Program-made: the position numbers and the translations under genes
The notes under the pieces: model-generated
Seen by the model: the letters and a program-made list of their open reading frames with translations, nothing else
Databases searched by the model: none
Told to the model about the DNA's origin: nothing
IMG/VR virus record: IMGVR_UViG_3300027985_001833
Coordinates: 1 to 64,000 of that record
DNA: 64,000 bases
Origin: a virus
Direction: 5' to 3' (one strand)
Shown here: positions 1 through 64,000 of the stretch, piece after piece
How the letters are laid out: every line of letters starts with the position of its first letter
Numbering within the stretch: position 1 is the first letter of the stretch

Positions 1-59
1 GTATCTTCGTCTTCATCTTCAGTATCTTCGTCTTCATCTTCAGTATCTTCGTCTTCATC
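1..59. repeat. 21-bp tandem repeat (gtatcttcgtcttcatcttca) encoding acidic EDEDEDT units of the SSB tail
   Basis: About 2.8 copies visible at the window start. Confidence 0.9.
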
Positions 60-800
60 CAATGCAACGCCAACCAACAAAGCACTGACATCATCGTATG
101 ATTTTACCATATTAGCAACAACAGAAAACAAATCGCATCCTTCATTGAGCGCTTTTTCAAGAATGGTTTTCATCTTAGAATCAAAACGAACAGGTTTTTT
201 AATAGTAACAGAATCCCCAATCACCTTGTATCGAGTATTCATTTTTTCACCAGTTCGTGTAATTTTTATAAAAATTGCGGCATCTGGGTCAGCTATATCA
301 CCATTATCGAAAAATGCTTCCATGATGCCGTCAAATAATGATTTACCAAACATAGCCACCGTTGGTTTAAATGGCTTTTTGCTCCATTCGTCAGACGCCG
401 ATGCGCGATGTTTACGCGGCGTCACTCCCCACAAAAATCGTGTGGAGGCAACCAACTCATCGGCGTCGTCATCGTCCAATTTACCACTTGCTATAGCTTC
501 GCAAACTGGACAACGGCCATTCAGCTTAATTTTGCGTTTTTTCAACAAACGTTGAACAAATGGATGCGCCACAATAGGATTGTTTTTCTTGTCGAGACAA
601 ACAATCATTTTTCCTTCCTTACCAACCTTATAGTGCACCGCCACAGAAAGAAAATTTCTGCCGGCAGTGTCTTCGTTGGGATCATCCTCTCTGCACGGCG
701 GATGAATATAAACAACACTATCGCCCTGCGGCACAGCCCAAAAATCACCACTGCGTTGTTGATCGCTGTACGATTTGCGCATTTTTTTCATATCAACCAT
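1..800 (-). CDS. T4 gp32-like single-stranded DNA-binding protein (3' end runs off the window; not in ORF track)
   Basis: Manual translation from ATG at 800 (AAGGAG SD upstream): MVDMKKMRKSYSDQQRSGDFWAVPQGDSVVYIHPP...VHY...C...GRCPVCE...KITRTGEKMNTRYKV, then an acidic EDEDEDT tail. The His/Cys/CPxC zinc pattern and acidic tail are gp32-like. Confidence 0.75.
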   Translation of the reverse strand, partial: MVDMKKMRKSYSDQQRSGDFWAVPQGDSVVYIHPPCREDDPNEDTAGRNFLSVAVHYKVGKEGKMIVCLDKKNNPIVAHPFVQRLLKKRKIKLNGRCPVCEAIASGKLDDDDADELVASTRFLWGVTPRKHRASASDEWSKKPFKPTVAMFGKSLFDGIMEAFFDNGDIADPDAAIFIKITRTGEKMNTRYKVIGDSVTIKKPVRFDSKMKTILEKALNEGCDLFSVVANMVKSYDDVSALLVGVALDEDEDTEDEDEDTEDEDED

Positions 801-847
801 GTATTTTCTCCTTTTTTGTTTCATTATGCATTTAACGTATCACAATT

Positions 848-1357
848 TCAAACAATTCGATTTTTTTTATTTTTGTTAAGTTCAACCATCCTAGATTCAT
901 GTATTTTGCCTTTGCTTCTTTTCGGTGTTTCAATCGATAATTTAGTATTCATAGATGTTGAATCCAATTCAAAACGCATCATAGCACCTTTTGATTGTAA
1001 CATATGCGCCTTTTCCAACAACGAGCCATATATATAACGAGTAGTGGAATAATTTTTTATTGATTGTGCAATAACCATTTTCATTTTTTCAAAATCTGTA
1101 TTGCTCTCAATTTTTGCTTTTATTTTCCATTCAGCAAGCTTCGGTTCAACCTCCGTGATTTCTTGAGTCAAATTGGCACGCCACTTCCTGTAATGCATAT
1201 CAACTATAATTTTTTCAGCTTCAGCTTCGGCACAAAGCGCGCCCCAACGGCCCATCAACGCAGCAATTTTATTCATATCACTACTGATATCCACTATTTC
1301 TAACAATTCTTCAAGATCAACCTCTATTTTTTCATCGTTAATTCTGAGTCTGATCAT
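848..1357 (-). CDS. UvsY-like recombination mediator protein
   Basis: Helical 169-aa protein with LAEWKIKAKIESNTDF segment; adjacent to the gp32-like SSB. Confidence 0.5.
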   Translation of the reverse strand: MIRLRINDEKIEVDLEELLEIVDISSDMNKIAALMGRWGALCAEAEAEKIIVDMHYRKWRANLTQEITEVEPKLAEWKIKAKIESNTDFEKMKMVIAQSIKNYSTTRYIYGSLLEKAHMLQSKGAMMRFELDSTSMNTKLSIETPKRSKGKIHESRMVELNKNKKNRIV

Positions 1358-1798
1358 TTAATCCTCGCTTTGGATTTTCAATGAAATAGATTTGACATAC
1401 TTTCTGCTGCACTTATTTCGTCTAGCTATTTCTGCGTGCGAATATTCATTGGACAATAAATCAGCTATGACTGATTTTTTACGCGCTTTTTTTTCTTCTT
1501 TGGTGAGAGGTTTCTTGATATCACTTTTATTCACTTCAGACACATCTTCAGACACAGACACATCTTCAGACACAGACACATCTTCAGACACAGACACATC
1601 TTCGCTTTGATCTCTACCAAAAAGACAACATTTTTTATTTCGACAAAATGCCCACGGATCGTTTTTTTTCACAGCCTTGCCGACAACCATCGTTTTATAC
1701 ATTGCTTTGCCGCATTCTGGACAAAGCGGATGTTTGGGGTGCGCGCCGCCTTTACGCCTTTTAAATGTTTCGTTTTTTTCCAATCTCCTTTTTGGCAT
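1358..1798 (-). CDS. Zn-ribbon plus C-terminal HTH DNA-binding protein
   Basis: CPECG...CRNKKC, EDVSVS linker repeats, C-terminal YSHAEIARRNKCSRKYV HTH. Confidence 0.6.
   Translation of the reverse strand: MPKRRLEKNETFKRRKGGAHPKHPLCPECGKAMYKTMVVGKAVKKNDPWAFCRNKKCCLFGRDQSEDVSVSEDVSVSEDVSVSEDVSEVNKSDIKKPLTKEEKKARKKSVIADLLSNEYSHAEIARRNKCSRKYVKSISLKIQSED
1535..1603. repeat. 18-bp in-frame tandem repeat (acatcttcagacacagac) encoding (EDVSVS)n
   Basis: Three full copies plus partial copies. Confidence 0.9.
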
Positions 1799-1804
1799 AA
1801 TTTA

Positions 1805-2143
1805 TCAACCTTTCTTTATTTTTGCTTTACATTTCGGTGTTTGGTGAAATCTCAACACCCTGGCGTCTTTGAATGATGCCTCACCACCTTCAATTATTGG
1901 AGTAATCAACTTCCTGCCTTTCAACACAGTGGAATGAAAAGTACCAAAACCAGTAATTCTAACGTCCAAACCTTGGGAGCAACACTCAATTATCAAATCA
2001 AACAATCTTTTGACAACGTCCAAACCATCACTAGTTTTACCGCAAGATTCGCATTTAATTCTCGTCAAGCCAGCCATTTTAGCCAATTTTGACAATGGAA
2101 TAGATTCTTTGTGTTTTGCCTTTTTAGTTTTATCCATATTCAC
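1805..2143 (-). CDS. HU/IHF-family DNA-binding protein with inserted CxxC
   Basis: GLDVRITGFGTF...GRKLITP...VLRF HU signature; CESCG in the N-terminal part. Confidence 0.75.
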   Translation of the reverse strand: MNMDKTKKAKHKESIPLSKLAKMAGLTRIKCESCGKTSDGLDVVKRLFDLIIECCSQGLDVRITGFGTFHSTVLKGRKLITPIIEGGEASFKDARVLRFHQTPKCKAKIKKG

Positions 2144-2219
2144 TCCTTATTGAATCAACGTAGCAATGTGCTCCATGTTAATTACTATTAACATCAAACA
2201 CACAATCATATGAATTAAA

Positions 2220-5200
2220 TTATCGCGGTTCAATTACTTTTGCCCCGCCACCATTATAGATATACGTAATCGCTTGCCAACGGCGTTGTTTTTCCAACGC
2301 CACTACGATCAAATCTCCAACGTTAAAATTACCTTTCAATTTCCTCCATTCAGAACCGAAACAGATAAAATCCAAATCCAAATCAACACCAGACATCGCC
2401 ACAAACGCCATCTCGTTTCCGCGTTTATCAATTTTTGTTTTAATGCTACAAACAACACCGCAATATGTCCCGCCCACACTACTTTTTTTGAATTTCGAAT
2501 TAGTAATACGTAATTCCCTCACCGTTTCAGTCTTCCAAACATGCGATAATGCCGGATGACGACCTGTGACCAAACGCTCCCATATACTCAAGTCTTTATT
2601 AGCAACCAACTTTTTTCTCAAAATTTCCAAATCAACTGCATATCTGGCCCTAATGTTAGAATACCTAGCGTTAACGACACAACTAACAACCACAGGCGTT
2701 CCAATTCCAGAATCTATGATTGGGCGCATTTCGTCAAAAATCTCAATATCAAATTTCACTCTATTCTGCTTGCCGCTGACATCCTCGATATTGACGTTGG
2801 CGTATCTGGCGCCCCAATTCATCGCCTCGCGTTCCTCTTCAGGCGGCAACTCTCCAGTGTGAAAATCGCCTATTTGATTGTATTTCACCTCAACCATCAT
2901 CCCTGCTATATAAACGACCTTGTTATCATTCGATTTGAAAAAATCTTCCTCGCCCATTGATTCAATACGTATTTTCAAATTTTCTTTAATAAAATCACCA
3001 TAGGCGTCAATCGGATGTTTACCAAACGCCAACGGGTTAACAGCAGAGGCAATCAACTGTCTTTCCTCTGATGCGTAATCAGGTTTATCCTTCGACTTCA
3101 ACAACATCTTCTTGACCTTCTTGTATCCGTTTTCCTTGCTCAACAAAGGCCAAATAACGTCTATTTCGTCGACGAACCACTTAACGTTAGGCAGCATATT
3201 TTCCAACGCCCCTGCCTTGGCCAATGCCACAATAACCCTTTTGTTACATTTACGGCGATCTATTCTGCCCAAAAAATCGAAAAAGCTCTCATATGGTTGG
3301 TTAGCAATAATGGTATCGGCAGCAGCCTCGCCGACGTTTTTGATATCGACTAGGCTGCCTCTAATTGCATTTTCTTGCCTGTCTATTGAGAATTGGACCT
3401 TAGATGTGTTCACAGACGGGGGCAACAGTTCTATGCCTGCCCTCTTTGCCTCCTTGGCTATTTGTTGAATGCGTTGTCTGGAAGGTTCGTTCTTGAGCAA
3501 CGCCCAATAGAATTCCAATGGATGCTTAATTTTCAGATACATCGAGAAATAAGCAATCATCCCATAAGCTGTAGCGTGGGAATTATGGCTAACAACTGGA
3601 TCATATTTATCTGGATCGCTGGTCGCTACGTAATTGTGTCCCTCTGTTGCCATCTCCAAATCGTAACAACGCTTTTTGCCCATAGAGATGATTTCAATTA
3701 TTTTATCCGCATACGTCGGTCTGCCTTTTTTCCACCTTTTTGTTCGCTCCCTTTTCTCGTAATCTTTTTTCTTGTGACACGAATTACAAAGCAATTGTAA
3801 ATTAGACTCGTGGTGATAAACGATATGATTATAATCACACTCCTCTGGTGTTCTATTGTGCGCAACTTCGTGCCCACCCCTACCCTTGCACCCTTTTTCT
3901 CCGCACAACTCGCATGCGCCTTTTGCCCGCTCCCAGATTTTTTCGCACGTACACTTGTATTCTTCGTTGTTTCTGAACGATTGCGAAAATCTGGTGTCTT
4001 TATTCATCCACCAAACGCAATAATCCTTACTGGTGTTTTCGCCCATAAATAACAATTCGTCTCCAACCGATAATCCGGTATTCAACGATTTATATCCACC
4101 AGAAGTCATCAAACGATGGGCGGCGCTTATCAACGGCGTACGATTGCCATTCTCGGTGATCAACTCAAAAACTTCAATTTCACCGTGATCGTGTATATCA
4201 ACCAAACGCCCCGGTCTACAACGACCATCGGAATCCATTTGAATTATATCAATACCGCGATAACGCATTTTTTGTGCTATTGGCGTCAATGCTCCCTTGG
4301 ACCACTTTTTCAAATGAGGATGCCAAACTGGTTCCGTTCTAGAATCACGAGCAGCAACTAAATCCTTAATCGTCACCCAAGGCGTTCCTTGTTTTTGATG
4401 AGTTCCCGCTCTCAAAACATACGAATTTTCCCATAAAGTTTTGTTAAATCCGTAACTCCCAAAAAAGGTGATTGTGTCCATTATCTTATTGGCTTGGGCC
4501 TCAGTCATGTCTGGCGTGTTCTTCATCGCTCCCTTCACAAAATTCTCACGCTCTTTGCCAATCGTTTCATCGCCCTTCTTTTTAGCAATCGCCTTCCTCA
4601 ATGAATCGCTCGTGCCCGGAGCAAATCCCGCTATTTCATTAAAAATCCTGATCACGTGCTCCTGATACACCATGATTCCAAGCGTATCGGATGTAATTTC
4701 AGTCACTTTCGGATGAATTGACGCTTTCCCAATCAACTTAGGATTTTTTTTCCTTTTCACAAACTCAGTGGCCAAACCGCTCCTGGCCGTTCCGGGACGG
4801 TTCAACGCCGTCATGGCAGCCACGTCGCTAAAATCCGTAAATGGAACACCCTCGCATATCTTATCAGCACCAGGGGTATCGTATTGAAAAATGCCAGAAT
4901 AATTGTGATCTGTGAACCCTTGTAACACTTCATGTATGTTGAGGTCTAATTTCTCCAAATCTATCCATTCTCCAGTGTGTTTTTCAATCGCTTCAACGCA
5001 TTCTCTCAACACGGTCAAAGTTCTCAACCCCAAAACGTCTAATTTCACCAAGCCCATCGCTCCAACGCCATACATATCTATCGCGGTCACCAACACATCC
5101 TCGCCATTACTTTTCCTGATCTCCAACGGCACATACTCGGTCAAAGGCTCTGGCGAAACGACAACGCCTGCAGCATGGACACCCAAATTTTTAGCCATAT

Positions 5201-6881
5201 TTTCCAATCGCTTAGCGTGTTTCAATACAAACGGATATTTTTTATCAAACTCTCTACAAACTTTGAAATCCTTGAATGAATCCTCAATGGTTTGGCTGGC
5301 TCTTTCATCTCCGCTGGAGCGCTCAATGATTGAGTTAGTAATAACGTTAACCTCCAAATATGGAACCTCGTAAACCCTGGAAATGTCTTTGACACACTGT
5401 TTCCCGGATAAACGACCTATGGTGGCAATTTGAGCAACTCTGTCTGTGCCATATTTGTCTCTAAGATAACCCATGATTTCTTTTCTTCTAATGTCTTCAA
5501 AATCCATATCAATGTCAGGCATATCCACACGCTCTGGATTCAAAAATCTCTCGAAAATCAAATCATGTTCAATCGGATCAACAGAAGTCAAGCCCATCAG
5601 GTAAGCAACCAAACATCCTGCCACGGAACCACGTCCAGGCCCGCACATTATTCTATTCGTTCTTGCCCAATTATAAATGTCGTAAACCATCAAAAAATAT
5701 GGAACAAATTTTTGAACCCTGATAGAACTAAGTTCGTGAACCAAGCGCTCTTTATAAACCTGCTTCATATGAGCAGTTGACACACCTCTTTTCTGAGCCA
5801 AGATGGCAGCCCGCCTTGAAATTTCTCTCCACGTCCAACCTTGAAAACACAAATCTTTCAAATAATCCCATTCCGTTTTGAACTTGCCGGGCAACTGCAT
5901 TTTTGGGAGAAGAGCGGCGTGCCAATCGATATTCAGCCTGGCCGTTATCGTTTCGTTAAATTCCATTGTCCCATTCAACGCTGCTATGATATTCTGCTCG
6001 CCCATATATCCGTGTCTTTTAACAAAGGCTTGATACATTTGTTTGCGGCTCTTGAGAAAAAAATCGTTTCCATCAAATCTGAATCTCTCTGGATTGGATA
6101 TATGATCGTTAGTGCCGATGCAAAGAAGCACTTCGTGATGAATGTGATCCCCTTCCCAAACATAATGTGCATCCTGGGTAGCTATGAATTTGGCGTCCCC
6201 CCACCTTTCTTTCAACTCCATGGCAAATCTATTCGCCGTGATTTGATCATCTATGGCATGCGGCTGAACCTCAATCCACAAATCTTCGCCAAATTTATCA
6301 CGCAATCTATCAGCGATTTCCAAGGCTTGACGCTTTTTACCGGCGCACACCCTGTCGTAGATGACAGACGACATACATCCGGTTCCCACAACCAACCCAT
6401 CGCCGTGCTCAATTAAAGCATCCAAGTCTATTCTAGGTTTGTAGTAAAAACCATCAACGTAAGCAGCCGTGGACAACCTAAACAGATTCTTCAACCCCTC
6501 ATTATTCTTAGCCCAAACGGTCAAGTGCCAACGGTCGCGAATTCCGTGTTCACTCTCATACTTCTTAATTGCGGCCTTTCTCTCATTAGGTTTCAACCCT
6601 TTGGTGATTTCGGCCTTTTCATCCTCCGTGAGCCCTTTTCGGTGCATATCGTTGCTCACATAGAACTCAATGCCGTGAATGGCCTTTATGCCAGCATCCT
6701 CACACGCCATGTGAGACGCATAATAACCCCTCATTGACCCGTGTTCTGTGAACGCTATGGCAGGTTGCCCCAACTCCGCTGCTCTCTGTGCGTAATCGGG
6801 AATTTTCCCGCAACCGTCAAGTTGACTCATGTCAGAATGAGTGTGAAGGTGAACAAAATCGTCTTTTTCTTTTTTTGCCAT
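2220..6881 (-). CDS. dnaE: DNA polymerase III alpha subunit (family C), intein-containing
   Basis: PHP motifs HLHTHS, TEHG, GIEF, TQDAHY; GPGRGS; catalytic PDIDMDF; KLDVLGL; YGFNK/SHA split by an intein; C-terminal OB folds. Confidence 0.97.
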   Translation of the reverse strand: MAKKEKDDFVHLHTHSDMSQLDGCGKIPDYAQRAAELGQPAIAFTEHGSMRGYYASHMACEDAGIKAIHGIEFYVSNDMHRKGLTEDEKAEITKGLKPNERKAAIKKYESEHGIRDRWHLTVWAKNNEGLKNLFRLSTAAYVDGFYYKPRIDLDALIEHGDGLVVGTGCMSSVIYDRVCAGKKRQALEIADRLRDKFGEDLWIEVQPHAIDDQITANRFAMELKERWGDAKFIATQDAHYVWEGDHIHHEVLLCIGTNDHISNPERFRFDGNDFFLKSRKQMYQAFVKRHGYMGEQNIIAALNGTMEFNETITARLNIDWHAALLPKMQLPGKFKTEWDYLKDLCFQGWTWREISRRAAILAQKRGVSTAHMKQVYKERLVHELSSIRVQKFVPYFLMVYDIYNWARTNRIMCGPGRGSVAGCLVAYLMGLTSVDPIEHDLIFERFLNPERVDMPDIDMDFEDIRRKEIMGYLRDKYGTDRVAQIATIGRLSGKQCVKDISRVYEVPYLEVNVITNSIIERSSGDERASQTIEDSFKDFKVCREFDKKYPFVLKHAKRLENMAKNLGVHAAGVVVSPEPLTEYVPLEIRKSNGEDVLVTAIDMYGVGAMGLVKLDVLGLRTLTVLRECVEAIEKHTGEWIDLEKLDLNIHEVLQGFTDHNYSGIFQYDTPGADKICEGVPFTDFSDVAAMTALNRPGTARSGLATEFVKRKKNPKLIGKASIHPKVTEITSDTLGIMVYQEHVIRIFNEIAGFAPGTSDSLRKAIAKKKGDETIGKERENFVKGAMKNTPDMTEAQANKIMDTITFFGSYGFNKTLWENSYVLRAGTHQKQGTPWVTIKDLVAARDSRTEPVWHPHLKKWSKGALTPIAQKMRYRGIDIIQMDSDGRCRPGRLVDIHDHGEIEVFELITENGNRTPLISAAHRLMTSGGYKSLNTGLSVGDELLFMGENTSKDYCVWWMNKDTRFSQSFRNNEEYKCTCEKIWERAKGACELCGEKGCKGRGGHEVAHNRTPEECDYNHIVYHHESNLQLLCNSCHKKKDYEKRERTKRWKKGRPTYADKIIEIISMGKKRCYDLEMATEGHNYVATSDPDKYDPVVSHNSHATAYGMIAYFSMYLKIKHPLEFYWALLKNEPSRQRIQQIAKEAKRAGIELLPPSVNTSKVQFSIDRQENAIRGSLVDIKNVGEAAADTIIANQPYESFFDFLGRIDRRKCNKRVIVALAKAGALENMLPNVKWFVDEIDVIWPLLSKENGYKKVKKMLLKSKDKPDYASEERQLIASAVNPLAFGKHPIDAYGDFIKENLKIRIESMGEEDFFKSNDNKVVYIAGMMVEVKYNQIGDFHTGELPPEEEREAMNWGARYANVNIEDVSGKQNRVKFDIEIFDEMRPIIDSGIGTPVVVSCVVNARYSNIRARYAVDLEILRKKLVANKDLSIWERLVTGRHPALSHVWKTETVRELRITNSKFKKSSVGGTYCGVVCSIKTKIDKRGNEMAFVAMSGVDLDLDFICFGSEWRKLKGNFNVGDLIVVALEKQRRWQAITYIYNGGGAKVIEPR
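3582..4439 (-). mobile_element. Intein (286 aa) with HNH homing endonuclease inside dnaE
   Basis: Interrupts the conserved GFNK|SHA; begins TLWENS, block B-like ISAAHRL, internal CELC...HEVAH...NLQLLCNSCHKK, block F CYDLEM...HNYVA, ends VVSHN before Ser+1. Confidence 0.9.
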
Positions 6882-6882
6882 C

Positions 6883-7446
6883 TTAGACGCCTAACATGCG
6901 CAATATCCTATCAACGGTGTGCCTCGGGTCGCCTTGTTTCGTATCGATTTTGATTTTTGGAATAGTGATCATCTTCCAAACTTTATCGAATCTCTTTTGA
7001 ATGGCGGTGTAATCCTTTTTATTCGGACACCATCTGACATCCCCGACGCAACGGCTCTTGGCAACCTCATAAGCAACATCCAATTGAACGTAAACAAGCT
7101 TTCCTCTGGAACCTTGCTTGATTCTTTCTTCCCACCACTTGATCATGCTTTTGTAATTCGAGCTATCACCGGCGCAATCGTAAGCAATCGCAGATGGAAG
7201 AGAACGGTCAAGGATTATTCCAGGACTAGTCTTAGACACAAGGTCTGCCACAACCAAATCTTCCCAAAACGTATTAACCGAAACGCCCCATCTTTGTAAA
7301 TCACCGTAATCTCTTTCACCAGTAACCTTGTTGGGCCGTTTCACATCTTCAAACGGCTTGTACAGAACAAGAGTCGTCAGACCTTTCAACAAATTGGCAA
7401 CCGTCGTTTTCCCCGTCCCGTTAATCCCTTCCAACACAACAATCAT
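6883..7446 (-). CDS. Deoxynucleoside monophosphate kinase (thymidylate kinase family)
   Basis: N-terminal IVVLEGINGTGKTT P-loop and ILDRS motif. Confidence 0.85.
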   Translation of the reverse strand: MIVVLEGINGTGKTTVANLLKGLTTLVLYKPFEDVKRPNKVTGERDYGDLQRWGVSVNTFWEDLVVADLVSKTSPGIILDRSLPSAIAYDCAGDSSNYKSMIKWWEERIKQGSRGKLVYVQLDVAYEVAKSRCVGDVRWCPNKKDYTAIQKRFDKVWKMITIPKIKIDTKQGDPRHTVDRILRMLGV

Positions 7447-8438
7447 TATATCTTCTCACCAGTCGCAGGATTTCTTCTCCAAAATTTTCGATATTGAACC
7501 GCTCTATCAATCATCTCTTTCCACATATTGATATTATCAGCCGTGGCCAAACCGCCTAAATCAACCATACTATCGACGTAATCGCCTTGGCCATCAAAAT
7601 AATGGTGCTTGGCAAGATGAAGCGGGCAAGGCGGCAACTCGTCATCACCGTCCAAACGCCTTTGACACTCTTCCATATAGATACACTCTTTGAATTTATC
7701 GTCATCCCCGATGCAAGGCGGTTTGACCAAATCGGCGAAAATCGGATTCACCTTGTTCACCAATTCTTCAATCATCCCCATGATGACCGGTCCCCAAATC
7801 CCGAGTTGAAGAATAAAACAAGACCTTTTGCCTACTATATGCTGAAGCGAACCGATATTAAGCTTCCAACTGATGCGGTGATGAGCGCCCAACGGCAGCA
7901 ACTCTCTTGCGTCTTCCATAGGGATTCCCAATTCAATCAACTTACTATAAGCCCTTTGGATAGCATAGATAGTATCTTGATAAATATCGCTAGCCATCTC
8001 TCCAGCGTCAACGATTGTTTTAGGCAAACGATATTCGCCATTAACCGCAAATTTGTCGACCTTTCGAATACGATGGGATTGGCTCCACCAACTAGATGAA
8101 GCAAGATCTGGTATAATATCCAATCCCATCCTTTCTGGAGAAATCAACGTTCCTATGCGATGTCTGACCGCTTGTTCACGCCAGCTGATGGAAACGTTTT
8201 CAATTAAAAATACAAAATCTATATGTTCACCAATCGGTATACGCTGGGCGATTACGGCTTTGAACAATTTCTCCACCTCTTCAGCAGGAACTTTTTCTCT
8301 CACTTCTTCTGGCAACATCAGGGGCTCATCATCTTTCGACGCCATCCAAACAGAGTAAACAGTTTCCAAAGGGAATTGCGTCCAAGACAATAGTGTTATT
8401 CTCGGTTCATTATTCATCATCATCAAATTCCTCATCAT
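7446..8438 (-). CDS. thyX: Divergent flavin-dependent thymidylate synthase (ThyX-fold) protein
   Basis: EHIDFVF, EQAVRHRI, SQSHR, GIPMEDARELLP, N..SL.H...KR; Cys-rich C-terminus. Confidence 0.8.
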   Translation of the reverse strand: MMRNLMMMNNEPRITLLSWTQFPLETVYSVWMASKDDEPLMLPEEVREKVPAEEVEKLFKAVIAQRIPIGEHIDFVFLIENVSISWREQAVRHRIGTLISPERMGLDIIPDLASSSWWSQSHRIRKVDKFAVNGEYRLPKTIVDAGEMASDIYQDTIYAIQRAYSKLIELGIPMEDARELLPLGAHHRISWKLNIGSLQHIVGKRSCFILQLGIWGPVIMGMIEELVNKVNPIFADLVKPPCIGDDDKFKECIYMEECQRRLDGDDELPPCPLHLAKHHYFDGQGDYVDSMVDLGGLATADNINMWKEMIDRAVQYRKFWRRNPATGEKI

Positions 8439-8610
8439 CGACGAGCGGATTTCTCGTGTTCCACTCTTCCAATTCTTTTTCGTTGTTTATCCACTGCGAC
8501 TTCCATCTTTCTATAAACAACCAACAATAGTCCTTGTGAACTATTCTCCATTTTCCTTTATACAATTCAATTTCTGCGTCGCAAAACGGACAATCTTTTG
8601 GAACTTTCAT
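8410..8610 (-). CDS. Small Zn-finger protein (Lar/restriction-alleviation-like pattern)
   Basis: PKDCPFC...H...C...EEWNTR. Confidence 0.5.
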   Translation of the reverse strand: MKVPKDCPFCDAEIELYKGKWRIVHKDYCWLFIERWKSQWINNEKELEEWNTRNPLVDDEEFDDDE

Positions 8611-8668
8611 TTCGCACCTGCAACCAGTGGTTTACAACACCGCCGCTCTACCATTGGGCCACCCGGCC
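8611..8668 (-). pseudogene. 3'-truncated tRNA remnant (anticodon loop reads Thr UGU, or Tyr GUA in an alternative register)
   Basis: GGCCGGG TG GCCC AATGGTA GAGC G GCGGT GTTGTAA ACCAC TGGTT GCAGG TGCGAA. The 3' T-stem and 3' acceptor strand are absent. Confidence 0.6.
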
Positions 8669-8680
8669 AACTCTAATCAT

Positions 8681-8788
8681 TCACAAATTATAGATGTCAT
8701 CGGGATTCTTGCCCGCCGCTTTGTACCCCTTCGCGTACATGGCCATATCCAAAAAACGCATTTCACCGCCACAATTCAAGCATTTCAT
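8681..8788 (-). CDS. Small hypothetical protein, 35 aa (not in ORF track)
   Basis: MKCLNCGGEMRFLDMAMYAKGYKAAGKNPDDIYNL; overlaps the end of the aminotransferase. Confidence 0.4.
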   Translation of the reverse strand: MKCLNCGGEMRFLDMAMYAKGYKAAGKNPDDIYNL

Positions 8789-9926
8789 TATACACATCGC
8801 AAAGGATGATCAAGCCTTCATTCAAATCTTCAATTGAGATATTCAAAGGCGGCGTAATTTTAATCGGTCCTGGACCCTTCCTAAAAGCTCCTATTATCAA
8901 ACCGCGCTTCAAACATCTATCGGCCAATTCCAAACAATCCACTTGGCTATCGTAGGCAAGCAACATTCCTGCCCCTCTGGCATCAACATCCAAATTGATT
9001 TTCAAAGTATTTCTGATTATATCGCCCTTTTCTTGGATATCTTCCAAATTGCCTTCATCCTCCAACCAATCCAACATAGTATCAACATATGAACAAGATG
9101 CAGGATTGCCCCCAAAAGTTGAAAAATGTGAACCTGGCGTAAAAGCCTGGGCAATGTCATTTCGTGCTAACATTGCTCCAACCGGAAATCCCATTCCAAT
9201 CCCTTTAGCCAAGGTGACAATATCAGGCTGAATTTTAGCCAATTGCCCATATGTTATGCCACCACACCGACCCATACCGGTTTGAACCTCATCAAAAATC
9301 AACAATATGCCGTTCAGTTCAGCATATCGTTTCAAATTTTCCAACCAACTCCAATCTGGAACGCGCACATCATTATTGCCGAATATTGGTGAAAGTATAA
9401 TTGCGGCAGCAGTGGGCGGAATCTCATAAATATCCGTGAAATGATGGAAATCGCCAGGCAAATTTCCAAATCCATCATAATGATAACTCGGTCCATCACC
9501 GGCTGCCAACGCACCATATGTACGCCCATGGAATCCGTCTTTTTGAGACCATATTTGGAAAGTGCGAGCTTCATCCTCAGCAAATCTATCATATTGATAT
9601 TTCCTTGCCAACTTGATAGCAGCCTCCACGGATTCCGTGCCGCTATTGCACCAAAATACCCTATCCATCCCGGTCGCTTTGCACAAACGCTTTGAAACCT
9701 GATTTCTCAAAGAATATTGAAACAAATTCGGAGAGTGCAAAACGATTCCTTGGGCCAACGCTTGAGCAGCCAGCACATGCTGCTCGCAACCATACCCAAG
9801 GCTGGCCGTCCCCACGTCTGTGAAAAAATCCAAATATTCATTCCCACCATAGGTAACGAGCCGTGAACCATTGCCGCCCACAAACACCAAATCCTTGAAT
9901 TTCAACGTATTCATGATGCTATGCAT
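8763..9926 (-). CDS. Class III PLP-dependent aminotransferase (ArgD/OAT-like fold, altered specificity residues)
   Basis: NSGTESVEAAIKLAR, FHGRTYGA, IFDEVQTGMGR, PDIVTLAKG (catalytic Lys), STFGGNP, TPPL. Confidence 0.92.
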   Translation of the reverse strand: MHSIMNTLKFKDLVFVGGNGSRLVTYGGNEYLDFFTDVGTASLGYGCEQHVLAAQALAQGIVLHSPNLFQYSLRNQVSKRLCKATGMDRVFWCNSGTESVEAAIKLARKYQYDRFAEDEARTFQIWSQKDGFHGRTYGALAAGDGPSYHYDGFGNLPGDFHHFTDIYEIPPTAAAIILSPIFGNNDVRVPDWSWLENLKRYAELNGILLIFDEVQTGMGRCGGITYGQLAKIQPDIVTLAKGIGMGFPVGAMLARNDIAQAFTPGSHFSTFGGNPASCSYVDTMLDWLEDEGNLEDIQEKGDIIRNTLKINLDVDARGAGMLLAYDSQVDCLELADRCLKRGLIIGAFRKGPGPIKITPPLNISIEDLNEGLIILCDVYNEMLELWR

Positions 9927-10860
9927 CTATTTTCTCCTTGTGAATGTTGTGAACAATTTCCTGCCAACTATTCACCGTTTTCACCAACGGCGCATCAACT
10001 TCCTTCTCTCCTTTTAAATCCAAAAGAAACACTGTAATGCCTAACGCTGAAACCTCCAGCGCGTGTTTCTCTCTGTCCTCAACAAACCATTGCGGAAACG
10101 CAGGTTTAAGATGATCACAGATAATTTCCGCTTTATCCCTACCAAATAACAACAAATCATACGGAACGCCGTATCTATCCAACCACCGTATTGTATCAGA
10201 GTACAATCTTTTGTGTTTTTTGTATGGGCGAGCTGTTATTATGGCTACTTTATAACCGATTTCTTTGAATAATTTAATACATTCAATTGAGTTGTCAATT
10301 GGAGACAAGTCAAGAAATTTCCCTTTTTCTCTCCATTCAAATTTTAACGCTTCTTGTTTGGCCAGAATCTGACTTGGCGATTCACAAGAGTTGGCTATTT
10401 CAGCCAACTCATCATCCAACGGTCCCAAATCAACAACACAACCATCTAAATCCAAACCAATCAACCGAGAATCGCTTGTCAATTTGGCTTGCGCTACTTT
10501 TACTCGATGTCGAATCACTTCTGTTTTGCGAATGAACCTATTATAAAATTCTTCGTGCGTAATTCCATATAAATGCATCAATGATATTAAGTATTTGATT
10601 ACATCAACCGCTTCCTCAAGTATGGCGCTTTCACTTATCCTCAAATCCCCCAAAATGTGCTCTTTGTAATTAGTGGACGCCGATGCCAACTCCGTCACTT
10701 CTTCGTTCAACCCAATGATAAAATCCTTGGCTAATGCTAATTTATCCACTTCCGGCATATCGCCAGAGCCAAACCCAAATTCCTGTTGCTGGAAAGCTTG
10801 TGCGCTCCAAATTTTTTCCAATTTACAACATTTAATGTTTGAATTTTGATCAAACGGCAT
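9919..10860 (-). CDS. All-alpha NTP pyrophosphatase (dUTPase/MazG-like) fused to HAD 5'(3')-nucleotidase
   Basis: N-term EEVTE...EEAVD acidic motifs; C-term GLDLDG, ITAR, K, FVED HAD motifs; start moved to ATG 10860 (GAGGGA SD). Confidence 0.8.
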   Translation of the reverse strand: MPFDQNSNIKCCKLEKIWSAQAFQQQEFGFGSGDMPEVDKLALAKDFIIGLNEEVTELASASTNYKEHILGDLRISESAILEEAVDVIKYLISLMHLYGITHEEFYNRFIRKTEVIRHRVKVAQAKLTSDSRLIGLDLDGCVVDLGPLDDELAEIANSCESPSQILAKQEALKFEWREKGKFLDLSPIDNSIECIKLFKEIGYKVAIITARPYKKHKRLYSDTIRWLDRYGVPYDLLLFGRDKAEIICDHLKPAFPQWFVEDREKHALEVSALGITVFLLDLKGEKEVDAPLVKTVNSWQEIVHNIHKEKIDA

Positions 10861-10904
10861 AGATTCCCTCGCGATTAAAACCTTGACGCACGAGACGCGC
10901 CATA

Positions 10905-11891
10905 TTACAACCATTTCTCGGCTAATTCAATTGCGTTTTCCAAAATTTTATCAACGGTTCCACGCGAATTCCATTCAGCAAAACGACCCAATGGCGCCAT
11001 ATTTTCCGGCCACTGTATTTTTTCGCCCATTGGGTGCAAGTGCCCTTTCAAACCTCTTGTTATTTTTTTTATAACATAACCAGCACCGAATATAAAATTT
11101 AAATCAGAAACGACATCTACCATTCGTGGTGCCAATTCACCATTCACTTCACAAACGTAACACACACCATCAACAGAAAAACGATGAATAGCATCACCAG
11201 GCGTATATGGCGTATAGACATAGTCCCAACCAGCATATCTATCATTTTTTGGCACAACGTCAATCAAATTCAAATTCATCGCCATAGCATCAGGAATATA
11301 AAAATCAACCAATCTCTTGATAATCCACAACGGCACGGTGAAAATCAAATAGTCAAAAGCATACCGCCTTCCCTTATCAGTCATCAGAGAATTTTCGCCC
11401 AACACTTTGATCACTTTTTCCCTCACTATCTCGCCACCATCCCTTTTCAACCTTGCGGCCAACCTATTCACCATATCCACAAAATCCAACCTGATAGCGC
11501 CCTTGGAAATACTATTGGCTGGGTCATTCATGGCGGTCTTGTAATGGCTGCCTGGCTCCATCATCCTGGTTTTACGAAAATGGTCCATTTGAATTTGTGC
11601 GACCTTGTACTTGTCCATCCGTTGAAACAATTCCGGATAGCGTTCAACCACCCCTCTGTTAAGAATTCCGCCTTTCACGGAGTAGTTGGAAAAAACCAAC
11701 CCCAAATCGATGAACAAGCCCGTCATGTTATCAGTTCGGTGTATGTACTTCAAACCGCCAGCAAGAAATTCCCCGCCCAACTTACCACACTCAAACATCT
11801 TAACATGCGCCCCAAAACTGGAAAAAATGCATGAACTCACCAATCCAGCCACACCGCCACCGACAACCAAAACGTCTTTCGGTTTACTCAT
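10905..11891 (-). CDS. FAD-dependent oxidoreductase (UDP-galactopyranose mutase/amine oxidase-like fold)
   Basis: VLVVGGGVAGL...FE...LGG dinucleotide-binding motif; C-terminal PLGRFAEW; start moved to ATG 11891 (GAGG SD). Confidence 0.8.
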   Translation of the reverse strand: MSKPKDVLVVGGGVAGLVSSCIFSSFGAHVKMFECGKLGGEFLAGGLKYIHRTDNMTGLFIDLGLVFSNYSVKGGILNRGVVERYPELFQRMDKYKVAQIQMDHFRKTRMMEPGSHYKTAMNDPANSISKGAIRLDFVDMVNRLAARLKRDGGEIVREKVIKVLGENSLMTDKGRRYAFDYLIFTVPLWIIKRLVDFYIPDAMAMNLNLIDVVPKNDRYAGWDYVYTPYTPGDAIHRFSVDGVCYVCEVNGELAPRMVDVVSDLNFIFGAGYVIKKITRGLKGHLHPMGEKIQWPENMAPLGRFAEWNSRGTVDKILENAIELAEKWL

Positions 11892-11905
11892 AAACGCCTC
11901 GCAAC

Positions 11906-11984
11906 ATAATAGGAAAACGCGCTGTCGAATGTGGAAACCGGCCAAAGTTTTGCCAGCAGATCGAGCAGCGCGTTTTCCTATTAT
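11906..11984. repeat. Perfect 19-bp inverted repeat (ataataggaaaacgcgctg / cagcgcgttttcctattat) around a 41-nt partly paired core
   Basis: Arms at 11906-11924 and 11966-11984. Confidence 0.92.
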
Positions 11985-12008
11985 ACCGTACAGCAATGTT
12001 CATAGCAA
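11980..12008 (-). promoter_or_regulatory. Sigma70-type promoter for the nucleotide-metabolism/dnaE operon
   Basis: TTGCTA-17 nt-TATAAT. Confidence 0.7.
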
Positions 12009-12024
12009 TACTCTGTTCTGCAAT

Positions 12025-12795
12025 TTATTCAGGCAAACCCAACACGCCAGCCGATACCAATTGACCAATACTTTCTGCCATTATGGATAATTTTCTTTTA
12101 TCCAACCCTTTAATTAATATATTGAAATTTTTATTTTTTCTCGATACCGGCTTCAATATTTCCAAATTGGCCTTAGATAGATTAAGCGTCATATCATCTA
12201 ATGCACAGGTCAATTCCGCATCAAATGTATCGGACGCAGGCCGCAGCTTCAGAAGAATCAATAAAGCATCCCTGCCGTAATTTGCACGAACATACACAGC
12301 CACATAACCGCTGGTTTTTGATCTATCCGCGACAAACAACTTTCCCGGAGTCGGGACTGTGCCTGCAATAGCAAATTCATATCCGGGCATGCTCTTCAAC
12401 AATCGTTGGACAAAAAAATCAAACTTTTTCAACAACTTTTCTCTTTTAATTTTAGCATTAGTCCTTTTGGCCTTCTTGGATGCCAAAATGGCAACACGAG
12501 ATGGCCCGTTGCGCCTAGCATCTTGTCTGCTTCGTTTTTTCCGCGCATTGGACAATTTATCGCAAAAACGCAAAAACGCCCCGTCATCACCGTTTGATTC
12601 AAATCCATCATCGGTCTCGGTCAAAAAAACACCCAAACTAAGTTTTTGATCTTTCAAATGATTTCTGAACGCTCTACAAATTCTTTTTAAATCACAAGGC
12701 TGCCGCTCATCCGAATCCGTTGAAGCGACATTGCCATCACAAGCACAATTGAATTTTTTATATCTCGAAAAACATTGCGGTAATTTATCGCCCAT
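12025..12795 (-). CDS. Hypothetical basic protein with N-terminal Cys cluster
   Basis: CF...CACDG...PC...C; overlaps the sigma-like gene. Confidence 0.6.
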   Translation of the reverse strand: MGDKLPQCFSRYKKFNCACDGNVASTDSDERQPCDLKRICRAFRNHLKDQKLSLGVFLTETDDGFESNGDDGAFLRFCDKLSNARKKRSRQDARRNGPSRVAILASKKAKRTNAKIKREKLLKKFDFFVQRLLKSMPGYEFAIAGTVPTPGKLFVADRSKTSGYVAVYVRANYGRDALLILLKLRPASDTFDAELTCALDDMTLNLSKANLEILKPVSRKNKNFNILIKGLDKRKLSIMAESIGQLVSAGVLGLPE

Positions 12796-13888
12796 TCTTC
12801 GCCTTCCTCAATTCAGCAACCAAACATCCATACCAATCGACCGGGATTTTCTCTATGGTTCCTATATCTCCAAACAACAAACCTTGTATGACATCGAAGT
12901 GACCGACCAAAACCAAGGTACAACACTCTTTGCCTCGCTTTATAAGCATAACAACGCCCCAGTTATAAAAATCAATATCTCTAGTATAAATACCGTTTTC
13001 TTCACAAATCCTGTTTATCACAACGTCATCCAGAGACATTTTGGATATAATTTTTGAAATCAGTTTTTCATCTCTCTTATCCATTCTGCTGATGTGAATT
13101 ATCGGCCATCTTTTACTATTTACCATGTCACCGTACAGACTTATGAATTCATCTTTCTTGGCCAGCTTGGTAAAACGCCTCTTAATAGCGTGTATGGCCC
13201 ACGAAACTTGATTCATAGTCAAATCCAATTCTTGGGCAACATCATAAATTGTCTTTTTGCTTCCAAACAATATTTTGGTTAATCTATTTTGGGCCGACGA
13301 ATCGTCTATATCAAACAAACTAAAATAGACATCCCTTTCCCTGTCAGTCATCTCTTCCATTAATTTTTTTTCAAATTTCACCAACAAGTTGTAATTCTGC
13401 AGCTTGATTAATTGTTCACACGGATTTCCATCGATGCCAAAATTATGAATGATCTTGTGAAGCACATCTTCATCTATATTATTCAACTTCATAGCATTCA
13501 CACGAACACCATATTGATCGCAACTGTTATTCGCACATGCCCAAGCGCCCTTATTTTTCAACATAATTTTACCACATGCCCAACAAACGTATCTTCTTGG
13601 CGCGTTATTGACATAAGCTCCACAAGCTTGATATTGGTTTACCATCTTGGATAGCATCGGTATAAACATAGTGTCCAACACCTTACCCGCAAACGCTGCC
13701 AACGTTCCTCTTCTCGTATCATCATAATGACCCAAGGCATCCAGCAAAAACATCTTGGCCTCTTGCTTATAATCATCTATGGTGAAACTAGGATCCACAT
13801 TGGCTAGATAATCATATTTACGTGCCTTCATGTTTATCAACGAATCCAAACTTTTCAAAACTTCTACTGCTGATTTTTGGTGTACCAT
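12785..13888 (-). CDS. Sigma70-family-like factor with Zn-ribbon insertion and C-terminal extension
   Basis: Region 2-like DDYKQEAKMFLLDALGHYDDTRRGTLAAFA; region 4-like MTDRERDVY...KTIYDVAQELDLTMNQVSWAIHAIKRR. Confidence 0.7.
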   Translation of the reverse strand: MVHQKSAVEVLKSLDSLINMKARKYDYLANVDPSFTIDDYKQEAKMFLLDALGHYDDTRRGTLAAFAGKVLDTMFIPMLSKMVNQYQACGAYVNNAPRRYVCWACGKIMLKNKGAWACANNSCDQYGVRVNAMKLNNIDEDVLHKIIHNFGIDGNPCEQLIKLQNYNLLVKFEKKLMEEMTDRERDVYFSLFDIDDSSAQNRLTKILFGSKKTIYDVAQELDLTMNQVSWAIHAIKRRFTKLAKKDEFISLYGDMVNSKRWPIIHISRMDKRDEKLISKIISKMSLDDVVINRICEENGIYTRDIDFYNWGVVMLIKRGKECCTLVLVGHFDVIQGLLFGDIGTIEKIPVDWYGCLVAELRKAKNGR

Positions 13889-13937
13889 GGCCGGTCTCCT
13901 TTTTTTTCATCGCCTAACCTCAAGGCAATTAACTAAC

Positions 13938-13966
13938 ATTATAGCCCTTTTCCAACCAAAAATCTA
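13938..13966 (-). promoter_or_regulatory. Sigma70-like promoter upstream of the sigma-like gene
   Basis: TAGATT-17-TATAAT with A-tract upstream. Confidence 0.55.
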
Positions 13967-14012
13967 GTGTTTTACTGATATTTTTTTATTTTTTTACGAA
14001 AACGCAAAAATA

Positions 14013-15023
14013 TCAAGACTTTAAAAGCTTATCTTTAGACGCAACCAATTTAGTATTCAACAATAAAGCCCTATGTTTCGCAAAGGATTCTGATTTACCG
14101 ATGGCGTTGGCAGCCTGCTCTTTCGTGGAGTCGCCAGGGTCAACACCAAATGGCAATTTTGCTATATAAATACCACCATATCTACAACCCAATTGCTTAG
14201 CGACATTGAATGGTGCATCAATCTCTTCTGGATCCAACATAATCACAAATGATGTACTAGGCGGGAAATGAGACGTGATCATCCTCAATTGTGATTTATG
14301 CAAATTTTTCCCCAACAACGATAAAGCATTGAATCCATGTTGCCACATTTTTATGGCGTCAAACGGCCCCTCAACCAGAATCACATCCGCCTTGGGATCA
14401 ACATAATCCCAACCCAATATCAACCGAGAATGAGAGACACCTGGCGGATTCTTGTATTTTGGTTGCGCTCTGCCAGTTAAATCTCTAGCCGTGAACGAAT
14501 AACCATTTGGACAACTAATAGGTATTATCAACCTATGTGCAAAATCACCTGTTTCACAATATCCTAAATTCCACACTTTTGCCGTCTCACGTTCAATTTT
14601 TCTGTCTGCGAGATATTTTGGGAATCTCCAATTTTTACCATCCCAAATTTTTTTCATTTTCTTTGGCAAATCGCACTCAACTCGGCATTTATTTTCAAAC
14701 TCTTGTTCTTTTCCGCCAATTTTTTTTATTACATCCAAAAGTGTTAAGGGCGTTTTACGCCTACGAAATTTCACAATTTTAGTCAGAAGAAATGAACGCG
14801 CCTCTTGCCAAGTAATTTGCTCAATTTCTGCTATCAATCCTATTGCACGCCTGCCTCGAAAATTACATTTGAAACAAATATAATTTCCTGTTTTCATGTC
14901 GACATAAAAAGCGCCCCAACGATCACAAACAGGACAAACCGCTGTGATTTGCTTAGAGCCAGTCACTGATGCTCCATTCAAATTATTTTTACAATACGAT
15001 ACGATATCAAAATCACCCAGCAC
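14013..15023 (-). CDS. dnaG: DNA primase (Zn finger plus TOPRIM)
   Basis: CPVC...CFKC, YLADRKI, RLIIPI, FTAR, KYKNP, LVEGPFD, MLD.E, DPGD. Confidence 0.9.
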   Translation of the reverse strand: MLGDFDIVSYCKNNLNGASVTGSKQITAVCPVCDRWGAFYVDMKTGNYICFKCNFRGRRAIGLIAEIEQITWQEARSFLLTKIVKFRRRKTPLTLLDVIKKIGGKEQEFENKCRVECDLPKKMKKIWDGKNWRFPKYLADRKIERETAKVWNLGYCETGDFAHRLIIPISCPNGYSFTARDLTGRAQPKYKNPPGVSHSRLILGWDYVDPKADVILVEGPFDAIKMWQHGFNALSLLGKNLHKSQLRMITSHFPPSTSFVIMLDPEEIDAPFNVAKQLGCRYGGIYIAKLPFGVDPGDSTKEQAANAIGKSESFAKHRALLLNTKLVASKDKLLKS

Positions 15024-15195
15024 TATTCCACCCGATTGATTGGCTACACCAATGTTTCACATCAGCATAACAATCATAACATAATTTAACGCCGCATCTA
15101 TCGCATACATACAACGCAATATTTGATTCCAAATTACCACAACAATTACATTCAAATACATCGTCATTATTTTTAATCATATTGCAATCACACAT
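15013..15195 (-). CDS. Small Cys-rich Zn-binding protein
   Basis: CNCC...CDRC...CYDC...HWC. Confidence 0.5.
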   Translation of the reverse strand: MCDCNMIKNNDDVFECNCCGNLESNIALYVCDRCGVKLCYDCYADVKHWCSQSIGWNSAG

Positions 15196-15201
15196 ACTTT
15201 G

Positions 15202-15549
15202 TCATTCCTCCAACTTAGCGCCTTTTTTCAAATTACAAACCGAACAAGTTAATTGTAAATTATCCATATCATATAGATTCCCGCCTTTTGATATGGGGCA
15301 TATATGATCAACATGATAGCCATTACGGGCTCTCTCGTTTAATTCACATCCACAAATCTTACAAACTCCTCCATCACGCTTGAAAACACGCTTACGTATC
15401 TTGCCCCAATCTGTTTTATCCAAAAAAATTTTAACACATACATCCGAACAAAATGTGCGCCTTCTTTTAGGCAGGTCACCTTTGCAAAATCTACATTTGC
15501 CTTTAATATATGGATAAACAATTTTACTATCAAACCTATTACACGCCAT
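15202..15549 (-). CDS. Free-standing HNH endonuclease
   Basis: RDGGVCKICG...HVDHICPISKGG...NLQLTCSVCNLKK. Confidence 0.9.
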   Translation of the reverse strand: MACNRFDSKIVYPYIKGKCRFCKGDLPKRRRTFCSDVCVKIFLDKTDWGKIRKRVFKRDGGVCKICGCELNERARNGYHVDHICPISKGGNLYDMDNLQLTCSVCNLKKGAKLEE

Positions 15550-15668
15550 CCAACTCCTCCTCTCGGCCCAAACCGATTAAAGAAATAAATTCACATGATT
15601 ACCATTATTTAGTTCATATTTTTATCATCAATTAAGCACTTTATTCTATCTGTGAATTCCGCAACTCA

Positions 15669-17039
15669 TTATTGCAGTTCACGTATAAGCATTTTTGAAA
15701 AATCTGCATCCATGGGAACAACGACACGGGCTTCTCCGTCGCGGTATTTCGCCAAAAAAAGCTCACGATACTTGCTAGTTGACGAAATGACGCCCAACAT
15801 TTTGTCATTTTCATCTTCTTCATCATCGTCCAATTCCACCTTGGTGCTTCTTGTATTTTTTTTAGGATCATTGATTGAAATAACCGTGTCGGCCAAACGT
15901 GATTTATCGTACGACTCAGATGCAGATTCCGCCGTAGCAACAAGCTCTGCCCATTCTCTGCCTGCATGCGTGCTACTCCACACTACGTATCCATCTGATT
16001 CAGCAAGCGCCTTTAAATCACGATATACAGCTGCTTGAGACAAACGATACGATTCATACTTCCCCACGGCGCTCATGTGATCGCCTGAATCCATCATTAT
16101 GGCCGTTGGTCGAAACTTGTGATTGTGCCAAAGATCATCCAAAATTCCTTTCAAGATATTAATATTACAAGCCCCAACCGGCATGGAAACAATTTTAAAC
16201 AAATTTTTCCACATCTTCTGTGCCTTTTTCCGTCTATTCTCAATTTCTCTTAATTCACTTGGCGAAAAATCAAATGATTTGAATTTTCGATATTCCATCT
16301 CAAGCCAACGAGAATCTTGTCTCATAGCAATCTGTCGAGCAGGCATTTCAAGCGCCACATACAACGTTGGAAATCTGTTTCTAACCGAGTTGAACGCAAA
16401 GTTACTAAGTAGAGCAGATTTGCCCATCCCGGTAGTCCCGATGATCAAACCCAACTCGCCCACCTCAGCACCGCCAGACATGATGGAATCAAATCGCTTC
16501 ACCCCGGTCGGAATCTTGATGAACTCATCGGGATTCCGTCTCTTATGCTCCCTTTCCCGTTGCCGTTCCTCAAAATCCTCAATCCAATGAATAAGTGAAT
16601 AATCACTAGCCCGGCTATCAGCTTTCACCAACCGGTTCAATGCAGCATATGTTTTCTCAACATCCCCAGACTCCAACGCTTCAGCCGCTGCCTCCATCGC
16701 CAGTTGCGCGTTGACCGCCCTGACAAATTTTTCAAGTTCGTCCAAAGTGGCTCGTGCCGCTGTTGGTTTCTTCCTGAACAACCTTTGGGCCAACTCCAAG
16801 GGTGCAATTTGATCCTCTGTATCGATGTATTCGCTCTTGATTTTCGCTGCCATCAAAACAGGAGTCACTTGTTCTCTGTATTTATCCCATACCCCTTTAA
16901 TTGTTTTCCACACAAAAGAATGTTGCGGCGTACTAAAATGATGCGCATCGAGAATCCTGGACGCTTGTTGTAAATAAGACGCGTCCTGCAGCGTTTTCGC
17001 AAGCACTTCATCTTCAAAACGTTGATCAAATGCCATCAA
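15669..17039 (-). CDS. dnaB: Replicative DnaB-like helicase
   Basis: IPTG...D...GG...GELGLIIGTTGMGKS, ALEMP, MMDSGD, LAKYRDG. Confidence 0.9.
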   Translation of the reverse strand: MMAFDQRFEDEVLAKTLQDASYLQQASRILDAHHFSTPQHSFVWKTIKGVWDKYREQVTPVLMAAKIKSEYIDTEDQIAPLELAQRLFRKKPTAARATLDELEKFVRAVNAQLAMEAAAEALESGDVEKTYAALNRLVKADSRASDYSLIHWIEDFEERQREREHKRRNPDEFIKIPTGVKRFDSIMSGGAEVGELGLIIGTTGMGKSALLSNFAFNSVRNRFPTLYVALEMPARQIAMRQDSRWLEMEYRKFKSFDFSPSELREIENRRKKAQKMWKNLFKIVSMPVGACNINILKGILDDLWHNHKFRPTAIMMDSGDHMSAVGKYESYRLSQAAVYRDLKALAESDGYVVWSSTHAGREWAELVATAESASESYDKSRLADTVISINDPKKNTRSTKVELDDDEEDENDKMLGVISSTSKYRELFLAKYRDGEARVVVPMDADFSKMLIRELQ

Positions 17040-17749
17040 TACCCCATCTCTTTTGACATCCTAGTTCCCAATTCCAGCCTAAAATCACCAGGAGATAATT
17101 GCACGATTTTCGATTTGCCCGCCATCATAGAGCCTACGGTTGAACCATAAGCACTTTTCAACCCATCTATCGATAAATTCGTGGCAATCAATACCGGTCC
17201 ATTTTCATCATATCTTTTTCTAAGTATTCGCTCAATCTGCGTATCAGTATACGTTCGTTCTCTGCTTTTTCTTTTTTCCTTGCCCAGTTCGTCTACGAAT
17301 AAAAAATCGCTCGTAAGCATCCATTCCAACTGCTTCTTGATTTCAACATCATCGAATCCAGCTTTTATATTATATTCCAAATCCAGCACATTCGTGTAAT
17401 ATGCCGTCCTTCCACATTGAATTGCGACATTCAAGATGTATGAACCAAAAAACGATTTACCACACCCGTTATCGCCTGTAAGCACCAATCCATATCCACG
17501 TTTCAAGGCCAAGTTTATTGAATTTGCATATTTTACGATGATTTTTTTAAACACGCCCCTATTGTATTTCACCATTTCGCCCCGTGTGATTACAAAATCA
17601 CGTGGCAAACAAGCCGTGTATTGTTGGACGGCAATATTAAATTTAATATTGCAATCGCACCTTGAATTCGCGCCGCCGCATTGACAACTCAACAGATACT
17701 TTTCTCTTGCTGCCCTCTCAAACGTAGCGATATCATTAATTGTTCGCAT
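17036..17749 (-). CDS. DnaC/IstB-like AAA+ helicase loader
   Basis: GLVLTGDNGCGKS, LFVDELGKE, R.R, IATNL, DFR. Confidence 0.88.
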   Translation of the reverse strand: MRTINDIATFERAAREKYLLSCQCGGANSRCDCNIKFNIAVQQYTACLPRDFVITRGEMVKYNRGVFKKIIVKYANSINLALKRGYGLVLTGDNGCGKSFFGSYILNVAIQCGRTAYYTNVLDLEYNIKAGFDDVEIKKQLEWMLTSDFLFVDELGKEKRKSRERTYTDTQIERILRKRYDENGPVLIATNLSIDGLKSAYGSTVGSMMAGKSKIVQLSPGDFRLELGTRMSKEMGY

Positions 17750-17895
17750 CTCTAACCTTTGTTATTCCATCAATCAGTATACGCCAATATTACGCCTTGA
17801 TCATTTTCGATCAAAATCACATTTTGCATCTGCTTCTGTTAACTCTATTTCCATATCAACACTTAGAGATATGAAATAATCAATCGCTAATATCA

Positions 17896-18708
17896 TTAAT
17901 TACACAAATCCTTATATAGAGTTTTGGCTAGATACTTAGCCGCTTCAATAATTTTGTCATCGATAAAAACATCGCACCCCGATGCCAAAGCCCTGGCTGC
18001 TATTTGAACTGATAACAACTCTCTGTCATTGAATCCGAAATCGCCGTGCCTTGATTTCGAAAGTCTTGGTCTAATTCTGGGGTCCAATTTATTCAATTGA
18101 GAATAATCACTTCCAAATATGTTTTCAATCACATCTTCAGCCGGTCGCTCAATTTCATTATCATCAGCTTCAGCCGCAGTGATGATAGCGTATTCACTAG
18201 TCAAGAAAGATAGTGGTGGAATTTTCATCCTTGCTCCATCATATAAATTAAAGACCCTATTGTGCCAATATTGAAACAACTCAATAGGCAATAATTTTCG
18301 CTCTAAACAGGTTATAACAGCAGACACGATACGTTTTTTGTCACCTTCCCTAACGGTGAATTTACGCACTCTTTCGCTTGATTCGCCATTGGCCCTCATA
18401 ATTGCCTTCCTGTATCGCGTGTATAAACGAATAAATTCTGAACGAAATTTTTTTGTGATTTTTTCTTCGCAATCTTTATCTAATTTGATTATTAGCAATA
18501 TTTTTTCGCGTTGATTATCATCCAATTCAAACGAAATAACCGGGTTGCCGCGCTTGTCTAAATCTTGCCAAGGCAACGCAGGATTACAACTAATTTTACT
18601 CCCGCCTCTTTTTTTGCGTTCGGCCCAACCCTTTTTCAACGCCTCACTTTTACATTTTTTGTTATCATTTCGCGTTTGCAACATTGCCTGTAAATTGATC
18701 TTGGCCAT
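17896..18708 (-). CDS. Hypothetical protein, possible replication initiator
   Basis: Position directly upstream of DnaC-like and DnaB genes; basic N-terminus; no motif recognised. Confidence 0.4.
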   Translation of the reverse strand: MAKINLQAMLQTRNDNKKCKSEALKKGWAERKKRGGSKISCNPALPWQDLDKRGNPVISFELDDNQREKILLIIKLDKDCEEKITKKFRSEFIRLYTRYRKAIMRANGESSERVRKFTVREGDKKRIVSAVITCLERKLLPIELFQYWHNRVFNLYDGARMKIPPLSFLTSEYAIITAAEADDNEIERPAEDVIENIFGSDYSQLNKLDPRIRPRLSKSRHGDFGFNDRELLSVQIAARALASGCDVFIDDKIIEAAKYLAKTLYKDLCN

Positions 18709-18806
18709 TTTACACTAAACTTTCTTTTTATCAAGGGGGGGATTATGGGGGGGATTAATTTTTCTTTTATACCCTTAACTCTAAAGCTTATATTTTTAAT
18801 TACAGA

Positions 18807-18863
18807 CCTTCTTTTGCACATACTATTTCCCCTTACGGGGAAAATAGTATATACAAAAGAAGG
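18807..18863. repeat. Imperfect inverted repeat of about 26 bp with 4-nt loop; G7 direct repeats nearby (18735-18757)
   Basis: ccttcttttgcacatactatttcccc-ttac-ggggaaaatagtatatacaaaagaagg; gggggggatta x2. Confidence 0.8.
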
Positions 18864-18937
18864 AAAAATTGAGAAATCACAATTTTTCTTGTATTTTTTT
18901 TCACATATTTTTTTCTGGATGAAAATCAATTTATTTT

Positions 18938-19219
18938 TTACAACCTTACAAATCTATTGAAACCAATTATAGCTGCTCTTTTAATCAAAACAACAGTTGT
19001 TTTTTTGCCCAATCCATTGTTTTTACATTCAACGTAATTCAACAACTCCAATTCGCGAAGCATTTTATTACAAGTTGATAACGGAATTCCAATTGCGGCA
19101 GCTACATTGGCGCGACCAATCAATTGATGATCTCTTAACATCATCAATCTAATCCAAACCGCAAAAACGTTTCCACCCAATTCTTCAAATGCATCTTCAA
19201 TTTTGATGTAATTCGTCAT
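18938..19219 (-). CDS. Winged-HTH DNA-binding protein
   Basis: RANVAAAIGIPLSTCNKMLRELELLNYVE. Confidence 0.7.
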   Translation of the reverse strand: MTNYIKIEDAFEELGGNVFAVWIRLMMLRDHQLIGRANVAAAIGIPLSTCNKMLRELELLNYVECKNNGLGKKTTVVLIKRAAIIGFNRFVRL

Positions 19220-20652
19220 ATTGTTTTCACCTTCAAAATAAATGATGCCTCGGATTTGTAAATGTTCAACCTTCCTTTGGAGTGCTGGGCAAAATAGTGG
19301 TTGGTCATGTCCATAAAATCTATGAAAATGGCTTGTCGTTTGTTCTCGTGCGTCGTAAGATTTCTCATTCGTTGTTTTGTTGCCTTGACATCTGCGCCGC
19401 CTTCAGCGTTGATAACGCACACAATCTCAGGTATGTCAACGCCTTCGCCAAAAACTGTTCCAACTATTACATTGACTTCGCCATCCTTGAAGCTTTGAAT
19501 CTTTTCCCTTCTCTCGACCACGGTATTTTTTCCAGTTATCTTCCAATGGTCTATATTCATTTTACCAAGCAACTCTGATATTTTTTGAACTTGATTCAAT
19601 CGATTGGTGACGATAAGAACATTATCACCGGCGTCCAGTCTTTCCATTGTGATCTTGGCAATCATCAAATTCCTCACGGGATTTTGATATATACATTCAT
19701 TTGCCAATTCACCACTCCACGAATAACCAAACATATCTGGGGATTCTACTTTGTACAATTGAACGATTGGTTGTTGTAAATAGCCTTGATCAATCAACGT
19801 TGAAGGCGAGATTTTATACAATATGTCGCCGCATACCGCCCTTAGCCAGATGACTCCCAATTCGTTTTGTTTATCATCCTCGAATTCGACTGTTGCGGAT
19901 AGGCCAATGATGTGTGGCGCATCCATGTCGAACGCTAAATCTTGCCATGAGTCTGCTACTAGGTGATGTGTTTCATCGAATATCAATAGCGGATACTGCT
20001 TTTTCATCGTTTTGTATCTAGGATCATTTTTCTTTTTCGCTCTTGCCAATGATTGAACTGTCGCGACCGTGATGTTATGTTCGTACCAATGCGAATCTCC
20101 AATCATCCCAACATCAGTCATCAAAACATTTTCAAGGGATTCTTTCGTTTGATGCAAAAGCAATTGGCTGGGAACCACGAAAAGGGCTTTTGACCTTAAC
20201 TTTCGAATGATGCCAGCCGCAGTTATGGTCTTTCCACTACGGATGGGCATTACCAATATGCCCCTGGCCTTTGGTTTTGTTCTTTTTTTAGATGTTGTTG
20301 CGGCGTTGATTGCTTCTACCTGATATGGTCTAAGCTTTATTTTATCATTCCAACCATAGGATTTTTTTTGTAATTTTTTCGGTTTGGTTTTGAGATTTTT
20401 TATCTTATATTCCACTTCATCTTTTTCAAATAGACGAATGATGTCTTGTAACAAACCGGATGGACATCTGTATCCGTGCTTGTTACTGAATTTCAAAAGT
20501 CGTTTTCTGCCATCCCAAAAGCCCTTTTTAAAAGATTTGGTGAATTGACAGCCGGCAACTTTGTAGCTAGTAACGGAATTGATGTTTCTAATGAGACTTC
20601 TGGATGCGCCCTTAATTGTTACAAAATTATTTTTTAAAATTAGCGTTACCAT
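19216..20652 (-). CDS. SF2 DNA helicase (UvsW-like)
   Basis: LRPYQ, MPIRSGKT, DETHH, GLSAT, EGVDIP. Confidence 0.9.
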   Translation of the reverse strand: MVTLILKNNFVTIKGASRSLIRNINSVTSYKVAGCQFTKSFKKGFWDGRKRLLKFSNKHGYRCPSGLLQDIIRLFEKDEVEYKIKNLKTKPKKLQKKSYGWNDKIKLRPYQVEAINAATTSKKRTKPKARGILVMPIRSGKTITAAGIIRKLRSKALFVVPSQLLLHQTKESLENVLMTDVGMIGDSHWYEHNITVATVQSLARAKKKNDPRYKTMKKQYPLLIFDETHHLVADSWQDLAFDMDAPHIIGLSATVEFEDDKQNELGVIWLRAVCGDILYKISPSTLIDQGYLQQPIVQLYKVESPDMFGYSWSGELANECIYQNPVRNLMIAKITMERLDAGDNVLIVTNRLNQVQKISELLGKMNIDHWKITGKNTVVERREKIQSFKDGEVNVIVGTVFGEGVDIPEIVCVINAEGGADVKATKQRMRNLTTHENKRQAIFIDFMDMTNHYFAQHSKGRLNIYKSEASFILKVKTI

Positions 20653-20702
20653 AACGTATTATACGTGTTGTAAATTATAGTATATGAATTTTTTTAAAAT
20701 TA

Positions 20703-21182
20703 TTAGTGAATTATTATGAATATGGATAAAATGATTGCCTCTATTCCCGCCAAGGTCCAAGGGACCCATTTATATTTATTTTTCTTTTCCATTTTTAAAA
20801 TTTGGTCATTCCTTTTGTTATAAAGTTCTGAATAAAAATCACTTTTTGATTTGTTGTTTAAAGCCATAGTTTTCCATGAATTTGCGTTTTTTTCTGAAAG
20901 AATTAATTCTTTTTTCAAACTTTTAATTTCTTGCTCCAAACTCAAGGAATATGACCATAGTAGGTGATAATCGATAATAATGTGGGACAATTGAACGGCA
21001 CCATCTTTATCAAATCCCATGAATTTTTCACCAGAACATGTTGTGATCAAAAGTGCTTCAGGTTCTGTGAGGCGATTGCTAGGTCTTTTTGCTTCTGTTT
21101 TTGTTGAAAACGTTGACAACATCGTTAATATCGTTAGCGTTATCAATATTGATGTGTTTTTCTTGATTTTTTTCAAATTCAT
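20703..21182 (-). CDS. Secreted/membrane coiled-coil protein, possible spanin partner
   Basis: Signal-like N-terminus, coiled coil, C-terminal hydrophobic helix; overlaps the preceding gene out of frame. Confidence 0.45.
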   Translation of the reverse strand: MNLKKIKKNTSILITLTILTMLSTFSTKTEAKRPSNRLTEPEALLITTCSGEKFMGFDKDGAVQLSHIIIDYHLLWSYSLSLEQEIKSLKKELILSEKNANSWKTMALNNKSKSDFYSELYNKRNDQILKMEKKNKYKWVPWTLAGIEAIILSIFIIIH

Positions 21183-21483
21183 GTTTTCTTTCCTTTTCGA
21201 GTTTATTTCTTTTTTGCTGTTCTATTTTTTTTAATTTTTCATTTTCTTTTATTTTTTTTGTCAATTCGTTTTCTTTTGTTTTATATTCGTTTTCGATGAA
21301 GGAAATAGCATCTCTTGTGGTTTCGTCATCGTGCATAGTAGAGACCATGGTAAAGGTTTTATTCAGCAGCAGCCATGCTCCTGACACGGCTATCAGTATT
21401 ATAAGTGCAATCCACGCTATAGCCTTTTGCCATGATGATAATTTTTTATACCACATTAAAATTGATGATGGAGTGAATTCCAT
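21079..21483 (-). CDS. N-terminal TM plus coiled-coil protein, i-spanin-like
   Basis: IAWIALIILIAVSGAWLLL followed by a charged coiled coil. Confidence 0.5.
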   Translation of the reverse strand: MEFTPSSILMWYKKLSSWQKAIAWIALIILIAVSGAWLLLNKTFTMVSTMHDDETTRDAISFIENEYKTKENELTKKIKENEKLKKIEQQKRNKLEKERKHEFEKNQEKHINIDNANDINDVVNVFNKNRSKKT

Positions 21484-21498
21484 TTTAACACCACTTTA

Positions 21499-21828
21499 TT
21501 ATTCTGGAGTTGTGGATTGTTTTTTGCCTTCAAGTTTGGAAAGAAAAATTGGACCAAGTATTTTTCTGGATACATGTGCTGCTAAAGCAGATAATAATCC
21601 AAAAACAATTACAATCCCGATTTCACCATCTGGCCTAATCCCTGGCACAAAGGCGCCGCCCATGCATAAAGCTAATGATAAAAATAGACCAAAATTTTTC
21701 CAAAATTTAGTCTTATTGAGACTGCTATCTTTGTATGGTAGTTTACCTGCAATTAACATAATGGTAATTACGCAACCGGCCAATTGGGCCATTTCCGTGG
21801 TTACTAGTGTGGATAATAAGCCTTCCAT
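21499..21828 (-). CDS. Putative holin
   Basis: 109 aa with three hydrophobic segments and a charged C-terminus; located after the tail genes. Confidence 0.55.
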   Translation of the reverse strand: MEGLLSTLVTTEMAQLAGCVITIMLIAGKLPYKDSSLNKTKFWKNFGLFLSLALCMGGAFVPGIRPDGEIGIVIVFGLLSALAAHVSRKILGPIFLSKLEGKKQSTTPE

Positions 21829-21832
21829 TTGT

Positions 21833-22171
21833 TTACCTTTTCTCTTTTTCTGGATTTAATTCCATGTTTTTATTTGTCACCAATAAATTAATGATTGTAT
21901 TTATGCCGCCATCAAGAGATATTAATTTTGTTTCTTTTTCTAAAATTAATGCCTTTAATTGTTTTAATTCTGTTTTTGTTTTTTCAAACAATTGAACGTT
22001 AACTAGCAACGATGGAACAACACTTTTTTCAAAATTACTCGATGGTTGTTTTTTGCCTGAAATGATTTCATCGATATATTTTTTGATTTCTTTTTCATCC
22101 ATTGTTACAAATTTTGCGGCGTCTTTCATATTTTTTCGTGCTCTTTTATGAGGGAAACGGCTTCCATCCAA
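21833..22171 (-). CDS. Hypothetical coiled-coil protein
   Basis: ORF packed in the late operon. Confidence 0.5.
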   Translation of the reverse strand: MDGSRFPHKRARKNMKDAAKFVTMDEKEIKKYIDEIISGKKQPSSNFEKSVVPSLLVNVQLFEKTKTELKQLKALILEKETKLISLDGGINTIINLLVTNKNMELNPEKEKR

Positions 22172-22332
22172 ATGGTGTTTACGGATTTGTTCTCGTCCAA
22201 TTCATCAAATTCTAATTTACAGGGATTTTCAAACATATTACCATCTACAACACGATATTCGGCCCAAGCATTGTGTATGCCGCGAGAATCTCCTGTTACA
22301 ACTATTCTGAATTTTTTTTGTAATTCTCTCAT
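22126..22332 (-). CDS. Small protein paralogous to 22342..22557 (possible fibre chaperone)
   Basis: Shared GD...A.YR.V.GN...S.N..W...IK..E.I pattern. Confidence 0.6.
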   Translation of the reverse strand: MRELQKKFRIVVTGDSRGIHNAWAEYRVVDGNMFENPCKLEFDELDENKSVNTIWMEAVSLIKEHEKI

Positions 22333-22341
22333 GGTGCACCT

Positions 22342-22557
22342 TTATTCAATCCCTTCGTTTGATTTTATTTGATTGTGAATATTTTTCCAAAATTCGTTTA
22401 AAGATGTTGATGTATCCGGATCGTCAATAACCACATTCAACACTTTGCTAACTGCATTGCCTGAAACTATACGGTATGTGGCGTACACCCTAGGCGGGTA
22501 TGATTTTTTTGGATCGCCGCTCAAAAACAAAGTGACATCTTTTAGTTTTTTACTCAT
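22342..22557 (-). CDS. Small protein paralogous to 22126..22332 (possible fibre chaperone)
   Basis: Same shared pattern. Confidence 0.6.
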   Translation of the reverse strand: MSKKLKDVTLFLSGDPKKSYPPRVYATYRIVSGNAVSKVLNVVIDDPDTSTSLNEFWKNIHNQIKSNEGIE

Positions 22558-22562
22558 TTCAA

Positions 22563-23123
22563 TTACTCCTGTTGTCGATAGGCCGACATTGGTATGTTTT
22601 TTGATTCTTCCAATATATTTGGCACAATATCAAAGTGACACCAAATTTGATAACCATTTAATCTTGCTTTTTTAATCCACATTCTGTCTGGAGTCAACCA
22701 ATCCCCTGTATATTGCAGCGGTACATTTCGAAATACAACTGTTTTTATCAATGAACATCCCCAGCCGATACTAGCAGATTCTCTTGTGTCGGGCAATTTT
22801 TGTAATCCTTCACCATGACCTCTGCCTGTTAATAATATATCTTTATCGGACAATATCATTTTTATGAATTCGTTTGATTTTAAAATTACATCGGCATCCA
22901 ATATCAATACGTGTGTGAAATTATTTGCTAATGCCCAATCTATGCATTGGCTTATGGCTAAAAAATTGCTACCAAATTTGGAATCATGAAATTTCGTGGT
23001 GATAAAAAATTCCGTTTCGCATGGAGCCTTTAATAATTCACATATACCTTGTGAATATTCTTGGAAATATTTGGTTTTTTTAGGCCACCAAGCAGTTGCT
23101 ATCAATATTTTATTTTCTTTCAT
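22563..23123 (-). CDS. GT-A fold glycosyltransferase
   Basis: ILIAT..., FTHVLILDADV (DxD), IGWGCSLIKTVVF, PD...GYQIWCH. Confidence 0.7.
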   Translation of the reverse strand: MKENKILIATAWWPKKTKYFQEYSQGICELLKAPCETEFFITTKFHDSKFGSNFLAISQCIDWALANNFTHVLILDADVILKSNEFIKMILSDKDILLTGRGHGEGLQKLPDTRESASIGWGCSLIKTVVFRNVPLQYTGDWLTPDRMWIKKARLNGYQIWCHFDIVPNILEESKNIPMSAYRQQE

Positions 23124-25272
23124 TGTTTACACTTGATTGATTGATGTTTTTGATTTGTTCTCTTAGCTCTTGAGTTTCTTTTTTGTGCAGCTGATAGAGT
23201 TGTTTAATCGCGCCCAACAAAAACATAGTTGAATCGCTCAAATCTAAAAAGTGATCGCCTTCATCTGGATCTAATGCGCCTTTCATTGGCCAAGGTATCG
23301 TGGATTCATCACCTTTATTCACGTCATATGTTTTTCCGCCTTTTTCAATTTTCACAACTTCATTTGTTGGTTGATAATTTTCAATTAATGCTAAATCATC
23401 ATAAGTATCAAACGTAGTCAATGAATTTTTATACATCAAGTTGTTCGCATATACATAATCCCAATAATTCGTAGCGCTGCCTAGATTGCGTGCTGCTGCT
23501 GCATATGGTATGAAATCCGAAATAGTGGTCCCTTGTAAATTAAAACCATCTGTATAAATAGTGCCATCTATGTACAGATCATCCCATTCATAAGATGCCC
23601 CGCCTAGATTGTATATTCCATCCGTTGTTGGAACAAAATTGGCTGCGCACCCTTCGCCTGCATCTATGGATAAATTCAACGTGTCCACGTTTGCCACACC
23701 GTCTATGTATAAATTTTTCCATTGTGCCGTTGCGGCTCCAAGATCATAAATGTCATCGCCATCTGGTGTCAGGTTAGAAACCACACCGCCACCAGCTCCG
23801 CTGGCGCAATTCAATCTATCTATGTATGCTGTACCATCTATATATAAATCTTGCCATTCATAAGATAAACCACCAAGATCATATAGTCCATCCGTAGTTG
23901 GAACAAAATCGCCTGCACACCCTTCGCCTGACGCATATGACAAATCCAAAGTGTCAATATGCGCTGTCGCATTTATCCATATTTCATGCCATTGATATGT
24001 TGTGTTGCCTAGATCATAAATATCATCTGTAATCGGAACAAAATGACTGCCAACGCCTTCGCCGCCAACATCCGATAACACTAAACCATCTATGGTTGCA
24101 GAACCATTCAAATATAAATTTCTCCATTGATATGTTGTGTTGCCTAGATCATAAGCATTGTCAAATTTGGGAACAAAATGGCTGCCAACGCCTTCGCCAG
24201 ATGTTGTAGAAATGGTTAGCGAATCAGTTGTAAGATTGCCATCAAAATATCCATCTTGCCATTGAAAAATGCTGGAGCCTAGATCATATGCATCATCGAC
24301 ATTGGGCACCAAAGCAGTTTCCACGTTGCCACTGACGATTAAATTTTGTACACCAACTGTTCCTGAAAAATGGCCATCTTTCCACCTTTTGGTGATTGTT
24401 CCTATATCATAGGCATCATCTGTTTTGGGATAAAAATCCTGCCCCAAACCATCAGCAAATATATCAATCCACGATTGGCTAAAAATGATTTGTCCACTTG
24501 TATCAAATACGGTGGGCGGGTTCCCTGCGCCAGCACCAGTAACTGTGCCAACATAAGCATGCTCAGCAATCGTTGCACCAGAATATCTTTGTATACGCGG
24601 ACCCAATAATGCCACTTTATATTCCGAAGCTGTGGTGCTTGCCGTGGATTGGCCCAATATACCGGTCGTTGTGATTTGGTTTACGCCGCCGCTCCATTGG
24701 ACAGTGCATTCCTCGATTGCAATGGATTTATTGATTGCACCTGTTGCCGGATTGTTCATCCACACTAAACACTTTCTGCCTGCATTCGATACGCTATTTT
24801 CTGTTACATTTGTAACATTAAACGTTAGTGTTCCACCATTATCAACAACGCTATTTGGTTGAGATGATACCCCAATTTGATCCTGCCAAGATACATATTC
24901 AGGCTGACCATAAACCGGATTGATTTGAACATCAGTAGGTATGGCGGCGTATTTTATGTGGACATGATATATTACACCGCTAGCGTTTTCAAAATATAAA
25001 TTGGTATTTTCAACATAGGACGGATTTACGTCTAAAAAATGACCAACTCCGTCACATGCCAAACTCAAAGGATCGATCTTAGTCACTTGAATTTTGTCCG
25101 CACCATCAGCCGCAATGGTGGCCCCGAATCCTAACCACCCTGAAGAACTGTAATTTTTAGAATTCATTTCATATATTTGATCATTTAAATAATTAAAAAA
25201 TCGCGTACTAAAATCAGTAGTGCCTATGATTCGCTTGGTGGTAATTGCCAAATATTCTTTTCCAGTTGTCAT
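23110..25272 (-). CDS. Tail fibre with eight P..D..YDLG repeats and a C-terminal chaperone-like coiled coil
   Basis: Follows the baseplate genes; repeats of about 45 aa; LLGAIKQL...coiled-coil end. Confidence 0.75.
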   Translation of the reverse strand: MTTGKEYLAITTKRIIGTTDFSTRFFNYLNDQIYEMNSKNYSSSGWLGFGATIAADGADKIQVTKIDPLSLACDGVGHFLDVNPSYVENTNLYFENASGVIYHVHIKYAAIPTDVQINPVYGQPEYVSWQDQIGVSSQPNSVVDNGGTLTFNVTNVTENSVSNAGRKCLVWMNNPATGAINKSIAIEECTVQWSGGVNQITTTGILGQSTASTTASEYKVALLGPRIQRYSGATIAEHAYVGTVTGAGAGNPPTVFDTSGQIIFSQSWIDIFADGLGQDFYPKTDDAYDIGTITKRWKDGHFSGTVGVQNLIVSGNVETALVPNVDDAYDLGSSIFQWQDGYFDGNLTTDSLTISTTSGEGVGSHFVPKFDNAYDLGNTTYQWRNLYLNGSATIDGLVLSDVGGEGVGSHFVPITDDIYDLGNTTYQWHEIWINATAHIDTLDLSYASGEGCAGDFVPTTDGLYDLGGLSYEWQDLYIDGTAYIDRLNCASGAGGGVVSNLTPDGDDIYDLGAATAQWKNLYIDGVANVDTLNLSIDAGEGCAANFVPTTDGIYNLGGASYEWDDLYIDGTIYTDGFNLQGTTISDFIPYAAAARNLGSATNYWDYVYANNLMYKNSLTTFDTYDDLALIENYQPTNEVVKIEKGGKTYDVNKGDESTIPWPMKGALDPDEGDHFLDLSDSTMFLLGAIKQLYQLHKKETQELREQIKNINQSSVNNERK

Positions 25273-25280
25273 ATTTTCTC

Positions 25281-27158
25281 CTATGGGTTTATGTCAATCA
25301 ATTTTATATCGCCTGGAATGTTAAACGCTTCTACCTCATCTATCTGCACAGTGCTTCCAGGCGAGTGTATGAAACCGATTGAACCTTGCAAAAATGTTGA
25401 ATCATTTACCTGCGCTATTAAATTATTGTCCACGTATACGCTTAATTGCGTTGTTCCATTGTAATTATAAGCATGCATTCTTAATCCATACCACACATTT
25501 TCTTGCAAAATTCCCCACGGCGAATAAGAAACTGTTTGCAAAGATATCACACTAGAACCAGATTTTTTGGCCAACTTGATTTGATTACGATTGACGTTGA
25601 TCAACGCAAGAAATCCATCGTATGTATGGCTTAAAAACGGAGATACGTGTGTGACATATACTCCCATGCCAAACTCGACACCATCCCCTTTGATTCTTGA
25701 ATATGCTACATAATCTTGCCATTGATACGAAGTTGGCCAATTTAATCTGATTATTCCGAAATAAGTGCTGTTTTCCATTTTGCCAATCCCGTCTTCATAT
25801 ATCAACTCATCGTCTATGATTCCAGGATCATACAAATCAATCCAATTTTCGGCATCGTAGGTGAATCTTTCTAAAATTTTCAGATAATGTACGGTTATTC
25901 TTTCACCAACAGGCCTTGTTAATTTCATAATACTTTCCACTAATTGTCTATTTAGGTAACCATCATCTGTTATTCTCAAATTTGAGTGATATTCTGAATC
26001 CCCCACGCCAGGTATATCAATGATATGCGGGTCTCTTCCCTGATGTTCTTCGCCAAGCTGCGTAACATCAATTATCCATCTGAAATCAAACCAATTCCAA
26101 ATTCGACAAGGCGCTTGAGTTAACAATTCCAATATGCTAATTGTTGTGCTTTCCACGCCTCTATCTTTCCAAAAGGCTATGGAAATTGATATTAATTTTC
26201 TGAGTGTATCGTAATCTAGTTGATCAGTAATATCAGATAAATCATCCGTCCAACCAACAATATTTTTCATGTGCTGTAATAATCTATCTGGTATAGCGAG
26301 GATGTTCCAAAGATTTTTTAATGAAAATATAGAAGTGTGCGTGGTTTTCCAAATTTCTTGAAAACCTTGTAAAAATCTTTTTAAAAATAAACCATTTTGT
26401 AAATCTTCTAATCGTATGGAATTGGTAAGAAATCTATACATTTCTAAATCAAGAATTTCAACTTCAATAACCGTTTCATATCCCAAAAATTGCGAAGTTG
26501 AGCCCGTTATAAGTTGATTAAATGCCAAATCTTGGAATTTATCGCTTCCTGGTTGAGTAATTGTCACCGTGTACAATTCACCAGGTGTTTGGTTTGAAGT
26601 GATTATTGTAACGATTTCACTATCAACGTTTAAAACATCAACGGCAATTAATCCTTTGTCAAATGAATAATTATTAGCTTCTCTGATGGCCCGTTCATCC
26701 AACATTGGTTCGCTGAAATTGATTTTAATTAAATTTGAACTTATTGATTCGACCGTACTGATGGTTGGAATTTCGCCAATGCCTGTGTAAATTTGCGGTG
26801 TTGATCCCAAATCTATTGGCATCAATTCGGGATCGGTGGGCCCATTAACAGTAGCAATTGCCAATTGATACAAACTACCAATGGTATGTTCGGTGCAATT
26901 TATTTCAATCCAAGTCGGTTCTATGACATTTTCTGTTATGATGCTATTTATTATTGGCTGAACGTCATCAGTTGTAGGACGTATAATTGTGTAATTCGAA
27001 ATTTTAGTTAATGCGTCGTTCTTCAACATACCTCTGTCAAAAACAACACGAATTTTTTTTTCGTATGGTGTGACAGAAAGTATACCAACTTTCCCAGCAA
27101 GATGCGCAAAACCATTCAATTCAATGTTTGCTAAACCCCAACCAAAAATATCAGCCAT
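25281..27158 (-). CDS. Baseplate wedge/tail protein I-like with N-terminal Ig-like and C-terminal lectin-like domains
   Basis: IPDRLL...VGW...LRKLI...WKDRG...RPVG core; beta-rich flanks. Confidence 0.65.
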   Translation of the reverse strand: MADIFGWGLANIELNGFAHLAGKVGILSVTPYEKKIRVVFDRGMLKNDALTKISNYTIIRPTTDDVQPIINSIITENVIEPTWIEINCTEHTIGSLYQLAIATVNGPTDPELMPIDLGSTPQIYTGIGEIPTISTVESISSNLIKINFSEPMLDERAIREANNYSFDKGLIAVDVLNVDSEIVTIITSNQTPGELYTVTITQPGSDKFQDLAFNQLITGSTSQFLGYETVIEVEILDLEMYRFLTNSIRLEDLQNGLFLKRFLQGFQEIWKTTHTSIFSLKNLWNILAIPDRLLQHMKNIVGWTDDLSDITDQLDYDTLRKLISISIAFWKDRGVESTTISILELLTQAPCRIWNWFDFRWIIDVTQLGEEHQGRDPHIIDIPGVGDSEYHSNLRITDDGYLNRQLVESIMKLTRPVGERITVHYLKILERFTYDAENWIDLYDPGIIDDELIYEDGIGKMENSTYFGIIRLNWPTSYQWQDYVAYSRIKGDGVEFGMGVYVTHVSPFLSHTYDGFLALINVNRNQIKLAKKSGSSVISLQTVSYSPWGILQENVWYGLRMHAYNYNGTTQLSVYVDNNLIAQVNDSTFLQGSIGFIHSPGSTVQIDEVEAFNIPGDIKLIDINP

Positions 27159-27559
27159 TATTGAATCCTCAATCTAGTGGCCAAAATTCTGTAAGTGTCA
27201 CCGTCAGGAATATTAACGGTTTGCGGTGTTCCAGAGCCATTGTCCAATATCCCAAATAATTTGGGGATTCCCGAATCCCAAATAACCCAATGTGTTAATC
27301 CATTCCAATTAGCGCCGCTTGGTGTCCAATTGTATTCAATTCCATTTGATTTTATGCCGCCTGATGCTGGTGGCCAGTTGGTGCTATTATTTGTTATTGA
27401 TAATCTAGCATAACCGCCACCGGTGGGCTCTGTAATATTGCTACCATCCGGATTAGGCGTGGTTGAAGAAAGCCCTAATTCAATAGTCACGCCTAATTTT
27501 GTGGCCGATGATCCTAACATATCGTCTAATATTGTATTTTTAAAAACAGTGAAATACAT
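27158..27559 (-). CDS. Minor tail/baseplate protein
   Basis: LGLSSTTP...EPTGGGYAR...W...THWVIWD pattern common in phage tail genes. Confidence 0.6.
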   Translation of the reverse strand: MYFTVFKNTILDDMLGSSATKLGVTIELGLSSTTPNPDGSNITEPTGGGYARLSITNNSTNWPPASGGIKSNGIEYNWTPSGANWNGLTHWVIWDSGIPKLFGILDNGSGTPQTVNIPDGDTYRILATRLRIQ

Positions 27560-27567
27560 CGCTACCT

Positions 27568-29733
27568 CTATGATGGTGTTATTACGGTTATGTTCAGCGT
27601 TCCAAGTATTGGCAACTCTCTTGGTTGTAATTGCACCCCGCTACTACCGGGGACGGAAATTTCAACTTTGGTTATGTTGTCTTCATCTACAGCAAAAATC
27701 TCATGATTTAGTCTAGATACTTCAATTAATTCACCAAAATCCCACTCGTATGCGACCCCATCATCTTTCAAAGCATTAGGTTGTAATATTTGTGTTAATT
27801 TTGTTTCAATAGTGCTTTTTTCTATGTTGCCATATACGATTGCTGTTATATCGATGCTTCTTTGGTTGTAATTCACTGCTACAACTTGTTGATTGGCCAC
27901 GATTCTTTGCGGCAAAGGTGGATTGGCATATTTATCGCCGTTGAAATATTCTTCAATTGCTAACAATTGAGCCGATGATGCCAATCCGCCGCCCTTGGCC
28001 ATAACAACTAATTCAACGGTTTTTGGTCCATACCCCTCTTCGATTGCAAATGCCCTTTCAAATGGATTAGAACCATCGGTTCCTTCATAATCCTTGGCCA
28101 TGGCAATAACGTCATCTGGCCCAATAGCAACATTTTTTGTTCTGATGGATGCCGGTCCTTCGATTTTAACTCTAGCCAATGAGGTTTCGCTTGCCCCGTC
28201 TGCCTCTGCCCAACCAGTTGCTTGTCTTGGATTTTTGGCATTATCGATAAAAGTTAATCCGGTTTTATCAATTGTAATTGTATTTGCTCCAACATTTCCA
28301 TCTGCACCACCTCCATATCTAAACGATATGATTATGTTGCCAATTCCAATTGGGGGTACGGCACCCTTTTCGTTTCCGCCGAATATTATAGTGGCAACAT
28401 CATTTTCACCTAAAATTATCATGTAATGTTTGTCTGTGGGCGATGAATCTAAAAAATTATTTACTCTTGCCCATATATCACCACCAACTGTTACAATTTC
28501 GCTTCCCCACAAAAAATTCTCCTCACTTAATTTAAATTGTTGATCGGACAAACCGGTTGAATTAAACGGTGAATCTGTTTTTGTTCTGCCTTGTGTAACT
28601 AATTTTTTCACATATTGCTTCCCAGCGTCCATTTTTGTGTATTGAAAAATTGGCGCTGTAGGCGTAGTGACAGTTGTGATTCTATATCTTAGCCAAAAAG
28701 CATTTTTATTATCGATTTCAGTTGAGATCCAATCTTTAGTTAAAGTTTGCGGTAACGTAAATGTTACATTGCCATTTTGTGTTAAATTTTGAGTATTATC
28801 TATGACTTCTAATATAGTCCAATCAGAACCAATAGTGTAATCAGTTGGATTTATAGATGGCGATATTTGACCCAATAATGCACTTGTAGTTGCGATATTT
28901 GCTGTGCCGCTCCATGCACTAAACACATCTTCAAATGCTGCCGATGAATTGAGTTGTATTCTGATTTTAGTTCCTTGTCGATTGCTGGAACCAAGTAATG
29001 ATGTTAAATCAAATTGAAGCGTAGTGCCAAGATCTGTAACTGATGTTGGCGAAGTTTTGCTCCAGTCTCCATCGTAAAATTCCCACACTCCAATTATATT
29101 CGCTGCTGCTGTGGTTAAAACCACGCTTAAAACATCCCACAATACTTGTTTGTGGCCAAAGTAAATAGCGTCTTTCGAATCAGGCGTTGCCCATGGCGTA
29201 AAATCATCAGCAGGTGTTATTGTTGAATTTGCTTTTGCGGTATAATCTGTGAATACTCCGTTTTCATCTGCCAATACGTAACTATGTTGATCAGTTCTGT
29301 CGATAGTAAGTGAGGTCAATGCTTCATAATAAATTGGATCAGAACTATCGGTTTTGGTTGTTGCTATTTGAGCGCGTTCTGGAATGATTTCAAAAGAAGT
29401 CGTGAAAACTTTTGATAATTGATAAATAATATCGGCTTGGGCTGGTGATGCTGGTCTCATTTCATAATCGATCAATCTAAGCATGTTTCTGACTGTTTCA
29501 GTTAATTGTGCTGTTGGCAATGTGTTTTCGTTGGCTACCATATCAATTAAACAATTATTCAAGTGTGAAACTAATGCCATCATTTTCATAAATTGAATTG
29601 AAGGCTCAACATCTGATTCATCAGTTAATTCTGGTACATATTCTCTTTTGTATTTGATCAATGCTTCCAATATGTTCGGATAGTAAAATGCTGTGAAATC
29701 GAAACTAGGTATTGTTACTATTGCACTGGTCAT
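27568..29733 (-). CDS. Baseplate J-like protein
   Basis: FDFT..Y..I, PELTD...P, L.TAQ....V..M.RLIDY, GNVGANTIT, GA..E. Confidence 0.85.
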   Translation of the reverse strand: MTSAIVTIPSFDFTAFYYPNILEALIKYKREYVPELTDESDVEPSIQFMKMMALVSHLNNCLIDMVANENTLPTAQLTETVRNMLRLIDYEMRPASPAQADIIYQLSKVFTTSFEIIPERAQIATTKTDSSDPIYYEALTSLTIDRTDQHSYVLADENGVFTDYTAKANSTITPADDFTPWATPDSKDAIYFGHKQVLWDVLSVVLTTAAANIIGVWEFYDGDWSKTSPTSVTDLGTTLQFDLTSLLGSSNRQGTKIRIQLNSSAAFEDVFSAWSGTANIATTSALLGQISPSINPTDYTIGSDWTILEVIDNTQNLTQNGNVTFTLPQTLTKDWISTEIDNKNAFWLRYRITTVTTPTAPIFQYTKMDAGKQYVKKLVTQGRTKTDSPFNSTGLSDQQFKLSEENFLWGSEIVTVGGDIWARVNNFLDSSPTDKHYMIILGENDVATIIFGGNEKGAVPPIGIGNIIISFRYGGGADGNVGANTITIDKTGLTFIDNAKNPRQATGWAEADGASETSLARVKIEGPASIRTKNVAIGPDDVIAMAKDYEGTDGSNPFERAFAIEEGYGPKTVELVVMAKGGGLASSAQLLAIEEYFNGDKYANPPLPQRIVANQQVVAVNYNQRSIDITAIVYGNIEKSTIETKLTQILQPNALKDDGVAYEWDFGELIEVSRLNHEIFAVDEDNITKVEISVPGSSGVQLQPRELPILGTLNITVITPS

Positions 29734-29744
29734 CTATTTTGCCT

Positions 29745-30125
29745 TTATGCCTTACTACCATAGTTTTTTTCAAATTCATTTATTTTATCGCTTTCGATGT
29801 TCAAATAACGAAAACTAAGTGTTATGGTTCCATCGCTATCATCGTAATTCCATTTCATAGTATCTCCTAATAATTTGAAACGATTTTGAGCTTGGAAATT
29901 TTTAAAAATACGTTTAATTCTATTGGTAATTTGCGCCCTAATTGAATCATCTGCAATATCAAATATCATATTTTGCCCAAGTGTTATATTTTGCATATAA
30001 GCGTTTTCATTGTCTCCATCGCCTAAGGCCAACGCGATTATTTTTTTATCTTGTTCGTCGCCATGGACCAATGCCAATCCGCCATTTGGTCCAACGCTTA
30101 TGGGAACTTTTAATCCTGTTGGCAT
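29745..30125 (-). CDS. Baseplate wedge gp25/W-like protein
   Basis: Size, position between spike and J, GLKVP N-terminus. Confidence 0.7.
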   Translation of the reverse strand: MPTGLKVPISVGPNGGLALVHGDEQDKKIIALALGDGDNENAYMQNITLGQNMIFDIADDSIRAQITNRIKRIFKNFQAQNRFKLLGDTMKWNYDDSDGTITLSFRYLNIESDKINEFEKNYGSKA

Positions 30126-30134
30126 ATTGATCTC

Positions 30135-30629
30135 CTATAGAATTGGCGCATACACGCCGCTAGGTGGCGGAGTCATAGTCGCGATACCACCTAATTGCAA
30201 CGAGTGCAAAGCCTCAGCCACGGCAGCAGTGGCTGATTCAATATCTAAGTTGTTAGATATATTTGCTGCAAAAATCGGTTCTAGTGTTGTTGCTATAGTT
30301 GTTAAATTTGGTGGAGGCATAGCGATCATGATCAATGGAGTGGTGACCCATATGGTTGGCGCCGATGCAATGACCGTATTCCAGAATGCAACAATTCCGG
30401 CTTGAAGTATTGCACAACCATTTGGCGCTGAATTTATCCCAACCATTGCTGCTTTCATAGACGTTATGGCACCAACCAGAGAATTTGGAGTCACAGAAAT
30501 GCCTAAAACTGTAGATTCATTGAAATAATTTTCCCAAGCTGTTGACCAATTGGCAATGCCTTCTGTTTCTGTTGCCACTGGAACCATTATTTTTAATTCA
30601 TTTGCTAATGTTGTATGTGTTAATGGCAT
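30135..30629 (-). CDS. Hypothetical baseplate-region protein (likely start MPLTH at 30629)
   Basis: Starts right after the spike stop; Ala-rich. Confidence 0.55.
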   Translation of the reverse strand: MPLTHTTLANELKIMVPVATETEGIANWSTAWENYFNESTVLGISVTPNSLVGAITSMKAAMVGINSAPNGCAILQAGIVAFWNTVIASAPTIWVTTPLIMIAMPPPNLTTIATTLEPIFAANISNNLDIESATAAVAEALHSLQLGGIATMTPPPSGVYAPIL

Positions 30630-30630
30630 A

Positions 30631-31362
30631 TTATTTAACCTTTGTAGTGGTGCTAATATTGTTAATAGGCAACAAAACAATTGGCGCCCCTGTTGGCCCG
30701 AATGGTCCTGGATGCGTATGGACATCGTAAGTAATTTTGAAATCATCTCCTCTTATCAAATAATTATCTGCTCCATTCCCTAGATTGACGTCATCTGAAT
30801 TTGCTGAAATTTTATTGCTTTCCATGCTAATGGCTTGATCTGTTGCATTTAATTCAACGAATGAGCCATTAGCGTCGGTCAGTAAAATCGAACCATCTTC
30901 GTTGAATGTTAAAAATGCTGTTTTTTCATTTTGTCGCCAAGATATGTGAATTTTTTGCTCACCATTTGTATCATCGAAATAAATAATGTGTCCTGATGGC
31001 GTGGCGAATCCTCTTCGTTTTCCATAATTGTCGATAAAATCTGCCGGAATGGGTCTTGATTCGTTTTCACCATACGTCTCTTCATCGGTCCAATGCCTTT
31101 TTCCGGTCCAATATATATCTAATCCATCAATCGTGGATTGTCCAAATATTTCATCCGTATCTGAATCGCTTGCAACTTCAATTTCTACAATTTCACCAAC
31201 ATCGGGAATATGAAACCAACCCCAATCAAATTTAGGTAATACCCAATCGGGCAATTCGGCATTTTCATCTCCCAAAAGGCCAGCGCAGGCGACTTTGATT
31301 CTGCCTCTGTATTCTTCGTCTGAATTTGAAGTCACTATTGCGTCGTATTTTTCTAATTTCAT
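30631..31362 (-). CDS. Baseplate spike (gpV/gp5-like OB fold, HxH tip)
   Basis: D.EYRGRIKV, W..P, IPDVGE.V, TPSGH, YDVHTHP. Confidence 0.85.
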   Translation of the reverse strand: MKLEKYDAIVTSNSDEEYRGRIKVACAGLLGDENAELPDWVLPKFDWGWFHIPDVGEIVEIEVASDSDTDEIFGQSTIDGLDIYWTGKRHWTDEETYGENESRPIPADFIDNYGKRRGFATPSGHIIYFDDTNGEQKIHISWRQNEKTAFLTFNEDGSILLTDANGSFVELNATDQAISMESNKISANSDDVNLGNGADNYLIRGDDFKITYDVHTHPGPFGPTGAPIVLLPINNISTTTKVK

Positions 31363-32486
31363 TATGGTACCACTTTCCTGCCGTTAAATTCGCAAATATA
31401 CCCATCAGAATTGCTTAATGTGTGTCTAACCTTGGAGAAATAGTATCTGCCATTATACGCAGCAGAAATGCCGTCTATGCTATGTATTTGTCTTGCCATC
31501 AACGTTTCCAGCCCTATCGTCCTCCCCTCGGATAGGATGAAATTCTCTCTTTGTCTTCTGAACCATTGCGCAACCCACGTCTCAACATCGGCTTCGGTTC
31601 TGAATCGCTTATCGCTGATTACTTCAAATGAATAATTTCCAAAAAATAATTGTATGGCAGATGCCGTAGTGTATTCACCCAAAACCGGTTCCAACGGATC
31701 GATTGCAGCATCCATCTCTGGTGTTTTATTGTTTTTTTCTTCGATGTCAACTTTAATCACTCTGCCAGTTTTGACATCTTTTACCACAGCGCTGATTTTT
31801 GTTTTCGCACCTTTGATTAATAATTCTGGTCTGAATTGGAGTAAAGATGATAGATCCCCTTGGTTGTAAATGAAATTATATTCCTTTTCTTGTACTAATC
31901 CTTTAGGGCTTTTAAAATGCAAGGTCCAAACTCCATTTTCATCGCCATCCACCCAAAAAATATATCCAGTTATGTTGGCTAACCCTTGAATAAACGCATA
32001 ATCAGTTATGCCGGATTTTTGAATAAATCTTTTTGGTTTTTCTGTTGTATCATCGATATCAGATTTGAATCCGTATTCGCCTGCCACTATTTTTACTGCA
32101 TCGCTGTATTTGCTGTCCTTGTAAACTCGTTTTTTTGATTCTTGTGGCTCATTATCCATGTTGGCATCTTTGGTGTAGCCTGACACCGTTAAGGTTGGTA
32201 TCCCCTCTTGTGGATAAGATGGAACTTGTTTGAACAAAACAACCCTCCCTACGTGACGCAATGGCTCTTTATATCCGAAATACAAACTCATTTCATTCCC
32301 TGGCTGAAATAGTTTTGCATCGGATAATATGTTATCTGGATTGATACACACTAATCGAGCAACATCTGCCATGCCATCAGCGCTTTCATACTCTACCCGT
32401 TGAATAAATTTATTAACATTTTCTGTTAAATCTTTATTTTCAATTGTTAACGCATATTTGGGTGCAAATGTAAAATCATCCATCAT
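31362..32486 (-). CDS. Baseplate hub (gpD/gp27-like)
   Basis: FGY, Q...TDYAFI..LA, G.YY...VRH. Confidence 0.8.
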   Translation of the reverse strand: MMDDFTFAPKYALTIENKDLTENVNKFIQRVEYESADGMADVARLVCINPDNILSDAKLFQPGNEMSLYFGYKEPLRHVGRVVLFKQVPSYPQEGIPTLTVSGYTKDANMDNEPQESKKRVYKDSKYSDAVKIVAGEYGFKSDIDDTTEKPKRFIQKSGITDYAFIQGLANITGYIFWVDGDENGVWTLHFKSPKGLVQEKEYNFIYNQGDLSSLLQFRPELLIKGAKTKISAVVKDVKTGRVIKVDIEEKNNKTPEMDAAIDPLEPVLGEYTTASAIQLFFGNYSFEVISDKRFRTEADVETWVAQWFRRQRENFILSEGRTIGLETLMARQIHSIDGISAAYNGRYYFSKVRHTLSNSDGYICEFNGRKVVP

Positions 32487-33295
32487 TATTCACCATTGGA
32501 AATTATATGCGAAACATAATTTCTATTTCTTCTATCCAAAACCATCAACATCAATTCACGTTGAGGTGTGCTTTTTTTATTAGTTATGTTTTGAAAAATT
32601 ATTGAGCCAGGAGCAATTATTTCTCTTCTTAATGTGGCTTTTGATGGTAATTTGATAATATCTGCCGGTTGAATGTTTAATTTTGTTGGATGTCTTTTTC
32701 TGATTATATCGCCCATTTCAGCAGAACCGTATTCACGATAGGTTAACATTTCGTAATAATCACGTAATGCTGCCCTATGATATCTAGTTTCGCCAGATGT
32801 ACTTGCCGCCAATGAAAAAGGTTCATATCTTGTTAAATTAATAGTGAGTTTTGCTCTTCTAAATTTGCCTAATTTGGTTGGTTTATCATACGCAATATTG
32901 CCTAAACTGGTTATAATACACGAAGCCATACCCACCATTCCATCGCCAACGGAAAATGATAATATTGGTGGTCTGCCTAAATTTTCATCTCTCTGTTTCC
33001 ATGATTTAAGCGTATCTAGATCATCTTTAACATCACCAACGAAATCAAAAACAGTTTTACCTGTAAAACCGCTATGATTAAACATAGTGGCCACAAATGA
33101 TATCGTATCGGCTTCGCCGCTTAAAAATTGAATTATGGGATTTTGTCTATTTAACGATGTTTGGATAGAATATTTATTGCTAGTTTCTTCTTTTAATTCC
33201 TCTGGCGGAAATTGACCTTGGATGATAGACGGCGGCGTAACGTCCTCGTTACTAAGATACCATACATTTTTACTTAATAAATCTAACAATCCCAT
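32486..33295 (-). CDS. Tail tube initiator with LysM-like C-terminal region
   Basis: QFPPE, PIIQF..G, RPPIL.F, CIITSL; REYGS...IQPADIIKLP. Confidence 0.7.
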   Translation of the reverse strand: MGLLDLLSKNVWYLSNEDVTPPSIIQGQFPPEELKEETSNKYSIQTSLNRQNPIIQFLSGEADTISFVATMFNHSGFTGKTVFDFVGDVKDDLDTLKSWKQRDENLGRPPILSFSVGDGMVGMASCIITSLGNIAYDKPTKLGKFRRAKLTINLTRYEPFSLAASTSGETRYHRAALRDYYEMLTYREYGSAEMGDIIRKRHPTKLNIQPADIIKLPSKATLRREIIAPGSIIFQNITNKKSTPQRELMLMVLDRRNRNYVSHIISNGE

Positions 33296-33296
33296 A

Positions 33297-35909
33297 TCAT
33301 CCTGCTTTTAGCATTGCACCATGTTCTAACATCACTCTTCTTTGATACGGTGTTGTTTTGAATCCAGCTCTATCGCTGATTTCTTGACGATGCTTACCTG
33401 ATGCTATGTTTAAATCTTCACCGCTTACAGATAATTTGTTTTCAATATTCAACGTCTTTTTATCCTCCACAGTCACATTTGCAACAACTTCTGGAGATGC
33501 TTGTTTGGCTTTTGTCGTTGTTAGTTTTTCAGATGTTTTCCCTAATTGCTCTACGGCTTGTAAATTCTTAGCTTTTTTGATTTTTGGTGGTTGTTCTGCT
33601 GGTCCGCGACCAACTGCCCCAAATACTAATCCTGTCACACCTTCTTCGGCAAATGTTTGAAGTCCTTTGGGTAATTCAATTCCAATCACTTTTGCCAATT
33701 CAATTGCGCCTTTGATGATTGAACGAATTGGAAACAATACCATATCCAATAGAGCTGTGCCTAGACGAGCTAATCCACTCAATATATTTCCACCAAACAT
33801 ATCCTCGATTGCCATAACCACATTTGATACCGCAATAGCAATGCTTTCAATCATCCAAGTAACAGAATCCCATATCCTGCCAATAACAGTTCCTATCGTT
33901 ATCGCAATTGAAGCAATTATTGGTATGGCATATTCTACAAATTTTCCAATTGCTGTGGCAATTGCACCTATTATGGCCCCGACGACTCGCCCAACCTCTT
34001 TCCAGCTAATTTCTGTTTCGCTCAGTCCTCCGAATATAAAATTGAATAAATCACCTAATACTAATTTGATATTGGTGACTATGTTATTCCATATTTCTCC
34101 CAAGGCCTCAATAGCAGGCGCAAAACCCTCTTTGATTCCTTGCCACAATGGTTTTATAGCATTTTCCCAAACATCCAAAATCCAAGTTTTTATATTCCCC
34201 CAAACTCTTGTTGCTGTATCTATGAGAGATTCATTTTCATTTTTTAAAAGCTGATATGCCAGGAAAATCGCGCCAATTGCTATCAAAACAGGCCAAAATA
34301 TTGTTGATAAAATAGTAGCCACTCCAGATATAACAGATACAATTCCGCCAATTACAAATTTAACAGCACCTAGGCCTAAAATTAATGGTACAATAGCAGC
34401 AGCAGCTACGGCAAATAAAGTGGCAAATTTAACTATTTTCTCTAATCCATCGTCGCCAAACGTATCTTTCAACCATTTTCCTGCTTGTTTGATACTATTA
34501 GTGACCCAACGCCAAGCTTCTTTGATGGTTGTGCTTGCAGCCATAAAACCTTTAGCTATTGATAGCGCTGTATCTCTGCTTGATTCACTAATAGCATTTT
34601 CGCCTTCGATCAAACCATCCCACACTTTTTTAAACGATTCCTCATCATAATTATTCAATTCATCAAATAAAAAAAGTATTGAATTCAAACCCTTAGACAT
34701 TTCTTGGAACGTCCCCTTAACTGGAGACAATAAACCTTTAAATAAACTAATGGATAAACCTTCAAGAGATGACATCAATAATTTTGAAGCACCCCAAACA
34801 TTATCTAATCTACGCCTTGCCATTTCGCCAGCAGCACCTAGACCGCCAAACGCTTCAGATGAATTTTTGAGTTCTTGTTCCAACGTATCGAGCGATTGTT
34901 TGCCGGCTGTCATTAATGCGCCCATGGCCCTTCCGCCTCGAACCCCAAACATTTCTTGTAATATGGCAGCCTTTTGAGTAACAGAACTTATTCCGGATAA
35001 TTTTTCAGATAATTGAGCAACAATATCGCTCACTTTGTTTAGAGAACCATCACTTTTTTCCAATTCGATATTCCATTTATCTAAAATGGCTTGAGATTTT
35101 CCTGATCTTTTTGCTATTTTTAACATCATGTTTGAAAATGATGTACCGGCCATTGATCCTTTCAATCCTGCATCTGACAATTTGGCAAATATGGCTGTGG
35201 TTTCTTCAACAGACATATTCATTTGTTTGGCTTGAGTAACGCCGTACGTGAATGATTCACCCAGCGCTCTGATGTCTGTTTTTGCGCTGGCCGAGGCGAG
35301 TGCCAAAACATCGGCAACGTGGGTCGCCTCGCCAAATGATTGCCCCATCCCCTTGACAACCGTTGTAACAATATCGGTGGCAGACGCCAAATCTAAGTCA
35401 TCAGCAGCAGCAGCATTGACCACGCCTTGTAAGGATGATAAAATTTGTTCTGTGTTGGCACCGGCTCGACCTAAAAATTCTTGTGCTTGGGCATTTTCTG
35501 TTGCGCTGAAAACTGATACGATGCCCATACGTTTGGCTTCTTTTTCAAGCTTGCGCATATCTTCAGATGATGCAAGCGTTACGGCACCAACCGTTGACAT
35601 TTGTTTTTCAAACTGAACGGCTTGATTCACACCGCCAGCCAAGGCCAATGTTAACGGAGCCGCACCCATTGTGACATCGCGCAACCCCATGCCTATTTTT
35701 TGAGTACCTGATGCTAAATTAGCGCTCATTGTCTTGAGTTTGGCATTGAGCGATGTGATGTGGACACCAATGCGACCAAGCGATGGCGGAACTTGATCTG
35801 TTTGCGCTACGAATCTACCAAATTCATCTTTAGCGCGTTGAACAGGTTGGACCGCTTTAGATGTATCAACGGTTATAATCCCGCCCAAACCTATTTTTTC
35901 AAACGCCAC
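33297..35909 (-). CDS. Tape measure protein (TP901-like core)
   Basis: FEKQMS.V, FSATE.A, GLKGSMAGT, hydrophobic repeats; follows the chaperone. Confidence 0.92.
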   Translation of the reverse strand: MAFEKIGLGGIITVDTSKAVQPVQRAKDEFGRFVAQTDQVPPSLGRIGVHITSLNAKLKTMSANLASGTQKIGMGLRDVTMGAAPLTLALAGGVNQAVQFEKQMSTVGAVTLASSEDMRKLEKEAKRMGIVSVFSATENAQAQEFLGRAGANTEQILSSLQGVVNAAAADDLDLASATDIVTTVVKGMGQSFGEATHVADVLALASASAKTDIRALGESFTYGVTQAKQMNMSVEETTAIFAKLSDAGLKGSMAGTSFSNMMLKIAKRSGKSQAILDKWNIELEKSDGSLNKVSDIVAQLSEKLSGISSVTQKAAILQEMFGVRGGRAMGALMTAGKQSLDTLEQELKNSSEAFGGLGAAGEMARRRLDNVWGASKLLMSSLEGLSISLFKGLLSPVKGTFQEMSKGLNSILFLFDELNNYDEESFKKVWDGLIEGENAISESSRDTALSIAKGFMAASTTIKEAWRWVTNSIKQAGKWLKDTFGDDGLEKIVKFATLFAVAAAAIVPLILGLGAVKFVIGGIVSVISGVATILSTIFWPVLIAIGAIFLAYQLLKNENESLIDTATRVWGNIKTWILDVWENAIKPLWQGIKEGFAPAIEALGEIWNNIVTNIKLVLGDLFNFIFGGLSETEISWKEVGRVVGAIIGAIATAIGKFVEYAIPIIASIAITIGTVIGRIWDSVTWMIESIAIAVSNVVMAIEDMFGGNILSGLARLGTALLDMVLFPIRSIIKGAIELAKVIGIELPKGLQTFAEEGVTGLVFGAVGRGPAEQPPKIKKAKNLQAVEQLGKTSEKLTTTKAKQASPEVVANVTVEDKKTLNIENKLSVSGEDLNIASGKHRQEISDRAGFKTTPYQRRVMLEHGAMLKAG

Positions 35910-36107
35910 TTAGCTTTTCACTTTCTTTTTCATCTGTTTCAATTCGTTTTCTAACTGCCTGCCTAATCTATTCAGGTACCATATTCTTTCATCTGATGGC
36001 ATCAAATTAATATCGTTATAAGTAATACCTTTCATACCATAAGTGAGCAAAAATGTCTGTTCATACAAATCTTCAATCTTCCCTAGCGGGAAGAATCGCC
36101 GAAAAAA
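35910..36107 (-). CDS. -1 frameshift extension of the tail assembly chaperone (gpGT-like; not in ORF track)
   Basis: Slippery T TTT TTC at 36107-36101. The -1 frame reads FRRFFPLGKIEDLYEQTFLLTYGMKGITYNDINLMPSDERIWYLNRL... and stops (TAA 35912-35910) immediately before the TMP start. Confidence 0.8.
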   Translation of the reverse strand, partial: FFRRFFPLGKIEDLYEQTFLLTYGMKGITYNDINLMPSDERIWYLNRLGRQLENELKQMKKKVKS

Positions 36108-36889
36108 CTATCATGTCTCCAATCTATTGTTTTAACAATATCGGCTTTACATTTTTGACATTTGGCTTCAATCATCATAATTGGGCCAAGAACGTTATCA
36201 TCTATTTTTCTAATTAGCGTTTCTATGTCAAATTTCGATAATTCATCCAATTCATTTGATGTAAGCAGCGTTATTTTATCATCGCCCTTGATGCTACGAA
36301 TTGAACCTCTGATTGCCTCATCTTTGGCGGATGCATTTCCTGTTCCTTGGTCTGTTGCCCCTTCGATGACGCTCCACATAGGCAATCCCATCTTGAAACC
36401 AGTTATTTTCTTATTCCTGATATGGATTGGATATTTTAAATCATACTCCCAGGCCATATCGTCTGGATGTTCTGCGGTGGTGACCTCTAGTGTTTCCAAA
36501 TCACCATTAAAATCAAATTGATTTCCGCATCTAGGGCAAGTGATAATCATCCCCAAAATATTGCCCATGTTTTGCATTCGTAATGCACAATAAGCGGCAA
36601 AAACATCCCCCATGAACATTTGTGAAATTAAAATAATTTTTTCTTCTAATTTCATCACAGAGAAATCATAAGGGCCAAGCTTGTCGCACATTGTTGCTAA
36701 AACCATAGATACATAACGACCAATGTTTGCACCTTGATTCTCGCTTCTGATGCGCCCCAACTCTTTTTCCTCTTTCATCCTCCAAGGTCGAAATGAGAAA
36801 TTTTTATGATATTTCTTGTCTGAACCGAGAATGCCCATTGGAAGATTGTTGCCTAATTCTTTCAGATTTGTTTTCTTAATCACGGTCAA
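36083..36889 (-). CDS. Tail assembly chaperone
   Basis: Between tube and TMP; CPRCG and CQKC; ends SFF at the slippery site. Confidence 0.8.
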   Translation of the reverse strand: MTVIKKTNLKELGNNLPMGILGSDKKYHKNFSFRPWRMKEEKELGRIRSENQGANIGRYVSMVLATMCDKLGPYDFSVMKLEEKIILISQMFMGDVFAAYCALRMQNMGNILGMIITCPRCGNQFDFNGDLETLEVTTAEHPDDMAWEYDLKYPIHIRNKKITGFKMGLPMWSVIEGATDQGTGNASAKDEAIRGSIRSIKGDDKITLLTSNELDELSKFDIETLIRKIDDNVLGPIMMIEAKCQKCKADIVKTIDWRHDSFFGDSSR

Positions 36890-36936
36890 CCTCCATTTAC
36901 CTAAGCTATGTTAGGACTAACCGGTAGTAATGTATA

Positions 36937-37386
36937 TTATACAGCTACAATAGTGTCAATACTAAGTGTATATTCAAGTGTGGCCATTTCGCCTTCGTTG
37001 CCCATTTCACCATCAGGAGTCACTCTTTTTGAAACAAACACACCGTCTACGGTATAGGTGGCAAGGGTGTTACCAGTTCCGGATGTCCAAATCAACACAC
37101 CAGTTTTTTTGTATGTTGGCGAAACCGGATCCTTGCCCTCCTGGAACCAACCCTCCATGGCCATACGCTCAACCGTATGGTGCATAGGGATAGTGACAAC
37201 TAATTCAGATGGCGCACTTTCGCCACCACTAGCCTTTGTTCTATCTGGCAGTTCAATTGTGTTTAATTCCTCTTCCATCCCGCTAGCAGCTACAGCGGTC
37301 AACGGCGGTAAACCAATAATACTCAATGAATATTTACTAAGTGGGATGTGATCCGGTTTAATTGCGCCTTTCATTTTTACCTCCAA
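36937..37386 (-). CDS. Tail tube protein
   Basis: About 149 aa, downstream of the sheath; SG.E...W...KKTG.L pattern. Confidence 0.75.
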   Translation of the reverse strand: MEVKMKGAIKPDHIPLSKYSLSIIGLPPLTAVAASGMEEELNTIELPDRTKASGGESAPSELVVTIPMHHTVERMAMEGWFQEGKDPVSPTYKKTGVLIWTSGTGNTLATYTVDGVFVSKRVTPDGEMGNEGEMATLEYTLSIDTIVAV

Positions 37387-37395
37387 ATTGATTAT

Positions 37396-37842
37396 TTAAG
37401 CTTCTATGCTCACTGATTGCAATTTCACGCTCGCTATCAAATCAACGCCGCCTGTCGGAGCAGCAGAAACTACCAATTCTAGCAAATCTCCCGCCGCCAG
37501 CTCTGTGCCTAACGCCGTTGTGGACTTTTTCGTTCCATCAGCTTCAGTATTGGCTGTGGTCAACTCGCCTTTTGAAACTCCATTAATGTGAACCTGGACG
37601 GTGGTTGAATCTGCTGTTCCAGTGGTGCCAATGCTAGTTCTTAATCTGCCCAATTTACACGGCGCATCCACAACCATAGCGCTAATTGTTGCGGCAGCGA
37701 TAGTGGCCTGATACGCATTGAGAGACTCAGAATGATTTTCAACCAATGCTTTTAAGACACCATATAGTCTATCGCTGCCATGAGACTCATCCATTCCAGC
37801 GCCAGCATCACCAATCAATTTTTTCAAAATCTTGAGTGTCAT
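37396..37842 (-). CDS. Structural protein between sheath and tube
   Basis: Ala/Thr-rich beta-type sequence in the tail operon. Confidence 0.5.
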   Translation of the reverse strand: MTLKILKKLIGDAGAGMDESHGSDRLYGVLKALVENHSESLNAYQATIAAATISAMVVDAPCKLGRLRTSIGTTGTADSTTVQVHINGVSKGELTTANTEADGTKKSTTALGTELAAGDLLELVVSAAPTGGVDLIASVKLQSVSIEA

Positions 37843-37893
37843 TTCAAAATACTCCTTTTGTTTAAAATCTCATCACAAGAGACCATGTAATTA

Positions 37894-40176
37894 TTAACCA
37901 GCACTATCAAAGATGCCTTGTTTCCCTATGGTTATCACAAAGCGTTCAACCGTGTCGGCCAGCCTTAAACTGATTTGGGCATGCATATCGCCCGCTGTCA
38001 TCGTTATATCAGTGTTATTTTCATTATCAATTTTGATTATTACAGCATCAGTAAATTGATCGCCTCTGAGCGCTCTTTTTCGCCGCCATTCTGGCAGAAA
38101 GAATGATGTTAAAGCAACTTTTGCCAATTCTCTGGTTACAGCGTCATTGATAGCAAACACAATCCAATCGAAATTTTCTTGAAGTACGTGCTCATAATAA
38201 GACATCTGCTCGCGTTGATGTTTCCACATCCAAGTTGGATCAACGTGTAACATCCTATCGCCCCATATGACAAAGTTGCCATCTACTTTCTTGATTGTGG
38301 CTATGCCAACAGGATTCAGCAACTCTTCATTGAGAATGGTTTCGCCTGTGGTCAACTCCAAAATTGCCGGTAGGGTGGCCGATGTTCCGGCTTGCGCCTT
38401 GTGATAACCGTCCCAATCAGCAGCCATTCTGGCCTCACGACCATGAATCATACCAGTAAGTGACACCAATTTGCGCTTGCCTTCTGTTCCGCCAATTGGA
38501 TCAGCAACATAGCCATACGAGGGCATGGCCATGACGGCAAAATCATTTCTGCCAAGCGTGTCATTTACCAATGTGATTGCGCCATTTTCAGTCAAAGTGG
38601 CACTGGGCAACTCATATCTATATTGATAATTTTTTGCTTCGGCATATGCCACTGCTGCCTTTTGTACTGCCGTTGCCGTAACTCCTGGGGTAGCCATTTT
38701 GACTAAGCCCATGTTGCGTCCAAAAATTCGATTGAATGGCGAATTACCAACATCCCAAGCTTGATTTAAATAATCAGAATCTGTAATATCTGCAACTCCA
38801 TCAATTCCACCAGCCAAAGATTTTTCTGCTTCGACCATAAAATAATCATCGGTTGCGCCACTGGCAGTCAAATCCGAACCCGCCGCAACCGTAATAGTTT
38901 TGTGATCATTATCAACAATACGGTATTTTTCCAATTTGCTGTTTGGTTTGTCAGGATACAGATAGCCGCCAATAAGTTGATCGACGATAAACGGTTTGTA
39001 ATTGATCACCAATGTATCCGTCGCCACAAGTGGCGTGGCGCCTGCGGCCACGGTGAATGGCGGACTAAAAAGCTCATTATTCGGCGTGAACAAGCTGTCA
39101 AGCGTAACGGCACCTAAAGCACCATACTTATCTGATACAGCATCACCGGCTGTGGGAGAAGTCATGGTGATTGTAATTTTTTGTGGCTTGTGATAGTCCG
39201 TGGTAGTTCCTAAAGTGAATGTTGGATTGCCGCCACTTGGGGAATTGATAGTGAAGTCGTGAATAACCGATGTAAGCACGGTTGTGGTAACCGTTGCAAT
39301 TTTTCCATAATGGCTGGCCGGGCGGACATCGGCGGTGTGAAAACCCGTCCACAAATCTTCAACAAAAATTTCATAATTGCTATCATCATTATTGATAACA
39401 TTCACCCAATATCGTTTATCGGTTGGATTGGTGGATAGATTAGGATATTTTTTAATAAAATTACCATTTACAAACACAGATAAACCAAATTCAACATCAG
39501 GTTTTTCTTCCCCATCGTGAATCATATAGCTGACATATTTGGTCTCGTTTTCCAATATTAAATAATACCGCAAGCTACCAGCGCCGCCACCGTGATCGGT
39601 TAGCATTGTTTGATCACTAGCAACCATAATGATGCCTGCAGCGGTATTGCCCACGATGGGATATTGAACGTTTGGAACTTGTTGAAGGACAACAACACCA
39701 TCTTTCCATTGATCGGTGGCAAACGTGGATAATCCTGTATCTAGAGTCGTTTCAGCAAGATCACCAATATCAGCCAAATCTGCTGTGTAAATTGCCTCTT
39801 TGCCACCCCAACGGCCACCATTGTGCGCCCGAATTGTCCCCATAGGTGTGAGCAAATCACCATATCTGGCGTACAAAGTTGCTGACGCTTGAACTTCGTT
39901 GCCATCTGTCACACGAATCAAAAAAAGTCCTCCTGCTCCGTTGGCTATGTCAAAATAATGACGCGCACAATCCGGTAGCAAAGATTCGCTGACATAATCT
40001 CCACATTTTTTAATCAAATCAGTTTTGCTAGTAACGGTTATCAATTCGCCAATTGGGCCTTTTTCCAAAATACCGGCATAACCGGCCCAACCCAATGCTG
40101 CCGGAGATATGCTTTTTTGACCTTCTTGCTCCAAGATAACCGTTCCAGCCCCACGCGTTGGACCAAATCTTCTCAT
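37894..40176 (-). CDS. Contractile tail sheath protein
   Basis: G..EKGP, G.WG, GYHKAQAG, LNPVGI, IWGDR, WIVFAIND, AFTVKID-like C-terminus. Confidence 0.92.
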   Translation of the reverse strand: MRRFGPTRGAGTVILEQEGQKSISPAALGWAGYAGILEKGPIGELITVTSKTDLIKKCGDYVSESLLPDCARHYFDIANGAGGLFLIRVTDGNEVQASATLYARYGDLLTPMGTIRAHNGGRWGGKEAIYTADLADIGDLAETTLDTGLSTFATDQWKDGVVVLQQVPNVQYPIVGNTAAGIIMVASDQTMLTDHGGGAGSLRYYLILENETKYVSYMIHDGEEKPDVEFGLSVFVNGNFIKKYPNLSTNPTDKRYWVNVINNDDSNYEIFVEDLWTGFHTADVRPASHYGKIATVTTTVLTSVIHDFTINSPSGGNPTFTLGTTTDYHKPQKITITMTSPTAGDAVSDKYGALGAVTLDSLFTPNNELFSPPFTVAAGATPLVATDTLVINYKPFIVDQLIGGYLYPDKPNSKLEKYRIVDNDHKTITVAAGSDLTASGATDDYFMVEAEKSLAGGIDGVADITDSDYLNQAWDVGNSPFNRIFGRNMGLVKMATPGVTATAVQKAAVAYAEAKNYQYRYELPSATLTENGAITLVNDTLGRNDFAVMAMPSYGYVADPIGGTEGKRKLVSLTGMIHGREARMAADWDGYHKAQAGTSATLPAILELTTGETILNEELLNPVGIATIKKVDGNFVIWGDRMLHVDPTWMWKHQREQMSYYEHVLQENFDWIVFAINDAVTRELAKVALTSFFLPEWRRKRALRGDQFTDAVIIKIDNENNTDITMTAGDMHAQISLRLADTVERFVITIGKQGIFDSAG

Positions 40177-41429
40177 GTTATCCTCCTTATTTCCACGTTA
40201 ACATCGCCTGTGATTTTAAACTCATTCACGATGTATATATTTCTATCATCTCTTTGGTATCTTAACGTATTTTTGATGCTTATGTTAAGTAATCCTGTTT
40301 TCAAATTATCTTCCGATGTTTGTGTTGATCTAGGTTCGTAATTTTTTGTAATCACTACATCGTATTTTTCATCCAAGGCTACAGACGTCAATTGTTTATT
40401 ATTGGCGAAAAATCTCTCGATTTCATTTCCTAATCGTAATTGATCTTTCATCAAAGCCGTGATTCCAACCAAAGATATATCTATGGTTGTTTGATTTGGA
40501 CGTATAATTTGTATAGCGGTTTTAGCATCTTTGTTTCTTACAGCGGTATTTTGACTTAATTCAACTGTATTTTTTTTTACAGCAATTATGTGAATAGCTG
40601 GAACTTTGTCTATTTCGATATAATTGACATCCGTGGATAATGCCACCATCGGTTTGTAAACAAATTTGATCCAAATCAATTTACCAGCATCAACAGATGA
40701 ATTCAATGTAATTATTTTTGTAGTAGGGTTATATGATTGAAATAAATCAATAAATTGATTTGGATCGTCTGTTTTGTTATAAACACTATCTATTTCGACA
40801 ATGTCATATGGAGTTTCTAACGGATAATCATTTTCCAAATCTATGACGGCAGTGATAGAATTCAATTCAACAATGAAATCACTAATTGGCCTAATACCAT
40901 TTTTCAACGCTGGTATCAATGATCTAACGATTAAATCCTCTTCAAACTCCACATTTGAATTGTAAGCCACTAATATTTCAAACACGTGAGGTGTTACACT
41001 TTTATTTGTAGTGACCAAATTGATTATTATTTGTATTTTTCGCTCTGTTGCTGAAAATAACGATATGTTGGCAGCCACTTCTGTTTCTGTATTCCAATTG
41101 CTGGTATTTATTTCCCAAAACGTACCATTCCACCAATATTCATTAGCGCCATCTGATAATCGAAATCCTAAGCTGGATAATGGTGTAATTCCGTCTTCAT
41201 CTTTTTGATGATACGCAATTACATCAAAGCCAATCCATTGTTTCACAGACAAAGGGTTGGCTATCCAGGTTTTTACATATAAATCAGATATTATTGGGTA
41301 TTCACCATCTATGGTTGATAATTCTAAACGATTTTTATTTGGATTTAAACGAGTGTTTGCGCCAAGCGTTATTTTAGTCCTATTGGATTCTTCAAAAATA
41401 AATCGTTTGAAAATTGTTTTTAATCTCAT
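40173..41429 (-). CDS. Tail terminator/completion protein with extra N-terminal domain
   Basis: Immediately upstream of the sheath; KVPAIHI. Confidence 0.5.
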   Translation of the reverse strand: MRLKTIFKRFIFEESNRTKITLGANTRLNPNKNRLELSTIDGEYPIISDLYVKTWIANPLSVKQWIGFDVIAYHQKDEDGITPLSSLGFRLSDGANEYWWNGTFWEINTSNWNTETEVAANISLFSATERKIQIIINLVTTNKSVTPHVFEILVAYNSNVEFEEDLIVRSLIPALKNGIRPISDFIVELNSITAVIDLENDYPLETPYDIVEIDSVYNKTDDPNQFIDLFQSYNPTTKIITLNSSVDAGKLIWIKFVYKPMVALSTDVNYIEIDKVPAIHIIAVKKNTVELSQNTAVRNKDAKTAIQIIRPNQTTIDISLVGITALMKDQLRLGNEIERFFANNKQLTSVALDEKYDVVITKNYEPRSTQTSEDNLKTGLLNISIKNTLRYQRDDRNIYIVNEFKITGDVNVEIRRIT

Positions 41430-42058
41430 ACTGTCCTTATTATCTTGATAAATGCATTTCCAAACGATTTATTCATTTGTTGTTTCACCAATCTCATCAC
41501 TTCAGGTTTGTCAAACGTATCATATATAAATGGCCTAGCTGGTATAACGATGGCCTTTGTAGATTTTTTTAATGGCAGCCATTTGTTGGGCATTTGATCA
41601 TACAATTCTCTGACTGCTCCTGTCAATTCGTTTGGATCCATTTTGCCTTGAGAAACTTGCCAAAGTGCCAAAAACATACCTCTCATTTTGTCTGTTACTT
41701 TGATTTCTGTTCCTTGGTGTATTGTAATAGCAATACCGTATTCGGCATCATTTTTCATAACTCCAACAAAACCTTCCAATTTAGAAACATAATGAGTAAC
41801 AGAGCCAAATAGTTGAGCACCTGCTCTATAACCAATCAACGGCTTTGAATCACCTTTGATTAGTGCTGTCAATGGAGCGTTAGTTGCGAAATTGCCCTCT
41901 TTGATCGTTTCCCTGATCTTTGCCACTACTATCAAGCAACTTAATTTAATAGCGATGTGCATTTGCTGATCGGCTATTGCTTGAAAGTGTTTTGGATTCA
42001 ACGCCATTTCAAATTTCTTCCAATTTTTGTCTTTTTTAAATGTGAAATTAGACATCAT
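41426..42058 (-). CDS. Neck/tail completion protein (virion morphogenesis family)
   Basis: NAPLT...KG.SKPLI, IHQG, IPARPF. Confidence 0.7.
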   Translation of the reverse strand: MMSNFTFKKDKNWKKFEMALNPKHFQAIADQQMHIAIKLSCLIVVAKIRETIKEGNFATNAPLTALIKGDSKPLIGYRAGAQLFGSVTHYVSKLEGFVGVMKNDAEYGIAITIHQGTEIKVTDKMRGMFLALWQVSQGKMDPNELTGAVRELYDQMPNKWLPLKKSTKAIVIPARPFIYDTFDKPEVMRLVKQQMNKSFGNAFIKIIRTV

Positions 42059-42477
42059 ATATCTAAACGTTGACGAGATGGTTGGTTGTCTTCAAAATAT
42101 GCTTTTACCATTGTTTTGCCAAAACCTGGATAATGGCCACACGGCGTTAATTTCACGATATATGCATCGGTGTTTTCGCCATCAATCGAAATCAATCTGT
42201 CGTTTAATTTCAATGTTATTGGTGATGGTGCTGCTGCTAAATCAACGTATCTAAACAATACATACCCATCGGCTTTTTTTTGGATGCCGCCGATGGTCAT
42301 TTTCATCTCTTCGCTATTTGCCCATTTCACTTGACCCTTAACTGTTTGAATAATATTTTTTACTGTTTGTTGTACAGGTTCTCTTAGATCGTCATCATAT
42401 TGCGTCGAACTAATATTGTGCGTTTGTATGGACACAGGGACAGGATGTAATAAATTAGGCATTGGCATGGCGATCAC
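42055..42477 (-). CDS. Head closure protein
   Basis: YDDDLREP, synteny after the adaptor. Confidence 0.6.
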   Translation of the reverse strand: MIAMPMPNLLHPVPVSIQTHNISSTQYDDDLREPVQQTVKNIIQTVKGQVKWANSEEMKMTIGGIQKKADGYVLFRYVDLAAAPSPITLKLNDRLISIDGENTDAYIVKLTPCGHYPGFGKTMVKAYFEDNQPSRQRLDI

Positions 42478-43562
42478 CTTATGCTTGAATTAATAGGATA
42501 TGCCATCGCAAGCGGCCCCTTGAACAATTTAATAATGCCTAAAACTTCAGCGTCGTTTGTGATGCCTGATAAACCTGATTGCTTTGATTTTGTCTCTCCG
42601 CCAATTTGAGCATATTTCACCTTATGCCCATCAGTCCATTCTTCCAACAAAGCCCCAACTAATGGTGGTAATGATGAATCAGAATCTCCGTAAACAGGAT
42701 TAGTCAATTTTTCTATCACCAATTTTAACAAAGCTCTTTGGATAAGTTTTGGTGTATTTCCTGCTTCATCAAGATATCCGAATGTACCCTTGACTTCCTG
42801 ATTTTTCGTTCCTTGCCTAAATATCAATTGTCCTTGACATTGAGCAAATATATCAGATGTATATGTATTAATCAATTTTATTCTTGGATTTTTTCTATCA
42901 TCGGGATACGAAATTGAATTATATACCTTGTAATAGTCCGTGCTTAATTCATTGCTTGAATCATTTAATTTTACATGATCTATGGAAATAATTGGCACAC
43001 CAAGTGGCAAAATCACAGAATCTGTTCCGTCCAATTTCATGGTAATGGCGACCGGACGAAACCATTGTCTACAAGCTCTATCCAAAAAAGTCTGCCATAT
43101 TTCAATGGTGGAAAGGATCAAAGAGTCTGGATATTTAATAACATCTGTCAAGCCCGCATTTCTTACATCGTAAATTGTAATATAAGTATCACTGGTCGAG
43201 CCTCCTGATTGAACCAGAACTTCAAAATCTTCTTGTCCTGATTGATATGGCGCGCCGGAACTTATTTTCCATCTCCATTCTATGCGGTGAGTCCCAATTG
43301 ACGCCGTTAATTCCGGCGTGAACCCTCTTGCGTTGGAATTATCATATGCATAATATGCACCAGTCGAAAATTTTCCTGGCGCGTTGGTCACATCTTCATA
43401 CGTCCCTGGAGTAATAGGGAATATTTGCACACCTGGCAATCCTCCAGTGATATCAAAAATACGATATTCAACGGCATAAGCATCGGTGCTTATGCCATTA
43501 ACGGTGATAAACCAATTGATTATCGATGTTGTGTTCTCCTGGCCTCTTGCTAATGCTGGCAT
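42474..43562 (-). CDS. Head-tail adaptor with N-terminal extra domain
   Basis: YITIYDVR, LDRACRQWF, LDG, GTFGY...P.LI.RA. Confidence 0.65.
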   Translation of the reverse strand: MPALARGQENTTSIINWFITVNGISTDAYAVEYRIFDITGGLPGVQIFPITPGTYEDVTNAPGKFSTGAYYAYDNSNARGFTPELTASIGTHRIEWRWKISSGAPYQSGQEDFEVLVQSGGSTSDTYITIYDVRNAGLTDVIKYPDSLILSTIEIWQTFLDRACRQWFRPVAITMKLDGTDSVILPLGVPIISIDHVKLNDSSNELSTDYYKVYNSISYPDDRKNPRIKLINTYTSDIFAQCQGQLIFRQGTKNQEVKGTFGYLDEAGNTPKLIQRALLKLVIEKLTNPVYGDSDSSLPPLVGALLEEWTDGHKVKYAQIGGETKSKQSGLSGITNDAEVLGIIKLFKGPLAMAYPINSSIR

Positions 43563-43570
43563 ATCAACTC

Positions 43571-43855
43571 CTAATCAAACAAGACTCCTGCCCAAAAGCT
43601 TTTTTTAATTTTAATTGCGGCTTCAATTGTAGTTTTAAAACCGTGTTCTTTCAACCATGTGCGAGCTTCATACACGGTCCATTTTGATGATTCAAATCTT
43701 ATTGACTGCATCTCTACAATTCTCTTCCCGGCATCAATTTTAATCCCCCAAATAACATCAACGCCATCTGGAAATCCTTTGGGTCTATTTCTGCGAAATT
43801 CTTTATAATTATTTGGAGATTTTTGACGCGCAGCGTGTTCATTTGGAAATGGCAT
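43571..43855 (-). CDS. Small head-associated protein (PFPNEH domain) ending in a scaffold-like C-terminal motif
   Basis: MPFPNEHAAR...QSIRF...W...EAR.WL; ends KSFWAGVLFD. Confidence 0.6.
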   Translation of the reverse strand: MPFPNEHAARQKSPNNYKEFRRNRPKGFPDGVDVIWGIKIDAGKRIVEMQSIRFESSKWTVYEARTWLKEHGFKTTIEAAIKIKKSFWAGVLFD

Positions 43856-43892
43856 TCAATCACCTTAATATCTTTTCTGTGCATTTTAGATT

Positions 43893-44198
43893 TCATGGTA
43901 AAATTCCATTAGGATCAAATGGAGACCCTGTGACGCTATCTAATCCAAGATGCTGTGAATCTTTATCTTGATAAAATGCTTGTAAAATATCGCCAACCAG
44001 CGGGGCTTCTATAAATTCAATAGTGCCATCGTCTATTTCCGTCCAACCCGCTCTATCATCTGTATTTTCGTACACTTGGCCATTCCATACGATTTTAATG
44101 GTCCCAGATACGTATTTAGATGCTGTCTGAAAAATTCGATTGACACCATCAATAACCCCAATTAAATCTTCAATTATTGAATTATAATAATCAACCAT
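43893..44198 (-). CDS. Small beta-sandwich structural protein
   Basis: G.IDGVNRIF...NGQ...AP..GD. Confidence 0.55.
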   Translation of the reverse strand: MVDYYNSIIEDLIGVIDGVNRIFQTASKYVSGTIKIVWNGQVYENTDDRAGWTEIDDGTIEFIEAPLVGDILQAFYQDKDSQHLGLDSVTGSPFDPNGILP

Positions 44199-44199
44199 T

Positions 44200-44526
44200 T
44201 TATTTTTTCAATTCAATTGTCTTCAATGATGATTGAATATTATTTAATTTTTCATCGATATTTCCGGAAGCGACTTGATCTTGGATTTTGGCCACCTTTG
44301 ATTGCAATTGTGTAAACTGATACACCGCCGTAATGGCCGATGCTAAGAGCAACGCTAATAATGATACAAATATTGTTTTAAAAAATTTCCAAGAACCTAA
44401 CTCGCCAATAATTGATTGAATGTTTTCTTGTAATTTCATAATAGTCATTTCGATTCTATTGAAATCAATTTGTCTGATGCACCTATGTTTTATTGCATCC
44501 ATCTCTGCCCTCTGACCACCCATCAC
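44200..44526 (-). CDS. Single-TM coiled-coil protein
   Basis: IFVSLLALLLASAITAVY hydrophobic stretch. Confidence 0.5.
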   Translation of the reverse strand: MMGGQRAEMDAIKHRCIRQIDFNRIEMTIMKLQENIQSIIGELGSWKFFKTIFVSLLALLLASAITAVYQFTQLQSKVAKIQDQVASGNIDEKLNNIQSSLKTIELKK

Positions 44527-44537
44527 AGACCCTTTCT

Positions 44538-45437
44538 TTACGACATATCCTTGTATGATTCATAACAGTGAATTGCCATTCCTGCATATGAATCGCCCTT
44601 GGGATCATTAAATTCAACAGAAATTTTTGTAAACTCAATTTCCATTTGCGATTTAGTCTTACCAAAATAAGTTATCCAAGATGGTGTAATATTTTTTGTT
44701 TCTGCGCACACCCAAACGAATTTCCTACATTGATAAAATTCGTTTGCTTTTTCTATAAATGATTTCGCTTGGTCAATTTGGCCAATTTGGCCTCCAATGG
44801 TTTCTGCAACATTGCTGTAAGAGCCAATAAATGCCTCATCGACTGTTTTGAGCAAATGTTCGCCGTGATAACCTAAGAGTCCATCATATTCAATTTTTTC
44901 ATCAAATGGTGAATCTTGACCATCAGACATCGACCACCAAGGTATCCAACAACCAACAGGAATTTGTAATTGCATTTTAGTGGTTTCAATTAATTTACAA
45001 AACGATGGAATGTATTCATGCAAATCTGGAAGTGGAGAAAGGGTGAAATATTCCACATCGTACAAAAATCCATCAAAAGCTTCTTCAGGATGGATTTTGT
45101 TAAACATTTGAATAGGCGTTATGATATTTTTTTTCACCCATTTTTGATTAATTCCCCAATCAGAATTTCCAGCCATTGCATACACTTTAATTCCTTCATT
45201 TTTTAGCTCTCTAATAAGCAATTGCAAATTATCAACATTGGACGTATCCCAATTTGTAAATCCCAACCAATTATACATATTCAACAAAATACAATTGATG
45301 TCTTCATTTTTACAAAAAGCAACCAAAGAATCCATTTCTGCGGATTCATCGACTAAATTTTTGTTCCATACGAACATAGCCCTATTCAAATCATAATTAT
45401 GCGGTGTAATTCTAGACATTTCATCTCCCTTTTGCAC
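44538..45437 (-). CDS. Putative TIM-barrel glycoside hydrolase-like protein
   Basis: AMFVW, GIKVYAMAG..DW, FDGFLYDVEY, VCAET, GMAIHCY. Confidence 0.5.
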   Translation of the reverse strand: MQKGDEMSRITPHNYDLNRAMFVWNKNLVDESAEMDSLVAFCKNEDINCILLNMYNWLGFTNWDTSNVDNLQLLIRELKNEGIKVYAMAGNSDWGINQKWVKKNIITPIQMFNKIHPEEAFDGFLYDVEYFTLSPLPDLHEYIPSFCKLIETTKMQLQIPVGCWIPWWSMSDGQDSPFDEKIEYDGLLGYHGEHLLKTVDEAFIGSYSNVAETIGGQIGQIDQAKSFIEKANEFYQCRKFVWVCAETKNITPSWITYFGKTKSQMEIEFTKISVEFNDPKGDSYAGMAIHCYESYKDMS

Positions 45438-45521
45438 TACAATGCATCGTCAGATTCCTAATTCCCTTATGCCTGTCTTGATTTGTCATTATTTTCTCTC
45501 AATCCATCTCGCTTGTTATTA

Positions 45522-46568
45522 TCAATATGATCTCCCTCCAATTATATCCACGTAATCAATTTTACAATCTCTAACCGCCGTGCCTGCTGATCTGGCAATT
45601 TGGGCTCTAAAATACATTGAGCTGGTGGGTATGTTGGTTGTGTGTTCCACAATTTGGTCTTCATCAATAAAAAATTTAATACTCGATGCGGATATTTGTA
45701 TGCCAAAATGGTGCCATGCCGTATCAAGCGCTTTAGAACTCGTGTATGATGTGGACACGCCGCCTGACGAATTCCTACACACCCAGTAACCGGCAGCGGT
45801 GTCGGCGACGAATTCTATTTTATTGTTGGAATCATCATAGAAGCCAATATAAGCCATGTGATCAACAGTGTGATCTAATTTAAAACCAGTTTTTAACGTG
45901 ATATTGTAAGATGCCTTAAAGTTTTTTAAGGCATCTGTTAACGTTGCGTAATCACCAGAAGTTTCACCACTTCTAATTCTAATTTGTCCATGTTCGCCAG
46001 AAATGGCAGATACTTCAGAATTGGTACCATAGTTATCACTTGTCCATATATACCAATTCAAATCAACGCCAATAAAATCATCAAATATTTTGAAATAATC
46101 TGATGGTTCAATGTATTTGATGGTTTTCCATCTAACACCATCGGATTCAGATGAATCAACAACCAACATCTGCCCGTCAATTGTCCCGATAGCCCTCCTG
46201 GCAATCGTATCATTGGCAGTGCCCACGAACAAATCGCCCTTGGCGTTTGCTATTGATTTCATAAGAGCGCCAGCAGAATACACATTGCTGGCATCCGTAA
46301 CGTCTGCACCTGTTTCTATTCCGTCCAATTTCGCGATTTGTTCAGCGGTGGCCAGGCCTTTTTGCGATGAAGATGCGTTTTGAATATCGTCTGTACCATT
46401 AACGTGCGTGGATGCATGATTTCCCGGCGTGGCGCCTGCGCCTATTTCGGTTTCTGTGCCGGCATCGTCCTTTGAATACCATTTTTTATCCGTTTTAGGA
46501 TACAATTTAGTGTATCCAATTGATGGAGTGTCTGCAGACGATACGTTGCTAGTGTTGATTTCGCCCAT
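45522..46568 (-). CDS. Fibre-like structural protein with C-terminal lectin (LamG-like) domain
   Basis: KLDGIE.GA, AKGDL..G, DDF, WHHF.I...FFID. Confidence 0.6.
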   Translation of the reverse strand: MGEINTSNVSSADTPSIGYTKLYPKTDKKWYSKDDAGTETEIGAGATPGNHASTHVNGTDDIQNASSSQKGLATAEQIAKLDGIETGADVTDASNVYSAGALMKSIANAKGDLFVGTANDTIARRAIGTIDGQMLVVDSSESDGVRWKTIKYIEPSDYFKIFDDFIGVDLNWYIWTSDNYGTNSEVSAISGEHGQIRIRSGETSGDYATLTDALKNFKASYNITLKTGFKLDHTVDHMAYIGFYDDSNNKIEFVADTAAGYWVCRNSSGGVSTSYTSSKALDTAWHHFGIQISASSIKFFIDEDQIVEHTTNIPTSSMYFRAQIARSAGTAVRDCKIDYVDIIGGRSY

Positions 46569-46945
46569 TATATCACCACCAATTTACCGTTTAGTTGCAA
46601 TGTTCCTTCGATTGTTGCTTTGTTATAAATTACGTATTGATAACCATCCGGAACAAGATAAATTATGCCACCGGGAACCTTTTCAGGAGAGAAAAACAAT
46701 GTAGACAAATTGACTCTGTTTGGATGGATTTGATCAAAAAATTGTAAATTACCATTATCGCGACAGTAGCCTACGGTTTCATCTCGCTCGCCGCTCTCTT
46801 GCACATATCCACCAGCGCTTTCAATAGCATCCACTTCAGGATCAATTGGGGTTGGCGAACCATAAACACCAGTGTGTGAATCCTGTCCGCCCAACTCTGT
46901 GCATTCTGTTTTGATTACTTGAACTCTGTCTACGCCGATAGCCAT
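46568..46945 (-). CDS. Hypothetical structural protein
   Basis: Coupled to its neighbours in the head-accessory block. Confidence 0.5.
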   Translation of the reverse strand: MAIGVDRVQVIKTECTELGGQDSHTGVYGSPTPIDPEVDAIESAGGYVQESGERDETVGYCRDNGNLQFFDQIHPNRVNLSTLFFSPEKVPGGIIYLVPDGYQYVIYNKATIEGTLQLNGKLVVI

Positions 46946-46948
46946 TGA

Positions 46949-48217
46949 TTATGCAGCCTTGCGTCCAACGTAATATGGATGCACTTCAAGATCAGTAGCG
47001 TTTTTCGCTGTTCCAACAAAAATCACATGGTTTCCAGCCGAGATAGAACCATAGGCAACTAACCCACCAGTGTCACCAACGAAATATCGATCACCAACGG
47101 TTGCACCGCTGATCACCCCGACCGCTACGCCACGACGAATACAGGTCCCGGTTGAACTAGCTGAAATACCACCAGATTCTTCAACTACCGCCATACAATC
47201 AACTTTGCTATTAACGCTTGCTTGACATTTTTGAACTTCATCGTTTGCACCTCCCCATTCAACCGGATCACCTTGTGCTAAAGATTCATATGCAGTCAAT
47301 TCGTCTTCAAGTCTATTTGCTGCTGTTGCTGAGTGCGTGTGAAGCGAATCTGCGTTTGATGATGAACCTGCAGTTAACGTATTTAGATTAGCAGCGGTCA
47401 CATTTGCACTAACCGCGACACTATTAATCTCAAACAACGATGGCAAACCCTGAACGCTCAATCCGCTTGCTCCCTTTGCCAAGGTTGTGCCGTCGAGTTG
47501 GACTGAAAGCTTATTACTATCGAAATATAAAGCTGGATTGGTTGTCGCTAAATCAACCGATATAACACCAGATGAAATATCAATGCCATTTCCACCTGTA
47601 TAAGTTCCTGGACCTTGTGTTTGAGTAAAATCAATGGCCGTTGTATCTACGGTTATTGGATCATTGGTAACAACGGTCCAAGTCGTGTTATCAAGCGTTG
47701 TACCCTCGGAAACCCATGTGTGTGCACCCGCTGTCACTTCGCTATCGTTGTCGAAATCCACGGCTCTAGTCAATATCCATGGAGTTCCTGCATCGCCAAC
47801 TTGTGTCAACGTATAAATTCCATGATCCACATGGGCCCCGCCTGAATTCTCATCTTTGACCAAAAATCTATCATTGAGCGATAATGACACGCCATCAGAA
47901 TTGGATGAACTCCAAGCCCCATTGGCATCAGCAGTAAGAGTTTTCCCTACGCCTGAACCTGAAGCCGTGTACGATGGCAGTGCGCTTGTGGTTGCTGCTC
48001 GAACCGAAGCTTTCGGCGTGGCACCGGCCGCAACGGCATCTACGTATTCTTTTGATGCTGCTGCCGTGGCAGAGGGAACTGATGGAAGCCCTGTGATTTC
48101 ATTTGAATTCATCGTGATGTTCCCAGAGACATCAATCCCGCCAAATTGCACCGTATCATTGGCGGCCATCTCTTCGCCACCCCATTCAGTCAAAAACATG
48201 GGTTTACGTAATGCCAT
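46949..48217 (-). CDS. Head fibre/decoration protein
   Basis: AASKEYVD, SVRAATT, DRFLVKD...GIY...LTRA.D; C-terminal cement-like domain. Confidence 0.65.
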   Translation of the reverse strand: MALRKPMFLTEWGGEEMAANDTVQFGGIDVSGNITMNSNEITGLPSVPSATAAASKEYVDAVAAGATPKASVRAATTSALPSYTASGSGVGKTLTADANGAWSSSNSDGVSLSLNDRFLVKDENSGGAHVDHGIYTLTQVGDAGTPWILTRAVDFDNDSEVTAGAHTWVSEGTTLDNTTWTVVTNDPITVDTTAIDFTQTQGPGTYTGGNGIDISSGVISVDLATTNPALYFDSNKLSVQLDGTTLAKGASGLSVQGLPSLFEINSVAVSANVTAANLNTLTAGSSSNADSLHTHSATAANRLEDELTAYESLAQGDPVEWGGANDEVQKCQASVNSKVDCMAVVEESGGISASSTGTCIRRGVAVGVISGATVGDRYFVGDTGGLVAYGSISAGNHVIFVGTAKNATDLEVHPYYVGRKAA

Positions 48218-48261
48218 ATTGTTTCCTCCAATTTTCGATCAATATCAAGTTAGTTTCTTTT

Positions 48262-48645
48262 TCATACATCGTCAACTATGGTAATTATACCAGTTTCGTC
48301 GTCATACGTCGATTTTTTAAAATCAATATCGTATTTTTTACCTAATTCGATAAATAATTGAATTTGTTGTTGCTTATATTCCTCAGCTCTTTTTTCTGCT
48401 GCCAAGGCTTCTTGACGTTGCGCTCTACAAGCCAATGTTGCATTAATTTCTATTTTCTCTGCTTCTAAGTGGCATTTTTGAGCATATCTGATCCTTTCTT
48501 CCGCTTTAATCCTTAAAAATTCAATTTCAAGTAGATCTTGTCTTGATAAAATTTTTAAATGTTGCGCCATTGGTACTTCATCTAAATTTTTCACCTTTTC
48601 AACCGTTAAAATTTGTTTTTTATTACCTTTTGATTTTGGCATCAT
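48262..48645 (-). CDS. Hypothetical coiled-coil protein
   Basis: ORF in the late operon. Confidence 0.5.
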   Translation of the reverse strand: MMPKSKGNKKQILTVEKVKNLDEVPMAQHLKILSRQDLLEIEFLRIKAEERIRYAQKCHLEAEKIEINATLACRAQRQEALAAEKRAEEYKQQQIQLFIELGKKYDIDFKKSTYDDETGIITIVDDV

Positions 48646-49253
48646 AAACTCCGTTTCACCATTTTTGTTTCATTAGTTAACCATAATACATCGCTGGCTA
48701 CAGGTTTGCCTATTCTTTGAACCATAACATATCCGTCAACTCCAATTGGTGGCAATCCCGATTGAATACCTGTTGTCCACAGATGATACGACGGTTTTGT
48801 GTAATCCAAATCTGTAAATATGGTACATGGTCCAAGCATTTGTATTACGCCCACTGTTGGTGTGGATTTCGAAACCAATACTCCGATTGCGGGCATTTTT
48901 GTTTCATCCATAGGATTGGCTTTTTCAATCCTCCATTTTCCATTTATACGATCACCACGAACGCAAACAAAATCCCCTATGGAATCACTACTCAAACAAG
49001 CAACTGGGTGATAAGCCACTCCAAATAATGCAAACAACGATGCATCGCCGCCATGGATAGATGCTGGATCATCGTGCCAATTTCCTATTCCATTGCCATG
49101 AATTATGCGTTTTAATTGACTTAAAAGTGCATGATTAAAATCTTTGAAATCAGTTGAAGTGGATTCAATATTTGCTATCTCGGATGCAGTTTTCTGATCA
49201 TCAAACTCATCTGGTTTGGCAATTTGTTTGAGTCTTTGTAATGATGGAGACAT
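48642..49253 (-). CDS. Decoration/cement-like protein
   Basis: GDFV...KA...PAIGV...VQRIG domain resembling the C-terminus of 46949..48217. Confidence 0.5.
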   Translation of the reverse strand: MSPSLQRLKQIAKPDEFDDQKTASEIANIESTSTDFKDFNHALLSQLKRIIHGNGIGNWHDDPASIHGGDASLFALFGVAYHPVACLSSDSIGDFVCVRGDRINGKWRIEKANPMDETKMPAIGVLVSKSTPTVGVIQMLGPCTIFTDLDYTKPSYHLWTTGIQSGLPPIGVDGYVMVQRIGKPVASDVLWLTNETKMVKRSL

Positions 49254-49256
49254 ATT

Positions 49257-49709
49257 TCACTCCACAGGATTATATCGTTGTTTGCCTATTTTATTCAAAG
49301 ATATTCGGATAGCAGGTTGATTAGCGTGCGCCATAACCACCATTTGCATATCGCCAAATGAGCAGACAATTTTCTCTCCACCGCGTAATCCTATGGACTC
49401 ATTAGCTGCTAAAATTTGTAATTTATATTCAACATTACCGAATACAGATGGTTTAGACAACGAATATTGGACACCGGCCTTGCATCCAATATCTTCGTTT
49501 GTACATCCGCAATTAGCGCAATGCACCTCTGCAACCTTGCCACAATGATCACATTTGGCTTTCACATTACATCTTTGGATAATTGTTATCCCGGTTATTG
49601 TGGATTGAAATTTTGGATCTGATAATTTTGGAAACCATTGTTTGGCGGTTTTTTCATCATTTAAATCTATTCTAACAGTTTGACCGTCTGATGTATGTAT
49701 TTTGAACAC
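49257..49709 (-). CDS. Hypothetical protein with double Zn ribbon (likely GTG start at 49709)
   Basis: CDHCG...CANCG; GAGGTG SD before the GTG. Confidence 0.55.
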   Translation of the reverse strand: MFKIHTSDGQTVRIDLNDEKTAKQWFPKLSDPKFQSTITGITIIQRCNVKAKCDHCGKVAEVHCANCGCTNEDIGCKAGVQYSLSKPSVFGNVEYKLQILAANESIGLRGGEKIVCSFGDMQMVVMAHANQPAIRISLNKIGKQRYNPVE

Positions 49710-49757
49710 ATTGCACCTCGTTGGGTCTACCAAATAAGGCGTGCAACTGAATTTGAT

Positions 49758-50075
49758 TTATTTGCTATCTTTTTTTTCTAAGGATTTTGGTTTGTCGTTT
49801 TGTTTATTCGATTTGTTTTCAACAATCAACCCTTTTTCTTGTGGTGATTTTTTGATTACAATTTTTTCAATAACCAAAACTTTAAACAAGCCAGAAACGT
49901 TATTTTTCAAAAACTCCAATTCTTTTGCTCCGATAAATTTAACCATTCCTGGAGCAAAATGCAACGCGCCCTTTCTTGTGGTTATTTTTGTTGGAAATTC
50001 CACTTGGATGGGTGGTTGGCCTGGTTGATATTGAATTGGTATTTTAAATTCCTTGTCTCTTCTGTCTTCATTCAT
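49758..50075 (-). CDS. Hypothetical protein
   Basis: Overlaps the upstream stop; SD present. Confidence 0.5.
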   Translation of the reverse strand: MNEDRRDKEFKIPIQYQPGQPPIQVEFPTKITTRKGALHFAPGMVKFIGAKELEFLKNNVSGLFKVLVIEKIVIKKSPQEKGLIVENKSNKQNDKPKSLEKKDSK

Positions 50076-50439
50076 TTTGCGCCTCCATGATATCAGAAAT
50101 CATATCATTTTTCAGCTCCGCGCCATCAAAAAAAAGGCCATATTTTGCACCCAATTTAATCAAATCTGCTTTTTTCATAGACTTTAATCTATCTGCTGAT
50201 AAAAAATCATCCTTGTGTTGGCTTTTTTCGTCAGCAGATTTTTCTTTGTTGTTTTCTATTGGCACAAAAATGGTTTTTTCTGGCTTTGACACGTGCCTAG
50301 TGACACTAAAATCACTCCTGCCCTCAAAATATTGTATGTCTTGTTCGTTTGTAATAATTCGTAATTGATTTAAAACAAATTTGTATTCAGCGTAATGATA
50401 TGAACAACCTTGAATTAATTTCACGCTAGCAGATGCCAT
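50068..50439 (-). CDS. Protein with C-terminal Rho-N/HeH-like helical motif
   Basis: LKSMKKADLIKLGAKYGL...KNDMISDI; directly after the MCP. Confidence 0.55.
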   Translation of the reverse strand: MASASVKLIQGCSYHYAEYKFVLNQLRIITNEQDIQYFEGRSDFSVTRHVSKPEKTIFVPIENNKEKSADEKSQHKDDFLSADRLKSMKKADLIKLGAKYGLFFDGAELKNDMISDIMEAQNE

Positions 50440-50486
50440 CTTTGGACCTCCAATTAATGGCTAATATTTTTGAATAAAATAACAGA

Positions 50487-51686
50487 TTAAACGCCAGTTC
50501 CAATGTTTTTTACATTCACAATAGCGGATGCCTCTTCGAAATTAGCATCTGCTTTTACTGTGATTGCGTATTGATTGACACCTTTGAAAATATCCCTTCC
50601 GCGTTCAATTCTTACATCGCGCCCAATTGCCACGATGAAATTACTCTCATGCGTGAGTATCATTTTAGGACTAGCGCTATAGGTCACTTTTACAGTATCG
50701 CCATCACCAATACTGCCACCAGCATCGCGAGCAATTGTCCCGGCGCTTGCGTCTAAAACATAATCCGTACCACTAACATACGGAGTTTGCGGCGGATATT
50801 TTGCCAAGGTGCTTGGCAAAACTACTACATCAGAGACATTAGCGTTTTTAAGTGTAACAGCAGTGGTTCCATTCAGTTGAACGTGCTCAACGTATGTAGG
50901 TTGAAGATTCCAAACAGGAACCTCGATGATTGGAATACCAAACGGCTTAACAAGCATGCCTTCTGCAGCAGCATCGCCAAGATTTGATGCCCTAGTGGCC
51001 ATCTTTTCATAGTATAACTGTGCTAGATCGGGAGACATAAAAAAACGCAAATTTTTCTTATTACGTCTGAATTTGGTTGGCATGGCGCGAATGGCCTTAC
51101 CAAAAATACCAAGGCCGATATTCGCTCCTGCGGCGTCAACTTGATTGCCTGATTCAGCAAGATATTGCCATCCATTCAAAAGGGCCAAATAGGTGTCCTT
51201 GATATATTGCGTAGTGCTTCCTCCATCAACAATATCACCTTCAATTGCCGCAGGACCCAAGGTGTTGCCGAGAATATACAATTCTTCAAGGTCATTTGCC
51301 AATTGTTTAGCAAACATTTTGATGATATGGTCTTCTACGTCATTCCCTTCCACATTGTGCTCAACAAAAGTGTCTCCAATTTCAACAGGGACCATAACCT
51401 CTTTGGGTTGCAGGGTAACTCTGGAAGTGGTAATGCCACGTCGCAAACCAGGATCAACTGCCTCTTCTTTTGGCATTGCTGCTCGTTGGCCAATACCAAT
51501 TTTTTCTACGTAAAGTTTTTCATTGCGAAATCGAACAGTTCTTGCACTTTTGGAGAGTACGGTCTCTTCAAAAACATAATCAAGAAATTTTTCGGCTTGC
51601 GCTGGATTCAATTTCCCTGCTGTTGCTAAAGATTCAGCAGTAATAACGGCTTTTTGAATCAATTCTTCGTTGCTAATTTTGTTCAT
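50487..51686 (-). CDS. Major capsid protein (XkdG/P2 gpN-like HK97 fold)
   Basis: GKLNPAQA.KF, KIGIG.R, EHNVEG, ANDLEEL...G, AMP.KF, ILTH.SN. Confidence 0.9.
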   Translation of the reverse strand: MNKISNEELIQKAVITAESLATAGKLNPAQAEKFLDYVFEETVLSKSARTVRFRNEKLYVEKIGIGQRAAMPKEEAVDPGLRRGITTSRVTLQPKEVMVPVEIGDTFVEHNVEGNDVEDHIIKMFAKQLANDLEELYILGNTLGPAAIEGDIVDGGSTTQYIKDTYLALLNGWQYLAESGNQVDAAGANIGLGIFGKAIRAMPTKFRRNKKNLRFFMSPDLAQLYYEKMATRASNLGDAAAEGMLVKPFGIPIIEVPVWNLQPTYVEHVQLNGTTAVTLKNANVSDVVVLPSTLAKYPPQTPYVSGTDYVLDASAGTIARDAGGSIGDGDTVKVTYSASPKMILTHESNFIVAIGRDVRIERGRDIFKGVNQYAITVKADANFEEASAIVNVKNIGTGV

Positions 51687-51722
51687 TTTGTTTTGCTCCT
51701 TACGATTGCAAATTTATAATCA

Positions 51723-52889
51723 TTAATTAAAAAGCACTCCGCTCCATAGTGATTTTGTTATTTTCTTATCTTCACTGTCAGTTTCATTATCTCCAATTGA
51801 TCTGGGAGCAGCTTTAGTCATCATTTCCTCCACACGTTTATCAATCTTTTCTACACGTTTGGTTAGATTCTCAACCAATTCATCCAACTTGGTCGCCGTT
51901 GGGTTGCTATTTTCATTTTTTTCTGTTTTTTCAATTTTATCTATTTTGGCCACAGTTGCTGACTCGGTTGTTTTTTGAGTAAGCGTCGAAAGCATTCCTT
52001 GAATTGATTCAACTGCTTTGGTTAGATTCTCAACTCTGTCCGGGGACAATGCTTTAGCACGGGTAATAGCGTTTTCAAGTTCGTCCAAGGTGGAAAGTTT
52101 ATTGCATTGGACTTCAACCTCATTTTCAATAACTTTTTTTTCATCCCCAATCGTTGCGGTAGATTCATCCTTTTTATCAGCGTCTAACGATTTAGCAATT
52201 TCCGAAACGCTGTTTGCAACTTTTTCCATAGCTTTTAAAACGTCTTCATTACTTGTTGCTTCAATAGTTTCATCACCTTTGTTTTCATTTTTTTCAATAA
52301 CAGTAGCAACATCTTTCACTTCATCAGATTGTTTTGTTTTGTCCATTGGCTTTTCCTCCATTGTTTTGCTCTTAATTACATCAAATAACATAAGATTTGC
52401 CGGCATATCCACTACGGATATTTCCTCTACGAAAATTTCCGTCAATTCTCTTTTGGGTTGTATATCTGTACTTTTTTCCAACATTTTGGCTCTTGCTCTA
52501 CCGCCGATGGAAAATCCTGTAATTGCGCCATCCTTAATCTTTTTCCAAATATCATCATCCAACACTTTGACTTGTATAATCCAACTGCCTTTTTTGATCT
52601 TTTTAGTGCCTATCGCAATATCTGATTTCGTAATATATGATTGCCTTAGTTGAAAAGACTTATCGAATAATGAATGTTGAACTCCTAATTTAGTTAATTC
52701 ATTGTATTTAGTTAAAAAATTTGCTCCCGCTTCTTCGATCACCCCTTCCTTGATTATTATATCACCATGTGCATCCACTATATGCGGAGCTAACACAACT
52801 CCTTCAATAATTCTTGCGTCTTTAGATTTTTCAATTGGTATATTCCAAGCAACATTTTCATCATGCTGATCATAAATATTTAATGACAT
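51723..52889 (-). CDS. XkdF-like prohead protease fused to scaffold
   Basis: GVVLAP..VDAHGD, GVQH, KGSW, W..IKDG.ITGFSIGG, EISVVD.PAN; coiled-coil C-terminal half. Confidence 0.88.
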   Translation of the reverse strand: MSLNIYDQHDENVAWNIPIEKSKDARIIEGVVLAPHIVDAHGDIIIKEGVIEEAGANFLTKYNELTKLGVQHSLFDKSFQLRQSYITKSDIAIGTKKIKKGSWIIQVKVLDDDIWKKIKDGAITGFSIGGRARAKMLEKSTDIQPKRELTEIFVEEISVVDMPANLMLFDVIKSKTMEEKPMDKTKQSDEVKDVATVIEKNENKGDETIEATSNEDVLKAMEKVANSVSEIAKSLDADKKDESTATIGDEKKVIENEVEVQCNKLSTLDELENAITRAKALSPDRVENLTKAVESIQGMLSTLTQKTTESATVAKIDKIEKTEKNENSNPTATKLDELVENLTKRVEKIDKRVEEMMTKAAPRSIGDNETDSEDKKITKSLWSGVLFN

Positions 52890-52992
52890 CCTAATCTCCC
52901 GAAGAATAAATGTCTGTTGTTTAGATTACCTTATGTTTGTTAATCAAGGAAGATTTTCAGAATACGCTGGATGATCATCAATTACCATAGAA

Positions 52993-54033
52993 CTACTTGC
53001 CCAAACTAGTTACATCAACATCTATGGTGCATCTGCATTTATAATGATACGGTGGCAAAGCCAAACCAGCTTTGACTAAAGCAGCTGAATCCTTGATACC
53101 AATTTTCCCAGCAATATATCCTGGCGTAGAAGAAATTGCCATTATCTGCGCAGCCGTCATCCAGGGTTGAATTTGTTTAACATCTTCAGGTTTTTTAGCG
53201 GCAATTATTGCGTCCATTTGATATAAACCATCTTGAACAGAGAACGTCTTACCCTCTAAATGACCACAACGCGGACAAGTTCTGTTATCTCCAGGATTTA
53301 CAATTGTATATTGCGTGACTCCAACTTCTTGAAAGCTACGCAATTGGGAAAACACCCTGGATGTGGTGGTCACATTTGCTGCAAATCCTTCAAAATATTG
53401 CTTAGCTGTACCGTTGAAACCGCCTGGAACGCTAATGTTCTGTGATACCTCTTTGAGTCTCTCTTGCAACAGCTTGCCCGCAAGGGCGGTATTTTTACCC
53501 GCTTCCAAAACGGTCTCTTTGACAGTCGTAACAACCGTGGCCAATACGTTTTCGTCATAATGTGAGCCAATCCAATACAATTGATGTTCTTTAATTGCTT
53601 CAATAGCTCCATAATCAATCAAATCATAAACCGGCAAGATGCTCGCCTTGGCTTTGGCAACCGGTTCAAATTTAGGTGTTCCGTATCTCAAAGAACTATT
53701 GATTGTTCTGGTTGCTTTTTTGTATCCAACATCCCTGCCTAATCGATAAACATTCTTTAATTCTTGAGTAACAACTTTGGAAACAGGCGCGGCCCAAGAG
53801 TTGTATATCTTGTTTAATTCTTCTATTATAGCATTAGATTTTTTGCCATTTTTTACCATCGAAGAAGCTTTGTTGATGGCTCGTGCGGAAACTTCGTTCC
53901 ATTTGTTATTCATATATGAACGCATTCGCTTTTCTTTTCTTGCCATAGATGATAACTCAGAAATTTTGAGCGCTTTAGCGATCATATCGTCAAATAAATA
54001 CGAAGCAATATAATTTTGCTCCAAATTATTCAT
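52993..54033 (-). CDS. Head morphogenesis protein (Mu gpF/SPP1 gp7-like)
   Basis: DNRTCPRC..L.G, PPYHYKCRC; likely start MNNLEQ at 54033. Confidence 0.85.
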   Translation of the reverse strand: MNNLEQNYIASYLFDDMIAKALKISELSSMARKEKRMRSYMNNKWNEVSARAINKASSMVKNGKKSNAIIEELNKIYNSWAAPVSKVVTQELKNVYRLGRDVGYKKATRTINSSLRYGTPKFEPVAKAKASILPVYDLIDYGAIEAIKEHQLYWIGSHYDENVLATVVTTVKETVLEAGKNTALAGKLLQERLKEVSQNISVPGGFNGTAKQYFEGFAANVTTTSRVFSQLRSFQEVGVTQYTIVNPGDNRTCPRCGHLEGKTFSVQDGLYQMDAIIAAKKPEDVKQIQPWMTAAQIMAISSTPGYIAGKIGIKDSAALVKAGLALPPYHYKCRCTIDVDVTSLGK

Positions 54034-55699
54034 GATCGTGTGTTTCGTCCATATCGCTAGACCACTTTTCTTCCACAAAAGTTCTGGCTTTCAACAAGAA
54101 ATCGATAAAAGCATTATCATCGTTATCATTGTTATACAATGACTTTAAAGCTGTTATTTGTTGGCCTGGCTCCGAAGGTTCTGCTAAATTTTTCACAGCT
54201 TTTGCCATAGTCATCGAAAACGGAACATCAGGGTTAAAATCATCAGGAAATGGGGGCAATTCCATTCCAAGTATATCTTGTAGCAAAATCCTTGCTATTT
54301 TAGGAGTCATACCACCGGTCTTTTCTGCTCCAGCAAGAATTTTAACCAAATTTTGATTATCTGTTGTATTTGGCGTATTTGTTCTAAAAGTGTGATAAAT
54401 TATACCCATATGCGGAAACATAATTCTATTTATGAATTCATCTTCAGAATTTCTTTCTGGTGAAAAAATTTGTTCGTCGGCCAAAATCCTGCTGCTATCC
54501 GCCGTGGCTCTAGTATAATCGTCTGCGTTTCCAACAAAAATTGGTGGCAAACGAAAAGATCTTCTGATGTTTTCCTTGGCATTTTTACTATAATTTTGAA
54601 AAAGTGCATCTTTGTGTTGATTATTTGTCAACGGTTTGATATCTATTTTCATTTGTCCACCGTCTTCGCCTTCAACCAAACCTTCCGCCTCTAATAACAA
54701 AAATTTACTATAATCGTTTGAACCTTTTATTGATTCAGCATATTCTTGAATCCTTTGTATCGAGGCTTCATTCAATTGACCGTTTGAGACTGCAATAATC
54801 ATCGATGGAACGTTGTTGTTCTTGAATGTTATAAAATTAATTTCTTCTGCTGCTCTCAAACCGTATATGGATAACAATTGCCCTATGATTCTAGGCAATC
54901 CATATGGTGTTCGTGGTGAATAAATTTTTCTATGGACTATTTCAGTGGCTCTTTTCTCCATTGGCGTATTATCATCATATTCACCGGTATCACAATTCAT
55001 GATTCTAGGATCACCAAATTCTTTGAACCATACAGTTTTATAACTTGTGCTGGTTGTGATATTACTTGTAGTCCTAAAATTTCTTGATTGAACATATTTT
55101 CTGAATTTTCGAGCTTGCTTAATAGTTTTTAATTTCACAGAGCCATCTGTTTGAAGTTCAAGGATTGGACGATCATATGTGTAAGGTGTTTCTTCTAATT
55201 TCCCCAACAAAACTTGATAACTGGGTATGTGAGCAAATGATTGAACGTTATTTATACCATCTCTTATCACCTCATAGTATGAATTGCCTGTAGACTCCAA
55301 GTCCTTTCGCAATTTCCTCCTGAAATCGGTATAAGATTCATCAGTACAATATCCAAAAAAATTATCCAAAAAAACTTTCTCTTCTGATGCTAATTTGGCA
55401 AGTTTTTTACCATTTTCCGGGACAATTCTGGAAACAAATCTGTATCCGAATCCAACGATATTCACCTCCATGGCATCGAGGCAAGGCGTCAATTCGGTGT
55501 TTTGTTCTTGAAGCGTGGCCAAAGTCAGCATATCAAATGGCGGCGGAATCACCTTCCCTTCGCTAATTAATGTGGCAAAGGGCTCATCTTCAATTTTTTT
55601 GCTTTTTCCAGGCGAGGGAATGGGTTCACTAGCCTTATTGATATCTACAATTGTGGTTTTTATACCACGCAACAATTTTTTGTCCATATCACCCTCCAA
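54026..55699 (-). CDS. Portal protein (PBSX family)
   Basis: DLESTGNSY.EVIRD, YGLP, F.NNNVP, FRLPP..VG...Y.RATA. Confidence 0.9.
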   Translation of the reverse strand: MEGDMDKKLLRGIKTTIVDINKASEPIPSPGKSKKIEDEPFATLISEGKVIPPPFDMLTLATLQEQNTELTPCLDAMEVNIVGFGYRFVSRIVPENGKKLAKLASEEKVFLDNFFGYCTDESYTDFRRKLRKDLESTGNSYYEVIRDGINNVQSFAHIPSYQVLLGKLEETPYTYDRPILELQTDGSVKLKTIKQARKFRKYVQSRNFRTTSNITTSTSYKTVWFKEFGDPRIMNCDTGEYDDNTPMEKRATEIVHRKIYSPRTPYGLPRIIGQLLSIYGLRAAEEINFITFKNNNVPSMIIAVSNGQLNEASIQRIQEYAESIKGSNDYSKFLLLEAEGLVEGEDGGQMKIDIKPLTNNQHKDALFQNYSKNAKENIRRSFRLPPIFVGNADDYTRATADSSRILADEQIFSPERNSEDEFINRIMFPHMGIIYHTFRTNTPNTTDNQNLVKILAGAEKTGGMTPKIARILLQDILGMELPPFPDDFNPDVPFSMTMAKAVKNLAEPSEPGQQITALKSLYNNDNDDNAFIDFLLKARTFVEEKWSSDMDETHDHE

Positions 55700-57203
55700 T
55701 TAATCCTGGTTCTATTGTTCTTTTTTTACGTTTTTTTCTCAATGATGCCGTTATTGCAATATTGTATGCATCAAATAAATCTTTTGGGCCATTGGGGAAA
55801 AGAACAAATCTTTCAATTGCAATATGCACTCTTGGCGTTTTTACAAAAAACACTTTTTTGTCTTCAAAATCAGACGATAATTTCCAAGCACTTGTAATTT
55901 TGTCTTTTAAAGTTGTAATCGGCATAACTGGTACTCTGATTTTGTTTTCTATTGCCGTATTTTCTGCATTATGGTATTCTTCTTCATATTTCAGATTTTG
56001 TATTTGTGCTTCTTGATATGCATTGGATTCAATGCCTATTCTGATCGGATTGAATCTTTCATTGAAATCTAATATTTTCTTGGTTTGCGTATTGAATCTA
56101 TAATGCCCCTCTAAATAATCTAAAAAATAACGATTAAGTTGTTGATCAATTCCAACTGCTACAATTGCAAACAAATTAGCAGTTTCTGATTGTTTAATTG
56201 CTAAATCAACGCCAACATAAATTCTTAGATCTTTTGGGACATCAGAAAATTCTATTAACTGACAATCATCATATTGAAATATTTCGCCCTTCATGGCTTC
56301 GGTATCGCACATGTATTGTGTATTAAATATGATTAATCCAGATTTTTTTCTTTTTTCATGAAACCATTCAGGCGGATATTTTTCGTGCCAAGGCGATTGC
56401 CCTTTTTCATTCAAAGCTTTGATCACTTGGTGGTGATTTTCCAATTCACCTTTAATAAGATGTCCATACAAATCTTCGTAGTGATATCTAGTACCCAATC
56501 TGTGAAATTCGCCTCTGTGTTCTACTTCTGGATCAGGTGGTTCCAAAGTTGGTTCTAAAGTTTTGTAATACCAAGTTTGCGTCTTTTTACGCATGTGCTC
56601 GGTTCTTGAATTTTCTTCATCGATCAAGTCATCACCAATTATAACGTCATAGTGCTTGCTGACAATAGTTGCGTCCACACCAACGCAAGTAACTGATGCT
56701 TCTTTGGCATTATGCGTCCTTGGCAACACCTCAATCTCTTTGTTATCCCACTTGTTAACCTTCCTTGGATCATAATATTCACCAAATATCTCAGTTAATA
56801 ATTCATTGGATTCGAAATGGCCCTTAATTTCTTTCAAAAAACCTTCTGCATTTGGTGCCGTTTTACTAGCAATCAAAATCCTGATATTTGGATTTTTTAA
56901 AAGTAGATGAATAGTTTTAGCTACTGTGCATGTAGTGCTTTTTCCGGCGCCACGAAACGCTAATTGCAAATTATCTGGATGCTGAAATTGATAAATCATC
57001 ATAGATAGGTGATATGGCTTAACGATGTAATTCAAAATCTGTGTAGCCAAAATATCTATTCTGTTGTGTTTTAAAACTTGTTTACGAATCCATTGTTTTT
57101 TTAATTTATCACAATCCTTGATATCTCTGATGATTTCAGAACGCTCTTTGCGACCTGTACGGATGTGGTTTTCTAAATCAGGATCAAATAACACAGTTTG
57201 CAT
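55689..57203 (-). CDS. terL: Terminase large subunit
   Basis: FRGAGKST Walker A, IIGDDLID, GTRYH..DL, GVDLA, IESNAYQ, DLFDA. Confidence 0.93.
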   Translation of the reverse strand: MQTVLFDPDLENHIRTGRKERSEIIRDIKDCDKLKKQWIRKQVLKHNRIDILATQILNYIVKPYHLSMMIYQFQHPDNLQLAFRGAGKSTTCTVAKTIHLLLKNPNIRILIASKTAPNAEGFLKEIKGHFESNELLTEIFGEYYDPRKVNKWDNKEIEVLPRTHNAKEASVTCVGVDATIVSKHYDVIIGDDLIDEENSRTEHMRKKTQTWYYKTLEPTLEPPDPEVEHRGEFHRLGTRYHYEDLYGHLIKGELENHHQVIKALNEKGQSPWHEKYPPEWFHEKRKKSGLIIFNTQYMCDTEAMKGEIFQYDDCQLIEFSDVPKDLRIYVGVDLAIKQSETANLFAIVAVGIDQQLNRYFLDYLEGHYRFNTQTKKILDFNERFNPIRIGIESNAYQEAQIQNLKYEEEYHNAENTAIENKIRVPVMPITTLKDKITSAWKLSSDFEDKKVFFVKTPRVHIAIERFVLFPNGPKDLFDAYNIAITASLRKKRKKRTIEPGLIGG

Positions 57204-57577
57204 TATGAAGGGTGAATCACATTGAAACCTGAAACATAAATATCAACGGTACTTGTTGCAACCGCAGTAACTGAAACAAACATAATTCTACCACGAGGTT
57301 CAACCGTGAATTCATAGGCAATGCCTGCCCCAACACCCGTTTTGGTTATAGCAGTATGTTCTTGTATGAATTTGCCAGCAGCATCGGACCACCAAAGGAC
57401 AGCAACGTTAGCATTAACACCTGCTTGTGGAATCACCTGAATATGAGCGTACTCGTAATTAGACATATTCATGCCTACTTGTTTATTATTTATCGTTCCA
57501 GAATCCGGTACGCCGATGGCCAACCTGTGCGCAACGTAATCGGGTGCTTTTTGAGGCGATGATGTTGCGTATGTCAT
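57203..57577 (-). CDS. Small beta-rich protein, probably structural
   Basis: Coupled to terL. Confidence 0.5.
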   Translation of the reverse strand: MTYATSSPQKAPDYVAHRLAIGVPDSGTINNKQVGMNMSNYEYAHIQVIPQAGVNANVAVLWWSDAAGKFIQEHTAITKTGVGAGIAYEFTVEPRGRIMFVSVTAVATSTVDIYVSGFNVIHPS

Positions 57578-57607
57578 TTTTGCCCTTTCATCAATTAATT
57601 GACTATT

Positions 57608-57907
57608 TTACTCCTGGGCAAACCAGTGAAATTTTTCACCTGAAACATTTAAATCCGTATCTGCTCCTAATTTAAAGCCATCAGACAATGGCGTGATACC
57701 ACCACTAGTGATGAATGCAGTTGTGCCTGCTGCAATTGTTTTCATACCGCTAGCGTCGGCCATCGAAGCAGTCCAAAATGCCATACAGTCACCTGTTTCA
57801 TTAAAAATTTCAACTTTTTTTGGTCGAAATCCAACAGTTCTGATAGAAATTTCCGCTCCAGTTCCAAAATGTGCGCCTTCTCTTGTCCTATTCACACCTG
57901 CTCCCAT
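57608..57907 (-). CDS. Small structural-type protein (GFRPK.V...GF..G...N pattern)
   Basis: Strong GGAGGTG SD; first gene after the promoter at 58014-58042. Confidence 0.55.
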   Translation of the reverse strand: MGAGVNRTREGAHFGTGAEISIRTVGFRPKKVEIFNETGDCMAFWTASMADASGMKTIAAGTTAFITSGGITPLSDGFKLGADTDLNVSGEKFHWFAQE

Positions 57908-58013
57908 TGTTCACCTCCATGTTGTGAATGAATCCTTGACGGCTAATATATCTGGGCAAAATGTTAGCCTGTGACATAACGTCACTAGGATTCTGTATCC
58001 TAAATACGTATAA

Positions 58014-58042
58014 ATCATAATCTCTATGCACTAAACAGTCTA
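58014..58042 (-). promoter_or_regulatory. Candidate promoter for the terminase/structural operon
   Basis: TAGACT-17-TATGAT preceded by an A-tract. Confidence 0.5.
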
Positions 58043-58070
58043 GTTTTTTCGATTGCAAAACCATGAGTCA

Positions 58071-58721
58071 TTAATTGTGTTCAATTTTTCTTACTTTTGT
58101 TCTTTTGTTCTTCTTTTTTTTGATGATTTTGGATTTGTACGTAATTGATTTGTTTTCATTTTTGTCTTTGTTTTCTTTATTCAAATCAAGCGCCGGTCCA
58201 TCATACAGATGATCATTCGGGGATGGCAATGCTGTTATATCAACCACCTCTGTTCCTGAAACTAAACTATTCAATTCTTTTATTTTTTGTTGCATCAATT
58301 CATTTAATTTACTATCTGTCAAATCAGCAATGAGCACACCGAATAATGATTCGGTTTTGGCTGGTGCTTTTTGAATCAAACCTGTGTCTTGCCCCTTGGT
58401 AAAAATCCTATCTATGATTTCCGATCTTGTTCTGATAGCACCAACAGCGGCGTTTGATGATTTTGGATCATCTTTATATATTTTAATCATTTTTGTCAAA
58501 TCATTGATATTTACCATCTGACTAATCATGTATTCCACATATACATGTTCAATTGGCATGCGTCTCAATTCATCGGCTTTAAAATCCAGCATCTCGGATT
58601 TCAATTTATGAATTTCTTCCAAATCCAACCCAAGCTCCGATGCCGCCTCTTCATCGCTATAACCAGCGGTTAATGCATTGAACAATATAGATATGGCATG
58701 AATCAATTCTTTTTTTTTCAT
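58071..58721 (-). CDS. Putative terminase small subunit
   Basis: N-terminal HTH (GYSDEEAASELGL), helical core, basic tail, upstream of terL. Confidence 0.6.
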   Translation of the reverse strand: MKKKELIHAISILFNALTAGYSDEEAASELGLDLEEIHKLKSEMLDFKADELRRMPIEHVYVEYMISQMVNINDLTKMIKIYKDDPKSSNAAVGAIRTRSEIIDRIFTKGQDTGLIQKAPAKTESLFGVLIADLTDSKLNELMQQKIKELNSLVSGTEVVDITALPSPNDHLYDGPALDLNKENKDKNENKSITYKSKIIKKKKNKRTKVRKIEHN

Positions 58722-58723
58722 TT

Positions 58724-59206
58724 TTACTTTTCTTTGCTTTTAAATAAATTGATTGTTTTATTCCTAAAACCACGATTTTTCATTCGTTTTTTTGCTCTAA
58801 AAATCGCTAACATTTTTCGTTCTGACATCCTGTTTAACCAATTAGCACATTCCACAGTTTCTAGCCAATCAATTTTTCCAGCAATATCATTAAACCAGTT
58901 TACATAATATTTAGATTTCGTTTTTTTCACAAAATCTTTATACAACATTTTGTGAAATTTTTTATGCTCTTTATTGCCCCATTGAACCATAAATTGTAAA
59001 TTAGCAATGACTTGGTCCAACGTATATCGCTCTATGCAATACGGTTTCAAACAATCAACAAACAAGGTTTCAATGTTATTGCCACATATAAATTTCCAAA
59101 TCCTGCTATTTACACAATAAACAATAACATAATCAGACGGATCTTCGGTGAATATTTTTTTGCCGTTTATCAGTATTTCTCTTTGTTTCATGGCCAATCG
59201 CATCAA
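58724..59206 (-). CDS. Hypothetical protein
   Basis: ORF only. Confidence 0.45.
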   Translation of the reverse strand: MMRLAMKQREILINGKKIFTEDPSDYVIVYCVNSRIWKFICGNNIETLFVDCLKPYCIERYTLDQVIANLQFMVQWGNKEHKKFHKMLYKDFVKKTKSKYYVNWFNDIAGKIDWLETVECANWLNRMSERKMLAIFRAKKRMKNRGFRNKTINLFKSKEK

Positions 59207-59706
59207 AAACGTATTGACTTTTCGTCGATGTTTCCTGCATAGATGTCTTCGCCTCTGATTTTAGCCTGAAAACCTCTAGCAAAATAAATTCCAAATCCAC
59301 CCAACATCCAAATTGGTGCAATAAAATAAACGAAATTCCAAAATGTTGATGTGATCAACGACAACATCGTTATCATTAATGCTATTATCGTTGAAAATAA
59401 TTGATTCCCTTCCCATTGTTCACAATGGATATGCTCATGACGTTCGATATTGGTGTCCAGACCATTTGCTTTGGTAGCGTATTGTTTATAAAGAGCAACA
59501 TGGCCAAGATTTATGCCATCAAACTCATATTTTCCAAATTTAAACAAATAATTTTTGTTTTTACGTTCGCATTGAAGTACCAATCCTTCGATATGAAGAT
59601 TTTTTCCAAAAAATGGTCTAAATACTAATACAACAAACAACCAAAGGACAATATCAATTTGCCACGTCCATAATAAAGTCAAATAATAATAATATGGAAA
59701 TTTCAC
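59203..59706 (-). CDS. Membrane protein with HExxH zincin-like motif
   Basis: G.NLG...ERHEHIHCEQW; hydrophobic helices. Confidence 0.55.
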   Translation of the reverse strand: MKFPYYYYLTLLWTWQIDIVLWLFVVLVFRPFFGKNLHIEGLVLQCERKNKNYLFKFGKYEFDGINLGHVALYKQYATKANGLDTNIERHEHIHCEQWEGNQLFSTIIALMITMLSLITSTFWNFVYFIAPIWMLGGFGIYFARGFQAKIRGEDIYAGNIDEKSIRF

Positions 59707-59918
59707 ATCTTGCTCCTTTCACAATATCTAATATTTTTTTCACCTTCTAACCCCGCCCCACGCTGTGACACCTTTAAATCCACATAATCATATAAATCAG
59801 AAATATGCTGGGAAAAAAGTAATAAAAGTTTTTCTTCACGTTCATTCAAAACCATATTGCCTTTCGATAAAAGACCTTGCTTGATTTCGCTTTTTATTTG
59901 CTCTGCCTCTTTTTTCAT
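59703..59918 (-). CDS. Hypothetical protein
   Basis: ORF with SD. Confidence 0.45.
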   Translation of the reverse strand: MKKEAEQIKSEIKQGLLSKGNMVLNEREEKLLLLFSQHISDLYDYVDLKVSQRGAGLEGEKNIRYCERSKM

Positions 59919-59941
59919 CTAATTCCCCTTACAATTCTTTG

Positions 59942-60025
59942 CGCCGATGGCAGGAACCGCCCCTGCTCATTATCCCAGCTGCACCGTTGCTCGGCTGCCC
60001 TTGGCATTTTATGGCTGGCATCGGC
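59942..60025 (-). ncRNA. GC-rich structured RNA with tRNA-like acceptor stem and T-arm
   Basis: GCCGATG/CATCGGC 7-bp stem, adjacent GCAGG-N7-CCTGC hairpin, internal CCAGC/GCTGG, TGCC/GGCA and GCCG/CGGT stems; intergenic. Confidence 0.5.
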
Positions 60026-60049
60026 TGATTTGTGTCAAATCGAATTCCT

Positions 60050-60400
60050 TTATTGTAGAAAATCTAACCAATCATAAAAATCCTTTAAATCATAAAATAT
60101 TGCTATGTTATGTTTTTTTGCATATTCTATTTCGCCCAAAGTACCTGCCGACATTTCCCAACCTTTCACGACCACCATAGCATCACAGCGACTTAGCATA
60201 TTTAGGGTCGCTTCGATCCAAAAACCCTCACTCAAAGTGCCTGACATATATCTGCTAATTGTATGGGGACATATCGCCACCGCTCCATGCGAATACACTT
60301 GAAAACTAATTTCTTCTGCTGCCCTGATATTTTTTTCGACCATCCAAGCGTTGCCAGCCCTATATGGTCCGGCAATATATATCATTTTCATTTTTTTCAT
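60050..60400 (-). CDS. DUF4406/nucleoside deoxyribosyltransferase-like protein
   Basis: IYIAGPY, CPH, LSRCDA...GWE.S.G...EI.YA. Confidence 0.75.
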   Translation of the reverse strand: MKKMKMIYIAGPYRAGNAWMVEKNIRAAEEISFQVYSHGAVAICPHTISRYMSGTLSEGFWIEATLNMLSRCDAMVVVKGWEMSAGTLGEIEYAKKHNIAIFYDLKDFYDWLDFLQ

Positions 60401-60618
60401 TTTGTATCTTTTTTCCTTACCATAAATGTATCAGTCATTTTGTTTCTTTTTTCTTTAACGTAGACAAATGAATCAAAAAAATCAGATACGAAACAAAATT
60501 GCTCGTGCCCTCTTGCTCTGCTAATCCTCCCCATCGAAATAACCTTAAGTACTCTTTTGATGACATCATACAACCGCATGCCGTCATCGTAATGTATTAT
60601 TATCTTCTTTTTAGCCAT
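60397..60618 (-). CDS. Hypothetical protein
   Basis: Coupled ORF. Confidence 0.45.
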   Translation of the reverse strand: MAKKKIIIHYDDGMRLYDVIKRVLKVISMGRISRARGHEQFCFVSDFFDSFVYVKEKRNKMTDTFMVRKKDTK

Positions 60619-60675
60619 GAAATCAATCCTCTGTGTTCACCTACCCATCTTTTCGGCTTGTTCACGCATCATTGC

Positions 60676-61536
60676 CTATGAATAAAATTCTACAAATTCT
60701 GTTTTTATTTGATTTACTAATTCACCAATGGCGATTTCAATAATCCAACCGCCAACATGCGCTGCTAAACCTTTGCGCTTCATGAACGGGGTTTGCTCCT
60801 GAAAACAACCTGCCTGTAACGCTTTGACATTACGATACCTTGGCATGTATTCGGCTTTGTGAAAATGCCCGATGCCAAGTATGTGTGGTTTCTGGCCGCC
60901 CTCCCAAGACTCAATAATTTTTTGAGATTTATACGAAAGTGCGTACGCAGTGCCACCATCAGGATGAACAAGTGCAATGCGCACATCTGTTGTCGGTAAA
61001 TTGACCGCTATTTGACCAAAATCAGCACCGACGAAAAAAAAATTTTTACAACATGCTTCAATCTGCGGACCAACGGCTAATCCTATTTCTCTGGTAAAAC
61101 TGGCATCGTGATTGCCTGTGATGAAATACGTCTTTGCTTTGGACGGAAGTTTTTTGATCAAAGTTGATAATACGTCCATTTGTCTATCAAAACCAACTTC
61201 ACGCAATTCAAACGTTTGCCCTCTATATATGCCATGGCCATCTAAAATATCGCCAGCACAATAAAAATCCCTTATGCCTTGTCTAAAGGCGTATTCGTAA
61301 AACGATACCAATGCGCTCTCGTTGCGATATAGCGAACCAATGTGCCAATCGCTAGTTAATGCTAATTTATATGATTTTCCTTTAGCAGCTATTTGGTATT
61401 TTTTTCCAGGTTCTGTTAATGCAAAGACTTTTTGCTGCTCTATTCGTAGCTGTTCTTGAAGTGCTCTATATTCCCCTTCGGTTATCGGTTTCTTGAATTC
61501 TGTCAGTTTGCGTTTTCTTGTTTTTCTCTCCGCCAT
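60676..61536 (-). CDS. Calcineurin-like metallophosphoesterase
   Basis: SDWHIG, AGDILDG, GNHD, HP, GHFH. Confidence 0.9.
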   Translation of the reverse strand: MAERKTRKRKLTEFKKPITEGEYRALQEQLRIEQQKVFALTEPGKKYQIAAKGKSYKLALTSDWHIGSLYRNESALVSFYEYAFRQGIRDFYCAGDILDGHGIYRGQTFELREVGFDRQMDVLSTLIKKLPSKAKTYFITGNHDASFTREIGLAVGPQIEACCKNFFFVGADFGQIAVNLPTTDVRIALVHPDGGTAYALSYKSQKIIESWEGGQKPHILGIGHFHKAEYMPRYRNVKALQAGCFQEQTPFMKRKGLAAHVGGWIIEIAIGELVNQIKTEFVEFYS

Positions 61537-61809
61537 TTAACACATCTCTTTTAATTTTTTTGCAACAGATTTAGAACCTGTCCATATGAACCGCCGACCG
61601 CATGCCACACGATAGTCTTCAAATCTACGCGCATATCGTGAAATTGCATAAATACTCAAATCGTAATTCTCCACAAACTCTCTTTGCCACATCCAGCAAT
61701 CACCAAGATCTTCTAACGCGTCCTCAATTTTTTTCATCGCAGGTTTGCTAAAAGTTGGCAATTCATCAACCGTCTTTTTCATAATTTTTGGTTTTCTTGC
61801 TCTTGGCAT
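61537..61809 (-). CDS. Hypothetical protein (likely start MPRARK at 61809)
   Basis: GGAGG SD before the ATG at 61809. Confidence 0.55.
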   Translation of the reverse strand: MPRARKPKIMKKTVDELPTFSKPAMKKIEDALEDLGDCWMWQREFVENYDLSIYAISRYARRFEDYRVACGRRFIWTGSKSVAKKLKEMC

Positions 61810-62085
61810 GCGTAATCCTCCATTCTTCAATACGCATCATGACTAAATTTTCAAATAACAATCATTATCTGTTTGATACAGATAATGAAAAAATCGATGT
61901 TAGAATATTTATGCTTCATAAGCCATATACTATTATATTATACGGCCACATAAATTATTAACAAACGATTGCGCATTGCCAATAAACGAAAAAATATTCA
62001 ATATATTCTTTTCACCAATATATAATGATCACTTAGATATCAACGCATATTTATTTGCTAAAATAAATAATTATTTTTTTGATAT

Positions 62086-62469
62086 TTAAACATCAAATCC
62101 GTTTTGTTTTTTTTCTTCGCATGTGCAATTATCACACCCCGTACATTTCTTTGATTCTGATAATTCCTCATTGCAATTGCATATTCTATTTTTCAACACA
62201 ATTGTTTTAAGGAATTTCCATTTCCCATCGCAAATTACATCCATCGCGGCAGTCATTATTTTTGATTGCTCAACGCCGGTCTCAACCTCCAACAATACAT
62301 TATCACTTATTAATTTATAAATTCTACCTGCATTCGTCGCAATTAATGCTTTCAATTCATTCTTTCTATTGGGCATCGCATCCAATTCACTTTGATAAGT
62401 TTTGTTATCATTCAATAAACGAAAACATTCGACCGCGTTTTTCATTATTTGAGTAAATTTATCACTCAT
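62086..62469 (-). CDS. Hypothetical protein with Cys-rich tail
   Basis: AAGGAG SD. Confidence 0.5.
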   Translation of the reverse strand: MSDKFTQIMKNAVECFRLLNDNKTYQSELDAMPNRKNELKALIATNAGRIYKLISDNVLLEVETGVEQSKIMTAAMDVICDGKWKFLKTIVLKNRICNCNEELSESKKCTGCDNCTCEEKKQNGFDV

Positions 62470-62503
62470 TTTACACTCCTTGTTAAATTCTTAATGCTGA
62501 AGT

Positions 62504-62713
62504 TCAATGTTTCTCTATCAAAATTTTTTTGGTTGGACGAAGATCAGTAATTTCAAAATCATATTCACTATCAACCACGGAACCAGATAACACTATCAAC
62601 GCTTGATCATCTTTATTTGTCCAACATTTTAGCAACATTGTTTCATGCTCTAACAAAATATCGCCTTCCATCGGGATAGTGATAACATCATTTTCATTTT
62701 TGATAATTGTCAT
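62504..62713 (-). CDS. Hypothetical protein
   Basis: ORF with GGAG SD. Confidence 0.45.
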   Translation of the reverse strand: MTIIKNENDVITIPMEGDILLEHETMLLKCWTNKDDQALIVLSGSVVDSEYDFEITDLRPTKKILIEKH

Positions 62714-62975
62714 TATATATCTCCACTGCTTTTATTTTAGCATTCATCAGATTGGAAGCTTGAAATTCATAATTTGTTTTTTCAACGTCATATACAATTA
62801 ACATGAAATTCACTCCATATACACCATGCCTTTTTAAAATAGCCTTTGGTTTTTTTTTCAATATCCAAATTGGTGAATTGCCCCAACCTTTATTAATTCT
62901 CTTCCATGCACCACACTTCTTCATAATTATCTTTCCATTATCAACACAACTATATTTTTTATTAACACCTAACAA
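62694..62975 (-). CDS. Hypothetical protein
   Basis: ORF only. Confidence 0.4.
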   Translation of the reverse strand: MLGVNKKYSCVDNGKIIMKKCGAWKRINKGWGNSPIWILKKKPKAILKRHGVYGVNFMLIVYDVEKTNYEFQASNLMNAKIKAVEIYNDNYQK

Positions 62976-62993
62976 AGGAATTTATGAATTCAA

Positions 62994-63299
62994 CTATACC
63001 GGAACGAATCTTTCTTGGTGACTTTTTTTCAATACAAGCATAGTCAACTTAATTGCCACAGGATTGTCTGCATTTTTTCTATATACCTCTAATACAGTTT
63101 TACCACCAAAGACGATTTCTTCCAACATTAACATTGCCTCGTTAAGATTTTTTTGTTTAACGTAAAGTTTACAAATAGCAACTCCTTCATCGCCAGATTG
63201 ACTATCAAACGATTCTTCAAAATTTCTCAATGCAGATATTATTTTTTGAATTTTCAAAAACGTACCAATTCTTTTCATTCTCAATTGAGTTCTTGTCAT
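62994..63299 (-). CDS. Hypothetical early protein
   Basis: AAGGAG SD, directly after a promoter. Confidence 0.55.
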   Translation of the reverse strand: MTRTQLRMKRIGTFLKIQKIISALRNFEESFDSQSGDEGVAICKLYVKQKNLNEAMLMLEEIVFGGKTVLEVYRKNADNPVAIKLTMLVLKKSHQERFVPV

Positions 63300-63344
63300 T
63301 TCATTCTCCTTGGTTGATTATCTATTTGTTATCCACCTTTTAAC

Positions 63345-63373
63345 AATATAACCTCCAATTGAATGAAAGTAAA
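63345..63373 (-). promoter_or_regulatory. Sigma70-type (early) promoter
   Basis: TTTACT-17-TATATT with upstream A/T tracts. Confidence 0.6.
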
Positions 63374-63432
63374 GAGATAATTACAAAAAAAGTTGTAAGT
63401 TTTTTTTAAAAACCTCCATCAAAAATAAAATA

Positions 63433-63693
63433 TTATGATTCACCACAATCACAATCAGAGCAACAACGTCTATCACATCTTGATGATTTTGGTTTTAAAA
63501 AAACCGAAATCTCGGGCTCTTTAAAATGTTTGAAAGAGCCCGTAACACAACGAGTATTCACATCTTGTATACTTATATTCCTAACGCCTGATGTACACTT
63601 ACCAAACAAATATTTGTAATAAATACAATTTCCGCACACACACTCTCTCTCTTGCCCTTTTTCATTTTCATTTTCATTCTTCATTTGATTCAA
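63433..63693 (-). CDS. Small Cys-rich hypothetical protein
   Basis: CGNCIYY...C...C. Confidence 0.45.
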   Translation of the reverse strand: MNQMKNENENEKGQERECVCGNCIYYKYLFGKCTSGVRNISIQDVNTRCVTGSFKHFKEPEISVFLKPKSSRCDRRCCSDCDCGES

Positions 63694-63838
63694 ACTCCTT
63701 AAAAATTACAGTTTTGTTTTTTTTAATAAGCTCTTTAAACACTAATTCCAACGCCGGAGCAGTACTTTTACTATCAAATAAAAATGAATTTAAATCATTT
63801 AATTCTTTTTTTTGACCAATTGTCAACTTTATTTTCAT
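63674..63838 (-). CDS. Hypothetical protein, 54 aa (not in ORF track)
   Basis: MKIKLTIGQKKELNDLNSFLFDSK... Confidence 0.35.
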   Translation of the reverse strand: MKIKLTIGQKKELNDLNSFLFDSKSTAPALELVFKELIKKNKTVIFKEFESNEE

Positions 63839-64000
63839 TAATTTTCCTACGAGAATTTAAATCTTCAATTGATAATTCGCCTAATCCGCCCTTTTAACCA
63901 TCGCTTAATAGATGCATTTTCACGTTTTCTACGAATTTTATAATCTTCAAAATTTTCATCCAACTGACGTTTTGGTGGACCAATTTCAAGTTCCATACTT

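Follow-up and report, generated by a model that had tools for sequence, protein, structure and literature searches.

What does an uncultured hydrothermal-vent phage gain from five enzyme genes set just ahead of the gene for its own DNA polymerase? In the stretch of DNA analysed here (the window, 64,000 nucleotides), these genes run on the minus strand from position 11891 to 2220, in the 5' to 3' order small flavoprotein, MazG-like/HAD fusion, class III aminotransferase, divergent ThyX, dNMP kinase and DnaE. The preliminary description had read them as a candidate new pathway for DNA base modification, and all six genes were recovered at the stated positions, on the minus strand. The features of the region are as follows.

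11980..12008, minus strand: sigma-70-like promoter candidate, TTGCTA-17-TATAAT, matching 10 of 12 consensus positions
10905..11891, minus strand: FAD/NAD-binding Rossmann flavoprotein, 328 aa, with a GxGxxG motif and an N-terminal Pyr_redox_2 match
9919..10860, minus strand: fusion of a MazG-like all-alpha NTP pyrophosphatase and a HAD 5'(3')-deoxynucleotidase-like (NT5C) domain; likely ATG start at 10860, ORF open to 10914
8763..9926, minus strand: class III (ArgD/OAT-like) PLP aminotransferase, Aminotran_3 E 1.9e-70 (Pfam)
8410..8610, minus strand: 66-aa ORF, a doubtful gene, in the spacer between aminotransferase and ThyX
7446..8438, minus strand: divergent flavin-dependent thymidylate-synthase-fold protein, here called Cys4-ThyX; start at 8438 or 8420
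6883..7446, minus strand: dNMP (thymidylate-type) kinase, Thymidylate_kin 29.3 bits (Pfam), phrog_761 E 3.8e-11
2220..6881, minus strand: DnaE-type replicative polymerase alpha subunit, DNA_pol3_alpha 1.8e-80, with PHP, finger and HHH_6 domains
3585..4436, minus strand: HNH-containing intein-like insert in DnaE, about 284 aa, residues ~816-1099

The genes are indeed tightly packed and end in dnaE, with neighbours overlapping by 1-10 nt or leaving a 1-nt gap; only the aminotransferase and ThyX genes stand further apart, with a spacer of 325 nt. The 66-aa ORF in this spacer had no match in family searches, and tblastn against the related loci found nothing corresponding to it. No RNA genes emerged when the window was scanned with Rfam and for tRNAs. 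The promoter candidate lies ahead of the flavoprotein gene in a gap of 133 nt, the sole sizeable intergenic gap, and a single promoter driving the block from there is plausible from the sequence. The single promoter claimed earlier exists as a match, but such matches are no commoner in the region than in shuffled sequence (34 versus 28.5 +/- 5.5). The Logan contigs listed for the sequence come from one hydrothermal-vent and one marine metagenome.

Two independent seeds led to about 18 non-redundant phage contigs in IMG/VR in which these five genes immediately precede DnaE. The order of ThyX and aminotransferase is swapped in some of these relatives, neither gene leaves the block in them, and the dNMP kinase is its final gene in all cassette relatives. 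Flavoprotein identity is 25-50%. Co-occurrence in viral collections, which the preliminary description had proposed as a check, extends across deep divergence; the five-gene linkage is far beyond chance. In some relatives, SAM-methyltransferase-like genes are inserted in the block, adjoining ThyX. Two genomes differ in content: one complete phage of 101 kb, whose replication context is different (G006), has only ThyX, aminotransferase and dNMP kinase of the set, adjacent to each other, and no flavoprotein, and an 83%-complete record (G007) has Cys4-ThyX with neither aminotransferase nor flavoprotein. Homologues number in the hundreds, on contigs of about 80-116 kb, and the cassette phages, all uncultured, come from several different metagenomes. 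Literature searches gave no paper describing this gene set. The module is real, conserved, undescribed and nucleotide-related.

Neither this record nor any of five 100%-complete relatives encodes a ThyA-fold protein (PF00303), with positive controls, in agreement with the earlier statement that a ThyA-fold hydroxymethylase is missing. Each of the five complete relatives carries one Thy1 gene and no second ThyX, and trimeric dUTPase is missing in four of five genomes. A reading in which the DNA contains dU, as in PBS1-type phages, was rejected, a ThyX-fold synthase being always present.

Cys4-ThyX is a member of the ThyX family by profile (Thy1, PF02511, 72.3 bits versus a Pfam cut-off of 24.8) and falls below the NCBIfam equivalog cut-off (TIGR02170, 58.5 versus 87.9 bits). 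Its model has the ThyX fold, with a target-normalised TM of about 0.7 to chains of the Thermotoga maritima enzyme (TM0449). Residues Q89, R92-H93-R94, S121-x-R123, R178 and R205 are invariant in sets of 30 and 17 sequences and correspond to Gln75, Arg78-His79-Arg80, Ser88-x-Arg90, Arg147 and Arg174 of TM0449, so every dUMP/phosphate-binding arginine is kept. dCMP was accordingly set aside as a less likely substrate, all uracil-binding arginines being present. At the position of Tyr91, which follows the S-x-R motif, every member has Ile, Leu or Met and never Tyr; this register was set from T. maritima S88-G-R-Y91, using the Y91F primer and text of PMC11940539, and relies on a hand-made loop alignment that is somewhat uncertain. 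In canonical ThyX, Tyr91 is described as strictly conserved, and mutants are 1000-fold slower (PMC11940539). An insert of 20-27 aa after RHRIG, in the active-site loop, splits the RHRxxS...SxR motif. The protein earlier called a divergent ThyX differs from the canonical enzymes precisely in its active-site loop (PMC11940539). A C-terminal extension of about 120 aa carries four invariant cysteines (C207, C242, C252 and C271), and an Atlas search with it returned just ThyX fragments and no known domains. MazG-ThyX fusions also occur, as an Atlas cluster.

The assignment of the neighbouring gene as a class III aminotransferase was borne out by the Aminotran_3 match and by the PLP-site residues Lys241, Asp212 and Gln215 (DxVQ), which are invariant together with Arg135 of the FHGRT motif. 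The nearest solved structure is Aquifex AcOAT (2eh6, E 2.5e-62, 38% identity). TIGR00707 scores 283 bits versus a cut-off of 410, and all 25 listed NCBIfam models fall below their cut-offs; by sequence, the enzyme is only moderately diverged from true ArgD. In OAT and ArgD, a C-terminal Arg binds the α-carboxylate of glutamate or 2-oxoglutarate. At that position (I-R-F-x-P-P-L), the window protein and four relatives have a lysine, Lys356, and the longer 'type B' relatives and L015 have Arg. Twelve aminotransferase loci (L001-L012) were dropped as relatives, having 24-27% identity, unrelated phage hosts of the gene and a different gene set. Arginine-, ornithine- or polyamine-type genes adjoin DnaE in unrelated phages.

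The flavoprotein model (AF2, pLDDT 94) predicts a fold of the UDP-galactopyranose mutase (UGM), protoporphyrinogen oxidase (PPO) and amine-oxidase type. UGM is the nearest neighbour (Foldseek, VIA-align; 4dsg, Z 27.1, rmsd 3.1 Å over 319 residues), followed by a small margin by PPO (Z 24.9) and by 3ka7 and uncharacterised archaeal oxidoreductases (23.6). Pfam and NCBIfam profile searches gave no UGM match, and sequence matches to solved structures are confined to the dinucleotide-binding N-terminus. The UGM/amine-oxidase fold is not that of a typical alcohol oxidase, and the amine-oxidase superfamily oxidises C-N bonds. More than 160 unnamed homologues were found, their contigs reaching about 110 kb in length. 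Viral members make up 95-100% of the Atlas clusters, no relative was found among 185,579 prokaryote genomes, and GenBank phages gave no match; the family is phage-only. A 371-aa protein upstream of ThyX in one locus (L058) was considered as a flavoprotein homologue and rejected as not homologous. Prediction of a ThyX-flavoprotein complex scored 0.00, which has no bearing either way.

In the fusion protein, the HAD domain matches NT5C (PF06941, 28.7 bits versus a Pfam cut-off of 24.8) and has the motifs DxDG (as DLDGC), TAR and EDR. The N-terminus is of MazG/PRA-PH type, with E71-x-x-E74 ... E101-x-x-D104 fitting the metal-binding ExxE(12-28)ExxD pattern; its PRA-PH score of 18.1 bits is under the Pfam cut-off of 21.3. 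The corresponding protein of a relative (L014) reaches 23.9 bits for MazG, versus a cut-off of 22, and also matches dUTPase_2. Among GenBank phages, the fusion found weak HAD matches only. The polymerase shares 42-69% identity with the cassette-linked DnaE of relatives, and no relative above 35% identity was found in GenBank phages. Its intein-like insert, at the site GFNK|SHA, has His-Asn as its last residues, ahead of Ser, and recurs in L023; in most relatives the two DnaE halves abut.

The gene set resembles known systems of base replacement. T4 (5-hm-dC), SPO1, SP8 and phi-e (5-hm-dU) and the pre-replicative half of the pathways in phiW-14, ViI, M6 and SH-Ab 15599 share one logic, in which a synthase places a one-carbon unit on C5 of the monophosphate and is accompanied by a dNMP kinase, a remover of the competing canonical dNTP and the phage's own polymerase. 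The earlier claim that all four roles are encoded here holds, with a ThyX-fold C5 one-carbon enzyme, the kinase, the NTP pyrophosphatase/5'-deoxynucleotidase-type HAD and DnaE. Phages that hypermodify thymidine characteristically have a dTTPase/dUTPase linked to the pathway, and that of SH-Ab 15599 has the dUTPase/dCTP-pyrophosphatase fold (PMC13458397). However, the known pyrimidine-replacement phages use ThyA-fold hydroxymethylases, whereas the fold here is ThyX and ThyA is absent. Known hypermodifying phages add amines on the DNA polymer, through 5-HMUDK and aGPT-Pplase/DADT, while in this block the nucleotide enzymes are accompanied by a PLP aminotransferase and a flavoprotein; general family scans of about 45 proteins of this genome gave no match to 5-HMUDK or aGPT-Pplase.

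A Thy1-type fold occurs in Bacillus phage SP-15, in which C5-modified dU is made as the triphosphate and a divergent Thy1-fold protein (gp130) has been proposed as the modifying synthase (PMC5977210). Both SP-15/Thornevirus and the cassette phages encode such a divergent ThyX-fold protein; in SP-15, synthesis of the C5-modified dU takes place on the nucleotide, and the role of its Thy1-fold protein is a proposed one. The ThyX proteins of SP-15 and of the SP15-like Listeria phage LIS04 (LIS04_124) are 27-31% identical to Cys4-ThyX. LIS04_124 gave the best E-value among isolates (4e-23) and also lacks Tyr91; unlike Cys4-ThyX, it has R-S-K in place of RHR and neither the loop insert nor the four cysteines, and its gene lies beside those for a deoxyribosyltransferase and an HD protein, without an aminotransferase gene. 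The cultured Pbunavirus phages (PB1/KPP12) have a ThyX (gp58, 29% identical, again lacking Tyr91), a HAD-motif protein (gp56) and a DnaE-type polymerase (gp54), and their hypothetical gp64 matches the N-terminal region of the flavoprotein, over the first third only (hhalign 90%, E 2e-6, 126 columns). They lack a class III aminotransferase, this MazG-NT5C fusion and the Cys4 set. In a phage collection that includes PB1-like phages, restriction enzymes cut the DNA and no resistance was reported for the PB1-like members (PMC4482731). Finally, the tRNA (c)mnm5U enzymes MnmEG and MnmC and gp47/gp48 of PaMx11 perform a flavin/folate-dependent C5 one-carbon transfer to uracil, followed by an FAD enzyme acting on the C5-aminomethyl side chain and optional methyl or acetyl transfer (PMC8989533). 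These systems differ in acting on RNA or DNA polymers, in FAD enzymes of the DAO family rather than UGM/PPO-like ones, and in having no PLP aminotransferase.

We tentatively favour, at rather less than even confidence, the reading that the module makes an amine-bearing C5-deoxyuridine before replication. From the genes we infer the substrate, each reaction step and the final base as follows. The block would be a phage-only, co-inherited module for nucleotide tailoring that targets the deoxynucleotide pool before replication. Cys4-ThyX would bind dUMP and FAD and move a one-carbon unit onto C5 and, with Tyr91 missing and the loop rebuilt, may not stop simply at dTMP. The ArgD-like aminotransferase would turn the C5 substituent into an amine, giving a product of the 5-aminomethyl-dUMP type, and the flavoprotein may contribute a redox or trimming step in most members, with the extra methyltransferases decorating the product further in some. 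The dNMP kinase would phosphorylate the modified product, the MazG-HAD fusion would clear competing dTTP or dUTP via the monophosphate to the nucleoside, and DnaE would incorporate the analogue.

Several observations favour such a pathway: the five-gene linkage upstream of DnaE and the adjacency of the core trio in G006; the restriction of the flavoprotein to phages; a ThyX that keeps the fold and the dUMP residues while lacking Tyr91 and having gained a loop insert and four cysteines; the lack of an alternative synthase in the five complete relatives; and the fusion of an NTP pyrophosphatase to an NT5C-type nucleotidase. Methyltransferase genes in the block fit a multi-step small-molecule pathway, and the Thy1-fold protein of SP-15 offers a precedent, as a hypothesis. 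Other observations count against it. Its ThyX keeps all dUMP-binding residues of a working thymidylate synthase, which makes plain dTMP synthesis possible; the ThyX proteins of Pbunavirus and LIS04 likewise lack Tyr91; and Pbunavirus has remote homologues, with no restriction resistance reported for PB1-like phages. The aminotransferase is near ArgD and the UGM fold is atypical for an alcohol oxidase. A fixed FAD oxidation step fits poorly with G006, which keeps ThyX, aminotransferase and kinase without the flavoprotein, and the Cys4-ThyX of G007, with neither aminotransferase nor flavoprotein, counts against a fixed five-enzyme pathway. The gene set does not discriminate between the chemistries offered in the preliminary description, conversion of a hydroxymethyl through a formyl to an aminomethyl group and Mannich coupling.

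Ordinary dTTP supply with side enzymes is a serious competitor and nearly as likely. In it, ThyX would be a phage-type thymidylate synthase, supplied with dUMP by a MazG-like dUTPase, and the kinase a thymidylate kinase. The aminotransferase and flavoprotein would serve other ends, such as the metabolism of amino acids or polyamines, the provision of one-carbon units or redox equivalents to ThyX, or counter-ions for the packaged DNA, and would be linked only through a shared early or middle transcription unit. Besides the canonical dUMP site, the Cys4-ThyX of G007 with neither aminotransferase nor flavoprotein and the ArgD-like aminotransferase, this explanation draws on the missing trimeric dUTPases, which would make a MazG-type dUTPase useful, on the existence of MazG-ThyX fusions, on the related ThyX/HAD/DnaE module of Pbunavirus, not reported to be restriction-resistant, and on the arginine-, ornithine- or polyamine-type genes beside DnaE in unrelated phages. 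However, normal turnover ought to be severely impaired without Tyr91, and dTTP supply leaves unexplained a dNMP-destroying 5'-deoxynucleotidase-type HAD fused to a pyrophosphatase, the adjacency of ThyX, aminotransferase and kinase under a different replication module, the phage-only flavoprotein family and the methyltransferase genes beside ThyX.

Two further explanations keep a modified product and change its chemistry or its fate. In a Mannich-type variant resembling MnmEG-MnmC, which we consider improbable, an amine would capture the ThyX-bound exocyclic methylene on dUMP; this amine would be an amino acid or diamine made or reshaped by the aminotransferase, the flavoprotein would trim the adduct by C-N oxidation, as MnmC and PaMx11 gp47 do, and optional methyltransferases would yield a methylaminomethyl-type base. 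The flavoprotein's place in a superfamily of C-N bond oxidisers suits this scheme, as does an ArgD-like enzyme, which would fit Nα-substituted ornithine or glutamate-semialdehyde-type side chains, and loss of the flavoprotein, as in G006, would be tolerated with an untrimmed product. No ThyX is known to release an amine adduct; the amine donor is putative, and the flavoprotein is closer to UGM/PPO than to the DAO-family MnmC and gp47. The methyltransferase-like genes in the block of some relatives belong on the favourable side, and the combination of an FAD trimming enzyme, a SAM methyltransferase and a flavin/folate C5 transferase parallels the tRNA route cmnm5U to nm5U to mnm5U and PaMx11 (PMC8989533). 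It is very improbable that the product never enters DNA and serves as a modified nucleoside or nucleotide signal or inhibitor, released as nucleoside by the HAD domain, or as a modified RNA precursor. The HAD phosphatase could free a nucleoside, and UGM, the flavoprotein's nearest fold, works on nucleotide-sugars. ThyX-like C5 methylases act in nucleoside-antibiotic pathways, for example PolB in that of polyoxin. Against such a product stand the constant position of the block just upstream of DnaE, with a dNMP kinase, and the fusion of phosphatase and dNTP pyrophosphatase, which fits pool depletion better.

The preferred reading, synthesis of an amine-bearing C5-deoxyuridine before replication, has a wider form that we regard as rather unlikely as a whole. 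Here a ThyX-fold enzyme would have come to serve as a non-reducing transferase of one-carbon units to C5 and, alongside a PLP aminotransferase and in most cases the phage-only flavoprotein of UGM fold, would build an amine-bearing dUMP wholly at the nucleotide level; DNA replication in a widespread environmental clade of DnaE-encoding myoviruses would use a thymidine analogue whose route has no enzyme in common with the known ThyA, 5-HMUDK and aGPT-Pplase pathways. If the modification reading is wrong, Cys4-ThyX and the phage-only flavoprotein are still two uncharacterised enzyme families tightly tied to phage replication, and cheaply testable. If it is true, this would be the first base-replacement pathway on a flavin-dependent (ThyX) fold and the first PLP transaminase acting on a deoxynucleotide, giving amino-modified DNA without a post-replicative step. 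It would also provide new enzymology for C5-functionalised nucleotides, useful in the production of modified dNTPs, and would mean a new anti-restriction and anti-CRISPR strategy for these phages and a marker of modified DNA in metagenomes.

The cassette genes lie on the minus strand and abut or overlap one another, the sole exception being a 325-nt spacer preceding the ThyX gene. A 66-codon ORF in this spacer had no counterpart in the related loci compared. In the direction of transcription the genes are:

12785-13888 and 12025-12795, minus strand: two conserved genes, always preceding the cassette
10905-11891, minus strand: Rossmann flavoprotein of 328 aa, first cassette gene
9919-10860 (ORF open to 10914), minus strand: MazG-like/HAD(NT5C) fusion, second
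8763-9926, minus strand: class III aminotransferase, third
7446-8438, minus strand: ThyX-fold protein, fourth
6883-7446, minus strand: dNMP kinase, fifth
2220-6881, minus strand: DnaE, last

The single promoter proposed in the preliminary description was retained only in part: promoter-like hexamers are present at 12008-11980, but the regional count of such matches does not exceed the shuffled-sequence level. Furthermore, the product of 12785-13888 has faint similarity to sigma-70 region 2 (3.9e-6 in relative L014; 0.0057 against an NCBIfam sigma factor in the window). Transcription directed by the phage itself is therefore possible, and any sigma-70 promoter call is less secure as a result.

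The parent record is a single one of 78.5 kb, 77% complete according to CheckV, with at least 100 ORFs; all of the approximately 100 retained ORFs are on the minus strand. It encodes a tail sheath, portal, large terminase and head protease, and the phage is contractile-tailed. Its replication genes include DnaB, a DnaC-like loader and primase. A hydrothermal-vent metagenome is the source of the DNA, part of which also occurs in a marine metagenome. The record starts (window 1-60) with about 2.8 copies of the 21-nt unit GTATCTTCGTCTTCATCTTCA, located inside an open-ended minus-strand ORF (3-824) with a predicted acidic, Asp/Glu-rich repeat product. Outside the window, a gene of the early region (L068:13450-14094, minus strand, genome 76450-77094) specifies a pentapeptide-repeat protein (E 1.5e-27), possibly a DNA mimic; a DnaJ-like protein, a DHH phosphoesterase and a trypsin-like protease are encoded there as well.

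To determine linkage, IMG/VR was searched from two independent seeds, the flavoprotein and ThyX families, and the window's proteins were mapped onto the retrieved loci. The co-occurrence and gene order that the preliminary description wished to see checked in viral collections indeed recur: in some 18 non-redundant contigs, many of them 95-116 kb with terminal repeats, DnaE is immediately preceded by the set of flavoprotein, MazG/HAD, ThyX, aminotransferase and kinase. The order of ThyX and aminotransferase varies, with both arrangements occurring, and locus L047 has two aminotransferase copies. Identities to the window are as low as 42% (DnaE), 41% (ThyX), about 30% (aminotransferase) and 25% (flavoprotein), and the strongly diverged flavoprotein of L061 is detectable by profile comparison only. 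The synteny is old and maintained.

In several relatives, proteins of roughly 260 aa with weak SAM-methyltransferase matches (TRM5/TYW2 or DUF938) are encoded beside ThyX, and L013 additionally has a clear Methyltransf_11 protein; such insertions are absent from the window's genome. The methyltransferase-like genes are:

L013:180-1067 (clear Methyltransf_11 match in this locus)
L016:11836-12645
L017:11826-12626
L018:13021-13770
L022:6430-7197
L061:4671-5462

The ThyX protein scores far above the Pfam threshold yet below the NCBIfam equivalog cut-off, and the ThyX fold is seen in its AlphaFold model (pLDDT 82). By alignment, T. maritima Gln75, Arg78-His79-Arg80, Arg147 and Arg174 correspond to Q89, R92-H93-R94, R178 and R205, which are invariant across 47 ThyX sequences. 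RHRIG is followed by a 20-27-residue insert and then SSWWSQS-x-R, aligned by hand, with some uncertainty, to T. maritima S-Y-N-E-L-S88-G-R90. The next residue, the canonical Tyr91, is always Ile, Leu or Met in this family. Tyr91 and Ser88 have been called strictly conserved in ThyX, and flavin oxidation is 1000-fold slower in Tyr91 mutants (PMC11940539). A helical C-terminal extension of about 120 residues contains invariant cysteines 207, 242, 252 and 271, a pattern that suggests a Zn or Fe-S site. No ThyA-fold gene was found in the window's record or in five complete relatives, and each of these genomes has a single Thy1 gene.

A homologue of this four-cysteine subtype, P0230 (573 aa), contains an intein (PF14890); inteins and homing elements have therefore struck the nucleotide and replication genes of the clade repeatedly. 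In DnaE, an insertion of roughly 284 residues (3585-4436, minus strand) with an internal HNH motif occupies the conserved GFNK|SHA site; it ends intein-like with His-Asn before Ser, but its first residue is Thr in place of the Cys, Ser or Ala of inteins. L023 shares the insertion, and other relatives have different interruptions of about 800 nt at or near the site, or none. In an unrelated group of phages DnaE is split (L001:3968-13665; also L003, L004, L009-L011). Genes between and beside the halves encode ornithine cyclodeaminase, a glyoxalase-fold protein, aldehyde dehydrogenase, a DDAH/amidinotransferase-like protein, a class III aminotransferase, UDP-glucose-dehydrogenase-like and saccharopine-dehydrogenase-like proteins and an exonuclease, which looks like an arginine/ornithine/polyamine-type cluster within a replication module.

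The window's aminotransferase is a genuine class III enzyme of fold type I. Its closest relatives are acetylornithine aminotransferases (38% to Aquifex 2eh6), and it scores below every NCBIfam cut-off. The PLP lysine, DxVQ residues and FHGRT arginine are invariant in the family. The arginine that normally holds the glutamate α-carboxylate is present in a longer subtype and is Lys in the window's subtype. The fusion protein combines a MazG ExxE...ExxD signature in its N-terminal half with NT5C-type HAD motifs in its C-terminal half; the two halves could convert dNTP via dNMP to nucleoside. In the thymidine-hypermodifying phage SH-Ab 15599, a dTTPase/dUTPase of the dUTPase/dCTP-pyrophosphatase fold is pathway-linked (PMC13458397).

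Homologues of the flavoprotein number more than 160; all are unnamed and lie on phage-sized contigs. Its Atlas clusters are 95-100% viral, and searches of 185,579 prokaryote species genomes and of GenBank phages yielded no relatives. The model (pLDDT 94) belongs to the amine-oxidase/PPO/phytoene-desaturase/UGM superfamily. VIA-align ranked eukaryote-type UDP-galactopyranose mutases first (Z 27.1), followed by protoporphyrinogen oxidase (24.9) and two uncharacterised archaeal oxidoreductases (Z 23-24), a margin too small to assign a reaction.

For the conserved core of ThyX, transaminase and kinase beside the polymerase, we tentatively regard a pre-replicative pathway yielding an amine-bearing, C5-substituted dUMP as the most economical explanation. 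It would also explain the flavoprotein found only in phages, the fusion that would destroy nucleotides and the methyltransferases present in some relatives. Water capture, oxidation and transamination would give 5-aminomethyl-dUMP; alternatively, the exocyclic methylene would be captured by an amine (Mannich variant), with subsequent trimming by the flavoprotein as in MnmC and PaMx11 gp47 (PMC8989533). Taken broadly, with the Mannich variant included, base modification is slightly favoured. The logic is that of pre-replicative pyrimidine replacement in T4 and SPO1 and in the first half of the phiW-14, ViI and SH-Ab 15599 pathways, but no modifying enzyme is shared with these phages. The closest precedent for a modifying synthase of ThyX fold, SP-15 gp130, is a hypothesis only (PMC5977210). 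Among isolates, the best E-value comes from the ThyX of an SP15-like phage, but this protein, unlike the window's, lacks RHR, insert and cysteines. A literature search found no paper on this gene set.

The main rival, ordinary dTTP supply with accessory enzymes, is slightly less probable than the modification reading taken without the Mannich variant, and stays strong. All substrate-binding residues of a working ThyX are retained, and the ThyX proteins of Pbunavirus and of the SP15-like Listeria phage LIS04 likewise lack Tyr91. Pbunavirus has remote homologues of ThyX, a HAD protein, DnaE and the N-terminal third of the flavoprotein; restriction enzymes cut a phage collection including PB1-like phages, for which no resistance was noted (PMC4482731). 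The four-cysteine ThyX can also stand alone: phage record G007 (46 kb, 83% complete) has it without aminotransferase or flavoprotein. There (L062:6051-9266) the 420-aa ThyX is immediately preceded by a DUF6378 protein, a YfbR-like HD 5'-deoxynucleotidase and a nucleoside 2-deoxyribosyltransferase-like protein, a deoxyribosyltransferase/HD neighbourhood like that of the ThyX in LIS04 (L031).

In the complete 101-kb record G006, ThyX, aminotransferase and kinase are adjacent despite a different neighbourhood (SNF2 helicase, peptidases, no DnaE nearby); the flavoprotein is absent genome-wide and MazG/HAD from the flank. The flavoprotein is thus not indispensable, and neither route to an amine-bearing dUMP is cleanly favoured. 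If the ThyX protein does not make dTMP, the phage would depend on host thymidylate or dispense with it.

Follow-up and report, generated by a model that had tools for sequence, protein, structure and literature searches.

A virus-derived ThyX-like family with conserved dUMP-side residues, replaced cofactor-side residues and a putative Cys4 site

To our knowledge, the pre-replicative pyrimidine replacements known in phages all begin with enzymes of the ThyA family. In the SPO1-type Bacillus phages a ThyA-family dUMP hydroxymethylase, a dNMP kinase and enzymes destroying dTTP and dTMP together replace thymidine before replication. In ThyX, which has a different fold, Arg174 and Arg90 contact the uracil. 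On the cofactor side of ThyX, His53 stacks on folate and flavin (PMC11940539), Ser/Thr55 and Arg165 touch the FAD phosphates (PMC6514825, PMC11940539), and Tyr91 acts as a lid and general acid (PMC11940539, PMC6514825), its mutants oxidizing flavin 1000-fold more slowly (PMC11940539). The ThyX-fold enzymes found in the searched literature are (ribo)thymidylate methylases only, and none was found there that makes anything but (r)dTMP. PolB (PDB 4P5A/4P5B), which methylates C5 of UMP and dUMP in the polyoxin pathway, is a ThyX paralogue that has been neofunctionalised and has acquired extra loops (PMC5954106).

The window analyzed here, a stretch of 64,000 nucleotides from a viral IMG/VR record, carries an open reading frame which is a member of the ThyX/Thy1 superfamily by both Pfam score and fold (features are listed in Table 1). 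Its match to Pfam Thy1 (PF02511) reaches 72.3 bits against a gathering score of 24.8 (E 5.8e-20), and the AF2 model (pLDDT 86.5) is matched to ThyX by Foldseek with a probability of 1.00 and a TMt of 0.75. VIA-align superposes the model on the Mtb and T. maritima enzymes with Z 14.5-14.6 and rmsd 2.4-3.2 over 200-209 residues, model residues 9-322 corresponding to 6-217 of the ThyX chain. Sequence identity to ThyX is about 20%, the score with the NCBIfam thyX equivalog (TIGR02170) is 58.5 bits, under the curated cut-off of 87.9, and an ESM Atlas search with the whole protein gave Thy1 clusters only. Translation of the 37 kDa protein probably starts at M6-M8 (ATG at 8423-8415) and not at M1; a GAGGA lies upstream of these codons, which overlap the end of a small upstream ORF. 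The stretch was present as contigs in a hydrothermal-vent metagenome run and in a run labelled generically 'metagenome' (both at full share) and in a marine run (0.43 share), and no RNA run was listed among the sequencing runs containing it.

Table 1. Features of the ThyX-like gene and its neighbors, in coordinates of the window.
Feature	Position	Strand	Residues, basis and remarks
DnaE-type DNA polymerase with intein	2220..6881	-	Directly downstream of the block
Thymidylate-kinase-like dNMP kinase	6883..7446	-	Pfam, PHROG, synteny; member of the four-gene block
ThyX-like ORF	7446..8438	-	330 aa as listed; ORF list, Pfam Thy1, AF2, Foldseek, VIA-align
C-terminal helix and tail	7449..7523	-	Residues 306-330; invariant W320, WxRDPxxG-type ending
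Cys-bearing insertion	7617..7721	-	Residues 240-274; C242, C252, C271 (PPC...C...PPCP)
NIGSLQHIVGKRSC	7818..7859	-	Residues 194-207; G196 replaces Arg165, R205 = Arg174, C207 first invariant Cys
ARELLP	7893..7910	-	Residues 177-182; R178 = Arg147
SQSHRI	8067..8084	-	Residues 119-124; S121 = Ser88, R123 = Arg90, I124 replaces Tyr91
Loop between RHR and Ser motif	8085..8156	-	Residues 95-118, including the 19-aa insertion
RHR, retained	8157..8165	-	R92-H93-R94
QRIPIGEH, counterpart of GH(E/x)(S/T)PxEH	8223..8246	-	Residues 65-72; HMMER alignment to T. maritima ThyX
Class-III (ArgD-family) aminotransferase	8763..9926	-	Pfam E 1.9e-70, NCBIfam, synteny
MazG-HAD fusion	9919..10914	-	All-alpha NTP pyrophosphohydrolase-like N-terminal part and HAD NT5C-type 5'(3')-deoxyribonucleotidase domain
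FAD oxidoreductase	10905..11891	-	Amine-oxidase / UDP-galactopyranose-mutase / renalase fold; 328 aa from ATG

By alignment, the residues that bind dUMP in ThyX are retained throughout the family while the folate and flavin side has other residues at the counterparts of His53, Thr/Ser55, Tyr91 and Arg165. When residue frequencies were counted over 227 relatives of the ORF, R87, Q89, R92 (226), H93, R94 (212), S121 (185, and Thr in a further 37), R123 (227), R178 (226) and R205 (226) were each conserved in 185-227 of them, and the equivalent of Gln75 is conserved together with those of Ser88, Arg90, Arg147 and Arg174. On the other side of the site, HMMER aligns E71-H72 with E58-H59 of T. maritima ThyX, so that R66 falls on His53 and P68 on Thr/Ser55. 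Position 66 is variable among the relatives (R/K/D/H/G) and position 68 is Pro in 224 of the 227; the Tyr91 site (position 124) is I, V or L, with Tyr in three relatives, and the Arg165 site (position 196) is G, S, A or K, with Arg in only eight. These changes hold across the whole family and are no chance peculiarity of one sequence. The Ser motif reads SHRI here, the family consensus being SMRI. An earlier note, made from the sequence of the window, had described an Arg at the His53 site in QRIPIGEH, SHRI for SxRY (S121-H-R123-I124), NIG for NxR (N194-I-G196, aligned to T. maritima N163-A-R165), an RHRx7S motif interrupted by about 20 aa, and the retention of RHR, ARxxLP (A177-R178-E-L-L-P182) and the downstream Arg (R205). 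Alignment to ThyX and structure prediction bear out each of these readings, returning the ThyX fold with the motifs remodelled as described.

Two insertions accompany these substitutions. The spacer between RHR and S121 has 26 residues against 7 in ThyX, and the interruption is thus 19 aa long; in 178 relatives the spacer is 24-38 aa. The ORF thus has RHR and Ser without the compact RHR-x7-S spacing. G105, D107, P110, S115 and W118 are conserved within this loop, which is the sole low-confidence stretch of the AF2 model (pLDDT 47-62). The other insertion, 60-70 aa in comparison with ThyX and carrying three invariant cysteines, follows the ThyX core helices and precedes the final helix of the fold. 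Of the C...C...C...CxxH metal motif proposed in the earlier note, C242, C252 and C271 stood (each 227/227), C258 and H274 did not (Cys in 76 and His in 120 of the 227 relatives), and C207, two residues past the catalytic Arg (R205) and present in 225/227, has to be added. All four invariant cysteines are in a confidently modelled region (pLDDT 91-97) and are candidate ligands of a Cys4 metal site, of the iron-sulfur or the zinc type; an ESM Atlas search with residues 200-330, which span the Cys region, gave no similar structure that was informative. Retention of nucleotide binding, as the earlier note supposed, is well supported by the conserved ligands. Its supposition of retained flavin binding is only half supported, as RHR is kept and two of the ligands of the FAD phosphates are lost.

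As far as the searches reached, members of this large family were seen in viruses only. No cellular member came up in two pattern-based scans covering 185,579 species genomes, and absence from cells is unproven since these scans were limited by their patterns; a description of the subfamily was not found in the searched literature, which includes few subscription journals. Some relatives carry inteins, located directly before S119 or S121 and directly before C207, and these are therefore critical sites of a needed protein. In five complete genomes (104-116 kb) the ThyX-like gene is the sole thymidylate-synthase-like gene.

The gene contexts, drawn from IMG/VR and metagenome scans, are of three kinds. 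About 34 loci have the gene set of the window: FAD oxidoreductase, MazG-HAD fusion, class-III aminotransferase, ThyX-like gene, dNMP kinase and DnaE; in the window the start codon of the kinase and the stop codon of the ThyX-like gene share base 7446. About 15 loci have a deoxyribosyltransferase, an HD 5'-deoxynucleotidase, the ThyX-like gene and PolA, and lack the aminotransferase. One other, unrelated backbone (L025/L189) has the ThyX-like gene, the aminotransferase and the kinase. Wherever the flank of a DnaE-type locus is long enough, the aminotransferase adjoins the ThyX-like gene, on either side of it. Of the 52 positions that are conserved in each of the two main contexts, all 52 have the same residue in both and none sets one group apart, so the chemistry should match with or without the aminotransferase, and the latter would be dispensable for the ThyX-like reaction itself. 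Next to the ThyX-like gene both main backbones have, by homology, a type of enzyme that destroys dNMPs, HAD NT5C in the DnaE type and HD YfbR in the PolA type. For the MazG-HAD fusion of the window the Pfam NT5C match is 28.7 bits against a cut-off of 24.8, PRA-PH scores under its own cut-off, and the match to the cdN/mdN structures in the PDB has E about 0.02. The AF2 model of the FAD oxidoreductase (pLDDT 93.6) is assigned by Foldseek to the amine-oxidase / UGM / renalase superfamily with no substrate indicated, and a search of the PDB by sequence alone gave Rossmann-motif matches only. The sister phage G007, a complete genome, shares the backbone (58% identity in DnaE and 35% in the FAD oxidoreductase) and lacks the MazG-HAD fusion, the aminotransferase, the ThyX-like gene and the kinase, which are missing as one block; the FAD oxidoreductase is not strictly part of that block because G007 keeps it. 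In place of the ThyX-like gene G007 bears a more canonical Thy1 in which H-x-S and NxR are kept.

We consider the chances about even that the gene encodes a functional enzyme of a ThyX subfamily which makes a C5-substituted dUMP different from dTMP. Such an enzyme would bind a uracil deoxynucleotide as ThyX does and add a one-carbon unit at C5. The residues on the folate/NADPH side and of the lid would be superseded by the loop of 19-38 residues, with the Cys4 metal site near the catalytic Arg, and the reductive step to the methyl group would be altered, giving a product other than dTMP, for which 5-hydroxymethyl-dUMP is the simplest candidate. In the DnaE-type phages further steps may follow, in which the linked aminotransferase tailors the product, the linked dNMP kinase phosphorylates it and the phage polymerase incorporates it, with the MazG-HAD fusion removing the competing canonical nucleotide. 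Fold, kept and lost residues, invariant cysteines, viral distribution as far as searched, block-wise linkage and the shared active site are observations; that flavin is used, which metal is bound, what is made and in which sequence the steps run are inferred. The change in one-carbon or reductive chemistry proposed in the earlier note is suggested by the replaced His53, Thr55, Tyr91 and Arg165 sites. A product other than dTMP, which that note also raised, is supported because the aminotransferase is linked block-wise, is linked also in L025/L189, and is lost with the block in G007; against it are the same active site in loci without the aminotransferase and the position as sole Thy-type gene in the five complete genomes, which is how an ordinary dTMP synthase would look. 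A more specific version, which we regard as rather doubtful, is a ThyX-fold dUMP C5 hydroxymethylase or methylene transferase using flavin and a metal cluster, with amine-bearing DNA in the DnaE-type phages of roughly 100 kb and hydroxymethyl-dU in the PolA-type phages. In the former the product would be oxidized and transaminated as a nucleotide, for example through 5-formyl-dUMP to 5-aminomethyl-dUMP, and this thymidine substitute, built before replication, would be phosphorylated and polymerized, while in the latter the same enzyme alone would lead to hydroxymethyl-dU DNA.

The main alternative, which we consider quite possible although short of an even chance, is an ordinary dTMP synthase whose flavin is reduced via the Cys4 site (Fe-S, with ferredoxin, flavodoxin or the neighboring flavoprotein as source) and not by His53-stacked NADPH, the aminotransferase and MazG-HAD fusion serving another purpose. 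All dUMP ligands and RHR are kept, the active site is identical in the PolA-type phages with their otherwise unremarkable nucleotide-salvage context, and the canonical-type Thy1 of G007 could mean that one gene has displaced another of analogous function; the sole-gene genomes fit this explanation as well. The loop would here assume the lid and acid role of Tyr91, and its invariant Trp and Ser could stand in for the lost Tyr and His. ThyX can reportedly take its carbon from free formaldehyde (in the titles of PDB entries 7ndw and 7ndz), and methylation could by that route survive without the His that stacks on folate. What a dTMP synthase leaves unexplained is the co-inheritance of the aminotransferase in two backbones and its joint loss; the Tyr91 site is aliphatic, a position where mutants of ThyX are 1000-fold slower (PMC11940539), and the score under the thyX equivalog cut-off also speaks against it.

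Another reading, in line with the tight linkage of the aminotransferase, is that an amine made by it traps an exocyclic-methylene dUMP intermediate within the ThyX-like enzyme, giving an aminoalkyl-methyl-dUMP directly, by analogy with MnmEG, which uses glycine (PMC8989533), and the inserted loop could form an extra pocket. Since the 52 conserved positions are the same in loci without the aminotransferase, where the amine would therefore have to be a host metabolite, such a capture seems improbable. Least probable of all is that the protein has no catalytic role, for example as a nucleotide-binding regulator, or that it acts not on dUMP but on dCMP, UMP or nucleic acid. Several residues of the ThyX catalytic side are indeed lost and PolB is a ThyX paralogue that shifted to UMP (PMC5954106), but PolB is no closer to the ORF than ThyX is (VIA-align Z 13.2-13.9 against 14.5-14.6; profile E 1.1e-4 against 1.6e-9), strong purifying selection acts on the entire active site, and inteins are found at the catalytic motifs. 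Invariance of the Arg174 and Arg90 equivalents favors uracil over cytosine as the base.

Two other leads were abandoned. The block-bearing phages strongly avoid 4- and 6-mer palindromes (CTCGAG was found 0 times against 46-79 expected). The DNA of PhiW-14 contains putrescinyl-T and that of SPO1 hmU, and these controls avoid palindromes equally (6-mer O/E 0.78-0.79), so that palindrome avoidance does not discriminate as a proxy for modified T. Phage SP-15 has dihydroxypentyl-uracil, and Listeria phage LIS04, from which the nearest cultured-phage relative LIS04_124 comes (profile E 3.4e-29, 27% identity), is labelled Thornevirus SP15. A link to SP-15 was rejected, as neither the family profile nor the LIS04 protein finds a match in SP-15 itself. 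A divergent Thy1 as hmdUMP synthase was hypothesized in the SP-15 paper (PMC5977210), for a different protein.

Whichever product is made, this is a large and environmentally widespread ThyX branch, virus-only as far as searched, with a rebuilt cofactor side, a putative Cys4 site and a co-inherited aminotransferase. If the product is dTMP, flavin-dependent thymidylate synthesis would have a new drive, which bears on the mechanism of ThyX and on its inhibitors. If it is another nucleotide, the protein could catalyze the first step of a DNA base modification not described so far, with consequences for phage-host conflict, evasion of restriction and CRISPR, and sequencing bias in viromes. A hydroxymethylase or methylene transferase would be the first enzyme of the ThyX fold to form something other than a methyl group.

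Among known systems, ThyX (TM0449, PDB 1O26/4GT9/8REO; Mtb 3GWC) has the same fold and shares RHR and the dUMP ligands with the viral family, and lacks both its RHRx7S insertion of 19-38 aa and its 60-70 aa Cys insertion. PolB offers a precedent for changed function in the ThyX fold, though it still makes a methyl group. LIS04_124 has the motifs W-x-Q-x-S-R and LW-x-P-I in common with the family, as well as the C-terminal W. Its gene has PolA, HD-protein and nucleoside deoxyribosyltransferase genes in its vicinity, like the loci without the aminotransferase; it has VRSK in place of RHR and neither the loop insertion nor the four cysteines. The RTR-type Thy1 of PB1-like Pseudomonas phages and G007 occurs on the same replication backbone (DnaE, helicases) and has the Thy1 domain, with RTR for RHR and without loop insertion and Cys4. 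For the four gene types of a base-replacement module in the logic of T4, SPO1 and Z-genomes, namely a base-modifying synthase, a dNMP kinase, an enzyme destroying the canonical nucleotide and a polymerase of the phage, there are candidates by homology, conserved in about 34 loci. As in the SPO1 type, a C5 synthase homologue, a dNMP kinase, a pyrophosphatase-nucleotidase and a phage polymerase are brought together in one operon, whereas here the synthase homologue has the ThyX and not the ThyA fold, and an aminotransferase and a flavoprotein of the amine-oxidase fold are added.

The ThyX-like ORF matches Pfam PF02511 (72.3 bits, E 5.8e-20) and also PHROG 85 'thymidylate synthase', while it fails the NCBI thyX equivalog threshold with 58.5 bits against a curated cut-off of 87.9. 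Its start is likely one of M6-M8, with GAGGA 5' of it and the stop of a 66-aa ORF overlapping the start region. The coordinates were re-translated, and the unusual motifs described in the earlier note were all found in place: RHR occupies residues 92-94 and S121 comes after 26 residues rather than 7, which makes an insertion of 19; S-x-R-Y reads SHRI, the GH-x-(S/T)-P-x-EH site reads QRIPIGEH and N-x-R reads NIG, while ARxxLP (as ARELLP) and the downstream R205 are retained. HMMER alignment to T. maritima ThyX places E71-H72 at E58-H59, N194-I-G196 at N163-A-R165 and R205 at R174. The T. maritima, M. tuberculosis and H. pylori enzymes do not share these substitutions at the residues named for them (PMC11940539, PMC6514825).

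Features of the window in and around the nucleotide-metabolism genes
Feature	Position	Strand	Description
DnaE gene	2220-6881	-	1553 aa; insertion (intein) with a Cys/His-rich nuclease-like segment
ThyX-like ORF	7446-8438	-	330 aa; Thy1/ThyX domain
66-aa ORF	8410-8610	-	C-x-x-C, very acidic C-terminus; between aminotransferase and ThyX-like gene
Flavoprotein ORF	10905-11996	-	TTG start, 363 aa as listed
Two ORFs, 256 and 367 aa	12025-13888	-	no family match; precede flavoprotein

A word-indexed search with the ThyX-like protein yielded 346 proteins, of which the top 120 are 306-366 aa long and 54-66% identical. Among 1.84 billion cluster representatives searched exhaustively with HMMER, 177 clusters reached E <= 1e-30. 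Key positions were tallied in 227 full-length relatives. R87, for which no ThyX equivalent is given, and R123 (Arg90) are present in every one, R92 of RHR, R178 (Arg147) and R205 (Arg174) in 226 each, H93 of RHR in 219 and Q89 (Gln75) in 218. Position 66 (His53) is unconstrained (R 75, K 34, D 31, H 30, G 19), position 68 (Thr/Ser55) is Pro in 224, position 124 (Tyr91) is Ile, Val or Leu, with Tyr in three, and position 196 (Arg165) is Gly, Ser, Ala or Lys, with Arg in eight. In the relatives RHR and the Ser motif are 24-38 residues apart, and this spacer contains conserved G105, D107, P110, S115 and W118. Judged from these alignments, the motif set is a trait of the whole family and not an oddity of one sequence.

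The metal motif of cysteines and CxxH proposed in the earlier note is real, although its ligands were misassigned, because C258 (76/227) and H274 (120/227) are not conserved while four other cysteines are invariant: C242, C252 and C271 (227/227 each) and C207 (225/227), which had been missed. These four may form a Cys4 metal site; C207 belongs to the ThyX core and follows the catalytic Arg at a distance of two residues. Several relatives carry inteins exactly before S119/S121 (the Ser88 motif) or C207. They are 126-331 aa long, begin with C-x-x-G/P-D-T and end with H-N, and their +1 residue is the invariant Ser or the invariant C207; they lie before the C207 equivalent in P0121, P0158, P0253 and P0181, between the Q120 and S121 equivalents in P0123 and P0124, and before the S119 equivalent in P0203. 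The typical homing targets of inteins are conserved catalytic sites in proteins that are needed, and their placement here is consistent with the Ser and C207 motifs being functionally critical.

In ThyX, His53 is reported to stack on the folate pterin and the reduced isoalloxazine, and Tyr91, a proposed general acid whose mutation makes flavin oxidation ~1000-fold slower, to hydrogen bond to His53 and Arg90 (PMC11940539). The conserved Tyr forms a lid over uracil C5 and flavin N5, and RHR binds the FAD phosphates and ribityl together with a Ser and an Arg that are conserved, Ser71/Arg190 in Mtb and Ser50/Arg165 in H. pylori (PMC6514825). These roles of the lost residues indicate that the nucleotide side of the ThyX-like active site is retained while the cofactor side is remodelled.

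The gene context was compared in 34 IMG/VR loci, 29 loci found through the flavoprotein and 80 metagenome loci. About 34 loci from ~100-kb phages of DnaE type encode an FAD oxidoreductase, a MazG-HAD fusion, a class-III aminotransferase on either side of the ThyX-like gene and always adjacent to it, the ThyX-like gene, a dNMP kinase and then DnaE. In about 15 loci of PolA-type phages (among them L161, L163, L164, L167, L175, L177, L178, L183, L184, L188, L195, L024 and L030) the order is AAA_24, a nucleoside-2-deoxyribosyltransferase-family gene, an HD YfbR-like 5'-deoxynucleotidase, sometimes DUF6378, the ThyX-like gene and then PolA, with no aminotransferase, flavoprotein or kinase within 6 kb. 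One other backbone (L025/L189) has the ThyX-like gene, an aminotransferase and a kinase-like gene. The dNMP-destroying neighbours, HAD of NT5C type and HD of YfbR type, are thus of unrelated folds in two unrelated backbones.

The sister phage genome G007 (IMG/VR UViG_3300028610_002211, L072:1348-2181 and L067; complete, 104 kb) shares the backbone of the DnaE-type phages (UvsW 47%, DnaB 45%, DnaG 47%, FAD oxidoreductase 35% and DnaE 58% identity), and whole-genome tblastn found in it no MazG-HAD fusion, aminotransferase, ThyX-like gene or kinase; these four genes are therefore gained and lost together, as a block. Strictly, the flavoprotein does not belong to it: in G007 it stands directly upstream of DnaE. 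Elsewhere G007 encodes a 277-aa Thy1 with H-x-S and NxR kept and RTR instead of RHR.

The window comes from a 78.5-kb IMG/VR virus record, 77% complete, of a hydrothermal-vent metagenome. The cultured phages searched contain no flavoprotein of this kind and no close relative of the ThyX-like protein, whose best matches there, at 27-29% identity, are in Listeria phage LIS04 and PB1-like Pseudomonas phages. No cellular copy of the family turned up when 185,579 species genomes were scanned with patterns, twice. The neighbourhood in LIS04 (L041, OQ999172.1) resembles that of the PolA-type phages (PolA, HD, NDT, ThyX-like). The classification of LIS04 under Thornevirus SP15 looks doubtful: its record falls 40 kb short of SP-15 in length, and nothing corresponding to its ThyX-like protein could be detected in the SP-15 genome. 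SP-15 has no match to the family profile either and was dropped as a lead.

Among the other genes, the aminotransferase belongs to the ArgD family (Pfam E 1.9e-70) and scores below every NCBIfam equivalog cut-off; its cultured-phage matches are ArgD/AstC genes of bacterial type, and many of the records concerned are unannotated or clearly bacterial. In the fusion, the HAD half scores above the Pfam NT5C threshold and resembles human 5'(3')-deoxyribonucleotidases. The model of the flavoprotein (pLDDT 93.6) places it in the amine-oxidase / UDP-galactopyranose-mutase / protoporphyrinogen-oxidase / renalase superfamily, a fold that does not indicate the substrate. Its homologues, 318-374 aa long, start close to the ATG at 11891, immediately ahead of GxGxxG, so the true length is probably 328 aa. 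For the 66-aa ORF, tblastn gave no match in the related loci, so it is either specific to the source phage or not a gene. The length of DnaE varies among related loci in keeping with the insertion. The 256- and 367-aa ORFs have 21-33% identity in most related loci, the former being retained in G007, and may be part of the replication backbone and not of the nucleotide block.

What the ThyX-like enzyme makes is perhaps a C5 product other than dTMP, a reading we regard as evenly balanced. It is favoured because the aminotransferase is inherited and lost together with the ThyX-like gene, because two unrelated backbones each pair the gene with a dNMP-destroying enzyme, the two enzymes being unrelated in fold, and because the Tyr and His of the catalytic side are gone; the route from dUMP to dTTP needs no PLP aminotransferase. 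An ordinary dTMP synthase with a new electron or carbon supply is a tentative alternative, possible in our estimate, for the nucleotide site and RHR are fully preserved, nothing in the PolA context is out of the ordinary, and no ThyX-fold enzyme is known, or was found in the literature searched, to make anything besides a methyl group. Five complete genomes (104-116 kb) contain exactly one Thy1 gene, the ThyX-like one, and no ThyA homologue, but this fits an ordinary dTMP synthase and a T-replacing phage equally well. Overall, the sequence observation of the earlier note is confirmed and its interpretation is supported in part.

When 22 ThyX-like proteins from DnaE-type phages were compared with 17 from PolA-type phages, all 52 positions at least 90% conserved in both sets were identical and none was conserved but different. 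The chemistry should then not depend on the presence of the aminotransferase, which argues against the ThyX-like enzyme itself using an amine made by it, so that amine capture inside the enzyme is improbable, and for a common product tailored downstream in the DnaE-type phages. That the protein acts on other substrates or performs no catalysis seems very improbable.

Palindrome avoidance is strong in the block-bearing phages and equally strong in PhiW-14 and SPO1, which carry modified T, and with these controls it was rejected as a sign of modified T. CTCGAG is absent or nearly so in all six genomes of the phage lineage (G001-G005 and G007, loci L078-L113; 0-4 found against 32-80 expected), with or without the block; G+C in the lineage spans 41% to 60%.

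An AlphaFold2 model of the ThyX-like protein, for which 60 diverse relatives were used, has good confidence (mean pLDDT 86.5, pTM 0.85) outside the inserted loop, residues 100-115. VIA-align pairs its residues 9-322 with chain residues 6-217; the last helix (306-320) therefore corresponds to the ThyX C-terminal helix, and the Cys-bearing stretch (~236-300) is an insertion and not a tail. The top Foldseek matches are ThyX structures only (T. maritima E 2.5e-9, TMt 0.75, 20% identity), and VIA-align Z is 14.6 for M. tuberculosis and 14.5 for T. maritima ThyX. PolB, a UMP/dUMP methylase that still methylates (PMC5954106), gives Z of 13.2-13.9, below the ThyX values. The gene represents a new, uncharacterised variant within the ThyX family.
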